In this document: piece after piece, positions 1 through 39,818 of the stretch
How positions within the stretch are numbered: the first letter of the stretch is position 1
Layout of the letters: each line of letters starts with the position of its first letter
Sequence record: ON528716
From: Shigella phage ESh2
Length of the DNA: 39,818 nt
Strand: one strand, 5' to 3'
Program-made: the position numbers and the translations under genes
The notes under the pieces: generated by a model
What the model was told of the DNA's origin: nothing
Database searches by the model: none
Seen by the model: only the letters and a program-made list of their open reading frames with translations

Positions 1-151
1 GGGACGAAAGGTTACTATATAGATACTGAATGAATACTTATAGAGTGCATAAAGTCTGCATAGTGGTGTACCTAAAGTGACCTCTAAGAATGGTGATTAT
101 ATTGTATTAATATCACCTTAACTTAAAGACCAACATAAAGGGAGGAGACTC

Positions 152-301
152 ATGTTCCGCTTATTGTTGACCTTGTTGCGGCATAGAGTCACCTACCGAT
201 TTCTTATGGTACTTTGTGCTGCCCTTGGGTACGCATCTCTTACTGGAGACCTCAGTTCACTGGAGTCTACCGTTTGCTCTATACTCACTTGTAGTGATTA
301 G
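152..301 (+). CDS. 19.5: gene 19.5 small protein (49 aa), right-end gene expressed from phiOR
   Basis: ATG at 152 with SD gggaggag upstream; translation MFRLLLTLLRHRVTYRFLMVLCAALGYASLTGDLSSLESTVCSILTCSD matches T7 gp19.5 as recalled; below ORF-track size cutoff. Confidence 0.8.
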   Translation: MFRLLLTLLRHRVTYRFLMVLCAALGYASLTGDLSSLESTVCSILTCSD

Positions 302-359
302 GGTCTTCCTGACCGACTGATGGCTCACCGAGGGATTCAGCGGTATGATTGCATCACAC

Positions 360-480
360 CACTTCATCCCTATAGAGTCAAGTCCTAAGGTATACCCATA
401 AAGAGCCTCTAATGGTCTATCCGTAAGGTCTATACCTAAAGATAGGCCATCCTATCAGTGTCACCTAAAGAGGGTCTTAG
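360..480. repeat. short cctaaag/ccataaag-type repeats on the right-end side of the terminal repeat
   Basis: Repeated cctaagg, ccataaag, cctaaag motifs visible directly; T7 has analogous short repeats flanking the terminal redundancy. Confidence 0.5.
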
Positions 481-541
481 AGAGGGCCTAATGGGTTCCT
501 AGACGGTCCTTTAAAATATACCATAAAAATCTGAGTGACTA

Positions 542-712
542 TCTCACAGTGTACGGACCTAAAGTTCCCCCCATAGGGGTACCTAAAGCCCAGCCAATCA
601 CCTAAAGACAACCTTCGGTTGACCTTGAGGGTCCCTAAGGGTTGGGATTGACCCTTGGGTTTATCTTTGAGTTGGTCCTTTGGTGTTACCTTGAGTGTCT
701 CTTCTTGTCCCT
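542..712. repeat. terminal repeat (single collapsed copy) containing the physical genome left end / concatemer junction
   Basis: tctcacagtgtacggacctaaagttcccc... matches the first bases of the T7 left end; length about 160-170 bp inferred from T7, cannot be delimited from a single copy. Confidence 0.55.
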
Positions 713-714
713 AT

Positions 715-885
715 CTGTTACAGCCTCCTAAAGTATCCTCCTAAAGTCACCTCCTAACGTCCATCCTAAAGCCTACTCCTAAAGCCTACACCTAAAGACA
801 CCATCAAGTCAACGCCTATCTTAAAGTTTAAACATAAAGACCATACCTAAAGACACTACATAAAGACCATACCTAACGATGCCTT
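715..885. repeat. array of cctaaag-type heptamer repeats (left-end repeats)
   Basis: ctcctaaag, tcctcctaaag, acctcctaacg, atcctaaag, ctcctaaag, acacctaaag, cataaagaccatacctaaaga x2 seen directly. Confidence 0.7.
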
Positions 886-938
886 GTTGTTGGCCATAAA
901 GAGATACCTTAATCATAATCTTTAATCATTGTCTTTAT

Positions 939-961
939 TAATACGACTCACTATAAGGAGA
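939..961 (+). promoter_or_regulatory. T7 RNAP promoter phiOL
   Basis: taatacgactcactataaggaga, 23-bp T7 class promoter consensus with A at +1. Confidence 0.8.
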
Positions 962-1014
962 GGACACTTAAAGAAACTCAAAAGAGATTAATTTAAAATT
1001 TATCAAAAAGAGTA

Positions 1015-1043
1015 TTGACTTAAAGTCTAACCTATAGGATACT
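1015..1043 (+). promoter_or_regulatory. E. coli sigma70 early promoter A1
   Basis: TTGACT (1015-1020), 17-bp spacer, GATACT (1038-1043); matches T7 A1 as recalled. Confidence 0.8.
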
Positions 1044-1140
1044 ATGAGCCATCGAGAGGGACACGGCGAATAGCCATCATAATCGACACCGGGTCAAACG
1101 GTTAAGTAGACAGCCTGATAAGTCGTATGAAAAACAGGTA

Positions 1141-1170
1141 TTGACAACATGAAGTAACATGAAGTAAGAT
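1141..1170 (+). promoter_or_regulatory. E. coli sigma70 early promoter A2
   Basis: TTGACA (1141-1146), 18-bp spacer, TAAGAT (1165-1170). Confidence 0.75.
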
Positions 1171-1245
1171 ACACAGCGTCAACCACTGATACGGTGTCTT
1201 CTAGGCGACTTAAGCGCACCACGGCACATAAAGTGAAACAAACGG

Positions 1246-1274
1246 TTGACAACATGAAGTAAACACGGTACGAT
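1246..1274 (+). promoter_or_regulatory. E. coli sigma70 early promoter A3
   Basis: TTGACA (1246-1251), 17-bp spacer, TACGAT (1269-1274). Confidence 0.75.
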
Positions 1275-1396
1275 GTACCACATGAAACGACAGTGAGGCG
1301 CAACACTGAAACGCGCTAGGGTCTAACGAAACCTGACCGACATGCTCTTTAACAATCTGGTAAATAGCTCTTGAGTGTACCGTATAAAGCGAATAA

Positions 1397-1430
1397 CTCA
1401 AGGTCGCACTGAAAGCGTGGCCTTTATGAT
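1397..1430 (+). promoter_or_regulatory. RNase III processing hairpin (R0.3-like)
   Basis: ctcaaggtcgcactgaaagcgtggcctttatgat; member of conserved hairpin family. Confidence 0.6.
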
Positions 1431-1464
1431 ATTCACTTAACGAACTAACATGAGGTAACACCAA

Positions 1465-1923
1465 ATGATTTTCACTAAAGAGCCCGCTAACGTCTTCTAT
1501 GTACTGGTGTCAGCTTTCCGTTCCAACCTCGACGATGAGGTGAACATGAGTCGCCACCGCCACATGGTTAGTACTTTACGTGCCGCACCGGGTCTTTACG
1601 GCTCCGTTGAGTCAACCGATTTGACAGGATGCTATCGTGAGGCAATCGCAAGCGCACCGACTGAGGAAAAAACGATTCGTGTACGCTGCAAGGACAAAGA
1701 GCAGGCACTCAATGTTGCACGCTTAGCTTGTAATGAGTGGGAGCAAGATTGCGTACTGGTATACAAATCACAGACTCACACGGCTGGTCTGGTGTACGCT
1801 AAAGGTTTCAATGGGTATAAGGCCGAACGTCTGCTGGGTAGCTTCCAAGAAGTGCCTAAAGGCGCACCGCTTAAAGGCTGCTTCACGATTGATGAGTTCG
1901 GTCGCCGCTGGCAAGTACAGTAA
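1465..1923 (+). CDS. 0.3: S-adenosylmethionine lyase/hydrolase (T3-type SAMase), anti-restriction
   Basis: 152 aa; SD gaggt 8 nt upstream; MIFTKEPANVFYVLVSAFRSN... near-identical to T3 gp0.3 SAMase as recalled, unrelated to T7 Ocr. Confidence 0.85.
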   Translation: MIFTKEPANVFYVLVSAFRSNLDDEVNMSRHRHMVSTLRAAPGLYGSVESTDLTGCYREAIASAPTEEKTIRVRCKDKEQALNVARLACNEWEQDCVLVYKSQTHTAGLVYAKGFNGYKAERLLGSFQEVPKGAPLKGCFTIDEFGRRWQVQ

Positions 1924-1933
1924 GTGATAGGCC

Positions 1934-1965
1934 CAAGGTCGCTCAATACGAGTGGCCTTTATGAT
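1934..1965 (+). promoter_or_regulatory. RNase III processing hairpin
   Basis: ccaaggtcgctcaatacgagtggcctttatgat; second copy of the motif. Confidence 0.55.
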
Positions 1966-1995
1966 TATCATTTAACACGCTATAGGACTAACATC

Positions 1996-2196
1996 ATGAG
2001 TAAACTTCTGGCAACCTCTAAAATCAAAGGCCAATGCACTGTAACGCTGCGTGAGTACTATCACGGGTCAATGGGATGCACCTACGTTGTGCGCTACGGC
2101 AAACAGGTCACACATTGGGTAAACCCGATTTTAGCGCAAGAGGAGTATCAAGCCTGTGTGATACACCAAGCAACGTGTGCAGGTTGGAACGATTGA
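1996..2196 (+). CDS. hypothetical early protein (66 aa)
   Basis: In-frame ATG at 1996 downstream of RNase III hairpin within ORF 1924..2196; weak SD; position corresponds to T7 0.4-0.6 block. Confidence 0.4.
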   Translation: MSKLLATSKIKGQCTVTLREYYHGSMGCTYVVRYGKQVTHWVNPILAQEEYQACVIHQATCAGWND

Positions 2197-2226
2197 CAAC
2201 AGCCTTCAAGTCTACCAAGTGGTAAA

Positions 2227-2260
2227 CTCAAGGTCGCTCCATGCGAGTGGCCTTCATGAT
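2227..2260 (+). promoter_or_regulatory. RNase III processing hairpin
   Basis: ctcaaggtcgctccatgcgagtggccttcatgat; third tandem copy. Confidence 0.55.
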
Positions 2261-2282
2261 TATCACTTTACGTATGGGAGTA

Positions 2283-2417
2283 ATGTATATGTTTACTATC
2301 GGTCTGCTCACCGCTCTGGGTCTAGCTGTAGGCGCATCCTTCGGGAAGTCTTTGGGTGTAGCTGTAGGTGCTTACTTGGTGGCTTGTATCATTACGGGAG
2401 CACTGCGCAAATGCTGA
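2283..2417 (+). CDS. hypothetical small hydrophobic protein (44 aa)
   Basis: SD gggag then ATG 2283; [44 protein letters not shown], predicted single TM helix; below ORF-track cutoff. Confidence 0.4.
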   Translation: MYMFTIGLLTALGLAVGASFGKSLGVAVGAYLVACIITGALRKC

Positions 2418-2548
2418 AACACTACGTTATGCCTATCCACACTTCCAATGGGGCGACCGTATGCACACCTGATGGGTTCGCAATGAAACAGCGAATCGAA
2501 CGCCTTAAGCGTGAACTGCGCATCAACCGCAAGATTAACAGAATCTAA
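2411..2548 (+). CDS. hypothetical small basic protein (45 aa)
   Basis: ATG 2411 overlapping preceding stop (ATGCTGA); [45 protein letters not shown]. Confidence 0.35.
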
Positions 2549-2567
2549 CTTTTGGAGAATACATAAA

Positions 2568-3647
2568 GTGAACATTACCGACATCATGAACGCTATCGAC
2601 ACAGTCAAAGAGCTTCCAATCTGTGAACTTGATAAGCGCCAAGGTATGCTTATCGACTTACTGGTTGAGATGGTCAACAGCGAAACGTGTGATGGCGAAA
2701 TGACCGAACTAAATCAGGCACTTGAGTATCAAGATTGGTGGACTACCTTGAAGTGTCTCACGACTGACGCAGGTTTTAAGATGCTCGGTAATGGTCACTT
2801 CTCGGCTGCTTATAGTCACCCGCTGCTGCCTAATAGAGTGATTAAGGTGGGCTTTAAGAAAGAGGACTCAGGCGCTGCGTATACCGCATTCTGTCGCATG
2901 TATCAGGGTCGCGCTGGTATCCCTAACGTCTACGATGTACAGCGCCACGCTGGCTGCTATACGGTTGTACTCGATGCGCTGAACGATTGCGACCGTTACG
3001 ATAACGATGAGCATTATAAGTATGCTGAGATTGCAAGTGACATCATTGACTACAAATCAGATGAGCACGATGGGTTAACTGGATGGGATGGCGAGTTCGT
3101 CGAGACTTGCAAGTTAATCCGCAAGTTCTTTGAGGGCATCGCTTCGTTCGACATGCACAGCGGGAACATTATGTTCAGCGATGATGATACACCATACATT
3201 ACCGACCCTGTATCGTTCTCGCAGAAGAAAGACGGTGGCTCATTCAGTATCGACCCTGAGGAACTCATTAAGGAAGTCGAGGAAGTCGCACGCCAGAAAG
3301 CAATCGACCGCGCTAAGGAACGTAAAGAACGTCATGTGGGTCGATTGGAGGCACGCAGATTCAAACGTCGCAACCGCAAGGCACGTAAAGCACACAAAGC
3401 TAAGAGCGAAAGAATGCTTGCTGCGTGGCGTATGGCTGAGCGCCAAGAACGACGTAACCATGAGGTAGCTGTAGATGTACTAGGTCGAACCAATAACGCC
3501 ATGCTCTGGGTTAACATGTTAGCTGGGGACTTTAAGGCACTTGAAGAACGAGTTGCAGCGCACTGGTTTAATGCTGACCGGATGGCTATCGCTAACGGTC
3601 TTCCACTCAACATCGATAAGAAACTTGATGCAATGCTAATGGGCTGA
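2568..3647 (+). CDS. 0.7: serine/threonine protein kinase / host transcription shutoff
   Basis: 359 aa from GTG at 2568 (SD ggag 8 nt upstream); near-identical to T7 gp0.7 from [11 protein letters not shown]... onward. Confidence 0.9.
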
Positions 3648-3654
3648 TAATCTT

Positions 3655-3690
3655 ATCTTACAGGTCATCTATGGGTGGCCTGAATAGATA
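3655..3690 (+). promoter_or_regulatory. RNase III processing hairpin R1 upstream of gene 1
   Basis: caggtcatctatgggtggcctg imperfect hairpin in the 0.7-1 intergenic region. Confidence 0.45.
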
Positions 3691-3717
3691 CGATTTACTA
3701 ACCGGAAGAGGCACTAA

Positions 3718-6369
3718 ATGAACACGATTAACATCGCTAAGAACGACTTCTCTGATATCGAACTGGCTGCTATCCCGTTTAATACTCTGGCTGACCATTA
3801 CGGTGAGCGTTTAGCTCGCGAACAGTTGGCCCTTGAGCATGAGTCTTACGAAATGGGTGAAGCACGATTCCGCAAGATGTTTGAGCGTCAACTTAAAGCT
3901 GGTGAGGTTGCGGACAACGCTGCCGCTAAGCCTCTCATTACTACCCTGCTCCCCAAGATGATTGCACGCATCAACGATTGGTTTGAGGAAGTGAAAGCTA
4001 AGCGAGGCAAGCGCCCGACAGCCTTCCAGTTCCTGCAAGAAATCAAGCCGGAAGCAATAGCGTATATCACCATTAAGACAACTCTGGCTTGCCTCACAAG
4101 CGTAGACAATACAACAGTTCAGGCTGTAGCAAGTGCAATCGGTCGAGCTATTGAGGACGAGGCGCGCTTTGGTCGTATCCGTGACCTTGAAGCTAAGCAC
4201 TTCAAGAAAAATGTTGAGGAGCAACTAAACAAGCGCGTAGGGCACGTCTACAAGAAAGCATTCATGCAGGTTGTCGAAGCTGATATGCTCTCTAAGGGTC
4301 TGCTAGGTGGCGAGGCGTGGTCTTCGTGGCACAAGGAGGACTCCATTCACGTAGGTGTGCGCTGCATTGAGATGCTCATTGAGTCAACCGGAATGGTCAG
4401 CTTGCATCGTCAAAACGCAGGCGTAGTCGGGCAAGACTCTGAGACTATCGAACTCGCACCGGAATACGCTGAGGCTATCGCAACCCGTGCTGGTGCACTG
4501 GCTGGTATCTCTCCGATGTTCCAACCTTGCGTAGTTCCTCCTAAGCCTTGGACTGGTATTACTGGTGGCGGCTATTGGGCTAACGGTCGCCGTCCTCTGG
4601 CACTGGTGCGCACTCACAGTAAGAAAGCACTGATGCGCTATGAAGACGTTTACATGCCTGAGGTGTACAAAGCGATTAACATTGCGCAAAACACCGCATG
4701 GAAAATCAACAAGAAAGTCCTAGCGGTCGCCAACGTAATCACCAAGTGGAAGCACTGCCCCGTAGAGGACATCCCAGCGATTGAACGTGAAGAACTCCCG
4801 ATGAAACCGGAAGACATCGACACGAATCCTGAGGCGCTCACCGCTTGGAAACGTGCTGCTGCTGCTGTGTATCGCAAGGACAAGGCTCGCAAGTCTCGCC
4901 GTATCGGCCTTGAGTTCATGCTTGAGCAAGCCAATAAGTTCGCTAACCATAAGGCCATCTGGTTCCCTTACAACATGGACTGGCGCGGTCGTGTTTACGC
5001 TGTGTCAATGTTCAACCCGCAAGGTAACGATATGACCAAGGGTCTGCTGACGCTGGCTAAAGGTAAACCAATCGGTAAAGAAGGTTACTACTGGCTGAAA
5101 ATCCACGGTGCAAACTGTGCTGGTGTCGATAAGGTTCCGTTCCCTGAGCGTATCAAGTTCATTGAGGACAACCACGAGAACATCATGGCTTGCGCTAAGT
5201 CTCCACTGGAGAACACTTGGTGGGCTGAGCAAGATTCTCCATTCTGTTTCCTAGCGTTCTGCTTTGAGTACGCTGGGGTACAGCACCACGGATTAAGTTA
5301 CAACTGCTCTCTTCCACTGGCGTTCGATGGGTCTTGCTCTGGTATTCAGCACTTCTCCGCGATGCTCCGCGATGAGGTAGGTGGTCGTGCTGTTAACCTG
5401 CTTCCTAGTGAAACCGTTCAGGACATCTACGGGATTGTCGCTAAGAAAGTCAACGAGATTCTGCAAGCTGATGTAATCAACGGGACCGACAACGAAGTAG
5501 TAACCGTGACCGATGAGAACACTGGTGAAATCTCTGAGAAAGTCAAGCTGGGTACTAAGGCGCTGGCTGGTCAATGGCTGGCTTACGGTGTTACTCGCAG
5601 TGTGACTAAGCGTTCAGTCATGACGCTGGCTTACGGGTCCAAAGAGTTCGGCTTCCGTCAACAAGTGCTGGAGGACACCATTCAGCCAGCAATTGATTCC
5701 GGTAAGGGTCTGATGTTCACGCAACCGAATCAGGCTGCTGGATACATGGCTAAACTGATTTGGGAAGCTGTGAGCGTCACGGTGGTGGCTGCGGTTGAAG
5801 CAATGAACTGGCTCAAGTCTGCTGCTAAGCTGCTGGCTGCTGAGGTCAAAGATAAGAAGACTGGAGAGATTCTTCGCAAGCGTTGCGCTGTACATTGGGT
5901 GACTCCTGATGGGTTCCCTGTGTGGCAGGAATACAAGAAGCCTGTTCAGACTCGCTTGAACCTGATTTTCCTCGGTCAGTTCCGTCTGCAACCTACCATT
6001 AACACCAACAAGGATAGCGAGATTGACGCACACAAACAGGAGTCCGGTATCGCTCCTAACTTTGTGCATAGCCAAGACGGTAGCCACCTGCGCAAGACTG
6101 TGGTGTGGGCGCATGAGAAGTACGGAATCGAATCCTTTGCACTGATTCATGACTCCTTCGGGACCATTCCGGCTGACGCTGCTAACCTGTTCAAAGCTGT
6201 TCGCGAAACTATGGTGGACACCTATGAGTCTTGTGATGTACTGGCTGACTTCTACGACCAGTTCGCTGACCAGTTGCATGAGTCTCAATTGGACAAAATG
6301 CCAGCACTTCCGTCTAAAGGTAACTTGAACCTCCAAGACATCCTTAAGTCAGACTTCGCGTTCGCGTAA
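3718..6369 (+). CDS. 1: DNA-directed RNA polymerase (single-subunit, T7 type)
   Basis: 883 aa; near-identical to T7 RNAP (MNTINIAKNDFSDIELAAIPFNTLADHYGERLAREQ...); matches the T7-type promoters in the genome. Confidence 0.99.
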   Translation: MNTINIAKNDFSDIELAAIPFNTLADHYGERLAREQLALEHESYEMGEARFRKMFERQLKAGEVADNAAAKPLITTLLPKMIARINDWFEEVKAKRGKRPTAFQFLQEIKPEAIAYITIKTTLACLTSVDNTTVQAVASAIGRAIEDEARFGRIRDLEAKHFKKNVEEQLNKRVGHVYKKAFMQVVEADMLSKGLLGGEAWSSWHKEDSIHVGVRCIEMLIESTGMVSLHRQNAGVVGQDSETIELAPEYAEAIATRAGALAGISPMFQPCVVPPKPWTGITGGGYWANGRRPLALVRTHSKKALMRYEDVYMPEVYKAINIAQNTAWKINKKVLAVANVITKWKHCPVEDIPAIEREELPMKPEDIDTNPEALTAWKRAAAAVYRKDKARKSRRIGLEFMLEQANKFANHKAIWFPYNMDWRGRVYAVSMFNPQGNDMTKGLLTLAKGKPIGKEGYYWLKIHGANCAGVDKVPFPERIKFIEDNHENIMACAKSPLENTWWAEQDSPFCFLAFCFEYAGVQHHGLSYNCSLPLAFDGSCSGIQHFSAMLRDEVGGRAVNLLPSETVQDIYGIVAKKVNEILQADVINGTDNEVVTVTDENTGEISEKVKLGTKALAGQWLAYGVTRSVTKRSVMTLAYGSKEFGFRQQVLEDTIQPAIDSGKGLMFTQPNQAAGYMAKLIWEAVSVTVVAAVEAMNWLKSAAKLLAAEVKDKKTGEILRKRCAVHWVTPDGFPVWQEYKKPVQTRLNLIFLGQFRLQPTINTNKDSEIDAHKQESGIAPNFVHSQDGSHLRKTVVWAHEKYGIESFALIHDSFGTIPADAANLFKAVRETMVDTYESCDVLADFYDQFADQLHESQLDKMPALPSKGNLNLQDILKSDFAFA

Positions 6370-6377
6370 CGTCAAAT

Positions 6378-6400
6378 TAATACGACTCACTATAGAGGGG
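6378..6400 (+). promoter_or_regulatory. T7 RNAP promoter phi1.1A
   Basis: taatacgactcactatagagggg. Confidence 0.85.
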
Positions 6401-6408
6401 TGGGGCAA

Positions 6409-6445
6409 ACTCAAGGTCATTCGTAAGAGTGGCCTTTTATGATTG
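6409..6445 (+). promoter_or_regulatory. RNase III processing hairpin R1.1
   Basis: ctcaaggtcattcgtaagagtggccttttatgat. Confidence 0.6.
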
Positions 6446-6458
6446 ACCTTCTTCCGGT

Positions 6459-6481
6459 TAATACGACTCACTATAGGGAAG
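6459..6481 (+). promoter_or_regulatory. T7 RNAP promoter phi1.1B
   Basis: taatacgactcactatagggaag. Confidence 0.85.
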
Positions 6482-6559
6482 ACCTTAAGGTTTAACTTTA
6501 AGACCCTTAAGTGTTAATTAAAGATTTAAATTAAAGACTACTAAGAGAGGACTTTAAGT

Positions 6560-6688
6560 ATGCGTAACTTCGAAAAGATGACCAAACGTTCTAACCGTAA
6601 CGCTCATGACTTCGAGGCAACCAAAGGTCGCAAGCTGAATAAGACCAAGCGCGACCGCTCGCATAAACGTAGCTGGGAGGGTCAGTAA
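6560..6688 (+). CDS. 1.1: gene 1.1 protein (42 aa)
   Basis: SD gagagg then ATG; MRNFEKMTKRSNRNAHDFEATKGRKLNKTKRDRSHKRSWEGQ matches T7 gp1.1. Confidence 0.85.
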   Translation: MRNFEKMTKRSNRNAHDFEATKGRKLNKTKRDRSHKRSWEGQ

Positions 6689-6689
6689 G

Positions 6690-6947
6690 ATGGGACGTTT
6701 ATACAGTGGGAACTTGAATGACTTCAAGGATGCTTGCAACAGGCTCTACCAGTTAGACTTTGCTGTTATTTGTGATGAATGGTACGATGCTTACAAACGC
6801 CTTGCGTGTATGCGTCTACGCGTAGAGGACAGGGCTGGAAACCTGATTGATGCCAATACGTTCTGCCACCACGATGAAGACGTCTTGTACAATACGTGTA
6901 CTGAATGGCTGAACCGTATGTACGACCAGTTGAAGGACTGGAAGTAA
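6690..6947 (+). CDS. 1.2: inhibitor of host dGTP triphosphohydrolase
   Basis: 85 aa; MGRLYSGNL...DQLKDWK homologous to T7 gp1.2. Confidence 0.9.
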   Translation: MGRLYSGNLNDFKDACNRLYQLDFAVICDEWYDAYKRLACMRLRVEDRAGNLIDANTFCHHDEDVLYNTCTEWLNRMYDQLKDWK

Positions 6948-6967
6948 TACGACTCACTAAAGGGACA
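6945..6967 (+). promoter_or_regulatory. T7 RNAP promoter phi1.3
   Basis: taatacgactcactaaagggaca. Confidence 0.8.
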
Positions 6968-6970
6968 ATG

Positions 6971-7003
6971 CTTAAGGTCGCTCATTGAGTGGCCTTAGTC
7001 ATT
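6971..7003 (+). promoter_or_regulatory. RNase III processing hairpin R1.3
   Basis: cttaaggtcgctcattgagtggccttagtcat. Confidence 0.55.
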
Positions 7004-7025
7004 TAACCAATAGGAGATAAACATT

Positions 7026-8051
7026 ATGATGAACATTAAGACCAACCCATTCAAAGCCGTGTCTTTCGTAGAGTCTGCCATTAAGAAGGCTCTGGATAAC
7101 GCTGGGTATCTTATTGCTGACATTAAGTACGATGGTGTACGTGGGAACATCTGCGTAGACAATACTGCTAACAGTTGCTGGCTCTCTCGTGTATCTAAAA
7201 CGATTCCGGCACTGTCTTACCTTAACGGGTTCGACTCACGTTGGCAGTGTCTGCTAAAGGATGACCGCTGCTTCTACCCTGATGGCTTCATGCTGGATTG
7301 CGAACTTATGGTCAAGGGAGTGGACTTCAATACTGGCTCCGGCCTTCTGCGGACCAAGTGGTTAAACAAGAAGAACATGCAGTTCGATATTGGCGGTCCA
7401 TATGAATCGTGGGACGTGAGCATGAAGGGACTTCCTTTCGGCCTTGACCCGAACTTACTAACAGTCAAACTGTACGCTATCATCCCGCTGCACATCGTAG
7501 AGTCTGGAGAAGACTGTGATGTCATGACGTTGCTCATGCAGGAACACGTTAAGAACATGCTGCCTCTGCTACAGGAATACTTCCCCGAAATCGAATGGCA
7601 AGCGGCTGAGTCTTATGAGGTTTACGACATGGTGGAACTACAGCAACTGTACGAGAAGAAGCGTGAAGAAGGTCATGAGGGTCTCATTGTGAAAGACCCG
7701 ATGTGTATCTATAAGCGTGGTAAGAAGTCCGGCTGGTTCAAAATGAAGCCAGAGGACGAAGCTGACGGTCTCATTCAGGGTCTTGTGTGGGGAACCGAAG
7801 GTTTAGCAAATGAAGGTAAAGTAATCGGATTTGAGGTGCTTCTTGAGAGTGGTCGTGTAGTTAACGCCACAAACATCTCTCGCGCCTTAATGGATGAATT
7901 TACAACCAACGTTAAAGAGTTCGGAGATGAATACTACAACGGATGGGCTTGTCAAATCAGCTACATGGAGGAAACACCAGACGGCTCTTTGCGGCACCCA
8001 TCATTCGTAATGTTCCGTGGCACCGAGGACAACCCTCAAGAGAAAATGTAA
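7026..8051 (+). CDS. 1.3: ATP-dependent DNA ligase
   Basis: 341 aa; MMNIKTNPFKAVSFVESAIKKALDNAGYLIADIKYDGVRG (KxDG adenylation motif) matches T7 ligase; about 18 aa shorter than T7 as recalled. Confidence 0.95.
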   Translation: MMNIKTNPFKAVSFVESAIKKALDNAGYLIADIKYDGVRGNICVDNTANSCWLSRVSKTIPALSYLNGFDSRWQCLLKDDRCFYPDGFMLDCELMVKGVDFNTGSGLLRTKWLNKKNMQFDIGGPYESWDVSMKGLPFGLDPNLLTVKLYAIIPLHIVESGEDCDVMTLLMQEHVKNMLPLLQEYFPEIEWQAAESYEVYDMVELQQLYEKKREEGHEGLIVKDPMCIYKRGKKSGWFKMKPEDEADGLIQGLVWGTEGLANEGKVIGFEVLLESGRVVNATNISRALMDEFTTNVKEFGDEYYNGWACQISYMEETPDGSLRHPSFVMFRGTEDNPQEKM

Positions 8052-8056
8052 TCACT

Positions 8057-8088
8057 GGCTCACCTTCGGGTGGGCCTTTCTGCGTTTA
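8057..8088 (+). terminator. early intrinsic terminator TE (host RNAP)
   Basis: 8-bp GC-rich stem ggctcacc/ggtgggcc with ttcg loop followed by tttctgcgttt. Confidence 0.8.
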
Positions 8089-8102
8089 TAAGGAGACACT
8101 TT

Positions 8103-8258
8103 ATGTTTAAGAAGGTTGGTAAATTCCTTGCGGCTTGGGCTGTTATCCTCATATTCACATATCTTCTGGTTGTGCATCCTCCGGTAGCTTTTGTGTTTAT
8201 TGGTGGGTGCTTACTCATATCAGCGTGTATATGCGTGTGGAGTATAGTTAACTGTTAA
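8103..8258 (+). CDS. 1.4: gene 1.4 small membrane protein
   Basis: SD aggag then ATG 8103; MFKKVGKFLAAWAVILIF... matches T7 gp1.4 (51 aa). Confidence 0.8.
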   Translation: MFKKVGKFLAAWAVILIFTYLLVVHPPVAFVFIGGCLLISACICVWSIVNC

Positions 8259-8278
8259 TACGACTCACTAAAGGAGGT
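8256..8278 (+). promoter_or_regulatory. T7 RNAP promoter phi1.5
   Basis: taatacgactcactaaaggaggt. Confidence 0.8.
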
Positions 8279-8285
8279 ACACACC

Positions 8286-8375
8286 ATGATGTACTTAATG
8301 CCATTACTCATTGTCATTCTAGGATGCCTTGCGCTCCACTGTAGCGATGATGATATGCCAGATGGTCACGCCTAA
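8286..8375 (+). CDS. 1.5: gene 1.5 protein (29 aa)
   Basis: MMYLMPLLIVILGCLALHCSDDDMPDGHA matches T7 gp1.5. Confidence 0.75.
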   Translation: MMYLMPLLIVILGCLALHCSDDDMPDGHA

Positions 8376-8395
8376 TACGACTAACTAAAGGAGAC
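8373..8395 (+). promoter_or_regulatory. T7 RNAP promoter phi1.6 (variant with A at -7)
   Basis: taatacgactaactaaaggagac; C-to-A at -7 relative to consensus. Confidence 0.6.
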
Positions 8396-8400
8396 ACTAT

Positions 8401-8661
8401 ATGTTTCGACTTCATTACAACAAAAGCATTAAGAATTTCACGATTCGCCGTGCTGACCGTTCAATCGTATGTGCGAGCGAGAGCCGAGCTAAGTTACCTC
8501 TTATTGGTAACACAGTTCCTTTGGCACCGAGCGTCCACATCATTATCACCCGTGGTGACTTTGAGAAAGCAATAGACAAGAAACGTCCGGTTCTTAGTGT
8601 GGCAGTGACCCGCTTCCCGTTCGTCCGTCTGTTACTCAAACGAATCAAGGAGGTGTTCTAA
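8401..8661 (+). CDS. 1.6: gene 1.6 protein
   Basis: 86 aa; [27 protein letters not shown]... matches T7 gp1.6. Confidence 0.9.
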
Positions 8662-8997
8662 TGTCTCGTATCATGCAAAAATGTGATAGCCCTACCTACT
8701 GTGAAGCCTGTAATGGTGACGACCGCTTTCCTCATGTGGGTAAGCCTATAGTCGATAAACCACAAGATATAGAGGGTGTGCGCACTCCGAGCCACTACAT
8801 GTTGTTTGACGACATTGAGGCTATCGAAGTGATTGCCCGTTCAATGACTCGTGAGCAGTTCAAAGGGTACTGCTTAGGGAACGTCTTAAAATACAGACTA
8901 CGTGCTGGCAAGAAGTCAGAACTGGCTTACTTAGAGAAAGACCTAGCGAAAGCAGACTTCTATAAAGAACTCTTTGAGAAACATAAGGATAAATGTT

Positions 8998-9005
<8 letters not shown>
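8661..9005 (+). CDS. 1.7: gene 1.7 protein (nucleotide kinase homolog), N-terminally shortened relative to T7
   Basis: 114 aa; C-terminal part ...PSHYMLFDDIEAIEVIARSMTREQFKGYC...KHKDKCYA matches T7 gp1.7 C-terminus; T7 protein recalled as about 196 aa. Confidence 0.8.
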
Positions 9006-9359
<354 letters not shown>

Positions 9360-9362
<3 letters not shown>

Positions 9363-9382
9363 TACGACTCACTATTAGGGAG
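9360..9382 (+). promoter_or_regulatory. T7 RNAP promoter phi2.5
   Basis: taatacgactcactattagggag. Confidence 0.8.
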
Positions 9383-9431
9383 GGAAGACTCCCTTTGAGA
9401 AACCAAACGAAACCTAAAGGAGATTAACATT

Positions 9432-10130
9432 ATGGCTAAGAAGATTTTCACCTCTGCGCTGGGTACTGCTGAACCTTACGCTTACCTCTCCAAGCCGGAC
9501 TACGGTAACGAAGAGCGTGGCTTTGGGAACCCTCGCGGTGTCTACAAAGTTGACCTGACTATTCCCAACAAAGACCCGCGCTGTCAACGCATGGTCGATG
9601 AAATCGTGAAGTGTCACGAAGAGGCTTATGCTGCTGCCGTTGAGGAATACGAAGCGAATCCACCTGCTGTAGCTCGTGGTAAGAAACCGCTGAAACCGTA
9701 TGAAGGCGACATGCCATTCTTCGATAACGGTGACGGCACGACTACCTTTAAGTTCAAATGCTACGCGTCTTTCCAAGACAAGAAGACCAAAGAGACCAAG
9801 CACATCAATCTGGTTGTGGTTGACTCCAAGGGTAAGAAGATGGAAGACGTTCCGATTATCGGTGGTGGCTCTAAGCTGAAAGTCAAATACTCTCTGGTTC
9901 CGTACAAGTGGAACACTGCTGTAGGTGCAAGCGTTAAGCTGCAACTGGAATCCGTGATGCTGGTCGAACTGGCTACCTTTGGTGGCGGTGAAGACGATTG
10001 GGCTGACGAAGTTGAAGAGAACGGCTATGTTGCCTCTGGTTCTGCCAAAGCGAGCAAACCACGCGACGAAGAAAGCTGGGACGAAGACGACGAAGAGTCC
10101 GATGAAGTAGACGAAGACGGAGATTTCTAA
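9432..10130 (+). CDS. 2.5: single-stranded DNA-binding protein with acidic C-terminal tail
   Basis: 232 aa; MAKKIFTSALGTAEPYAYLSKPDYGNEERGF... ends DEDDEESDEVDEDGDF; matches T7 gp2.5. Confidence 0.97.
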   Translation: MAKKIFTSALGTAEPYAYLSKPDYGNEERGFGNPRGVYKVDLTIPNKDPRCQRMVDEIVKCHEEAYAAAVEEYEANPPAVARGKKPLKPYEGDMPFFDNGDGTTTFKFKCYASFQDKKTKETKHINLVVVDSKGKKMEDVPIIGGGSKLKVKYSLVPYKWNTAVGASVKLQLESVMLVELATFGGGEDDWADEVEENGYVASGSAKASKPRDEESWDEDDEESDEVDEDGDF

Positions 10131-10586
10131 GTGGCTGGCGCATACGCTGCGCGTGGTATCAGAAAGGTCGGGACATTCCGTTCCGGCCTAGAAGATAAGG
10201 TCTCTAAGCAGCTAGAGAGTAAAGGTATACAGTTTGACTACGAGCAGTGGAAGATTCCATACGTAGTCCCTGCGAGTAATCATACCTATTGTCCAGATTT
10301 TCTACTGCCCAATGGTATCTTTATCGAGACCAAAGGACTATGGGAAAGTGATGACCGCAAGAAGCACCTACTTATTCGCGAGCAGATGCCTGAGCTAGAT
10401 ATACGACTTGTGTTCTCAAGCTCCCGAACAAAGCTCTACAAAGGGTCTCCAACGTCCTATGCAGAATTTTGTGAAAAGCACGGCATCAAGTTTGCTGATA
10501 AGCTGATTCCAGTTGAGTGGCTCAAAGAGCCTAAACGGGAGGTGCCATTCGATAAGCTCAAACAGTCAAAAGGAGCTAAGAAGTGA
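10131..10586 (+). CDS. 3: endonuclease I (Holliday junction resolvase)
   Basis: 151 aa from GTG at 10131 immediately after the 2.5 stop; MAGAYAARGIRKVGTFRSGLEDKVSKQLESKG...PDFLLPNGIFIETKG matches T7 gp3. Confidence 0.9.
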   Translation: MAGAYAARGIRKVGTFRSGLEDKVSKQLESKGIQFDYEQWKIPYVVPASNHTYCPDFLLPNGIFIETKGLWESDDRKKHLLIREQMPELDIRLVFSSSRTKLYKGSPTSYAEFCEKHGIKFADKLIPVEWLKEPKREVPFDKLKQSKGAKK

Positions 10587-11041
10587 TTCATCCAAAACTC
10601 TTGATAGAGCCGACCGATTCCTGTATTGAATGGACAGGCGCGTTCCACAAGAACGGGTACGGAGTAATCTCTTTGAATCGCAAAGTAGCTGCCGAACTAG
10701 GAATACCTAGGGTGCAATTTGTACACAGGGCAAGCTACATGCAGCATAAAGGAACTATAGGTGATGGACTTGTTGTTCGTCACCTGTGTCACAACAGAAA
10801 GTGTTTCAACCCAGCTCACTTGGAAGTCGGCACTCAGTACGATAACTTCGAAGATAGTGTTAAGGTTGGTCGCAACAAACGTAAACTGCTTGATGAGGAC
10901 GTTAAATCAATTAGAGAGTCCACAATGAGTAACCGCAAGTTAGCCAAGCTATACGGTGTTAGCTCTACAACGATCTTCCACATCAAGCACAACAACAAGT
11001 GGAGGAATTTAAATGGCACGAGTACAATTCAAACAGCGTGA
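10583..11041 (+). CDS. HNH homing endonuclease (free-standing), inserted between genes 3 and 3.5
   Basis: 152 aa from GTG 10583 (SD aggag 7 nt upstream); motifs EWTGAFHKNGYG, HRASY, RHLCHNRKCFNPAHLEVGTQYDN; C-terminal region SNRKLAKLYGVSSTTIFHI resembles a helix-turn-helix. Confidence 0.8.
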   Translation: MIHPKLLIEPTDSCIEWTGAFHKNGYGVISLNRKVAAELGIPRVQFVHRASYMQHKGTIGDGLVVRHLCHNRKCFNPAHLEVGTQYDNFEDSVKVGRNKRKLLDEDVKSIRESTMSNRKLAKLYGVSSTTIFHIKHNNKWRNLNGTSTIQTA

Positions 11042-11468
11042 AAGCACCGATGCAATCTTCGTTCATTGCTCAGCAACAAAACCTAATATGAATTGGGGTG
11101 TACGTGAGATTCGCCAGTCTCATAAAGAGCGTGGGTTCCTAGATGTGGGATACCACTTTATCATCAAGCGCGATGGTACTGTAGAGGAAGGCCGAGATGA
11201 GATGGCTGTAGGCTCTCACGCTAAGGACTACAATCACAACTCAATCGGTGTCTGCCTTGTGGGTGGTATCGACGATAAGGGTAAGTTTGACGCTAACTTT
11301 ACGCCAGCCCAAATGCAATCCCTTCGATCACTGCTTGTCACACTGCTGGCTAAATACGAAGGCGCTGTGCTTCGCGCACATCATGATGTTGCACCTAAGG
11401 CTTGCCCATCGTTCGACCTTAAGCGTTGGTGGGAGAAGAATGAACTTGTAACTTCTGACCGTGGATAA
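11013..11468 (+). CDS. 3.5: lysozyme (N-acetylmuramoyl-L-alanine amidase) / RNAP inhibitor
   Basis: 151 aa; MARVQFKQRESTDAIFVHCSATKPN... matches T7 lysozyme; start and SD lie inside the 3' end of the HNH ORF. Confidence 0.95.
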   Translation: MARVQFKQRESTDAIFVHCSATKPNMNWGVREIRQSHKERGFLDVGYHFIIKRDGTVEEGRDEMAVGSHAKDYNHNSIGVCLVGGIDDKGKFDANFTPAQMQSLRSLLVTLLAKYEGAVLRAHHDVAPKACPSFDLKRWWEKNELVTSDRG

Positions 11469-11469
11469 T

Positions 11470-11492
11470 TAATTGAACTCACTAAAGGGAGA
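11470..11492 (+). promoter_or_regulatory. T7 RNAP promoter phi3.8
   Basis: taattgaactcactaaagggaga. Confidence 0.8.
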
Positions 11493-11512
11493 CCACAACG
11501 GTTTCCCTTTGT
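11487..11512 (+). promoter_or_regulatory. 5' leader hairpin / RNase III site R3.8
   Basis: gggagaccacaacggtttccc hairpin; same sequence recurs at the phi10 leader (22511). Confidence 0.6.
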
Positions 11513-11524
11513 TCGCAATGTTGA

Positions 11525-13285
<1,761 letters not shown>

Positions 13286-13298
<13 letters not shown>

Positions 13299-13498
13299 TT
13301 AAGAAATTAGGCCAACTGCTGGTTCGTATGTATAACGTGGAAGCCAAGCGTCTGAACGATGAGGCTCGTAAAGAGGCCACACAGTCACGCGCTCTAGCGA
13401 TTCGCTCCAACGAACTGGCTGACAGTGCATCCACTAAAGTTACCGAAGCTGCCCGTGTAGCAAACCAAGCTCAACAGCTTTCCAAATTCTTTGAGTAA
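13286..13498 (+). CDS. 4.3: gene 4.3 protein
   Basis: 70 aa; MFKLIKKLGQLLVRMYNVEAKRLNDEARKE... matches T7 gp4.3. Confidence 0.9.
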
Positions 13499-13517
13499 TC
13501 AAACAGGAGAAACCAAC

Positions 13518-13787
13518 ATGTCTAACGTAGCTGAAACTATCCGTCTATCCGATACCGCTGACCAGTGGAACCGTCGAGTCCACATCAACGTTCGCAACGG
13601 TAAGGCGACTATGGTTTACCGATGGAAGGACTCTAAGTCCTCTAAGAATCACACTCAGCGTATGACGTTGACAGATGAGCAAGCACTGCGTCTGGTCAAT
13701 GCGCTTACCAAAGCTGCCGTGACAGCAATTCATGAAGCTGGTCGCGTCAACGAAGCTATGGCTATCCTCGACAAGATTGGTAGCTAA
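13518..13787 (+). CDS. 4.5: gene 4.5 protein
   Basis: SD aggag 8 nt upstream of ATG 13518; MSNVAETIRLSDTADQWNRRVHINVRNGKATMVYRWKD... matches T7 gp4.5. Confidence 0.9.
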   Translation: MSNVAETIRLSDTADQWNRRVHINVRNGKATMVYRWKDSKSSKNHTQRMTLTDEQALRLVNALTKAAVTAIHEAGRVNEAMAILDKIGS

Positions 13788-13797
13788 GAGTGGTATA

Positions 13798-13830
13798 CTC
13801 AAGGCCGCCAAAGTGGTGGCCTTCATGAAT
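13798..13830 (+). promoter_or_regulatory. RNase III processing hairpin R4.7
   Basis: ctcaaggccgccaaagtggtggccttcatgaat. Confidence 0.6.
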
Positions 13831-13831
13831 A

Positions 13832-13854
13832 CTATTCGACTCACTATAGGAGAT
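13832..13854 (+). promoter_or_regulatory. T7 RNAP promoter phi4.7
   Basis: ctattcgactcactataggagat. Confidence 0.75.
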
Positions 13855-13860
13855 ATTACC

Positions 13861-14292
13861 ATGCGTGACCCTAAAGTTATCCAAGCAGAAATCGCTAAGT
13901 TGGAAGCTGAACTGGAGGACGTTAAGTACCATGAGGCCAAGACTCGCTCCGCTGTTCACATCTTGAAGAACTTAGGTTGGACCTGGACAAGACAGACTGG
14001 CTGGAAGAAGCCAAAGACAGTCTGGCTGGAAGAAACAGAAGTTAACAAGCTGAGCCACAATGTGTTCTATAAGGACACTATGACCCGCATCAAGGCTGGT
14101 GATTGGGTTAAGGTTGACATGGGAGTTGTTGGTGGGTAGGGCTACGTCCGCTCAGTTGGTGGCAAATATGCACAAGTGTCATACATCACAGGTGTTACTC
14201 CACGCGGTGCAATCGTTGCCGATAAGACCAGCATGATTCACACAGGTTTCTTGACAGTCGTTTCATACGAAGAGATTGTTAAGTCACGATAA
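13861..14292 (+). pseudogene. 4.7: gene 4.7 interrupted by an in-frame amber (TAG) codon at 14137-14139; truncated product 92 aa (13861..14139)
   Basis: Reading frame continues after the TAG for 50 more sense codons (GYVRSVGGKYAQVSYITGVTPRGAIVADKTSMIHTGFLTVVSYEEIVKSR) that match the T7 gp4.7 C-terminus; T7 has TAT (Tyr) where this window has TAG. Confidence 0.8.
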
Positions 14293-14311
14293 TCAAATAG
14301 GAGAAATCAAT

Positions 14312-16426
14312 ATGATCGTTTCTGACATCGAAGCTAACGCCCTCTTAGAGAGCGTCACTAAGTTCCACTGCGGGGTTATCTACGACTACTCCACCGCTGA
14401 GTACGTAAGCTACCGACCGAGTGACTTCGGTGCGTATCTGGATGCGCTGGAAGCCGAGGTTGCACGAGGCGGTCTTATTGTGTTCCACAACGGTCACAAG
14501 TATGACGTTCCTGCATTGACCAAACTGGCAAAGCTACAATTGAACCGAGAGTTCCACCTTCCTCGCGAGAACTGTATTGACACCCTAGTTCTGTCACGCT
14601 TGATTCACTCTAACCTCAAGGACACCGATATGGGTCTCCTGCGCTCAGGTAAGTTGCCGGGGAACCGCTTTGGGTCTCACGCTTTGGAGGCGTGGGGTTA
14701 TCGCTTAGGCGAGATGAAGGGTGAATACAAAGACGACTTTAAGCGTATGCTTGAAGAGCGAGGTGAAGAATACGTTGATGGAATGGAGTGGTGGAACTTC
14801 AACGAAGAGATGATGTCCTATAACGTTCAGGACGTTGTGGTCACTAAAACCCTCCTTGAGAAGCTACTCTCTGACAAACATTACTTCCCTCCTGAGATTG
14901 ACTTTACGGACGTAGGACACACTACGTTCTGGTCAGAATCCATTGAGGCCGTTGACATTGAACATCGCGCTGCATGGCTACTTGCTAAGCAAGAGCGTAA
15001 TGGGTTCCCGTTTGACACGAAAGCAATCGAAGAGTTGTACGTAGAGTTAGCTGCTCGACGCTCTGAGTTGCTACGTAAATTGACCGAAACGTTCGGCTCA
15101 TGGTATCAACCTAAGGGTGGCACTGAGATGTTCTGCCATCCACGGACAGGTAAGCCACTGCCTAAATACCCTCGCATTAAGACACCTAAAGTCGGAGGCA
15201 TCTTTAAGAAGCCTAAGAACAAGGCACAGCGAGAGGGACTAGAGCCGTGCGAACTGGATACCCGTGAGTACGTTGCTGGTGCTCCGTATACTCCGGTAGA
15301 GCACGTAGTGTTTAACCCTTCGTCTCGTGACCACATTCAGAAGAAACTTCAAGAGGCTGGATGGGTCCCGACTAAGTTCACCGATAATGGTGCTCCTGTG
15401 GTGGACGATGAGGTGCTAGAAGGAGTACGTGTAGATGACCCTGAGAAGCAGGCTGCTATCGACCTCATTAAAGAGTACTTGATGATTCAGAAGCGAATCG
15501 GACAGTCTGCTGAGGGAGACAAAGCATGGCTTCGTTATGTTGCTGAGGACGGTAAGATTCATGGTTCTGTTAATCCCAACGGCGCTGTTACTGGTCGTGC
15601 CACCCATGCTTTCCCTAACCTAGCACAGGTACCCGGTGTCCGTTCTCCTTATGGGGAGCAGTGTCGCGCTGCTTTTGGCGCTGAGCATCATTTGGATGGA
15701 CTAACTGGTAAGCCTTGGGTTCAGGCTGGCATCGACGCATCCGGTCTGGAGCTACGCTGCTTGGCCCACTTCATGGCTCGCTTTGATAACGGTGAGTATG
15801 CTCACGAGATTCTTAATGGCGACATCCACACTAAGAACCAGATTGCTGCCGAATTGCCTACCCGCGATAACGCTAAGACGTTCATCTATGGGTTCCTCTA
15901 CGGTGCTGGTGACGAGAAGATTGGACAGATTGTTGGTGCTGGTAAAGAGCGCGGTAAGGAACTCAAGAAGAAATTCCTTGAGAACACCCCAGCTATTGCA
16001 GCACTCCGTGAGTCTATCCAACAGACACTTGTGGAGTCCTCTCAGTGGGTAGCTGGTGAGCAACAAGTCAAGTGGAAACGCCGCTGGATTAAGGGTCTGG
16101 ATGGTCGTAAGGTACACGTCCGTAGTCCTCATGCTGCCTTGAATACCCTACTGCAATCTGCTGGTGCTCTCATCTGCAAACTGTGGATTATCAAGACCGA
16201 AGAGATGCTCGTAGAGAAAGGCTTGAAGCACGGCTGGGATGGGGACTTTGCGTACATGGCATGGGTGCATGACGAAATCCAAGTAGGTTGCCGTACCGAA
16301 GAGATTGCTCAGGCGGTCATTGAGACCGCACAAGAAGCAATGCGCTGGGTTGGAGACCACTGGAACTTCCGGTGTCTTCTTGATACCGAGGGTAAGATTG
16401 GTCCTAACTGGGCCGTATGTCACTGA
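14312..16426 (+). CDS. 5: DNA polymerase (family A, with 3'-5' exonuclease and thioredoxin-binding domain)
   Basis: 704 aa from ATG 14312 (SD aggag); [26 protein letters not shown]... near-identical to T7 gp5. Confidence 0.98.
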
Positions 16427-16445
16427 TTCTATAGGAGAAATTATT

Positions 16446-16745
16446 ATGGCTATGACAAAGAAATTTAAAGTATCCTTTGACGTTACCGCAAAGATGCCGT
16501 CTGACGTTCAGGCAATCTTAGAGAAAGACATACTGCACTTGTGTAAGCAGGTAGGCTCAGGTGCGATTGTCCCAGATGGTAAACAGAAGGAAATGATTGT
16601 CCAGTTCCTGACACACGGTATGGAAGGCGTGATGGCATTCGTAGTGCGTACATCATTCCGTGAGGCCATCAAGGACATGCACGAAGAGTATTCCGATAAG
16701 GACTGCTTCAAGTTATCTCCTGCAACAGTACGGGAGGTGTTCTGA
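16446..16745 (+). CDS. 5.5: gene 5.5 protein (H-NS binding)
   Basis: 99 aa; MAMTKKFKVSFDVTAKMPSDVQAILEKD... matches T7 gp5.5. Confidence 0.9.
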   Translation: MAMTKKFKVSFDVTAKMPSDVQAILEKDILHLCKQVGSGAIVPDGKQKEMIVQFLTHGMEGVMAFVVRTSFREAIKDMHEEYSDKDCFKLSPATVREVF

Positions 16746-16954
16746 TGTCTGACTACCTGAAAGTACTGCAAGCAATCAAAAGTTGCCCTAAGACTTTCCA
16801 GTCCAACTATGTGCGGAACAATGCGAGCCTCGTAGCGGAGGCCGCTTCCCGTGGTCACATCTCATGTCTGACTACGAGTGGACGTAACGGTGGCGCTTGG
16901 GAAATCACTGCTTCCGGTACTCGCTTTCTGAAACGAATGGGAGGGTGTGTCTGA
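16745..16954 (+). CDS. 5.7: gene 5.7 protein
   Basis: 69 aa; MSDYLKVLQAIKSCPKTFQSNYVRNNASLVAEAASRGH... matches T7 gp5.7. Confidence 0.9.
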   Translation: MSDYLKVLQAIKSCPKTFQSNYVRNNASLVAEAASRGHISCLTTSGRNGGAWEITASGTRFLKRMGGCV

Positions 16955-17112
16955 TGGTACGTGACACTGTAACAATTCCGCGTGATGTGTGGAACGATAT
17001 GCAGGGCTACATCGACTCTCTGGAGCGTGAGAACGATAGCCTTAAGAATCAACTGATGGAAGCTGACGAATACGTAGCGGAACTAGAGGAGAAACTTAAT
17101 GGCACTTCTTGA
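16954..17112 (+). CDS. 5.9: RecBCD inhibitor (gp5.9)
   Basis: 52 aa; MVRDTVTIPRDVWNDMQGYIDSLERENDSLKNQLMEADEYVAELEEKLNGTS; matches T7 gp5.9. Confidence 0.85.
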   Translation: MVRDTVTIPRDVWNDMQGYIDSLERENDSLKNQLMEADEYVAELEEKLNGTS

Positions 17113-18001
17113 CCTTAAACAATTCTATGAGTTACGTGAAGGTTGTGACGACAAAGGTATCCTTGTGATGGACGGTGACTGGCTGGTCTTCCAAGCGATG
17201 AGTGCCGCTGAGTTTGATGCCTCATGGGAGGAAGAGATTTGGCACCGCTGCTGTGACCACGCTAAGGCCCGTCAGATTCTTGAGGATTCCATTAAGTCCT
17301 ACGAGACACGCAAGAAGGCTTGGATAGGCGCTCCGATTGTCCTTGCGTTCACCGATAGTGTTAACTGGCGTAAAGAACTGGTTGACCCGAACTACAAGGC
17401 TAACCGTAAGGCAACTAAGAAACCTGTAGGTTACTTTGAGTTCCTTGATGCTCTCTTTGAGCGCGAAGAGTTCTATTGCATCCGTGAGCCTATGCTTGAG
17501 GGTGATGACGTTATGGGAGTTATTGCTTCCAATCCGTCTGCATTTGGTGCCCGTAAGGCTGTAATCATCTCGTGCGATAAGGACTTTAAGACCATCCCTA
17601 ACTGTGACTTCTTGTGGTGTACCACTGGTAACATCCTGACTCAGACCGAAGAGTCCGCTGACTGGTGGCACCTCTTCCAGACAATCAAAGGTGACATCAC
17701 AGATGGTTACTCAGGGATTGCCGGATGGGGTGATACCGCAGAGGACTTCTTGAATAACCCGTTCATAGTCGAGCCTAAAACGTCTGTGCTTAAGTCTGGT
17801 AAGAACAAAGGCAAAGAGGTTACTAAATGGGTTAAACGTGACCCTGAGCCTCATGAGACGCTTTGGGACTGCATTAAGTCCATTGGTGCTAAGGCCGGTA
17901 TGACCGAAGAGGATATTATCAAGCAGGGCCAGATGGCACGCATCCTGCGGTTCAACGAGTACAACTTTATCGACAAGGAGATTTACCTGTGGAGGCCGTA
18001 G
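17099..18001 (+). CDS. 6: 5'-3' exonuclease
   Basis: 300 aa; MALLDLKQFYELREGCDDKGILVMDGDWLVF... matches T7 gp6. Confidence 0.98.
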   Translation: MALLDLKQFYELREGCDDKGILVMDGDWLVFQAMSAAEFDASWEEEIWHRCCDHAKARQILEDSIKSYETRKKAWIGAPIVLAFTDSVNWRKELVDPNYKANRKATKKPVGYFEFLDALFEREEFYCIREPMLEGDDVMGVIASNPSAFGARKAVIISCDKDFKTIPNCDFLWCTTGNILTQTEESADWWHLFQTIKGDITDGYSGIAGWGDTAEDFLNNPFIVEPKTSVLKSGKNKGKEVTKWVKRDPEPHETLWDCIKSIGAKAGMTEEDIIKQGQMARILRFNEYNFIDKEIYLWRP

Positions 18002-18102
18002 CGTATATTGGCATTGGTCTTTGTGTTCTCGGAATGGGCCTCATTGCATGGGGCATTTGGGACTTAGCCAGAATAATCAAGTCGTTACACGAAACTAAGT
18101 GA
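17989..18102 (+). CDS. 6.3: gene 6.3 small protein (37 aa)
   Basis: GTG start with SD aaggag 8 nt upstream; MEAVAYIGIGLCVLGMGLIAWGIWDLARIIKSLHETK; length matches T7 gp6.3; overlaps end of gene 6. Confidence 0.5.
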   Translation: MEAVAYIGIGLCVLGMGLIAWGIWDLARIIKSLHETK

Positions 18103-18106
18103 TAAA

Positions 18107-18160
18107 CTCAAGGCCCTAAATTAATACGACTCACTATAGGGAGATAGGGGCCTTTATGGT
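18107..18160 (+). promoter_or_regulatory. RNase III hairpin R6.5 enclosing promoter phi6.5
   Basis: ctcaaggcccta ... taggggcctttatggt arms flank the promoter. Confidence 0.6.
18122..18144 (+). promoter_or_regulatory. T7 RNAP promoter phi6.5
   Basis: taatacgactcactatagggaga, exact consensus. Confidence 0.9.
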
Positions 18161-18198
18161 TATTACTTTAAGATTTAACTCTAAGAGGAATCTTTATT

Positions 18199-18453
18199 AT
18201 GCTAACACCTATTAACCATTTACTTAAGAACCCTAACGATATTCCAGACGTGCCTCGTGCAACCGCTGAGTATCTACAGGTTCGATTCAACTACGCGTAC
18301 CTCGAAGCGTCTGGTCATATAGGATTTATGCGCGCTAATGGTTGTAGTGAAGCCCACATCTTGGGTTTCATTCAAGGCCTACAGTATGCCTCTAACATCA
18401 TTGACGAGATTGAGTTACGCAAGGAACAACTAAGAGATGATGGGGAGGATTGA
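18199..18453 (+). CDS. 6.5: gene 6.5 protein
   Basis: 84 aa; [30 protein letters not shown]... matches T7 gp6.5. Confidence 0.9.
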
Positions 18454-18457
18454 CCTT

Positions 18458-18724
18458 ATGTGTTTCTCACCGAAAGTTAAAGTTCCGAAGATGGATACCA
18501 ATCAGATTCGAGCCGTTGAGCCAGCGCCACTGACACAAGAAGTGTCAAGCGTGGAGTTCGGTGGGTCTTCTGATGAGACGGATACCGAAGGCACCGAAGT
18601 GTCTGGACGCAAAGACCTAAAGGTCGAACGCGATGATTCCGTAGCGAAGTCTAAAGCCAGTGGTACTGGTTCCGCTCGTATGAAATCTTCAATCCGTAAG
18701 TCCGCATTTGGAGGCAAGAAGTGA
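18458..18724 (+). CDS. 6.7: gene 6.7 virion protein
   Basis: 88 aa from ATG 18458 (SD ggggagg); MCFSPKVKVPKMDTNQIRAVEPAPLTQE... matches T7 gp6.7. Confidence 0.85.
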   Translation: MCFSPKVKVPKMDTNQIRAVEPAPLTQEVSSVEFGGSSDETDTEGTEVSGRKDLKVERDDSVAKSKASGTGSARMKSSIRKSAFGGKK

Positions 18725-19125
18725 TGTCTGAGTTCACATGTGTGGAGGCCAAGAGTCGCTTCCGTGCAATCCGGTGGACTGTGGAACACCTTGGGTTGCC
18801 TAAAGGATTCGAAGGGCACTTTGTGGGCTACAGCCTCTACGTTGACGAAGTAATGGACATGTCTGGGTGCCGTGAAGAGTACATTCTGGACTCTACAGGA
18901 GAACATGTAGCGTACTTCGCGTGGTGCGTAAGCTGTGACATTCACCACAAAGGAGACATTCTGGATGTAACGTCCGTTGTCATTAATCCTGAGGCAGACT
19001 CTAAGGGCTTACAGCGATTCCTAGCGAAACGCTTTAAGTACCTTGCAGAACTCCACGATTGCGATTGGGTGTCCCGCTGTAAACATGAAGGCGAGACAAT
19101 GCGTGTATACTTTAAGGAGGTATAA
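18724..19125 (+). CDS. 7: gene 7 protein (host range / virion assembly)
   Basis: 133 aa; MSEFTCVEAKSRFRAIRWTVEHLGLPKGFEGHF... matches T7 gp7. Confidence 0.9.
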   Translation: MSEFTCVEAKSRFRAIRWTVEHLGLPKGFEGHFVGYSLYVDEVMDMSGCREEYILDSTGEHVAYFAWCVSCDIHHKGDILDVTSVVINPEADSKGLQRFLAKRFKYLAELHDCDWVSRCKHEGETMRVYFKEV

Positions 19126-19128
19126 GTT

Positions 19129-19449
19129 ATGGGTAAGAAAGTCAAGAAGGTAGTTAAGAAAGTAACTAAGCCCGTTGAGAAAGCCGTAAAGAAAGTTACC
19201 AAGGAAGTGACTCGTCCTATTAAACAGGTTGCTGGTGCGCTGGCGGGTGGTGCTGGTGAAGCACAAGTAGTTGAAGTTCCACAACCAACAGCTGCTGCTA
19301 CTCCTGCTGCACAAATTGTTGACGTACCTGAGAAAGAGGTTTCCACTGATGACGAAGCACAGACCGAAAGCGGACGCAAGAAAGCTCGTTCTGAAGGTAA
19401 GAAGTCCTTGAGTGTAGCCCGTAGCTCCGGTGGGGGTATAAATATATGA
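19129..19449 (+). CDS. 7.3: gene 7.3 tail-associated protein (Lys-rich N-terminus)
   Basis: 106 aa; MGKKVKKVVKKVTKPVEKAVKKVTKE... ending SVARSSGGGINI; matches T7 gp7.3 with a 7-aa PTAAATP insertion. Confidence 0.9.
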   Translation: MGKKVKKVVKKVTKPVEKAVKKVTKEVTRPIKQVAGALAGGAGEAQVVEVPQPTAAATPAAQIVDVPEKEVSTDDEAQTESGRKKARSEGKKSLSVARSSGGGINI

Positions 19450-19847
19450 CAGATTGTATCCTTCATACTGGTTGCACGACTAAAGGAGGGTACGGTCTCG
19501 TTGGTTATAAAGGTAAGACACAGCTGGCTCACAGGGTATCATACATCAAATCAAAGGGTGAGATACCGACTGGTATGGTCATAATGCATACCTGTGACAA
19601 CCCTCTGTGTATCAACCCTGAACATCTTGTAGCTGGAACTCAGCGTGATAACCGTATGGACTGTGTAACTAAAGGTAGAGCGAACGTATCCAGAGGTGAA
19701 GAGCATTATTGTGCCAAGCTCACTGAGGCCATTGTGCGTGAGATTCGTGCATCAAATTTAACCAACACTGAGTTGTCAGAAGTGTATGGCATCCATAGGA
19801 GAACCATTAGTGACGCTCGATGTGGTAAGACATGGAGACATATTTAA
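19446..19847 (+). CDS. 7.7: HNH homing endonuclease at the gene 7.7 position
   Basis: 133 aa; TKGGYGLVGYKGKTQLAHRVSY...HTCDNPLCINPEHLVAGTQRDN HNH motif; C-terminal NTELSEVYGIHRRTISD HTH-like; stop overlaps gene 8 start by 1 nt. Confidence 0.85.
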   Translation: MTDCILHTGCTTKGGYGLVGYKGKTQLAHRVSYIKSKGEIPTGMVIMHTCDNPLCINPEHLVAGTQRDNRMDCVTKGRANVSRGEEHYCAKLTEAIVREIRASNLTNTELSEVYGIHRRTISDARCGKTWRHI

Positions 19848-21457
19848 TGGCTGAGAAACGAACAGGACTTGCGGAGGATGGCGCAAAGTCTGTCTATGAG
19901 CGTTTAAAGAACGACCGCGCGCCTTATGAGACGCGTGCCCAGAATTGCGCTCAATATACCATCCCATCATTGTTCCCTAAGGACTCCGATAACGCCTCTA
20001 CAGACTACACAACTCCGTGGCAAGCTGTGGGTGCTCGGGGTCTAAACAATCTAGCATCTAAGCTCATGCTGGCCCTGTTCCCGATGCAGACTTGGATGCG
20101 ACTTACTATATCTGAATATGAAGCAAAGCAGCTACTGAGCGACCCCGATGGACTCGCTAAGGTCGATGAGGGTCTCTCAATGGTAGAGCGTATCATCATG
20201 AACTACATTGAGTCAAACAGCTACCGCGTGACTCTCTTTGAGGCTCTCAAGCAGTTAGTCGTAGCTGGTAACGTCCTGCTGTACCTACCGGAACCGGAAG
20301 GGTCAAACTACAATCCCATGAAGCTGTACCGATTGTCTTCTTATGTGGTCCAACGAGACGCATTCGGCAACGTTCTGCAAATGGTGACTCGTGACCAAAT
20401 AGCTTTCGGTGCTCTACCTGAGGACATCCGTAAGGCTGTAGAAGGTCAAGGTGGTGAGAAGAAACCTGATGAGACCATTGATGTGTACACTCACATCTAC
20501 TTGGACGAAGAGTCAGACGAATACCTCCGCTATGAAGAGGTTGAAGGTATGGAGATACAAGGCTCCGATGGGTCTTACCCTAAAGATGCTTGCCCATACA
20601 TCCCTATTCGTATGGTTCGTCTGGATGGTGAATCCTACGGTCGTTCGTACATTGAGGAATACTTAGGTGACTTACGGTCCCTTGAGAATCTCCAAGAGGC
20701 TATCGTCAAGATGTCCATGATTAGCTCTAAGGTTATCGGCTTAGTGAATCCTGCTGGTATCACCCAGCCACGCCGACTGACCAAAGCTCAGACTGGTGAC
20801 TTCGTTACGGGTCGTCCAGAAGACATCTCGTTCCTCCAACTGGAGAAGCAAGCAGACTTTACTGTAGCCAAGGCTGTCAGTGACGCTATTGAGGCTCGCC
20901 TTTCGTTTGCCTTTATGTTGAACTCTGCGGTTCAGCGCACAGGTGAACGAGTGACCGCTGAAGAGATTCGGTATGTCGCTTCTGAACTTGAAGATACTTT
21001 AGGCGGCGTCTACTCTATCCTTTCTCAAGAATTACAATTGCCTCTGGTACGAGTGCTCTTGAAGCAACTACAAGCCACGCAACAGATTCCTGAGTTACCT
21101 AAGGAAGCCGTAGAGCCAACCATTAGTACAGGTCTGGAAGCAATTGGTCGAGGACAAGACCTTGATAAGCTGGAGCGTTGTGTCGCTGCGTGGGCTGCTC
21201 TTGCTCCTATGCGTGATGACCCTGACATCAACCTTGCTATGATTAAGTTGCGCATTGCTAACGCCATCGGTATTGACACTTCTGGTATCCTTCTTACCGA
21301 AGAACAGAAGCAACAGAAGATGGCTCAACAGTCTATGCAAATGGGTATGGATAGTGGTGCTGCTGCGCTTGGTCAAGGTATGGCTGCACAGGCTACGGCT
21401 TCACCTGAGGCTATGGCTGCTGCTGCTGATTCCGTAGGTTTACAGCCGGGCATTTAA
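19847..21457 (+). CDS. 8: head-tail connector (portal) protein
   Basis: 536 aa from ATG 19847 (SD ggaga); MAEKRTGLAEDGAKSVYERLKNDRAPYETRAQ... near-identical to T7 gp8. Confidence 0.98.
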   Translation: MAEKRTGLAEDGAKSVYERLKNDRAPYETRAQNCAQYTIPSLFPKDSDNASTDYTTPWQAVGARGLNNLASKLMLALFPMQTWMRLTISEYEAKQLLSDPDGLAKVDEGLSMVERIIMNYIESNSYRVTLFEALKQLVVAGNVLLYLPEPEGSNYNPMKLYRLSSYVVQRDAFGNVLQMVTRDQIAFGALPEDIRKAVEGQGGEKKPDETIDVYTHIYLDEESDEYLRYEEVEGMEIQGSDGSYPKDACPYIPIRMVRLDGESYGRSYIEEYLGDLRSLENLQEAIVKMSMISSKVIGLVNPAGITQPRRLTKAQTGDFVTGRPEDISFLQLEKQADFTVAKAVSDAIEARLSFAFMLNSAVQRTGERVTAEEIRYVASELEDTLGGVYSILSQELQLPLVRVLLKQLQATQQIPELPKEAVEPTISTGLEAIGRGQDLDKLERCVAAWAALAPMRDDPDINLAMIKLRIANAIGIDTSGILLTEEQKQQKMAQQSMQMGMDSGAAALGQGMAAQATASPEAMAAAADSVGLQPGI

Positions 21458-21477
21458 TACGACTCACTATAGGGAGA
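21455..21477 (+). promoter_or_regulatory. T7 RNAP promoter phi9
   Basis: taatacgactcactatagggaga, exact consensus. Confidence 0.9.
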
Positions 21478-21556
21478 CCTCATCTTTGGAATGAGCGATG
21501 ACAAGAGGTTGGAGTCCTCGGTCTTCCTGTAGTTCAACTTTAAGGAGACAATAATA

Positions 21557-22480
21557 ATGGCTGAATCTAATGCAGACGTATACGCATCTTTTGGCGTGAA
21601 CTCCGCTGTGATGTCTGGTGGTTCCGTTGAGGAACATGAGCAGAATATGCTGGCTCTTGATGTTGCTGCCCGTGATGGCGATGATGCAATCGAGTTAGCG
21701 TCCGACGAAGTGGAAACAGAACGCGACCTGTATGATAACTCTGACCCATTCGGTCAAGAGGATGATGAGGGACGCATTCAGGTCCGTATTGGTGATGGCT
21801 CTGAGCCGACCGATGTGGACACTGGAGAAGAAGGCTTTGAGGGCACAGAAGGTTCCGAAGAGTTTACCCCGCTTGGCGAGACTCCAGAAGAACTGGTAGC
21901 TGCCTCTGAGCAACTTGGCGAGCACGAAGAGGGCTTCCAAGAGATGATTAACATTGCTGCCGAGCGTGGCATGAGTGTTGAGACCATTGAGGCTATCCAG
22001 CGTGAGTACGAGGAGAACGAAGAGTTGTCCGCTGAGTCCTACGCTAAGCTGGCTGAAATTGGCTACACTAAGGCTTTCATTGACTCATACATTCGTGGTC
22101 AAGAAGCTCTGGTTGAGCAGTACGTAAACAGTGTCATTGAGTACGCTGGTGGTCGTGAACGTTTTGACGCACTGTATAATCACCTTGAGACGCACAACCC
22201 TGAGGCTGCACAGTCGCTGGACAATGCGTTGACCAATCGTGACTTAGCGACCGTTAAGGCTATCATTAACTTGGCTGGTGAGTCTCGCGCTAAGGCGTTT
22301 GGTCGTAAACCAACTCGTAGCGTGACCAATCGTGCTATTCCGGCTAAACCTCAGGCTACCAAGCGTGAAGGCTTTGCGGACCGTAGCGAGATGATTAAAG
22401 CTATGAGTGACCCTCGGTATCGCACGGATGCCAATTATCGTCGTCAAGTCGAACAGAAAGTAATCGATTCGAACTTCTGA
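21557..22480 (+). CDS. 9: capsid assembly (scaffolding) protein, acidic
   Basis: 307 aa; MAESNADVYASFGVNSAVMSGGSVEEHEQNM... matches T7 gp9. Confidence 0.97.
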   Translation: MAESNADVYASFGVNSAVMSGGSVEEHEQNMLALDVAARDGDDAIELASDEVETERDLYDNSDPFGQEDDEGRIQVRIGDGSEPTDVDTGEEGFEGTEGSEEFTPLGETPEELVAASEQLGEHEEGFQEMINIAAERGMSVETIEAIQREYEENEELSAESYAKLAEIGYTKAFIDSYIRGQEALVEQYVNSVIEYAGGRERFDALYNHLETHNPEAAQSLDNALTNRDLATVKAIINLAGESRAKAFGRKPTRSVTNRAIPAKPQATKREGFADRSEMIKAMSDPRYRTDANYRRQVEQKVIDSNF

Positions 22481-22493
22481 TAGACACTGAAAT

Positions 22494-22516
22494 TAATACG
22501 ACTCACTATAGGGAGA
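22494..22516 (+). promoter_or_regulatory. T7 RNAP promoter phi10 (major capsid promoter)
   Basis: taatacgactcactatagggaga followed by leader hairpin gggagaccacaacggtttccctctagaaat and strong SD aaggaga. Confidence 0.95.
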
Positions 22517-22574
22517 CCACAACGGTTTCCCTCTAGAAATCATTATTGTTTAACTTTAAGAAGGAGACATACAT

Positions 22575-23606
22575 ATGGCTACTATGACTGGTGGACAGCA
22601 ACTGGGTACTAACCAAGGTAAAGGTGCAAGTGCTTCTGATAAACTGGCGTTGTTCTTGAAGGTGTTTGGTGGTGAAGTTCTGACTGCATTCGCGCGTACC
22701 TCTGTGACCACTTCTCGCCACATGGTCCGTTCCATCTCCAGCGGTAAATCCGCTCAGTTCCCTGTACTGGGTCGCACTCAGGCAGCTTACTTGTCTCCTG
22801 GTGAGAACCTCGATGATATTCGTAAAGACATCAAACACACCGAGAAGACCATCACCATTGATGGCCTCCTGACGGCAGACGTTCTGATTTACGACATTGA
22901 GGACGCGATGAACCACTATGACGTTCGCTCTGAGTATACCTCTCAGTTGGGTGAATCTCTGGCTATGGCTGCTGATGGTGCGGTTCTGGCTGAGATTGCT
23001 GGCCTGTGTAACTTGGCGAGCGCCTCTAATGAGAACATCGAGGGCTTAGGTACTGCTACCGTAATTGAGACCACTCAGGACAAGGCGGCACTTACCGACC
23101 AAGTTGCGCTTGGTAAGGAGATTATTGCGGCTCTGACTAAGGCTCGTGCGGCTCTGACTAAGAACTATGTTCCGGCTGCTGACCGTGTGTTCTACTGCGA
23201 CCCAGATAGCTACTCTGCGATTCTGGCAGCACTTATGCCGAACGCAGCAAACTACGCTGCTCTGATTGACCCTGAGAAGGGTTCTATCCGCAACGTTATG
23301 GGCTTTGAGGTTGTAGAAGTTCCCCACCTCACCGCTGGTGGTGCTGGCACCTCTCGTGCGGATGCTACCGGTCAGAAGCACGCCTTCCCTGCCACTAAGA
23401 GTGGTAACGACAAGGTTGCTAAGGACAACGTTATCGGCCTGTTCATGCACCGCTCTGCTGTAGGTACTGTTAAACTGCGCGACTTAGCTCTGGAGCGCGC
23501 TCGCCGTGCTAACTTCCAAGCAGACCAGATTATTGCTAAGTATGCAATGGGCCACGGTGGTCTGCGCCCAGAAGCTGCTGGTGCAGTGGTTTTCAAGGGG
23601 AAGTAA
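22575..23606 (+). CDS. 10: major capsid protein 10A
   Basis: 343 aa; MATMTGGQQLGTNQGKG...LALFLKVFGGEVLTAFARTSVTTSRHMVRS; matches T7 gp10A. Confidence 0.98.
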   Translation: MATMTGGQQLGTNQGKGASASDKLALFLKVFGGEVLTAFARTSVTTSRHMVRSISSGKSAQFPVLGRTQAAYLSPGENLDDIRKDIKHTEKTITIDGLLTADVLIYDIEDAMNHYDVRSEYTSQLGESLAMAADGAVLAEIAGLCNLASASNENIEGLGTATVIETTQDKAALTDQVALGKEIIAALTKARAALTKNYVPAADRVFYCDPDSYSAILAALMPNAANYAALIDPEKGSIRNVMGFEVVEVPHLTAGGAGTSRADATGQKHAFPATKSGNDKVAKDNVIGLFMHRSAVGTVKLRDLALERARRANFQADQIIAKYAMGHGGLRPEAAGAVVFKGK

Positions 23607-23764
23607 TGCTGGGAGTGGCCTCAACGGTCGCTGCTAGTCCCGAGGAGGAGAGTGTTACTTCAACAGAAGAAACCTTAACGCCAGCACAGAAGGCCGCACG
23701 CACCCGCGCTGCTAACAAAGCCCGAAAGGAAGCTGAGTTGGCTGCTGCCACCGCTGAGCAATAA
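22575..23764 (+). CDS. 10: minor capsid protein 10B produced by -1 ribosomal frameshift near 23588-23594
   Basis: The -1 frame downstream of g gtt ttc stays open to TAA 23762-23764 and encodes ...FQGEVMLGVASTVAASPEEESVTSTEETLTPAQKAARTRAANKARKEAELAAATAEQ, matching the T7 10B extension. Confidence 0.65.
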
Positions 23765-23773
23765 CTAGCATAA

Positions 23774-23811
23774 CCCCTTGGGGCCTCTAAACGGGTCTTG
23801 AGGGGTTTTTT
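23774..23811 (+). terminator. T7 RNAP terminator Tphi
   Basis: ccccttggggcctctaaacgggtcttgagggg hairpin followed by tttttt; matches the canonical T7 terminator. Confidence 0.95.
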
Positions 23812-23832
23812 GCTGAAAGGAGGAGGAACTAT

Positions 23833-24423
23833 ATGCGCTCTTACGATATGAACGTTGAGACTGCCGCTGAGTTATCCGCTGTGAACGACATTCTGGCATC
23901 TATCGGAGAACCTCCGGTATCGACGCTGGAAGGTGATGCTAACGCAGACGTGGCGAACGCTCGACGTATTCTCAATAAGATTAACCGACAGATTCAGTCT
24001 CGTGGCTGGACGTTCAACATTGAGGAAGGTGTAACGCTCTTACCTGATGTTTACTCCAACCTGATTGTATACAGCGATGACTATTTATCATTAATGGCTA
24101 CTTCTGGTCAATCAATCTACGTGAACCGAGGTGGCTATGTGTATGACCGAACGAGCCAGACAGACCGCTTTGATTCTGGTATTACCGTTAACATTATTCG
24201 TCTTCGGGACTACGATGAGATGCCTGAGTGCTTCCGCTACTGGATTGTCACTAAGGCTTCCCGTCAGTTCAACAACCGATTCTTTGGGGCACCAGAGGTA
24301 GAGGGTGTACTTCAAGAAGAGGAAGATGAAGCTCGACGTCTCTGTATGGAGTACGAAGTGGACTATGGTGGGTACAATATGCTTGATGGTGATGCGTTCA
24401 CTTCTGGTCTACTGACTCGCTAA
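23833..24423 (+). CDS. 11: tail tubular protein A (gatekeeper)
   Basis: 196 aa; [30 protein letters not shown]... matches T7 gp11. Confidence 0.97.
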
Positions 24424-24443
24424 TAATCAATAAGGAGGCTCTA

Positions 24444-26831
24444 ATGGCACTCATTAGCCAATCAATCAAGAACTTGAAGGGTGGTATCAGCCAACAGCCT
24501 GACATCCTTCGTTATCCAGACCAAGGGTCACGCCAAGTTAACGGTTGGTCTTCGGAGACCGAGGGCCTCCAAAAGCGTCCACCTCTGGTCTTCCTTAAGA
24601 CCCTAGGAGGAAGTGGTGACTTAGGGACAGCGCCTTACGTCCACCTGATTAACCGTGATGAAAACGAACAGTATTACGCTGTGTTCACTGGTACTGGAAT
24701 CCGTGTGTTTGACCTTGCTGGTAACGAAAAGCAGGTACGTTACCCAACTGATGGGTCCTCATACATCAACACTGCAAACCCAAGGAATGACCTGAGGATG
24801 GTCACAGTGGCTGACTACACCTTCATCGTCAACAGGAATGTCCGTGTCACGCGAAATACCAACGCAGTGAACCTCGCAGGATTTAACCCCAAGAAGGACG
24901 CATTAATCAACGTTCGTGGTGGTCAGTATGGTCGCACCCTACAGATTATGATTAACGGTGGTTTACAAGCCTCCTATCAGATTCCTGATGGTTCACAGCC
25001 AGCACACGTTAATAACACGGACGCTCAGTGGTTAGCAGAAGAGTTGGCTCGCCAGTGTAGAGCAAATGCTCCGGGATGGGCATTCAATGTTGGGCAGGGT
25101 TTTATCCACATCATAGCACCTGCTGGTCAACAGATTGATTCCCTGATGACGAAGGATGGCTATGCTGACCAGTTGATTAACCCAGTTACTCACTACGCTC
25201 AGTCATTCTCTAAGTTGCCACCTAACGCTCCTGACGGGTACATGGTGAAAATCGTAGGGGATTCTTCCAAGTCTGCTGACCAGTACTACGTTCGCTATGA
25301 CGCTACGCGTAAAGTCTGGGTTGAAACATTAGGCTGGAATGTTAACAATCAGCTTCTTTATGAAACGATGCCTCATGCACTGGTACGCGCTTCTGACGGT
25401 AACTTTGAGTTCAGGTGGATTGAGTGGAGTCCTAAAACCTGTGGTGATGACGACACAAACCCGTGGCCTTCCTTCATGGACTCCACAATAAACGATGTGT
25501 TCTTCTTCCGTAACCGTTTGGGTTTCCTTAGTGGTGAAAATATCATCCTGAGTAGAACCGCTAAGTACTTCAACTTCTACCCTGCGTCAATCGCAAACTT
25601 GAGCGACGATGACCCTATCGACGTAGCCGTGAGTACCAACCGAATCGCAATCCTTAAGTACGCCGTTCCGTTCTCTGAGGAGTTACTCATCTGGTCCGAT
25701 GAAGCACAATTTGTCCTGACTGCTTCCGGTACTCTCACGTCGAAGTCAGTTGAGTTGAACCTAACGACTCAGTTTGACGTACAGGACCGAGCGAGACCTT
25801 ATGGGATTGGTCGCAATGTCTACTTTACTAGTCCGAGGTCCAGCTTCACGTCCATCCACAAATATTACGCTGTGCAGGACGTAAGTTCCGTTAAGAACGC
25901 TGAGGACATTACAGCACACGTTCCTAACTATATCCCTAATGGTGTGTTCAGTATCTGCGGTAGTGGTACGGAAAACTTCTGTTCTGTACTATCTCATGGG
26001 GACCCAAGTAAAATCTTCATCTACAAATTCCTGTACCTGAACGAAGAGTTGAGACAACAGTCGTGGTCTCATTGGGACTTTGGGGAAAACGTGCAGGTTC
26101 TAGCTTGTCAGAGTATCAACTCAGATATGTACGTTATTCTCCGTAATGAGTTCAATACGTTCCTAGCTAAAATCTCTTTCACTAAGAACGCCATTGACTT
26201 ACGAGGCGAACCTTACCGCGCCTTTATGGACATGAAGATTAGATACACGATTCCTCGTGGCACATACAACGATGATACATACGAAACTTCCATCCACATA
26301 CCAACCGTCTATAACGCCAACTTTGGGAGGGGCAAAATCACTGTACTGGAACCTGATGGTAAGATAACCGTATTTGAGCAACCAACGTCTGGGTGGAACA
26401 GTGACCCTTGGCTGAGACTCAGTGGTAACTTAGAGGGACGAACGGTATACATCGGGTTCAACATTAACTTCGTCTATGAGTTCTCTAAGTTCCTCATCAA
26501 GCAGACTGCCGACGATGGGTCTACCTCCACGGAAGACATTGGTCGCTTGCAGTTACGCCGAGCGTGGGTTAACTACGAGGAATCTGGTACGTTCGATATT
26601 TATGTTGAGAACCAATCATCCAACTGGAAGTATACGATGGCTGGTGCACGATTAGGCTCTAACGCCCTGAGGGCTGGGAGATTGAACTTAGGGACAGGAC
26701 AATACCGTTTCCCTGTGGTGGGTAACGCCAAGTTCAATACCGTTACCATCTTGTCCGATGAGACTACCCCGCTGAACATCATTGGGTGTGGCTGGGAAGG
26801 TAACTACTTACGGAGAAGTTCCGGTATTTAA
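24444..26831 (+). CDS. 12: tail tubular protein B (nozzle)
   Basis: 795 aa; MALISQSIKNLKGGISQQPDILRYPDQGSRQVNGW... matches T7 gp12. Confidence 0.97.
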   Translation: MALISQSIKNLKGGISQQPDILRYPDQGSRQVNGWSSETEGLQKRPPLVFLKTLGGSGDLGTAPYVHLINRDENEQYYAVFTGTGIRVFDLAGNEKQVRYPTDGSSYINTANPRNDLRMVTVADYTFIVNRNVRVTRNTNAVNLAGFNPKKDALINVRGGQYGRTLQIMINGGLQASYQIPDGSQPAHVNNTDAQWLAEELARQCRANAPGWAFNVGQGFIHIIAPAGQQIDSLMTKDGYADQLINPVTHYAQSFSKLPPNAPDGYMVKIVGDSSKSADQYYVRYDATRKVWVETLGWNVNNQLLYETMPHALVRASDGNFEFRWIEWSPKTCGDDDTNPWPSFMDSTINDVFFFRNRLGFLSGENIILSRTAKYFNFYPASIANLSDDDPIDVAVSTNRIAILKYAVPFSEELLIWSDEAQFVLTASGTLTSKSVELNLTTQFDVQDRARPYGIGRNVYFTSPRSSFTSIHKYYAVQDVSSVKNAEDITAHVPNYIPNGVFSICGSGTENFCSVLSHGDPSKIFIYKFLYLNEELRQQSWSHWDFGENVQVLACQSINSDMYVILRNEFNTFLAKISFTKNAIDLRGEPYRAFMDMKIRYTIPRGTYNDDTYETSIHIPTVYNANFGRGKITVLEPDGKITVFEQPTSGWNSDPWLRLSGNLEGRTVYIGFNINFVYEFSKFLIKQTADDGSTSTEDIGRLQLRRAWVNYEESGTFDIYVENQSSNWKYTMAGARLGSNALRAGRLNLGTGQYRFPVVGNAKFNTVTILSDETTPLNIIGCGWEGNYLRRSSGI

Positions 26832-26861
26832 TTAAATGTTCTCCCTGTGGTGGATCGAATT

Positions 26862-26884
26862 TAATACGACTCACTATAGGGAGA
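26862..26884 (+). promoter_or_regulatory. T7 RNAP promoter phi13
   Basis: taatacgactcactatagggaga, exact consensus. Confidence 0.9.
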
Positions 26885-26911
26885 ACAATACGACTACGGG
26901 AGGGTTTTCTT

Positions 26912-27328
26912 ATGATGATTATAAGACCTACTAAAAGTACAGACTTTGAGGTATTCACTCCGGCTCACCATGACATTCTTGAAGCTAAGGCTGCTGGTAT
27001 TGAGCCGAGTTTCCCTGATGCTTCCGAGTGTGTCACGCTGAGCCTCTATGGGTTCCCTCTAGCCATCGGTGGCAACTGTGGGGACCAATGCTGGTTCGTT
27101 ACGAGCGACCAAGTGTGGAGACTTAGTGGAAAAGCTAAGCGAGAGTTCCGTAAGTTAATCATGGAGTATCGCGATAAGATGCTTGAGAAGTATGATACTC
27201 TTTGGAATTACGTATGGGTAGGCAATACGTCCCACATTCGTTTCCTCAAGACTATCGGTGCGGTATTCCATGAAGAGTACACACGGGATGGTCAATTTCA
27301 ATTATTCACAATCACGAAAGGAGGATAA
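26912..27328 (+). CDS. 13: internal virion / core assembly protein gp13
   Basis: 138 aa; MMIIRPTKSTDFEVFTPAHHDILEAKAAGIEPSF... matches T7 gp13. Confidence 0.95.
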   Translation: MMIIRPTKSTDFEVFTPAHHDILEAKAAGIEPSFPDASECVTLSLYGFPLAIGGNCGDQCWFVTSDQVWRLSGKAKREFRKLIMEYRDKMLEKYDTLWNYVWVGNTSHIRFLKTIGAVFHEEYTRDGQFQLFTITKGG

Positions 27329-27332
27329 CCAT

Positions 27333-27923
27333 ATGTGTTGGGCAGCCGCAATTCCTATCGCTATAGCTGGCGCTCAGGCCATCAGTGGTCAGAACACTCA
27401 GGCCAAAATGATTGCCGCTCAGACCGCTGCTGGTCGTCGTCAAGCCTTTGAACTTATGAAGCAGACGAACATCCAGAATGCTGACCTATCGCTGCAAGCT
27501 CGAAGTAAACTTGAGGAAGCGTCCTCTGAGTTGACCGCTCAGAACATGCAGAAGGTACAAGCTCTTGGGTCTATCCGAGCGGCTATCGGAGAGAGTATGC
27601 TTGAAGGTTCCTCAATGGACCGCATTAAGCGAGTCACAGAAGGACAGTTCATTCGGGAAGCCAATATGGTAACGGAGAACTATCGCCGTGACTACCAAGC
27701 AATCTTCGCACAGCAACTTGGTGGCACTCAAAGTGCTGCGAGCCAGATTAGCGAAATCTATAAGGGCGAACAGAAGCAGAAGAGTAAGCTACAGATGGTT
27801 CTGGACCCACTGGCTATCATGGGGTCTTCCGCTGCGAGTGCTTACGCAGACGGTAAGTTCGACTCTAAGCCCACAACTAAGGCACCTATTGTTGCCGCTA
27901 AAGGAACCAAGACGGGGAGGTAA
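27333..27923 (+). CDS. 14: internal virion protein B (ejectosome, gp14)
   Basis: 196 aa from ATG 27333 (SD aaaggagg); MCWAAAIPIAIAGAQAISGQN... matches T7 gp14. Confidence 0.95.
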   Translation: MCWAAAIPIAIAGAQAISGQNTQAKMIAAQTAAGRRQAFELMKQTNIQNADLSLQARSKLEEASSELTAQNMQKVQALGSIRAAIGESMLEGSSMDRIKRVTEGQFIREANMVTENYRRDYQAIFAQQLGGTQSAASQISEIYKGEQKQKSKLQMVLDPLAIMGSSAASAYADGKFDSKPTTKAPIVAAKGTKTGR

Positions 27924-27929
27924 TTAGCT

Positions 27930-30173
27930 ATGAGTAAAATTGAATCTGCCCTTCAAGCGGCACAACCGGGACTCTCTCGGTTACGCAGTGGTGCTGGCGG
28001 TATGGGCTATCGTGCAGCAACCACTCAAGCTGGACAACCAAGGTCAAGCCTATTGGACACCATTGGTCGGTTCGCTCAGGCTGGTGCTGATATGTATACA
28101 GCTAAGGAGCAACGAGCAAGGGACCTAGCTGATGAACGCTCTAACGAGATTATCCGTAAGCTGACACCTGAGCAACGCCGAGAAGCTCTCAACAATGGAA
28201 CCCTTCTGTATCAGGATGACCCATACGCTATGGAAGCACTGCGAGTCAAGACTGGTCGTAACGCTGCATACCTTGTTGACGACGAAGTTATGCAGAAGAT
28301 TAAAGAGGGTGTCTTTCGCACTCGTGAAGAGATGGAACAGTATCGCCATAGTCGTCTTCAAGAGGGCGCTAAGGCATACGCTGAGCAGTTCGGCATCGAC
28401 CCTGATGACGTTGATTATCAGCGTGGTTTCAATGGAGACATCACTGAGCGTAACATCTCCCTGTACGGTGCACATGATAACTTCTTGAGCCAACAAGCTC
28501 AGAAGGGTGCCATCATGAACAGCCGAGTGGAACTCAACGGTGTCCTCCAAGACCCTGACATGCTTCGCCGCCCAGACTCTGCGGACTTCTTTGAGAAGTA
28601 CATCGACAACGGTCTGGTTACTGGGGCAATCCCATCTGATGCTCAAGCCACACAGCTTATAAGCCAAGCGTTCAGTGATGCTTCTAGCCGTGCTGGTGGG
28701 GCTGACTTCCTGATGCGAGTAGGCGATAAGAAGGTAACTCTTAACGGTGCCACTACGACTTACCGAGAGTTGATGGGTGAAGAACAGTGGAATGCTCTCA
28801 TGGTAACAGCACAACGTTCTCAGTTTGAGAATGACGCTAAGCTGAACGAGCAGTACCGCTTGAAGATTAACTCTGCGCTGAACCAAGAGGACCCTCGTAC
28901 TGCGTGGGAGATGCTTCAAGGTATCAAGGCTGAACTCGATAAGGTTCAACCTGATGAGCAGATGACACCACAACGTGAGTGGCTAATCTCGGCACAGGAA
29001 CAAGTTCAGAACCAGATGAACGCATGGACGAAGGCTCAGGCCAAAGCTCTGGATGACTCAATGAAGTCTATGAACAAACTTGAAGTAATCGACAGGCAAT
29101 TCCAGAAGCGAATCAACGGTGAGTGGGTCTCAACGGACTTCAAGGATATGCCTACCAACGAGAACACTGGGGAGTTCAAGCATAGCGATATGGTTAACTA
29201 CGCCAATAAGAAACTCGCTGAGATTGACCGTATGGATATTCCAGATGGTGCTAAGGACGCTATGAAGTTGAAGTACCTTCAAGCTGACTCTAAGGACGGT
29301 GCATTCCGTACAGCAATCGGAACAATGGTGACTGACGCTAGTCAAGAGTGGTCTGCCGCCGTGATTAACGGTAAGTTACCAGAACGAACCCCAGCTATGG
29401 ACGCTCTGCGCAGAATCCGAAATGCTGACCCTCAGTTGATTGCTGCATTATACCCAGACCAAGCTGAGTTATTCCTGACTATGGACATGATGGACAGACA
29501 AGGTATTGACCCTCAGGTTATTCTTGACGCTGACCGACTGACTGCCAAACGTTCCAAAGAGCAACGCTTCGAGGACGATAAAGCATTCGAGTCTGCACTG
29601 AATAGCTCTACGGCTCCTGAGATTGCCCGTATGCCAGCGTCACTTCGTGAATCTGCGCGTAAGATTTATGACTCCGTTAAGTACCGCTCAGGTAACGAAA
29701 GCATGGCTATGGAGCAGATGACCAAGTTCCTTAAGGAATCTACCTACACGTTCACTGGTGACGATGTTGATGGTGATACCGTTGGTGTAATTCCGAAGAA
29801 CATGATGCAAGTCAACTCTGACCCGAAATCGTGGGAGCAAGGCCGTGATATTCTGGAGGAAGCACGTAAGGGAATCATTGCGAGCAACCCTTGGATAACC
29901 AATAAGCAACTGACCATGTATTCACAAGGTGACTCCATTTACCTTATGGACACCACTGGTCAAGTCCGAGTCCGATACGACAAAGAGTTACTCTCGAAGG
30001 TCTGGAGTGAGAACCAGAAGAAACTCGAAGAGAAAGCTCGTGAGAAGGCTCTGGCTGATGTTAACAAGCGAGCACCTATAGTTGCCGCTACGAAGGCCCG
30101 TGAAGCTGCTGCTAAACGCGTCCGAGAGAAACGTAAACAGACTCCTAAGTTCATCTACGGACGTAAGGAGTAA
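27930..30173 (+). CDS. 15: internal virion protein C (ejectosome, gp15)
   Basis: 747 aa; MSKIESALQAAQPGLSRLRSGAGGMGYRAATTQ... matches T7 gp15. Confidence 0.97.
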   Translation: MSKIESALQAAQPGLSRLRSGAGGMGYRAATTQAGQPRSSLLDTIGRFAQAGADMYTAKEQRARDLADERSNEIIRKLTPEQRREALNNGTLLYQDDPYAMEALRVKTGRNAAYLVDDEVMQKIKEGVFRTREEMEQYRHSRLQEGAKAYAEQFGIDPDDVDYQRGFNGDITERNISLYGAHDNFLSQQAQKGAIMNSRVELNGVLQDPDMLRRPDSADFFEKYIDNGLVTGAIPSDAQATQLISQAFSDASSRAGGADFLMRVGDKKVTLNGATTTYRELMGEEQWNALMVTAQRSQFENDAKLNEQYRLKINSALNQEDPRTAWEMLQGIKAELDKVQPDEQMTPQREWLISAQEQVQNQMNAWTKAQAKALDDSMKSMNKLEVIDRQFQKRINGEWVSTDFKDMPTNENTGEFKHSDMVNYANKKLAEIDRMDIPDGAKDAMKLKYLQADSKDGAFRTAIGTMVTDASQEWSAAVINGKLPERTPAMDALRRIRNADPQLIAALYPDQAELFLTMDMMDRQGIDPQVILDADRLTAKRSKEQRFEDDKAFESALNSSTAPEIARMPASLRESARKIYDSVKYRSGNESMAMEQMTKFLKESTYTFTGDDVDGDTVGVIPKNMMQVNSDPKSWEQGRDILEEARKGIIASNPWITNKQLTMYSQGDSIYLMDTTGQVRVRYDKELLSKVWSENQKKLEEKAREKALADVNKRAPIVAATKAREAAAKRVREKRKQTPKFIYGRKE

Positions 30174-30199
30174 CTAAAGGCTACATAAGGAGGCCCTAA

Positions 30200-30616
30200 A
30201 TGAGTATCGTGGAGCGCATTAGGAATGATTCAATTGTTGATGACAATGGTTGTTGGCTCCCTAAGAGACCAATCAAAGGTTATCGTCACATTAGGATTGA
30301 TGGTGTGCTCCAACGTGCTCACAGGGTGATAGTGGGTGCTGGGAAGGATGACGTTGTATTACACCTGTGTGATGTACCCAGTTGTTGTAACCCTGAGCAT
30401 CTCCGAATAGGCACTCAATCAGACAACATGGTTGACATGCAATCTAAGCATAGACATCCGGGACGTAAATTGAGTGACGAGGATGTAATCTACATACTAA
30501 ACTCTGATGCCTCAGGCTATAGTCTAGCCAAGAAATTCAAAGTAACCAAAGAAGTAATCTATAGAATACGAAAAGGAGAGTACTATGGGCGTTTACGACA
30601 AGTCGAAACCAAGTGA
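30200..30616 (+). CDS. HNH homing endonuclease inserted between genes 15 and 16
   Basis: 138 aa; SD taaggagg; DDNGCWLPKRPIKGYRHI...AHRVIV...HLCDVPSCCNPEHLRIGTQSDN HNH motif; C-terminal SGYSLAKKFKVTKEVIYRIRKG HTH-like; 3' end overlaps gene 16 start by 32 nt. Confidence 0.85.
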   Translation: MSIVERIRNDSIVDDNGCWLPKRPIKGYRHIRIDGVLQRAHRVIVGAGKDDVVLHLCDVPSCCNPEHLRIGTQSDNMVDMQSKHRHPGRKLSDEDVIYILNSDASGYSLAKKFKVTKEVIYRIRKGEYYGRLRQVETK

Positions 30617-33600
30617 GTATGATGGCCTCTTCCAGAAAGCGGCAGATGCTAACGGAGTGTCTTATGACCTTTTACGTAAAGTCGCTTGGACAGAATCACG
30701 ATTTGTACCTACAGCAAAATCTAAGACTGGACCATTAGGCATGATGCAATTAACCAAGGCAACCGCTAAGGCCCTTGGCCTGCGAGTTACCGATGGTCCA
30801 GACGACGACCGACTGAACCCTGAGTTAGCCATCAATGCTGCCGCTAAGCACCTTGCAGGTCTGGTGAGTAAATTCGATGGTGACGAACTTAAAGCTGCCC
30901 TTGCGTACAACCAAGGCGAGGGACGCTTGGGTAATCCACAACTTGAGGCGTACTCCAAGGGAGACTTTGCGTCCATCTCTGAGGAAGGACGTAATTACCT
31001 GCGTAACCTTCTGGATGTCGCTAAGTCACCGATGGCTGGACAATTGGAAACCTTTGGAGGTATCACCCCAAAGGGTAAAGGCATTCCGGCTGATATTGGA
31101 TTGGCTGGAATCGGTCATAGTCAGAAAGTAACACAGGAACTTCCTGAGTCCACAAGTTTTGACGTTAAGGGTATCGAACAGGAGGCTCCGGCGAAACCAT
31201 TCGCCAAGGACTTTTGGGAGACCCACGGAGAAACGCTTGATGAATACAACAGCCGTTCAACCTTCTTCGGATTCAAAAATGCTGCCGAAGCTGAACTCTC
31301 CAACTCAGTAGCTGGGATGGCCTTCCGTGCTGGTCGTCTAGATAATGGTTTTGATGTGTTTAAAGACACCATTACGCCGACTCGCTGGAACTCTCACATT
31401 TGGACTCCAGAAGAGCTAGAGAAGATTCGAACCGAGGTTAAGAACCCTGCGTACATCAACGTGGTAACTGGCGGTTCCCCTGAGAATCTTGACGACCTCA
31501 TTAAGCTGGCTAACGAGAACTTTGAGAAGGACTCACGCGCTGCTGAGGCCGGTCTTGGGGCTAAGCTAAGTGCTGGCGTTATCGGTGCTGGTGTGGACCC
31601 TCTCAGCTATGTACCTATGGTTGGGGTTACGGGTAAGGGCTTTAAGTTAATCAATAAGGCTCTTGTAGTTGGTGCCGAAAGTGCAGCACTTAACGTAGCC
31701 TCCGAAGGTCTCCGTACCTCCGTAGCTGGTGGTGACGCTGACTATGCTGGTGCGGCTTTAGGTGGCTTTGTGTTTGGTGCTGGTATGTCAGCAATCAGTG
31801 ACGCTATTGCTGCTGGACTGAAACGTAGTAAACCAGAAGCCGAGTTCGACAATGAATTCATCGGTCCTATGATGCGAATGGAAGCCCGTGAGACAGCACG
31901 CAACGCCAACTCTGCGGACCTCTCTCGGATGAACACTGAGAACATGAAGTTTGAAGGTGAGTATAACGGAGTACCTTATGAGGACTTACCGACCGAGAAA
32001 GGTGCCGTGGTGTTACACGATGGCTCCATTCTAAGTGCAAGTAACCCAATCAACCCTAAGACTCTCAAAGAGTTCTCAGAGGTTGACCCTGAGAAGGCTG
32101 CGCGAGGAATCAAACTGGCTGGGTTCACCGAGATTGGCTTGAAGACCTTGGGGTCTGACGATGCTGACATCCGTAGAGTGGCTATCGACCTCGTTCGCTC
32201 TCCTACTGGTATGCAGTCTGGTGCCTCCGGTAAGTTCGGTGCAACAGCTTCTGACATCCATGAGAGACTTCATGGTACTGACCAGCGTACTTATAATGAC
32301 TTGTATAAAGCAATGTCTGACGCTATGAAAGACCCTGAGTTCTCTACTGGCGGCGCTAAGATGTCCCGTGAAGAAACTCGCTACACTATCTACCGTAGAG
32401 CGGCACTAGCTATTGAGCGTCCAGAACTCCAGAAGGCACTCACTCCGTCTGAGAGAATCGTTATGGACATCATTAAGCGTCACTTTGACACCAAGCGTGA
32501 ACTCATGGAGAATCCCGCAATCTTCGGTAATACGAAGGCTGTGAGTATCTTCCCTGAGAGTCATCATAAGGGAACCTACGTTCCTCATGTATATGACCGA
32601 CACGCTAAGGCGCTGATGATTCAACGCTATGGTGCCGAAGGTTTACAGGAAGGGATTGCTCGTTCGTGGATGAACAGCTACGTCTCCAGACCTGAGGTCA
32701 AGGCGAGAGTCGATGAGATGCTTAAGGAAGTACACGGGGTGAAGGAAGTAACGCCAGAGATGGTAGAGAAGTACGCTATGGATAAGGCTTACGGTATCTC
32801 CCACTCAGACCAGTTCACCAACAGTTCCATAATCGAAGAGAACATTGAGGGCTTAGTAGGTATTGAGAACAACTCATTCCTTGAGGCACGTAACTTGTTT
32901 GATTCGGACCTATCCATCACTATGCCAGACGGACAGCAATTCTCAGTGAACGACCTAAGGGACTTCGATATGTTCCGCATCATGCCAGCGTATGACCGCC
33001 GTATCAACGGTGACATCGCAATCATGGGGTCTACTGGGAAAACCACTAAGGAACTTAAGGATGAGATTTTGGCTCTTAAGGTGAAAGCTGAGGGGGACGG
33101 GAAGAAGACTGGCGAGGTTCATGCTCTTATGGATACCGTTAAGATTCTTACTGGTCGCGCTCGACGTAATAACGACACTGTGTGGGAAACCTCACTGCGT
33201 TCCATCAATGACCTAGGGTTCTTCGCTAAGAACGCCTACATGGGTGCTCAGAACCTTACCGAGATTGCTGGGATGATTGCCACTGGTAACGTTCGTGCTC
33301 TCGGTCACGGTATACCAATTCTGCGTGATACACTCTACAAGTCTAAACCAGTTTCCGCTAAGGAACTCAAGGAACTCCATGCGTCTCTGTTCGGGAAGGA
33401 GGTGGACCAGTTGATTCGCCCTAAACGTGCTGACATTGTACAGCGCCTAAGGGAAGCGACTGATACCGGACCTGCTGTATCGAACATCGTAGGGACCTTG
33501 AAGTATACCACACAGGAACTGGCTGCTCGCTCTCCGTGGACTAAGCTGCTGAACGGAACCACTAACTACCTTCTGGATGCTGCGCGTCAAGGCATGCTTG

Positions 33601-34541
33601 GGGATGTTATTAGTGCCACCCTAACGGGTAAGGCTACCCGCTGGGAGAAAGAAGGATTCCTTCGTGGTGCCTCCGTAACTCCTGAGCAGATGGCTGGCAT
33701 CAAGTCTCTCATCAAGGAACATATGGTACGTGGTGAGGACGGGAAGTTTACCGTCAAGGACAAGCAAGCGTTCTCTATGGACCCACGGGCTATGGACTTA
33801 TGGCGACTGGCTGACAAGGTAGCTGATGAGGCAATTCTGCGTCCGCATAAGGTGTCCTTACAGGATTCCCATGCGTTCGGAGCATTAGGTAAGATGGTAA
33901 TGCAGTTTAAGTCTTTCACTATCAAGTCCCTTAACTCTAAGTTCCTGCGAACCTTCTATGATGGATACAAGAACAACCGAGCGATTGACGCTGCGCTGAG
34001 TATCATCACCTCTATGGGTCTCGCTGGTGGTTTCTATGCTATGGCTGCACACGTCAAAGCATACGCTCTGCCTAAGGAGAAACGTAAGGAGTACTTGGAG
34101 CGTGCACTGGACCCAACCATGATTGCCCACGCTGCGTTATCTCGTAGTTCTCACTTTGGTGCTCCTTTGGCTATGGTTGACCTAGTTGGCGGTGTTTTAG
34201 GGTTCGAGTCCTCCAAGATGGCTCGCTCTACGATTCTACCTAAGGACACCATGAAGGAACGTGACCCAAACAAACCGTACACCTCTATAGAGGTAATGGG
34301 TGCTATGGGTTCAAACATGCTGGAGCAGATGCCTTCTGCTGGCTTTGTGGCTAACGTAGGTGCTACCCTAATGAATGCTTCTGGTGTGGTCAACTCACCT
34401 AACAAAGCAACCGAGCAGGACTTCATGACTGGCTTAATGAACTCTACCAAAGAGTTAGTACCTAACGACCCTCTTACTCAACAGCTTGTGGTTAAGATTT
34501 ATGAGGCCAATGGTGTTAACTTGAAGGAGCGTCGGAAATAA
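30585..34541 (+). CDS. 16: internal virion protein D (ejectosome, gp16) with N-terminal lytic transglycosylase domain
   Basis: 1318 aa; MGVYDKSKPSEYDGLFQKAADANGVSYDLLRKVAWTESRF...; matches T7 gp16. Confidence 0.98.
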   Translation: MGVYDKSKPSEYDGLFQKAADANGVSYDLLRKVAWTESRFVPTAKSKTGPLGMMQLTKATAKALGLRVTDGPDDDRLNPELAINAAAKHLAGLVSKFDGDELKAALAYNQGEGRLGNPQLEAYSKGDFASISEEGRNYLRNLLDVAKSPMAGQLETFGGITPKGKGIPADIGLAGIGHSQKVTQELPESTSFDVKGIEQEAPAKPFAKDFWETHGETLDEYNSRSTFFGFKNAAEAELSNSVAGMAFRAGRLDNGFDVFKDTITPTRWNSHIWTPEELEKIRTEVKNPAYINVVTGGSPENLDDLIKLANENFEKDSRAAEAGLGAKLSAGVIGAGVDPLSYVPMVGVTGKGFKLINKALVVGAESAALNVASEGLRTSVAGGDADYAGAALGGFVFGAGMSAISDAIAAGLKRSKPEAEFDNEFIGPMMRMEARETARNANSADLSRMNTENMKFEGEYNGVPYEDLPTEKGAVVLHDGSILSASNPINPKTLKEFSEVDPEKAARGIKLAGFTEIGLKTLGSDDADIRRVAIDLVRSPTGMQSGASGKFGATASDIHERLHGTDQRTYNDLYKAMSDAMKDPEFSTGGAKMSREETRYTIYRRAALAIERPELQKALTPSERIVMDIIKRHFDTKRELMENPAIFGNTKAVSIFPESHHKGTYVPHVYDRHAKALMIQRYGAEGLQEGIARSWMNSYVSRPEVKARVDEMLKEVHGVKEVTPEMVEKYAMDKAYGISHSDQFTNSSIIEENIEGLVGIENNSFLEARNLFDSDLSITMPDGQQFSVNDLRDFDMFRIMPAYDRRINGDIAIMGSTGKTTKELKDEILALKVKAEGDGKKTGEVHALMDTVKILTGRARRNNDTVWETSLRSINDLGFFAKNAYMGAQNLTEIAGMIATGNVRALGHGIPILRDTLYKSKPVSAKELKELHASLFGKEVDQLIRPKRADIVQRLREATDTGPAVSNIVGTLKYTTQELAARSPWTKLLNGTTNYLLDAARQGMLGDVISATLTGKATRWEKEGFLRGASVTPEQMAGIKSLIKEHMVRGEDGKFTVKDKQAFSMDPRAMDLWRLADKVADEAILRPHKVSLQDSHAFGALGKMVMQFKSFTIKSLNSKFLRTFYDGYKNNRAIDAALSIITSMGLAGGFYAMAAHVKAYALPKEKRKEYLERALDPTMIAHAALSRSSHFGAPLAMVDLVGGVLGFESSKMARSTILPKDTMKERDPNKPYTSIEVMGAMGSNMLEQMPSAGFVANVGATLMNASGVVNSPNKATEQDFMTGLMNSTKELVPNDPLTQQLVVKIYEANGVNLKERRK

Positions 34542-34561
34542 TACGACTCACTATAGGGAGA
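34539..34561 (+). promoter_or_regulatory. T7 RNAP promoter phi17
   Basis: taatacgactcactatagggaga, exact consensus. Confidence 0.9.
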
Positions 34562-34613
34562 GGTGGAAGAATCTTCTCCCTGTAGTCTCTTAGATTTACT
34601 TTAAGGAGGTCAA

Positions 34614-36311
34614 ATGGCTAACGTAATTAAAACCGTTTTGACTTACCAGTTAGATGGCTCCAATCGTGATTTTAATATCCGGTTTGAGTATCTAGCCCGT
34701 AAGTTCGTAGTGGTAACTCTTATTGGGGTAGACCGTAAGGTCCTTACGATTAATACAGACTACCGTTTTGCTACTCGCACCACTATCTCATTGACCAAGG
34801 CTTGGGGACCAGCGGATGGCTACACTACCATCGAGTTACGTCGAGTAACCTCCACGACCGACCGATTGGTTGATTTTACGGACGGCTCAATCCTCCGCGC
34901 GTATGACCTTAACGTCGCTCAGATTCAAACGATGCACGTAGCGGAAGAGGCCCGTGACCTAACTGCCGATACTATCGGTGTCAACAACGATGGTCACTTG
35001 GATGCGCGTGGTCGTCGAATTGTGAACCTAGCGAACGCTGTGGATGACCGTGATGCTGTTCCGTTTGGTCAACTTAAGACCATGAACCAGAACTCATGGC
35101 AAGCTCGTAATGAAGCCTTACAGTTCCGCAATGAGGCTGAGACTTTCCGTAACCAAGCGGAGGGCTTTAAGAATGAGTCCAGCACGAACGCAACGAATAC
35201 CAATCAATGGCGCATTGAGGCTGAGGGGTTCCGTAATGAGGCTGAACAGTTCAAGAACACTGCGACACAACAGGCTACCGCTGCTGGGAACTCTGCTGCT
35301 GCTGCTCACCAATCGGAGATTAACGCCGAGAACTCAGCGACTGACTCTGCTAGCTCTGCTCATTTAGCAGAACAGCAAGCTGACCGTGCTGAGCGCGAAG
35401 CAGACAAGTTGGGTAACTGGAATGCTCTTGCTGGAGCTATTGACCATGTTGACGGTACTCGTGTGTTCTGGAAAGGCGAGCAACATTCTGATGGCAGACT
35501 ATATCTAACCACTAATGGATTCGATATTGGGCAGTATCAACAGTTCTTTGGTGGTGTTACTAACCGTTATTCAGTAATGGAGTGGGGTGATAAGTACGGC
35601 TGGCATTTGTACTCGGAGCGTCAAACCGAGGGTGGTACGACAACATTGAACCTTCGAGGACATATGACAGCAAATGGTAACGTCCGCGCTGCTGGTAACT
35701 CCTATACGAATAACCTCTTTGAGATGGACCGAGAGCAGCATTGGCCCGGTCGTGGTGCGTTTGCGAACCAGTATGCGGACAGGGCTGCACCATTTACCAA
35801 GACTGGTCGTTATCAGGCACCTAACGGGTACTCAGAGTATTATCCTATTGTTAAAGCCTATGTTGAAACACAAGGTTACGGGTATGGTACGGTTGCTACC
35901 TTCGGTATGCTAACCTCTGGAGGTGGTAGGTTTGCTAATGGGTGTGTCCACGTTATTGGGGATAATGGTGTTAATGGTCTCTGGCAGTTCGACCCTAACA
36001 CTGGTGGTTTCCTATCACGCGGAGATGTACATGTTGGAGATGGCGGTGTCGTCTACCAGAACGGTGACATATATGGTACGGTGTGGGGTGGTCGGCCTAT
36101 TTCACAGTGGTTAGGGGACCAGACCGTAAACCACATTGCTATGGGTGGTGTTAACTTTGCTCAGCTATGGAATAGTTACGGTATAGGAGATGGTGGTGGT
36201 AAGGTGATCACAGGAATCACCAACAGTAACGCTGATGCGCTAGTCGATGGATGCCAGTGGCGAGTAATGCAGTATGTCCGCAACAACGGACAGTGTTTCA
36301 ATATTTATTAA
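34614..36311 (+). CDS. 17: tail fibre protein; T7-like N-terminal and shaft region (aa 1 to about 326), divergent C-terminal receptor-binding region (aa about 327-565)
   Basis: 565 aa; MANVIKTVLTYQLDGSNRDFNIRFEYLARKF... matches T7 gp17 through ...GGVTNRYSVMEWGD, then diverges into a Gly-rich sequence unlike the T7 tip domain as recalled. Confidence 0.95.
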   Translation: MANVIKTVLTYQLDGSNRDFNIRFEYLARKFVVVTLIGVDRKVLTINTDYRFATRTTISLTKAWGPADGYTTIELRRVTSTTDRLVDFTDGSILRAYDLNVAQIQTMHVAEEARDLTADTIGVNNDGHLDARGRRIVNLANAVDDRDAVPFGQLKTMNQNSWQARNEALQFRNEAETFRNQAEGFKNESSTNATNTNQWRIEAEGFRNEAEQFKNTATQQATAAGNSAAAAHQSEINAENSATDSASSAHLAEQQADRAEREADKLGNWNALAGAIDHVDGTRVFWKGEQHSDGRLYLTTNGFDIGQYQQFFGGVTNRYSVMEWGDKYGWHLYSERQTEGGTTTLNLRGHMTANGNVRAAGNSYTNNLFEMDREQHWPGRGAFANQYADRAAPFTKTGRYQAPNGYSEYYPIVKAYVETQGYGYGTVATFGMLTSGGGRFANGCVHVIGDNGVNGLWQFDPNTGGFLSRGDVHVGDGGVVYQNGDIYGTVWGGRPISQWLGDQTVNHIAMGGVNFAQLWNSYGIGDGGGKVITGITNSNADALVDGCQWRVMQYVRNNGQCFNIY

Positions 36312-36326
36312 TAGGAGGAGTATGGT

Positions 36327-36932
36327 ATGGGAACTTTACGTCACTATAAGAACTTCGTAAACTATGTACCAGAGCGTACCAAAGATAATGCAGACCTTCT
36401 AGACCACGGCGTTGGCTTCTCAAAGGACGAGAATGGGAATGACTGGTATGAACTGCGTAATACATTCCGTGAGGATACATGGAAACTTGTCTATGCCAAA
36501 GACGGTTCTGTAATTCAGTGTGAACAGGATGTTCAGGAGTTAGCCGTTCAGGGTTCTGCTGGTGTGGTTGAACTTGAGGAAATCCCTGCTGAATACTCTC
36601 GGTATAATATGATGCAGTGGTGGTGGGACGGCGAGAAGCTCACTTGGTATCCAAGATACTTTGAGAACCAGAAGGCTCGTCTAATCTCTATGGCCTCCAA
36701 GAAGATTGAGCAGTATGCTGACTTTATGGCGCTTGGGGAGGAGGGGCTAGAAGGCATCTTAAATGCGTGGCGAGCCTATCGCCTTGCTGTATATAAAGTG
36801 GACCTAAGTGTTCTGCCTTTCTATGACTGGCCTGAGAAGCCTGAGGACTTATTAACAACAACACACAAGGAAAGACGTGTAGTCCACGGAAGGACTCTTA
36901 CAAGGAGGACACGTGCTGTCTTTAGATTTTAA
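36327..36932 (+). CDS. putative tail-fibre assembly chaperone (lambda Tfa-like)
   Basis: 201 aa; SD aggagg 8 nt upstream of ATG; C-terminal signature NAWRAYRLAVYKVDLSVLPFYDWPEKPED resembles the W..YR..L..VD.S..P..WP..P motif of Tfa-family proteins; no gene at this position in T7. Confidence 0.65.
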   Translation: MGTLRHYKNFVNYVPERTKDNADLLDHGVGFSKDENGNDWYELRNTFREDTWKLVYAKDGSVIQCEQDVQELAVQGSAGVVELEEIPAEYSRYNMMQWWWDGEKLTWYPRYFENQKARLISMASKKIEQYADFMALGEEGLEGILNAWRAYRLAVYKVDLSVLPFYDWPEKPEDLLTTTHKERRVVHGRTLTRRTRAVFRF

Positions 36933-37116
36933 CAACGAGGTAGTTAAGGCTGCTCCGATTGTAGGGACGGGTGTAGCCGATGGTGCTGCCAGACTCTTTT
37001 GGGGACTTTCATTAAACGAGTGGTTCTACGTTGCCGCTATCGCCTATACAGTGGTTCAGATTGGTGCCAAGGTAGTCGATAAGATGATTGACTGGAAGAA
37101 AGCCAATAAGGAGTGA
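36913..37116 (+). CDS. 17.5: holin (class II)
   Basis: 67 aa; MLSLDFNNEVVKAAPIVGTGVADGAARLFWGLSLNEWFYVAAIAYTVVQIGAKVVDKMIDWKKANKE matches T7 gp17.5. Confidence 0.95.
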   Translation: MLSLDFNNEVVKAAPIVGTGVADGAARLFWGLSLNEWFYVAAIAYTVVQIGAKVVDKMIDWKKANKE

Positions 37117-37121
37117 TACGT

Positions 37122-37391
37122 ATGGAAAAGGATAAAAGCCTTATTACATTCTTAGAGATGTTGGACACTGCGATGGCTCAGCGTATGCTTGCGGACCTTT
37201 CGGACCCTGAGCGTCGTTCCCCACAACTCTACAACGCCATCAACAAACTGTTAGACCGCCACAAGTTCCAGATTGGTAAGTTGCAGCCGGATGTTCACAT
37301 CTTGGGCGGCCTTGCTGGTGCTCTTGAAGAGTACAAAGAGAAAGTAGGTGATAACGGTCTTACGGATGACGATATTTACACTTTACAGTGA
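37122..37391 (+). CDS. 18: terminase small subunit
   Basis: 89 aa from ATG 37122; MEKDKSLITFLEMLDTAMAQRMLADLSDPERRSPQLYNAINKLL... matches T7 gp18. Confidence 0.95.
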   Translation: MEKDKSLITFLEMLDTAMAQRMLADLSDPERRSPQLYNAINKLLDRHKFQIGKLQPDVHILGGLAGALEEYKEKVGDNGLTDDDIYTLQ

Positions 37392-37395
37392 TATA

Positions 37396-37428
37396 CTCAA
37401 GGCCACTACCTATAGTGGTCTTTATGGA
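37396..37428 (+). promoter_or_regulatory. RNase III processing hairpin R18.5
   Basis: ctcaaggccactacctatagtggtctttatggat. Confidence 0.6.
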
Positions 37429-37485
37429 TGTCATTGTCTACACGAGATGCTCCTACGTGAAATCTGAAAGTTAACGGGAGGCATT

Positions 37486-37929
37486 ATGCTGGAATTTTTA
37501 CGTAAGCTAATCCCTTGGGTTCTAGCTGGGATGCTATTCGGATGGGGATGGCACCTTGGGTCAGACTCAATGGACGCTAAATGGAAACAGGAGGTACAGA
37601 ATGAGTACGTTAAGAGAGTTGAGGCTACGGCGAGCACTCAAAGAGCAATCAATGAAATATCGGCTAAGTATCAAGAAGACCTTGCCGCGCTGGAGGGGAG
37701 CACTGATAGGATTATTTCTGATTTGCGTAGCGACAATAAGCGGTTGCGCGTCAGAGTCAAAACTACCGGAACCTCCGATGGTCAGTGTGGATTCGAGCCT
37801 GATGGTAGAGCCGAACTTGACGACCGAGATGCTAAGCGTATTCTCGCAGTGACCCAGAAGGGTGACGCATGGATTCGTGCGTTACAGGATACTATTCGTG
37901 AACTACAACGTAAGCAGGAAATCAAGTAA
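37486..37929 (+). CDS. 18.5: i-spanin (Rz-like)
   Basis: 147 aa; MLEFLRKLIPWVLAGMLFGWGWHLGSDSMDAKWKQE... N-terminal TM; matches T7 gp18.5. Confidence 0.95.
   Translation: MLEFLRKLIPWVLAGMLFGWGWHLGSDSMDAKWKQEVQNEYVKRVEATASTQRAINEISAKYQEDLAALEGSTDRIISDLRSDNKRLRVRVKTTGTSDGQCGFEPDGRAELDDRDAKRILAVTQKGDAWIRALQDTIRELQRKQEIK
37601..37852 (+). CDS. 18.7: o-spanin (Rz1-like lipoprotein) embedded in the +1 frame of 18.5
   Basis: 83 aa from ATG 37601 (SD ggagg); MSTLRELRLRRALKEQSMKYRLSIKKTLPRWRGALIGLFLICVATISGCASE... lipobox ISGC; matches T7 gp18.7. Confidence 0.85.
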   Translation: MSTLRELRLRRALKEQSMKYRLSIKKTLPRWRGALIGLFLICVATISGCASESKLPEPPMVSVDSSLMVEPNLTTEMLSVFSQ

Positions 37930-37938
37930 GGAGGCAAT

Positions 37939-39699
37939 GTGTCTACTCAAGCCAATCGTAATGCGCTCGTAGTGGCGCAACTGAAAGGAGACTTCGTGGC
38001 GTTCCTGTTCGTCTTATGGAAGGCGTTAAACCTTCCGGTGCCCACTAAGTGTCAGATTGACATGGCTAAGGTGCTGGCGAATGGGGACAACAAGAAGTTC
38101 ATCCTACAGGCTTTCCGTGGTATCGGTAAGTCGTTCATCACATGTGCGTTCGTTGTGTGGTCCTTATGGAGAGACCCTCAGTTGAAGATACTTATCGTAT
38201 CAGCCTCTAAGGAACGTGCAGACGCTAACTCCATCTTTATTAAGAACATCATTGACCTGCTGCCGTTCCTCGCTGAGTTAAAGCCAAGACCCGGACAGCG
38301 TGACTCTGTAATCAGCTTTGACGTTGGCCCAGCTAAGCCTGACCACTCTCCTAGTGTAAAATCGGTAGGTATCACTGGTCAGTTAACTGGTAGTCGTGCT
38401 GACATTATCATTGCGGATGACGTTGAGATTCCGTCTAACAGTGCGACTATGGGTGCCCGTGAGAAGCTATGGACTCTTGTTCAGGAGTTCGCTGCGTTAC
38501 TTAAACCGCTGCCGTCCTCTCGCGTTATCTACCTTGGTACGCCTCAGACAGAGATGACTCTCTATAAGGAACTTGAGGATAACCGTGGGTATACCACTAT
38601 CATCTGGCCTGCTCTGTACCCAAGGACGCGTGAAGAGAACCTCTATTACTCACAGCGTCTTGCTCCTATGTTACGCGCTGAGTACGATGAGAACCCTGAG
38701 GCACTAGCTGGGACTCCAACAGACCCTGTGCGCTTCGACCGTGATGACCTCCGTGAACGTGAGTTGGAATACGGTAAGGCTGGCTTCACATTACAGTTCA
38801 TGCTTAACCCGAACCTTAGTGATGCCGAGAAGTACCCTCTGAGGCTCCGTGACGCTATCGTAGCGGCCTTAGACTTAGAGAAGGCACCAATGCACTATCA
38901 GTGGCTTCCGAACCGTCAGAACATCATTGAGGACCTTCCTAACGTTGGCCTTAAGGGTGATGACCTTCATACGTATCACGATTGCTCCAACAACTCCGGT
39001 CAGTACCAACAGAAGATTCTGGTCATTGACCCCAGTGGTCGCGGTAAGGACGAAACAGGTTACGCTGTGTTGTACACCCTGAACGGTTACATCTACCTTA
39101 TGGAAGCTGGAGGTTTCCGTGATGGTTACTCCGATAAGACCCTTGAGTTGCTCGCTAAGAAAGCCAAGCAGTGGGGAGTCCAGACGGTTGTCTACGAGAG
39201 TAACTTCGGTGACGGTATGTTTGGTAAGGTGTTCAGTCCTATCCTCCTTAAACACCACAACTGTGCGATGGAAGAGATTCGCGCTCGTGGTATGAAAGAG
39301 ATGCGTATTTGTGATACCCTTGAGCCAGTCATGCAAACTCACCGCCTTGTCATTCGTGATGAGGTCATTAGGGCCGACTACCAGTCCGCTCGTGACGTAG
39401 ACGGTAAGCATGACGTTAAGTACTCGCTGTTCTACCAGATGACCCGTATCACTCGTGAGAAAGGCGCTCTGGCTCATGATGACCGATTGGATGCCCTTGC
39501 GTTAGGCATTGAGTATCTCCGCGAGTCCATGCAGTTGGATTCAGTTAAGGTCGAAGGTGAAGTACTTGCTGACTTCCTTGAGGAGCACATGATGCGTCCT
39601 ACAGTGTCTGCTGCCCACATCATTGAGATGTCTGTGGGAGGAGTTGATGTGTACTCTGAGGACGATGAGGGTTACGGTACGTCTTTCATTGAGTGGTGA
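37939..39699 (+). CDS. 19: terminase large subunit (DNA maturase B)
   Basis: 586 aa from GTG 37939 (SD aaggagg); [33 protein letters not shown]... Walker A-like GIGKS; matches T7 gp19. Confidence 0.98.
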
Positions 39700-39792
39700 T
39701 TTATGCAGTTGGAGTGAATAAGGATTCATTATTGCCAAGGAAGGCACTTTTTGTACGATTACTTTAGAATCAGTAAGTTAGGCCCTCAAAAT

Positions 39793-39815
39793 TAATACGA
39801 CTCACTATAGGGAGA
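39793..39815 (+). promoter_or_regulatory. T7 RNAP promoter phiOR (right-end promoter; its transcript continues across the window boundary into position 1)
   Basis: taatacgactcactatagggaga; window end ...gggagagga joins window start gggacgaaagg... to recreate the T7 phiOR leader. Confidence 0.9.
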
Positions 39816-39818
39816 GGA

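Follow-up and report, generated by a model that had tools for sequence, protein, structure and literature searches.

The tail fibre of Shigella phage ESh2 (record ON528716; the window, that is, the whole stretch of DNA analysed, comprises 39,818 nucleotides) is very probably that of a T7-group podophage (Teseptimavirus) with a mosaic architecture, in which a T7-type attachment domain and shaft are continued, from aa 255–330 onwards, by a distal cassette of a kind originally found in Kluyvera phage Kvp1 and also carried by other relatives of T7, together with a tail fibre assembly chaperone (Tfa). The replaced unit is the distal fibre plus its chaperone gene, and therefore the right-hand junction is located at about position 36864. 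A preliminary description of this DNA had placed a module replacement in the distal part of gp17, between 35592 and 36311, and such a replacement is indeed found there: similarity to T7 is lost abruptly, and the segment that follows is 74–89% identical to that of other phages. As this amino-acid identity extends over the full length of the replaced segment, chance is excluded as an explanation of the swap. However, the swapped region does not end at the gp17 stop codon (36311), as had been assumed, since the replaced unit also holds the Tfa gene (36327–36932) and the match to T7 resumes only at 36864.

The gp17 open reading frame (34614–36311, plus strand) encodes 565 residues, with codon 327 starting at 35592, and the peptides that had previously been quoted from it are all present at the places given for them. 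Its locus is collinear with that of T7: gene 16 precedes it, the holin gene 17.5 follows, and the phi17 promoter lies in front of it. No second phage promoter, downstream of phi17, was found before the chaperone gene, so that gene 17 and the chaperone gene are probably co-transcribed. The N-terminal tail-attachment domain is recognised by Pfam PF03906 (Phage_T7_tail; aa 1–162, E 2.9e-73, 245 bits against a cutoff of 25.2), and its DNA (aa 1–150) is 87–92% identical by blastn to that of T7, ESh6, Yanou and Bas103. Over aa 1–330, 300 of the 330 residues (91%) are the same as in T7 gp17 (NC_001604), which bears out in broad terms the claim that gp17 follows T7 residue for residue up to aa 326, but the agreement is uneven, with 99% at aa 1–150, 87% at aa 151–268 and 81% at aa 269–326. 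At the DNA level, the match to T7 on this side covers 34500–35604 at 87% (blastn). The shaft (aa 151–268) is 87% identical to that of T7 and 86% to that of PGX1, and just 29–33% to those of Kvp1, SPLA4, LL2, Yanou and Bas103; the coiled-coil interval (aa 151–254) has no blastn match to ESh6 or Kvp1.

Table 1. Coordinates of the gp17 blocks and of the neighbouring features in the window
Feature	Position	Strand	Remarks
phi17, T7-type class III promoter	34539..34561	+	TAATACGACTCACTATAGGGAGA, upstream of gene 17; read from the sequence; position is that of the annotated T7 phi17
gp17 aa 1–150, N-terminal tail-attachment domain	34614..35062	+	Common to all T7-group relatives examined
gp17 aa 151–254, coiled-coil shaft, T7/PGX1 type only	35063..35376	+	
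gp17 aa 255–330, block conserved in T7-type and Kvp1-type fibres	35377..35604	+	T7 and ESh6/Kvp1/SPLA4/LL2 all align (blastn)
gp17 aa 331–480, Kvp1/ESh6/LL2-type middle domain	35605..36052	+	Beta-rich, GYGYGT...FG.LTSG...HVIGDNG motif; without T7 similarity
gp17 aa 480–565, connector helix (aa 496–503, WGG motif) and beta-sandwich distal tip	36053..36311	+	Mu S/S' type
aa 480–565 plus Tfa block	36053–36863		Also common to PGX1, Yanou and Bas103
Tail fibre assembly chaperone (Tfa), Mu gpU / lambda Tfa type	36327..36932	+	Homologous part 36327–36851, 175 codons
Right-hand junction, conserved intergenic stretch	36864..36912	+	AAGGAAAGACGTGTAGTCCACGGA.GGACTC, short hairpin; five-way DNA alignment and blastn to T7
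Gene 17.5, type II holin, T7 backbone, end of cassette	36913..37116	+	Pfam PF10746, E 4e-34; 85% nucleotide identity to T7

The block map, which is based on blastn and on binned amino-acid identities, makes the gp17 fibre, as judged from its sequence, a mosaic of at least five blocks, and at least four junctions occur in these fibres, at about aa 150, 255, 330 and 480. The block of aa 255–330 is the region of homology that joins the T7-like and the Kvp1-like parts. It is found at ≥80% coverage in 167 phage records, and as a linker it is 81% identical between the window and Kvp1. Its nucleotide identity, sub-block by sub-block, is 73, 62, 78 and 82% to T7 and 72, 77, 73 and 80% to Kvp1; the stretch at 35441–35500 is nearer to Kvp1 (77%) than to T7 (62%), which suggests that the crossover possibly took place well upstream of aa 326. 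At 35604/35605, nucleotide identity to T7 falls from 82% to about 35–40% within a few codons. Residue 326, which had been presented as the classic recombination point of such fibres, turns out to be one of at least four junctions and the end of the shared block. It marks the point where T7-type and Kvp1-type fibres diverge, not necessarily that of the crossover, and the true crossover may lie up to about 70 codons upstream of it. The connector helix is a corresponding boundary within T7-type fibres, and many records share just the last ~90 residues of T7 gp17.

A search with aa 327–565, the segment singled out in the preliminary description, identifies a Kvp1-type cassette as its close relative, with full-length matches in Shigella phage ESh6 (Teseptimavirus, 89%), Kvp1 (Berlinvirus, 80%) and Salmonella phage SPLA4 (Berlinvirus, 74%), and others at 54–55% in E. 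coli phage LL2 (Teetrevirus), Shigella phage ESh10, Leclercia phages and Serratia phage Seera. The distant relatives of this fibre end are mostly fibres of P2/Mu-type myoviruses. An exhaustive search with the same 239-residue query returned 146 representative clusters at E≤1e-3, and most of the matches cover the middle domain; many of these clusters match the middle domain alone, several have a P2/Mu-type PF12571 N-terminus, and one is a fibre–Tfa fusion. The middle domain is 91–96% identical in ESh6, 78–86% in Kvp1 and about 50% in LL2, and it is absent from PGX1, Yanou and Bas103, which have only the last 83 residues and Tfa in common with the distal segment of this phage, so that tip and Tfa are inherited together even where the middle domain differs. 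In the four flanks inspected, those of Kvp1 (where it is named 17.2), SPLA4, LL2 and ESh6, the Tfa gene always follows the fibre gene. The same architecture, T7-type shaft included, is present in an unannotated Logan contig (L012), whose 565-residue fibre is 89% identical over its whole length, whose gene order matches throughout the interval of genes 16–19, and which encodes a normal Tfa of 175 residues; a sequence variant of this fibre, belonging to the same 90% cluster, is found on a contig of 39,177 nt. A scan of IMG/VR with peptide patterns gave Kvp1 itself as the sole match.

A search of 5,426 complete E. coli genomes yielded no nucleotide-level donor of the segment, and a recent origin from an E. 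coli prophage is therefore not supported. The base composition of the segment has no foreign signature. A high GC skew at 35800–36200 probably reflects the many glycine codons of this region. In a comparison of 900 nt from the 3' end of gp16, Yanou and PGX1 came out lower than expected, and this comparison was not used.

Past aa 330, a forced alignment to T7 yields only 10–22% identity. BLASTP of aa 327–565 against T7 aa 301–553 detects a single motif of 33 residues (aa 473–505, GDIYGTVWGG, against T7 aa 433–464), with 45% identity and a pairwise E of 3e-4. The alignment of the family profile to T7 gp17 by hhalign is longer, pairing aa 473–561 with T7 aa 433–504 over 72 columns (probability 94.9%). 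It ends at T7 aa 504, and T7 aa 505–553, the receptor-contact half of the tip, have no counterpart in gp17, nor does sequence similarity extend across T7 aa 371–553 with the outer tip loops (the pyramid plus tip of 4A0T). The claim that the C-terminal part does not resemble the T7 tip stands for these last T7 residues, but the region cannot be called unrelated, given its remote homology to T7 upstream of them. By phmmer, aa 504–561 match the tip of Mu S/S' (E 1.2e-5), and a profile search reaches Mu S/S' at E 1e-9 and also T7, at E 7e-4 to 8e-4; tip identity to Mu is about 18–30%. The AlphaFold2 monomer model, computed with a 75-sequence alignment, has a mean pLDDT of 84, with values >90 from aa 376 onward, and consists of a beta-rich domain, a helix at aa 496–503 and a small beta-sandwich at aa 505–565. 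When this model was used as a Foldseek query, the best match was Mu 5YVQ_A (E 2.7e-4), followed by T7 4A0U/4A0T (E about 2e-3). The C-terminal domain resembles the Mu S/S' type both in sequence and in structure, and the Mu fibre is a better match than that of T7 by every measure. The tips of gp17 and T7 belong to one broad class, of which gp17 represents a shorter, Mu-type branch.

The Tfa gene starts 15 nt past the gp17 stop codon, with an AGGAGG ribosome-binding site before its ATG. Its product is recognised by Pfam PF02413 (Caudo_TAP; aa 45–173, 37.9 bits against a cutoff of 22.1), by PHROG 136 'tail fiber assembly protein' (E 6e-38) and by comparison with Mu U (PDB 5YVQ_B; E 2.4e-11), to which it aligns at full length, over residues 5–173, ending ...DWPEKPE; NCBIfam has no model for either gp17 or Tfa. 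It displays the two-domain layout and the C-terminal ...W..YR..L..VD....WP..PE motif, which is invariant among eight relatives, and it shares 94–97% of its residues with the Tfa proteins of PGX1, ESh6, Yanou, Bas103 and LL2, and 82% with gp17.2 of Kvp1. The cluster to which it belongs contains 138 sequences at ≥90% identity, and most of its listed members are encoded on contigs of about 37–40 kb. The usual stop codon (36852–36854) has been lost through a 1-nt insertion, an extra T at 36852/36853, and the reading frame continues after ...DWPEKPEDL for 26 mostly basic residues, overlapping the start of the holin gene. The resulting length of 201 residues is unique among the listed members of the cluster, the others having 145–176. 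Such a 26-residue basic tail on the conserved C-terminal domain could impair Tfa, or it could be a sequencing error. In T7, the intergenic stretch that begins at 36864 is located directly after the gp17 stop codon.

Upon these homologies, block boundaries, gene order and predicted fold, all of them results of the present analysis, a model can be set by analogy with Mu, whose Tfa crystal structure is said to have been reported by North et al. in 2019. The cassette combines a beta-rich middle domain that is found mainly in fibres of P2/Mu-type myoviruses, a small Mu S-like tip preceded by a connector helix, and, directly downstream, a Mu gpU-like Tfa, and phi17 would drive transcription of both the fibre gene and the Tfa gene. 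The variable N-terminal domain of Tfa would bind nascent gp17 at its C-terminal tip, and the helical, conserved domain at the C-terminus of Tfa would align the three chains, the trimer folding tip-first, that is, backwards, as has been shown for Mu. On the same analogy, gp17 would depend on the chaperone, both proteins would form a 3:3 complex, and the mature fibre may keep Tfa attached. The modular mechanism of Mu Tfa has been summarised (PMC9608196). The variable tip loops, possibly with the middle domain, would then attach to a glycan of the cell surface (LPS core or O-antigen), perhaps other than that of T7. A surface glycan is a reasonable guess for the putative receptor, because LPS serves both Mu and T7, and the O-antigen serves Bas103. 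It is plausible that this putative receptor differs from that of T7, and the receptor class, again by analogy, may be the same, since Mu-type tips bind LPS too.

It could be argued that no swap has occurred, and that the distal domain of T7 has diverged in place by ordinary mutation, keeping the same fold and contact loops. The remote homology between aa 473–561 and T7, the rank of T7 gp17 371–553 as second-best structural match, and the succession of beta domain, helix and tip in the model, which is that of T7, would be in line with this view, but it is scarcely credible in the face of the collapse of nucleotide identity at 35604/35605, the identity of 74–89% between the segment and fibres from phages of other genera, and the length of the non-T7 interval, which is 1,259 nt here against 680 nt in T7 and includes an extra gene. 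It also leaves unexplained the missing counterpart of T7 tip residues 505–553, which reportedly bear most of the host-range loops of T7, and the better match of the Mu fibre. Nor is it at all probable that the junction arose during assembly, as a chimera of two T7-like phages grown in the same culture, and belongs to no real genome. T7-like phages of one sewage sample share long identical stretches where assemblers can switch, and the sibling record, ESh6, is UNVERIFIED and broken inside gene 17; against this, the reading frame is intact through all the gp17 junctions, and the Logan contig, which comes from another sample, joins a T7-type shaft to a Kvp1-type distal part at 89% identity, its variant being found on yet another contig. 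Moreover, the sequence diverges by 8–25% from every candidate parent on both sides of each junction, so that no two known parents could yield the chimera.

A different question is which part of the cassette confers specificity, the cassette itself being real. It is possible, if rather unlikely, that specificity resides mainly in the middle domain (aa 331–480), and that tip and Tfa constitute chiefly a conserved folding nucleus. Tip and Tfa are kept across at least seven host genera (the hosts are E. coli, Shigella, Cedecea, Kluyvera, Salmonella, Leclercia and Serratia), a span on account of which the tip may not determine specificity by itself, and the middle domain is exchanged, being of the Kvp1 type here and unrelated in PGX1, Yanou and Bas103. 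Tfa also retains 89–92% nucleotide identity even to LL2, a phage of another genus, but the tip, at 65–76%, evolves faster. Within the tip, conserved strands alternate with variable loops, and the changes cluster in two loops flanked by invariant strands, as expected of receptor-contact loops. Both Mu and T7 bind their receptors with the distal tip. Regarding the chaperone, the read-through tail might inactivate Tfa, in which case either gp17 would fold unaided or the genome that was sequenced would itself be defective. The lost stop codon, the added basic residues that run over the holin start, and a length not seen in the other listed members of the cluster all point in this direction, but such damage is quite improbable: the 175 homologous codons are all intact (175/175) and remain 94–97% identical to those of the five relatives from PGX1 to LL2, single-base indels beside TTA/TAA commonly arise as errors of sequencing or assembly, and C-terminal tags are often tolerated.

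The preferred reading, a T7-type fibre carrying a Kvp1-type distal cassette with Tfa, confirms that distal parts are swapped among T7-group fibres at a small number of fixed junctions, and shows that one class of tip travels with a chaperone gene. Therefore, grafting this receptor-binding region onto T7 for host-range engineering must move 35605–36851 as one unit, and not the end of gene 17 alone. The swap is real but ordinary, as the cassette has already been annotated in Kvp1, LL2, SPLA4 and Yanou, and that of the BASEL phage Bas103 has been treated in the literature; its practical value is modest, and it adds an example and no new principle. A broader proposal, which is at present distinctly unlikely to be right, is that the T7-type (chaperone-independent) and the Mu-type (Tfa-dependent) distal modules form two lineages within a single tip superfamily, which podovirus fibres can exchange at two conserved splice points, the aa 255–330 block and the G.I.G..WGG connector helix, and that the extra ~49 C-terminal residues of the T7 tip fulfil in cis the role that Tfa has in trans. 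If it were true, this phage and its relatives would provide a natural matched pair for what makes a tip need a chaperone.

Among the known systems, gp17 and gp17.2 of Kvp1 (NC_011534) share with this phage the distal fibre, 80% identical over 239 residues (tblastn, 100% coverage, E 9e-113), followed by Tfa and then by the holin, whereas Kvp1 has a Berlinvirus backbone, a shaft that is just 33% identical over aa 151–268, and a Tfa with a normal stop codon. The paper describing the Kvp1 genome noted that genes 17–17.2 differ from those of phage Berlin (Lingohr et al. 2008; PMC2579914). Among annotated phages, ESh6 (ON528719) comes nearest to this one in the swapped region (89%), with a Tfa that is 97% identical and a Teseptimavirus backbone at about 92% nucleotide identity, but its shaft has no DNA match to this phage, and its UNVERIFIED record is split inside gene 17. 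Escherichia phage EmilieLinder (Bas103), Cedecea phage Yanou and Escherichia phage PGX1 have in common with it the tip (the last 83 residues, about 68–75%), Tfa (95–97%) and gene order, and differ in their unrelated middle domain; Yanou and Bas103 also have another shaft, and fibres of 598 residues. The fibre of Bas103 has been described as a Mu-like fibre–Tfa complex, in a phage that depends on the O16 O-antigen (PMC11990801). The C-terminal pyramid and tip of T7 gp17 (PDB 4A0T/4A0U) show the same order of elements, namely a beta domain, a short helix with the G.I.G..WGG..L motif, and a beta-sandwich tip, but T7 lacks a chaperone gene, its tip is about 49 residues longer, and upstream of the helix there is no detectable sequence similarity. 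In Mu, the fibre is carried on the baseplate by a PF12571-type N-terminus, and its tip and chaperone are encoded in the invertible G segment. The ESh2 fibre differs from the S/S' and U/U' system of this myovirus (PDB 5YVQ, 8JU3) in that the N-terminus of gp17 is of the T7 type.

The gene of the tail fibre assembly chaperone (Tfa), located downstream of gp17, has lost its stop codon in the window (36846-36932). The window reads GAC TTA TTA ACA..., whereas the T7-group phages ESh6, PGX1 and Yanou, together with a Logan contig of the same fibre architecture (L012), have GA(C/T) TTA TAA, so that the difference amounts to one additional T at 36852/36853. The ORF is lengthened by 26 residues, mostly basic, and in this extended form it crosses the conserved intergenic hairpin and the ribosome-binding site of the holin gene, to terminate at 36932, within the holin gene itself, which starts at 36913. 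Among the members listed of its 138-member cluster, the window chaperone is the sole sequence of 201 aa. This loss of the stop codon could be either a sequencing error or a true variant.

A fibre-like protein of 643 aa (P0007), matched by the gp17 distal region in the search of representative protein clusters, harbors the same middle domain as the window gp17 and carries a fused Caudo_TAP domain, the Pfam family of Tfa, at its C-terminus (aa 512-635). This protein is either a fibre–chaperone fusion or a product of gene-calling read-through, and its joined Caudo_TAP domain parallels the lost chaperone stop codon in the window.

In every relative aligned, the position of the short hairpin that precedes the holin gene is also that of the right-hand boundary of the cassette formed by the non-T7 distal half of gp17 and the Tfa gene. 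The form of this hairpin in T7 is AGTCCA-CGGA-TGGACT.

Hairpin and HNH-type ORFs in the window
Feature	Position	Sequence or motif	Location
Short conserved hairpin	36881-36896	AGTCC-ACGGAA-GGACT	Intergenic, immediately upstream of holin
HNH-type ORF, 138 aa	30200-30616	HLCDVPSCCNPEHLRIGTQSDN	Interval from gene 15 to gene 16
Second HNH-type ORF, 152 aa	10583-11041	HLCHNRKCFNPAHLEVGTQYDN	Inserted between gene 3 endonuclease and gene 3.5 amidase

The window record is permuted with respect to T7 (stretches 1-712 and 542-1467). The former stretch matches the right end of T7 (39238-39937), and its portion 542-712 also matches the left end (first 171 nt of T7); therefore, the terminal repeat is internal to the window and not at its ends.

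No T7 match was obtained for 1468-2196 (~730 nt, around genes 0.3/0.4) or for 19446-19824 (~380 nt, around gene 7.7), and alignment gaps at the places where T7 has genes 3.8 and 5.3 indicate that both genes are absent from the window. The 138-aa HNH-type ORF, whose 3' end overlaps the start of gene 16 (30585), looks like an inserted homing endonuclease; in T7, a gap of only ~20 nt separates genes 15 and 16. Likewise, genes 3 and 3.5 follow each other without a spacer in T7, whereas in the window they are separated by the 152-aa ORF.

Follow-up and report, generated by a model that had tools for sequence, protein, structure and literature searches.

A probable Mu gpU-type tail fibre assembly gene beside a chimeric gene 17 in the T7-like Shigella phage ESh2

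The genome of Shigella phage ESh2 (sequence record ON528716) carries, between the tail fibre gene 17 and the holin gene 17.5, an open reading frame (36327-36932, plus strand) that, as read from the sequence, starts with ATG and encodes 201 residues. Its product is very probably a tail fibre assembly protein (Tfa) of the Mu gpU, lambda Tfa and P2 gpG family, serving the chimeric gp17 encoded upstream. The tip of T7 gp17 folds without a chaperone; in ESh2, the fibre tip and tfa form one 1.26-kb block that replaced this self-folding tip.

The window, which is the whole stretch of 39,818 nucleotides that was analysed, holds the complete genome of a Teseptimavirus. Over 25 kb, it shares 92-93% identity with AV103, Bas65, ESh6, Yanou and Bas103, and it is identical to none of them. 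It represents a whole T7-like genome in circularly permuted form: the right end of T7 (39238-39937) maps to window positions 1-712 at 94%, and the left end of T7 (1-927) to positions 542-1467. Both matches cover 542-712, apparently one copy of the terminal repeat. The end of the window (39818) falls just past a perfect promoter at the phiOR position (39793-39815). Elsewhere in the window, a 98-residue open reading frame with a lipobox-like ...ISGCAS... sequence (37556-37852) lies out of frame inside the Rz-like gene 18.5 (37486-37929). This is the arrangement expected for Rz1/o-spanin (T7 gene 18.7), and the same nested pair is annotated in LL2 and Yanou.

The open reading frame and its family

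The region is composed of the following features.

34539-34561, plus strand: T7 class III promoter at the phi17 position, matching 23/23 positions of the T7 consensus and driving 17, tfa, 17.5 and downstream genes
34614-35604, plus strand: T7-type part of gene 17, encoding the tail-attachment domain and coiled-coil shaft, gp17 residues 1-330 (Pfam Phage_T7_tail, 2.9e-73)
35605-36311, plus strand: imported distal part of gene 17, gp17 residues 331-565, of the P2 H / P1 S / Mu S type (no T7 DNA homology; tblastn)
36060-36308, plus strand: terminal domain of gp17, residues 483-565, Mu S-like and the presumed Tfa docking site (Mu S match)
36313-36318, plus strand: Shine-Dalgarno sequence of tfa, AGGAGG, 8 nt 5' of the ATG (read from the sequence)
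36327-36851, plus strand: canonical tfa, residues 1-175 ending in ...WPEKPEDL (PF02413, PHROG 136 and 5YVQ_B matches)
36852-36932, plus strand: read-through extension of 26 codons (LTTTHKERRVVHGRTLTRRTRAVFRF) and stop, following an extra T at the ancestral TAA
36864-36912, plus strand: T7-type 17/17.5 intergenic spacer with the holin Shine-Dalgarno sequence (blastn to T7, 90.9%; T7/PGX1 alignment)
36913-37116, plus strand: gene 17.5, class II holin with a GTG start (Pfam Phage_holin_2_2, 4.1e-34; PHROG 920, holin)

The stop codon of gp17 occupies positions 36309-36311, and 15 nt separate gene 17 from the tfa ATG at 36327, both genes lying on the plus strand. A ribosome-binding site is annotated in the LL2 record at the same place as the AGGAGG of the window tfa, and tfa is predicted to be translated from this Shine-Dalgarno sequence of its own. 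In T7, gene 17 (34624-36285) is followed directly by gene 17.5 (36344-36547), with no gene between them. The GTG start of the holin gene, which alignment identifies as the T7 state, overlaps the 201-codon frame by 20 nt. A preliminary description of this DNA had reported each of these points (a 201-residue frame with a strong Shine-Dalgarno sequence and the C-terminal sequence that it quoted, a position at which T7 has no gene, and a 20-nt overlap with the holin start), and all are confirmed, the T7 arrangement from the T7 coordinates and the overlap from the GTG at 36913.

Over tfa codons 1-173, pN/pS is 0.04-0.15 against six aligned relatives (PGX1, ESh6, LL2, Leclercia 10164-302, Yanou and Kvp1), at a synonymous divergence of 0.29-0.77, and these codons are under strong purifying selection. 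Because of this ratio and the curated profile matches described below, the open reading frame is more than a chance reading frame. No T7-type promoter is found between phi17 and position 39793, and none inside the block, while sigma-70-like and terminator-like sites in 34400-37500 occur at the frequency expected from shuffled sequence. With phi17 upstream and no excess of terminators, tfa is therefore a late gene, transcribed together with 17 and 17.5.

The preliminary description had proposed a Tfa-like chaperone, with a Pfam profile-HMM search as a check. That search aligns residues 45-173 with positions 4-131 of the 131-position profile PF02413 (Caudo_TAP) at 37.9 bits (E 2.4e-9), above the gathering score of 22.1 bits. 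PHROG 136, “tail fiber assembly protein,” is matched at 1e-37, with residues 5-173 on positions 3-177 of 178; the PHROG matches of the frame (E<=0.01) are named for tail fibre assembly, chaperone or tail fibre, together with two families of unknown function. Among NCBIfam models, none matches the open reading frame or the fibre tip. The sole match among solved structures is PDB 5YVQ_B (phage Mu U, 175 aa), with residues 5-173 aligned onto 2-175 (E 2.8e-11). This full-length alignment with Mu gpU and the PF02413 score both support a chaperone of the Tfa family. An AlphaFold2 model of Tfa from a 4-sequence alignment is unreliable (pLDDT 44, pTM 0.33); the order of secondary structure elements in it, strands at 11-107 followed by helices at 109-129 and 134-156, would fit a β-rich N-terminal domain for fibre binding and a helical C-terminal domain for oligomerisation.

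Within the Mu U alignment, DWPEKPE of Tfa is paired with the C-terminal EWPQKPE of Mu U, giving a common terminal WPxKPE motif. As the alignment includes this terminal motif, the “aromatic/WP signature” of the preliminary description is a real hallmark of the Tfa family; its further attribution to T4 gp38-type chaperones fails for want of similarity to gp38. T4 gp38 and gp57A are phage-encoded helpers for trimerisation of the fibre tip (PMC9608196). They offer a functional analogy alone, with no sequence or profile similarity to the window Tfa, and the gp38-type reading was rejected because no Pfam family except Caudo_TAP is matched at E<=1; gp38 is therefore at most a functional analogue.

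A chimeric gp17 and its imported tip

Over aligned residues 1-368, the fibre protein gp17 (565 aa) has 84% identity with its T7 counterpart, and the similarity decays after approximately residue 330. At the DNA level, blastn against T7 returns 86.9% identity over window positions 34401-35604, no homology across 35605-36863, and homology again from 36864 onward at the level listed above, such that the junctions with T7 DNA at 35604/35605 and 36863/36864 are clean. Because T7 homology ends at codon 330 and resumes about 10 nt past the ancestral tfa stop, the intervening 35605-36863 constitutes a foreign block. Its 1259 nt hold gp17 codons 331-565, the 15-nt spacer and tfa, and extend about 10 nt past the ancestral stop codon of that gene. 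The GC content of the block (47.8%, vs 48.5% for the genome) gives no compositional sign of recent import, and the acquisition was thus not recent relative to amelioration.

In tblastn searches, the distal part of gp17 is 31-35% identical to Fels-2 gpH-like, P1-like SJ46 and Yersinia myophage fibres, and 55-88% identical to the fibres of other tfa-bearing T7-like phages. Residues 504-561 match the Mu fibre S (8JU3_A, residues 426-482 of 488) with E values of 3e-5 and 6.8e-6. With Tfa and a Mu S-like gp17 terminus side by side, ESh2 therefore has the two partners of a Mu-type S-U pair. The clean T7 junctions and the Mu S-like terminus bear out the earlier suggestion of an imported receptor-binding cassette with a replaced gp17 C-terminus, and the fibre boundary that was then placed near residue 327 is close to the measured 330.

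Pairwise alignments divide the distal fibre and Tfa into segments of unequal conservation.

Fibre residues 331-482: 20% (Yanou) to 94% (ESh6) identity
Fibre residues 483-565: 66-80% identity in all relatives
Tfa residues 1-95: 96-97% identity in PGX1, Leclercia 10164-302, LL2, Yanou and ESh6
Tfa residues 96-175: 88-98% identity across relatives

The terminal domain is the sole distal segment of the fibre that is common to all Tfa-bearing T7-like relatives, and the DNA is again homologous to that of PGX1 and Yanou from 36052/36053, near gp17 codon 480. Residues 331-482 are far from those of PGX1, Yanou and Bas103, and nearest to those of ESh6 (94%) and Kvp1 (82%). Since the terminal domain and Tfa are conserved while 331-482 varies, the conserved unit is the terminal fibre domain together with tfa. 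The region just upstream of the terminal domain is exchanged freely. From this pattern we infer that Tfa docks on gp17 residues 483-565 and that residues 331-482 carry most of the host-specific variation.

Gene 17 is a mosaic with recurring exchange points, places where the DNA homology to one relative or another begins or ends. They are found at approximately 35039-35062 (codon ~150, the end of the anchor domain), at 35377-35434 and 35604 (shaft), and at 36052 (codon ~480, where the terminal domain starts). In the shaft, residues 151-330, identity is only 31-64%, even for relatives that reach 93-98% in the anchor domain. Additionally, gp17 residues 473-505 (window 36030-36128) resemble T7 gp17 residues 433-464 (45% over 33 aa, pairwise E 0.001) around the pattern HVG..VV..G.I.GT.WGG; fibre tips that are not related in other respects may have this motif in common, immediately ahead of the terminal domain.

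The tfa stop codon and the 26-codon extension

At the end of the canonical gene, the window reads GAC TTA TTA ACA where relatives read GAC TTA TAA (ACC TAA in LL2, GCG TAA in Kvp1); the window allele at 36849-36856 is TTATTAAC, vs TTATAAC for the ordinary stop. In the six aligned relatives, the protein ends at ...WPEKPEDL (or ...PET, ...PEA) after 174-175 aa, and a spacer of about 55 nt (37 nt in Kvp1) separates the tfa stop from the holin gene. In the window, where the stop is lost and the frame runs to 201 aa, the WPxKPE motif is followed by 26-28 extra residues, and the 26-residue extension carries 8 Arg/Lys and 1 Asp/Glu. The Pfam and PHROG matches and the Mu U alignment all stop at Tfa residue 173, and the spacer from 36864, non-coding in T7 and PGX1, is translated as the extension. 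Three close clusters were found in a large protein database, all of 174-175 aa, and an exact-sequence look-up of the 201-residue product found it on record nowhere.

By these comparisons, residues 1-175 alone represent the conserved gene, with residues 176-201 apparently stemming from a private 1-nt insertion. The holin overlap exists because one extra T removed the ancestral tfa stop, in this genome alone. The preliminary description had taken the overlap to mean that the gene was slotted tightly into the late operon; this does not hold, as the stop-loss is private to the genome and the six aligned relatives keep the spacer. The first ~36 nt of that spacer (36864-36899, CACAAGGAAAGACGTGTAGTCCACGG...) show 2 differences from T7 and 4 from PGX1, a higher conservation than that of the coding DNA on either side (87-91% to T7). 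Evaluated as an RNA structure, the 17/17.5 spacer gave fold z-scores of -1.5, 0.05 and -0.8 vs shuffled sequence, which are not significant.

The extra T is no feature of the family: it arose by mutation in this genome alone or is an error of sequencing. It is a serious possibility, short of a likely one, that the 201-residue length and the holin overlap are artefacts of assembly or sequencing, a T having been read as TT, and that the real product is a 175-residue Tfa followed by a spacer of about 55 nt. A single extra T in TTAT(T)AA suffices for this, and the length of 174-175 aa in the six relatives and three database clusters, the lack of any exact record of the longer protein and the translation of an otherwise non-coding spacer all point in the same direction; however, indels also occur among the relatives just past the stop, and natural length variation at this junction is thus real. 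If genuine, a basic extension after a normally C-terminal motif could impair Tfa. That the stop-loss is real and that an Arg-rich Tfa tail of 26 residues is translated across the holin Shine-Dalgarno sequence and GTG, coupling or occluding holin initiation, is improbable. On that reading, lysis timing would shift, or the properties of a tip-resident chaperone would change. The stop-loss calls for a check before a 201-residue product is entered in the annotation of the record.

Distribution, known systems and the proposed role of Tfa

By tblastn, Tfa is found at 82-94% identity in 14 phage records, all of them T7-like Studiervirinae: PGX1, ESh6, Leclercia 10164-302 (two), Leclercia 10164RH, Cedecea Yanou, EmilieLinder/Bas103, LL2 (two), ESh10, Serratia Seera, Kvp1 (two) and Salmonella SPLA4. 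With pairwise alignments included, the identity to their Tfa genes spans 82-97%. The podovirus records with the terminal fibre domain are only these same 14 and, because the same records carry both, the domain and Tfa always travel together. The Tfa-bearing records fall in at least three genera (Berlinvirus, Teetrevirus and Teseptimavirus); judged by these sequences, the block circulates among genera of the Studiervirinae. About 677 records match the gene 17-17.5 region, among which the tfa arrangement is a minority but established variant. Mu-like and P1-like myophages carry the homologues as adjacent S-U gene pairs. In Yersinia phage vB_YpM_23 (MT374856.1), the fibre-tip homologue (36194-36589, plus strand) and the Tfa homologue (37331-37861, minus strand) lie about 750 nt apart, an opposite-strand layout reminiscent of the invertible S-U / S'-U' segment of Mu and P1.

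The novelty implied by the preliminary description does not survive this survey, as 14 public T7-like records annotate the gene and it has been described in print. The arrangement is already known: its annotation dates back to Kvp1 (2008), and a description for Bas103 appeared in 2025. Most of the 14 records label the gene “tail fiber assembly protein”; in the Kvp1 record it is gene 17.2, and a note there refers to Sodalis phiSG1 and gpG, and the LL2 record notes matches to lambdoid assembly proteins. Tfa is also under- or mis-annotated, being labelled “tail fiber protein” in PGX1 (L002 3177-3704) and ESh6 (L006 1060-1587), while a clear PF02413 Tfa in Serratia phage Seera (ON950090, 3449-3967) is labelled “hypothetical protein.” Gp60 of Bas103 has been called a “Mu-like Tfa,” and AlphaFold-Multimer predicts a hexameric complex of it with its fibre; Bas102-104 depend on the O16 O-antigen (PMC11990801). 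The Kvp1 paper treats 17-17.2 only as a region differing from phage Berlin, and its proteomics concern gp10A/B and do not address gp17.2 in the virion (Lingohr et al. 2008; PMC2579914). A literature search found no experimental or functional study of any T7-like Tfa, and nothing for Kvp1 together with tail fiber assembly.

Bas103, PGX1, ESh6, LL2, Leclercia 10164-302 and 10164RH, Yanou, ESh10 and Seera carry the same gene at the same place between 17 and the holin gene, with Tfa proteins 89-94% identical to that of the window (tblastn, over the aligned span; 92.6% for Bas103 Gp60), and the gp17 of each ends in the same terminal domain. Kvp1 17.2 (YP_002308421), the first T7-like gene to be annotated as a tail fiber assembly protein, occupies the same locus at 82.7% identity, with a fibre tip at 80.7%, but differs in its Berlinvirus backbone, T3-like early region, 174-residue Tfa and 37-nt gap to the holin gene. 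Mu U and S (5YVQ, 8JU3) are the nearest solved counterparts; U is homologous to the window Tfa over its full length, and the fibre gene is directly upstream in both phages, although Mu U and the window Tfa are only about 30% identical. Mu is a myovirus, and its S-U pair lies in the invertible G segment. Unlike Mu, the window has its S-U type pair grafted onto the anchor and shaft of a podovirus gp17; an invertible segment is not apparent in the region examined. Lambda Tfa and P2 gpG belong to the same Pfam family, PF02413, and are more distant in sequence. These proteins serve side or long fibres of sipho- and myoviruses, whereas the window Tfa would serve the sole fibre of a podovirus.

The role of Tfa in ESh2 can be modelled on these counterparts. 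According to the passages of PMC9608196 that cite North et al. (2019), the N-terminal domain of Mu Tfa binds the distal fibre, its conserved C-terminal helical region mediates trimerisation and nucleates correct assembly, and the protein stays in the virion. By analogy with the Mu S-U complex and the Mu and Pam3 work, the β-rich N-terminal half of the ESh2 Tfa would bind nascent gp17 chains at their terminal domain. The conserved helical part at the C-terminus, which closes with WPEKPE, would then bring three gp17 chains into register, and trimerisation would start at the distal, Mu S-like end and zip towards the T7-type shaft. Tfa may remain on the virion tip, as in Mu.

A tip-resident Tfa could be one part of a two-component adhesin, in the manner of Mu S-U or T2 gp37-gp38, and aid receptor recognition and host range. 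This proposal is compatible with a chaperone role and may be entertained tentatively: the homology of the open reading frame to Mu U, as it is seen bound to S in 5YVQ, extends from end to end, and the Tfa proteins of both Mu and Ur-lambda are reported to occur in mature particles, and that of Mu to contribute to receptor recognition (PMC9608196). Conversely, the Tfa-like chaperone gp25 of Pam3 is absent from virions (PMC9608196), and Tfa is nearly invariant (88-97%) while the fibre varies among phages whose hosts are as diverse as E. coli, Leclercia, Cedecea and Shigella, a pattern that argues against Tfa as the determinant of specificity.

It is very unlikely that the open reading frame encodes instead a second small tail-fibre or adhesin subunit with no chaperone function. 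The “tail fiber protein” labels in OQ703770 (PGX1) and ON528719 (ESh6), and the same name given to some of the PHROGs that match the N-terminal half, would favour such a subunit; those labels are automatic, however, and assembly proteins are what the curated Pfam family, the top PHROG and the homologue of solved structure all represent. The 175-residue protein, with a β-rich half and two helices in the pLDDT-44 model, is also without fibre repeats or a tail-anchor domain. Equally hard to credit is that tfa is a decaying, non-functional passenger of fibre-tip recombination. A lost stop codon and an added tail foreign to the family would be expected of such a gene, but codons 1-173 are intact, with the low pN/pS given above, and the gene is kept in 14/14 T7-like records that have this fibre terminus. 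A Tfa chaperone acting on the chimeric gp17 is the preferred reading.

ESh2 therefore presents a known arrangement in a new isolate, which is ordinary and answers no open question, and the results matter chiefly for annotation and engineering. Gene 17 can be drawn as a modular map comprising an anchor (residues 1 to ~150), a shaft (to ~330), a variable, putative receptor-binding region (331-482) and a conserved, presumed docking domain (483-565) coupled to tfa, with recombination joints at the borders of the modules. As this tip of the Mu/P2 type is presumably chaperone-dependent, transplanting the gp17 C-terminus to T7 or another scaffold would have to move tfa with it.
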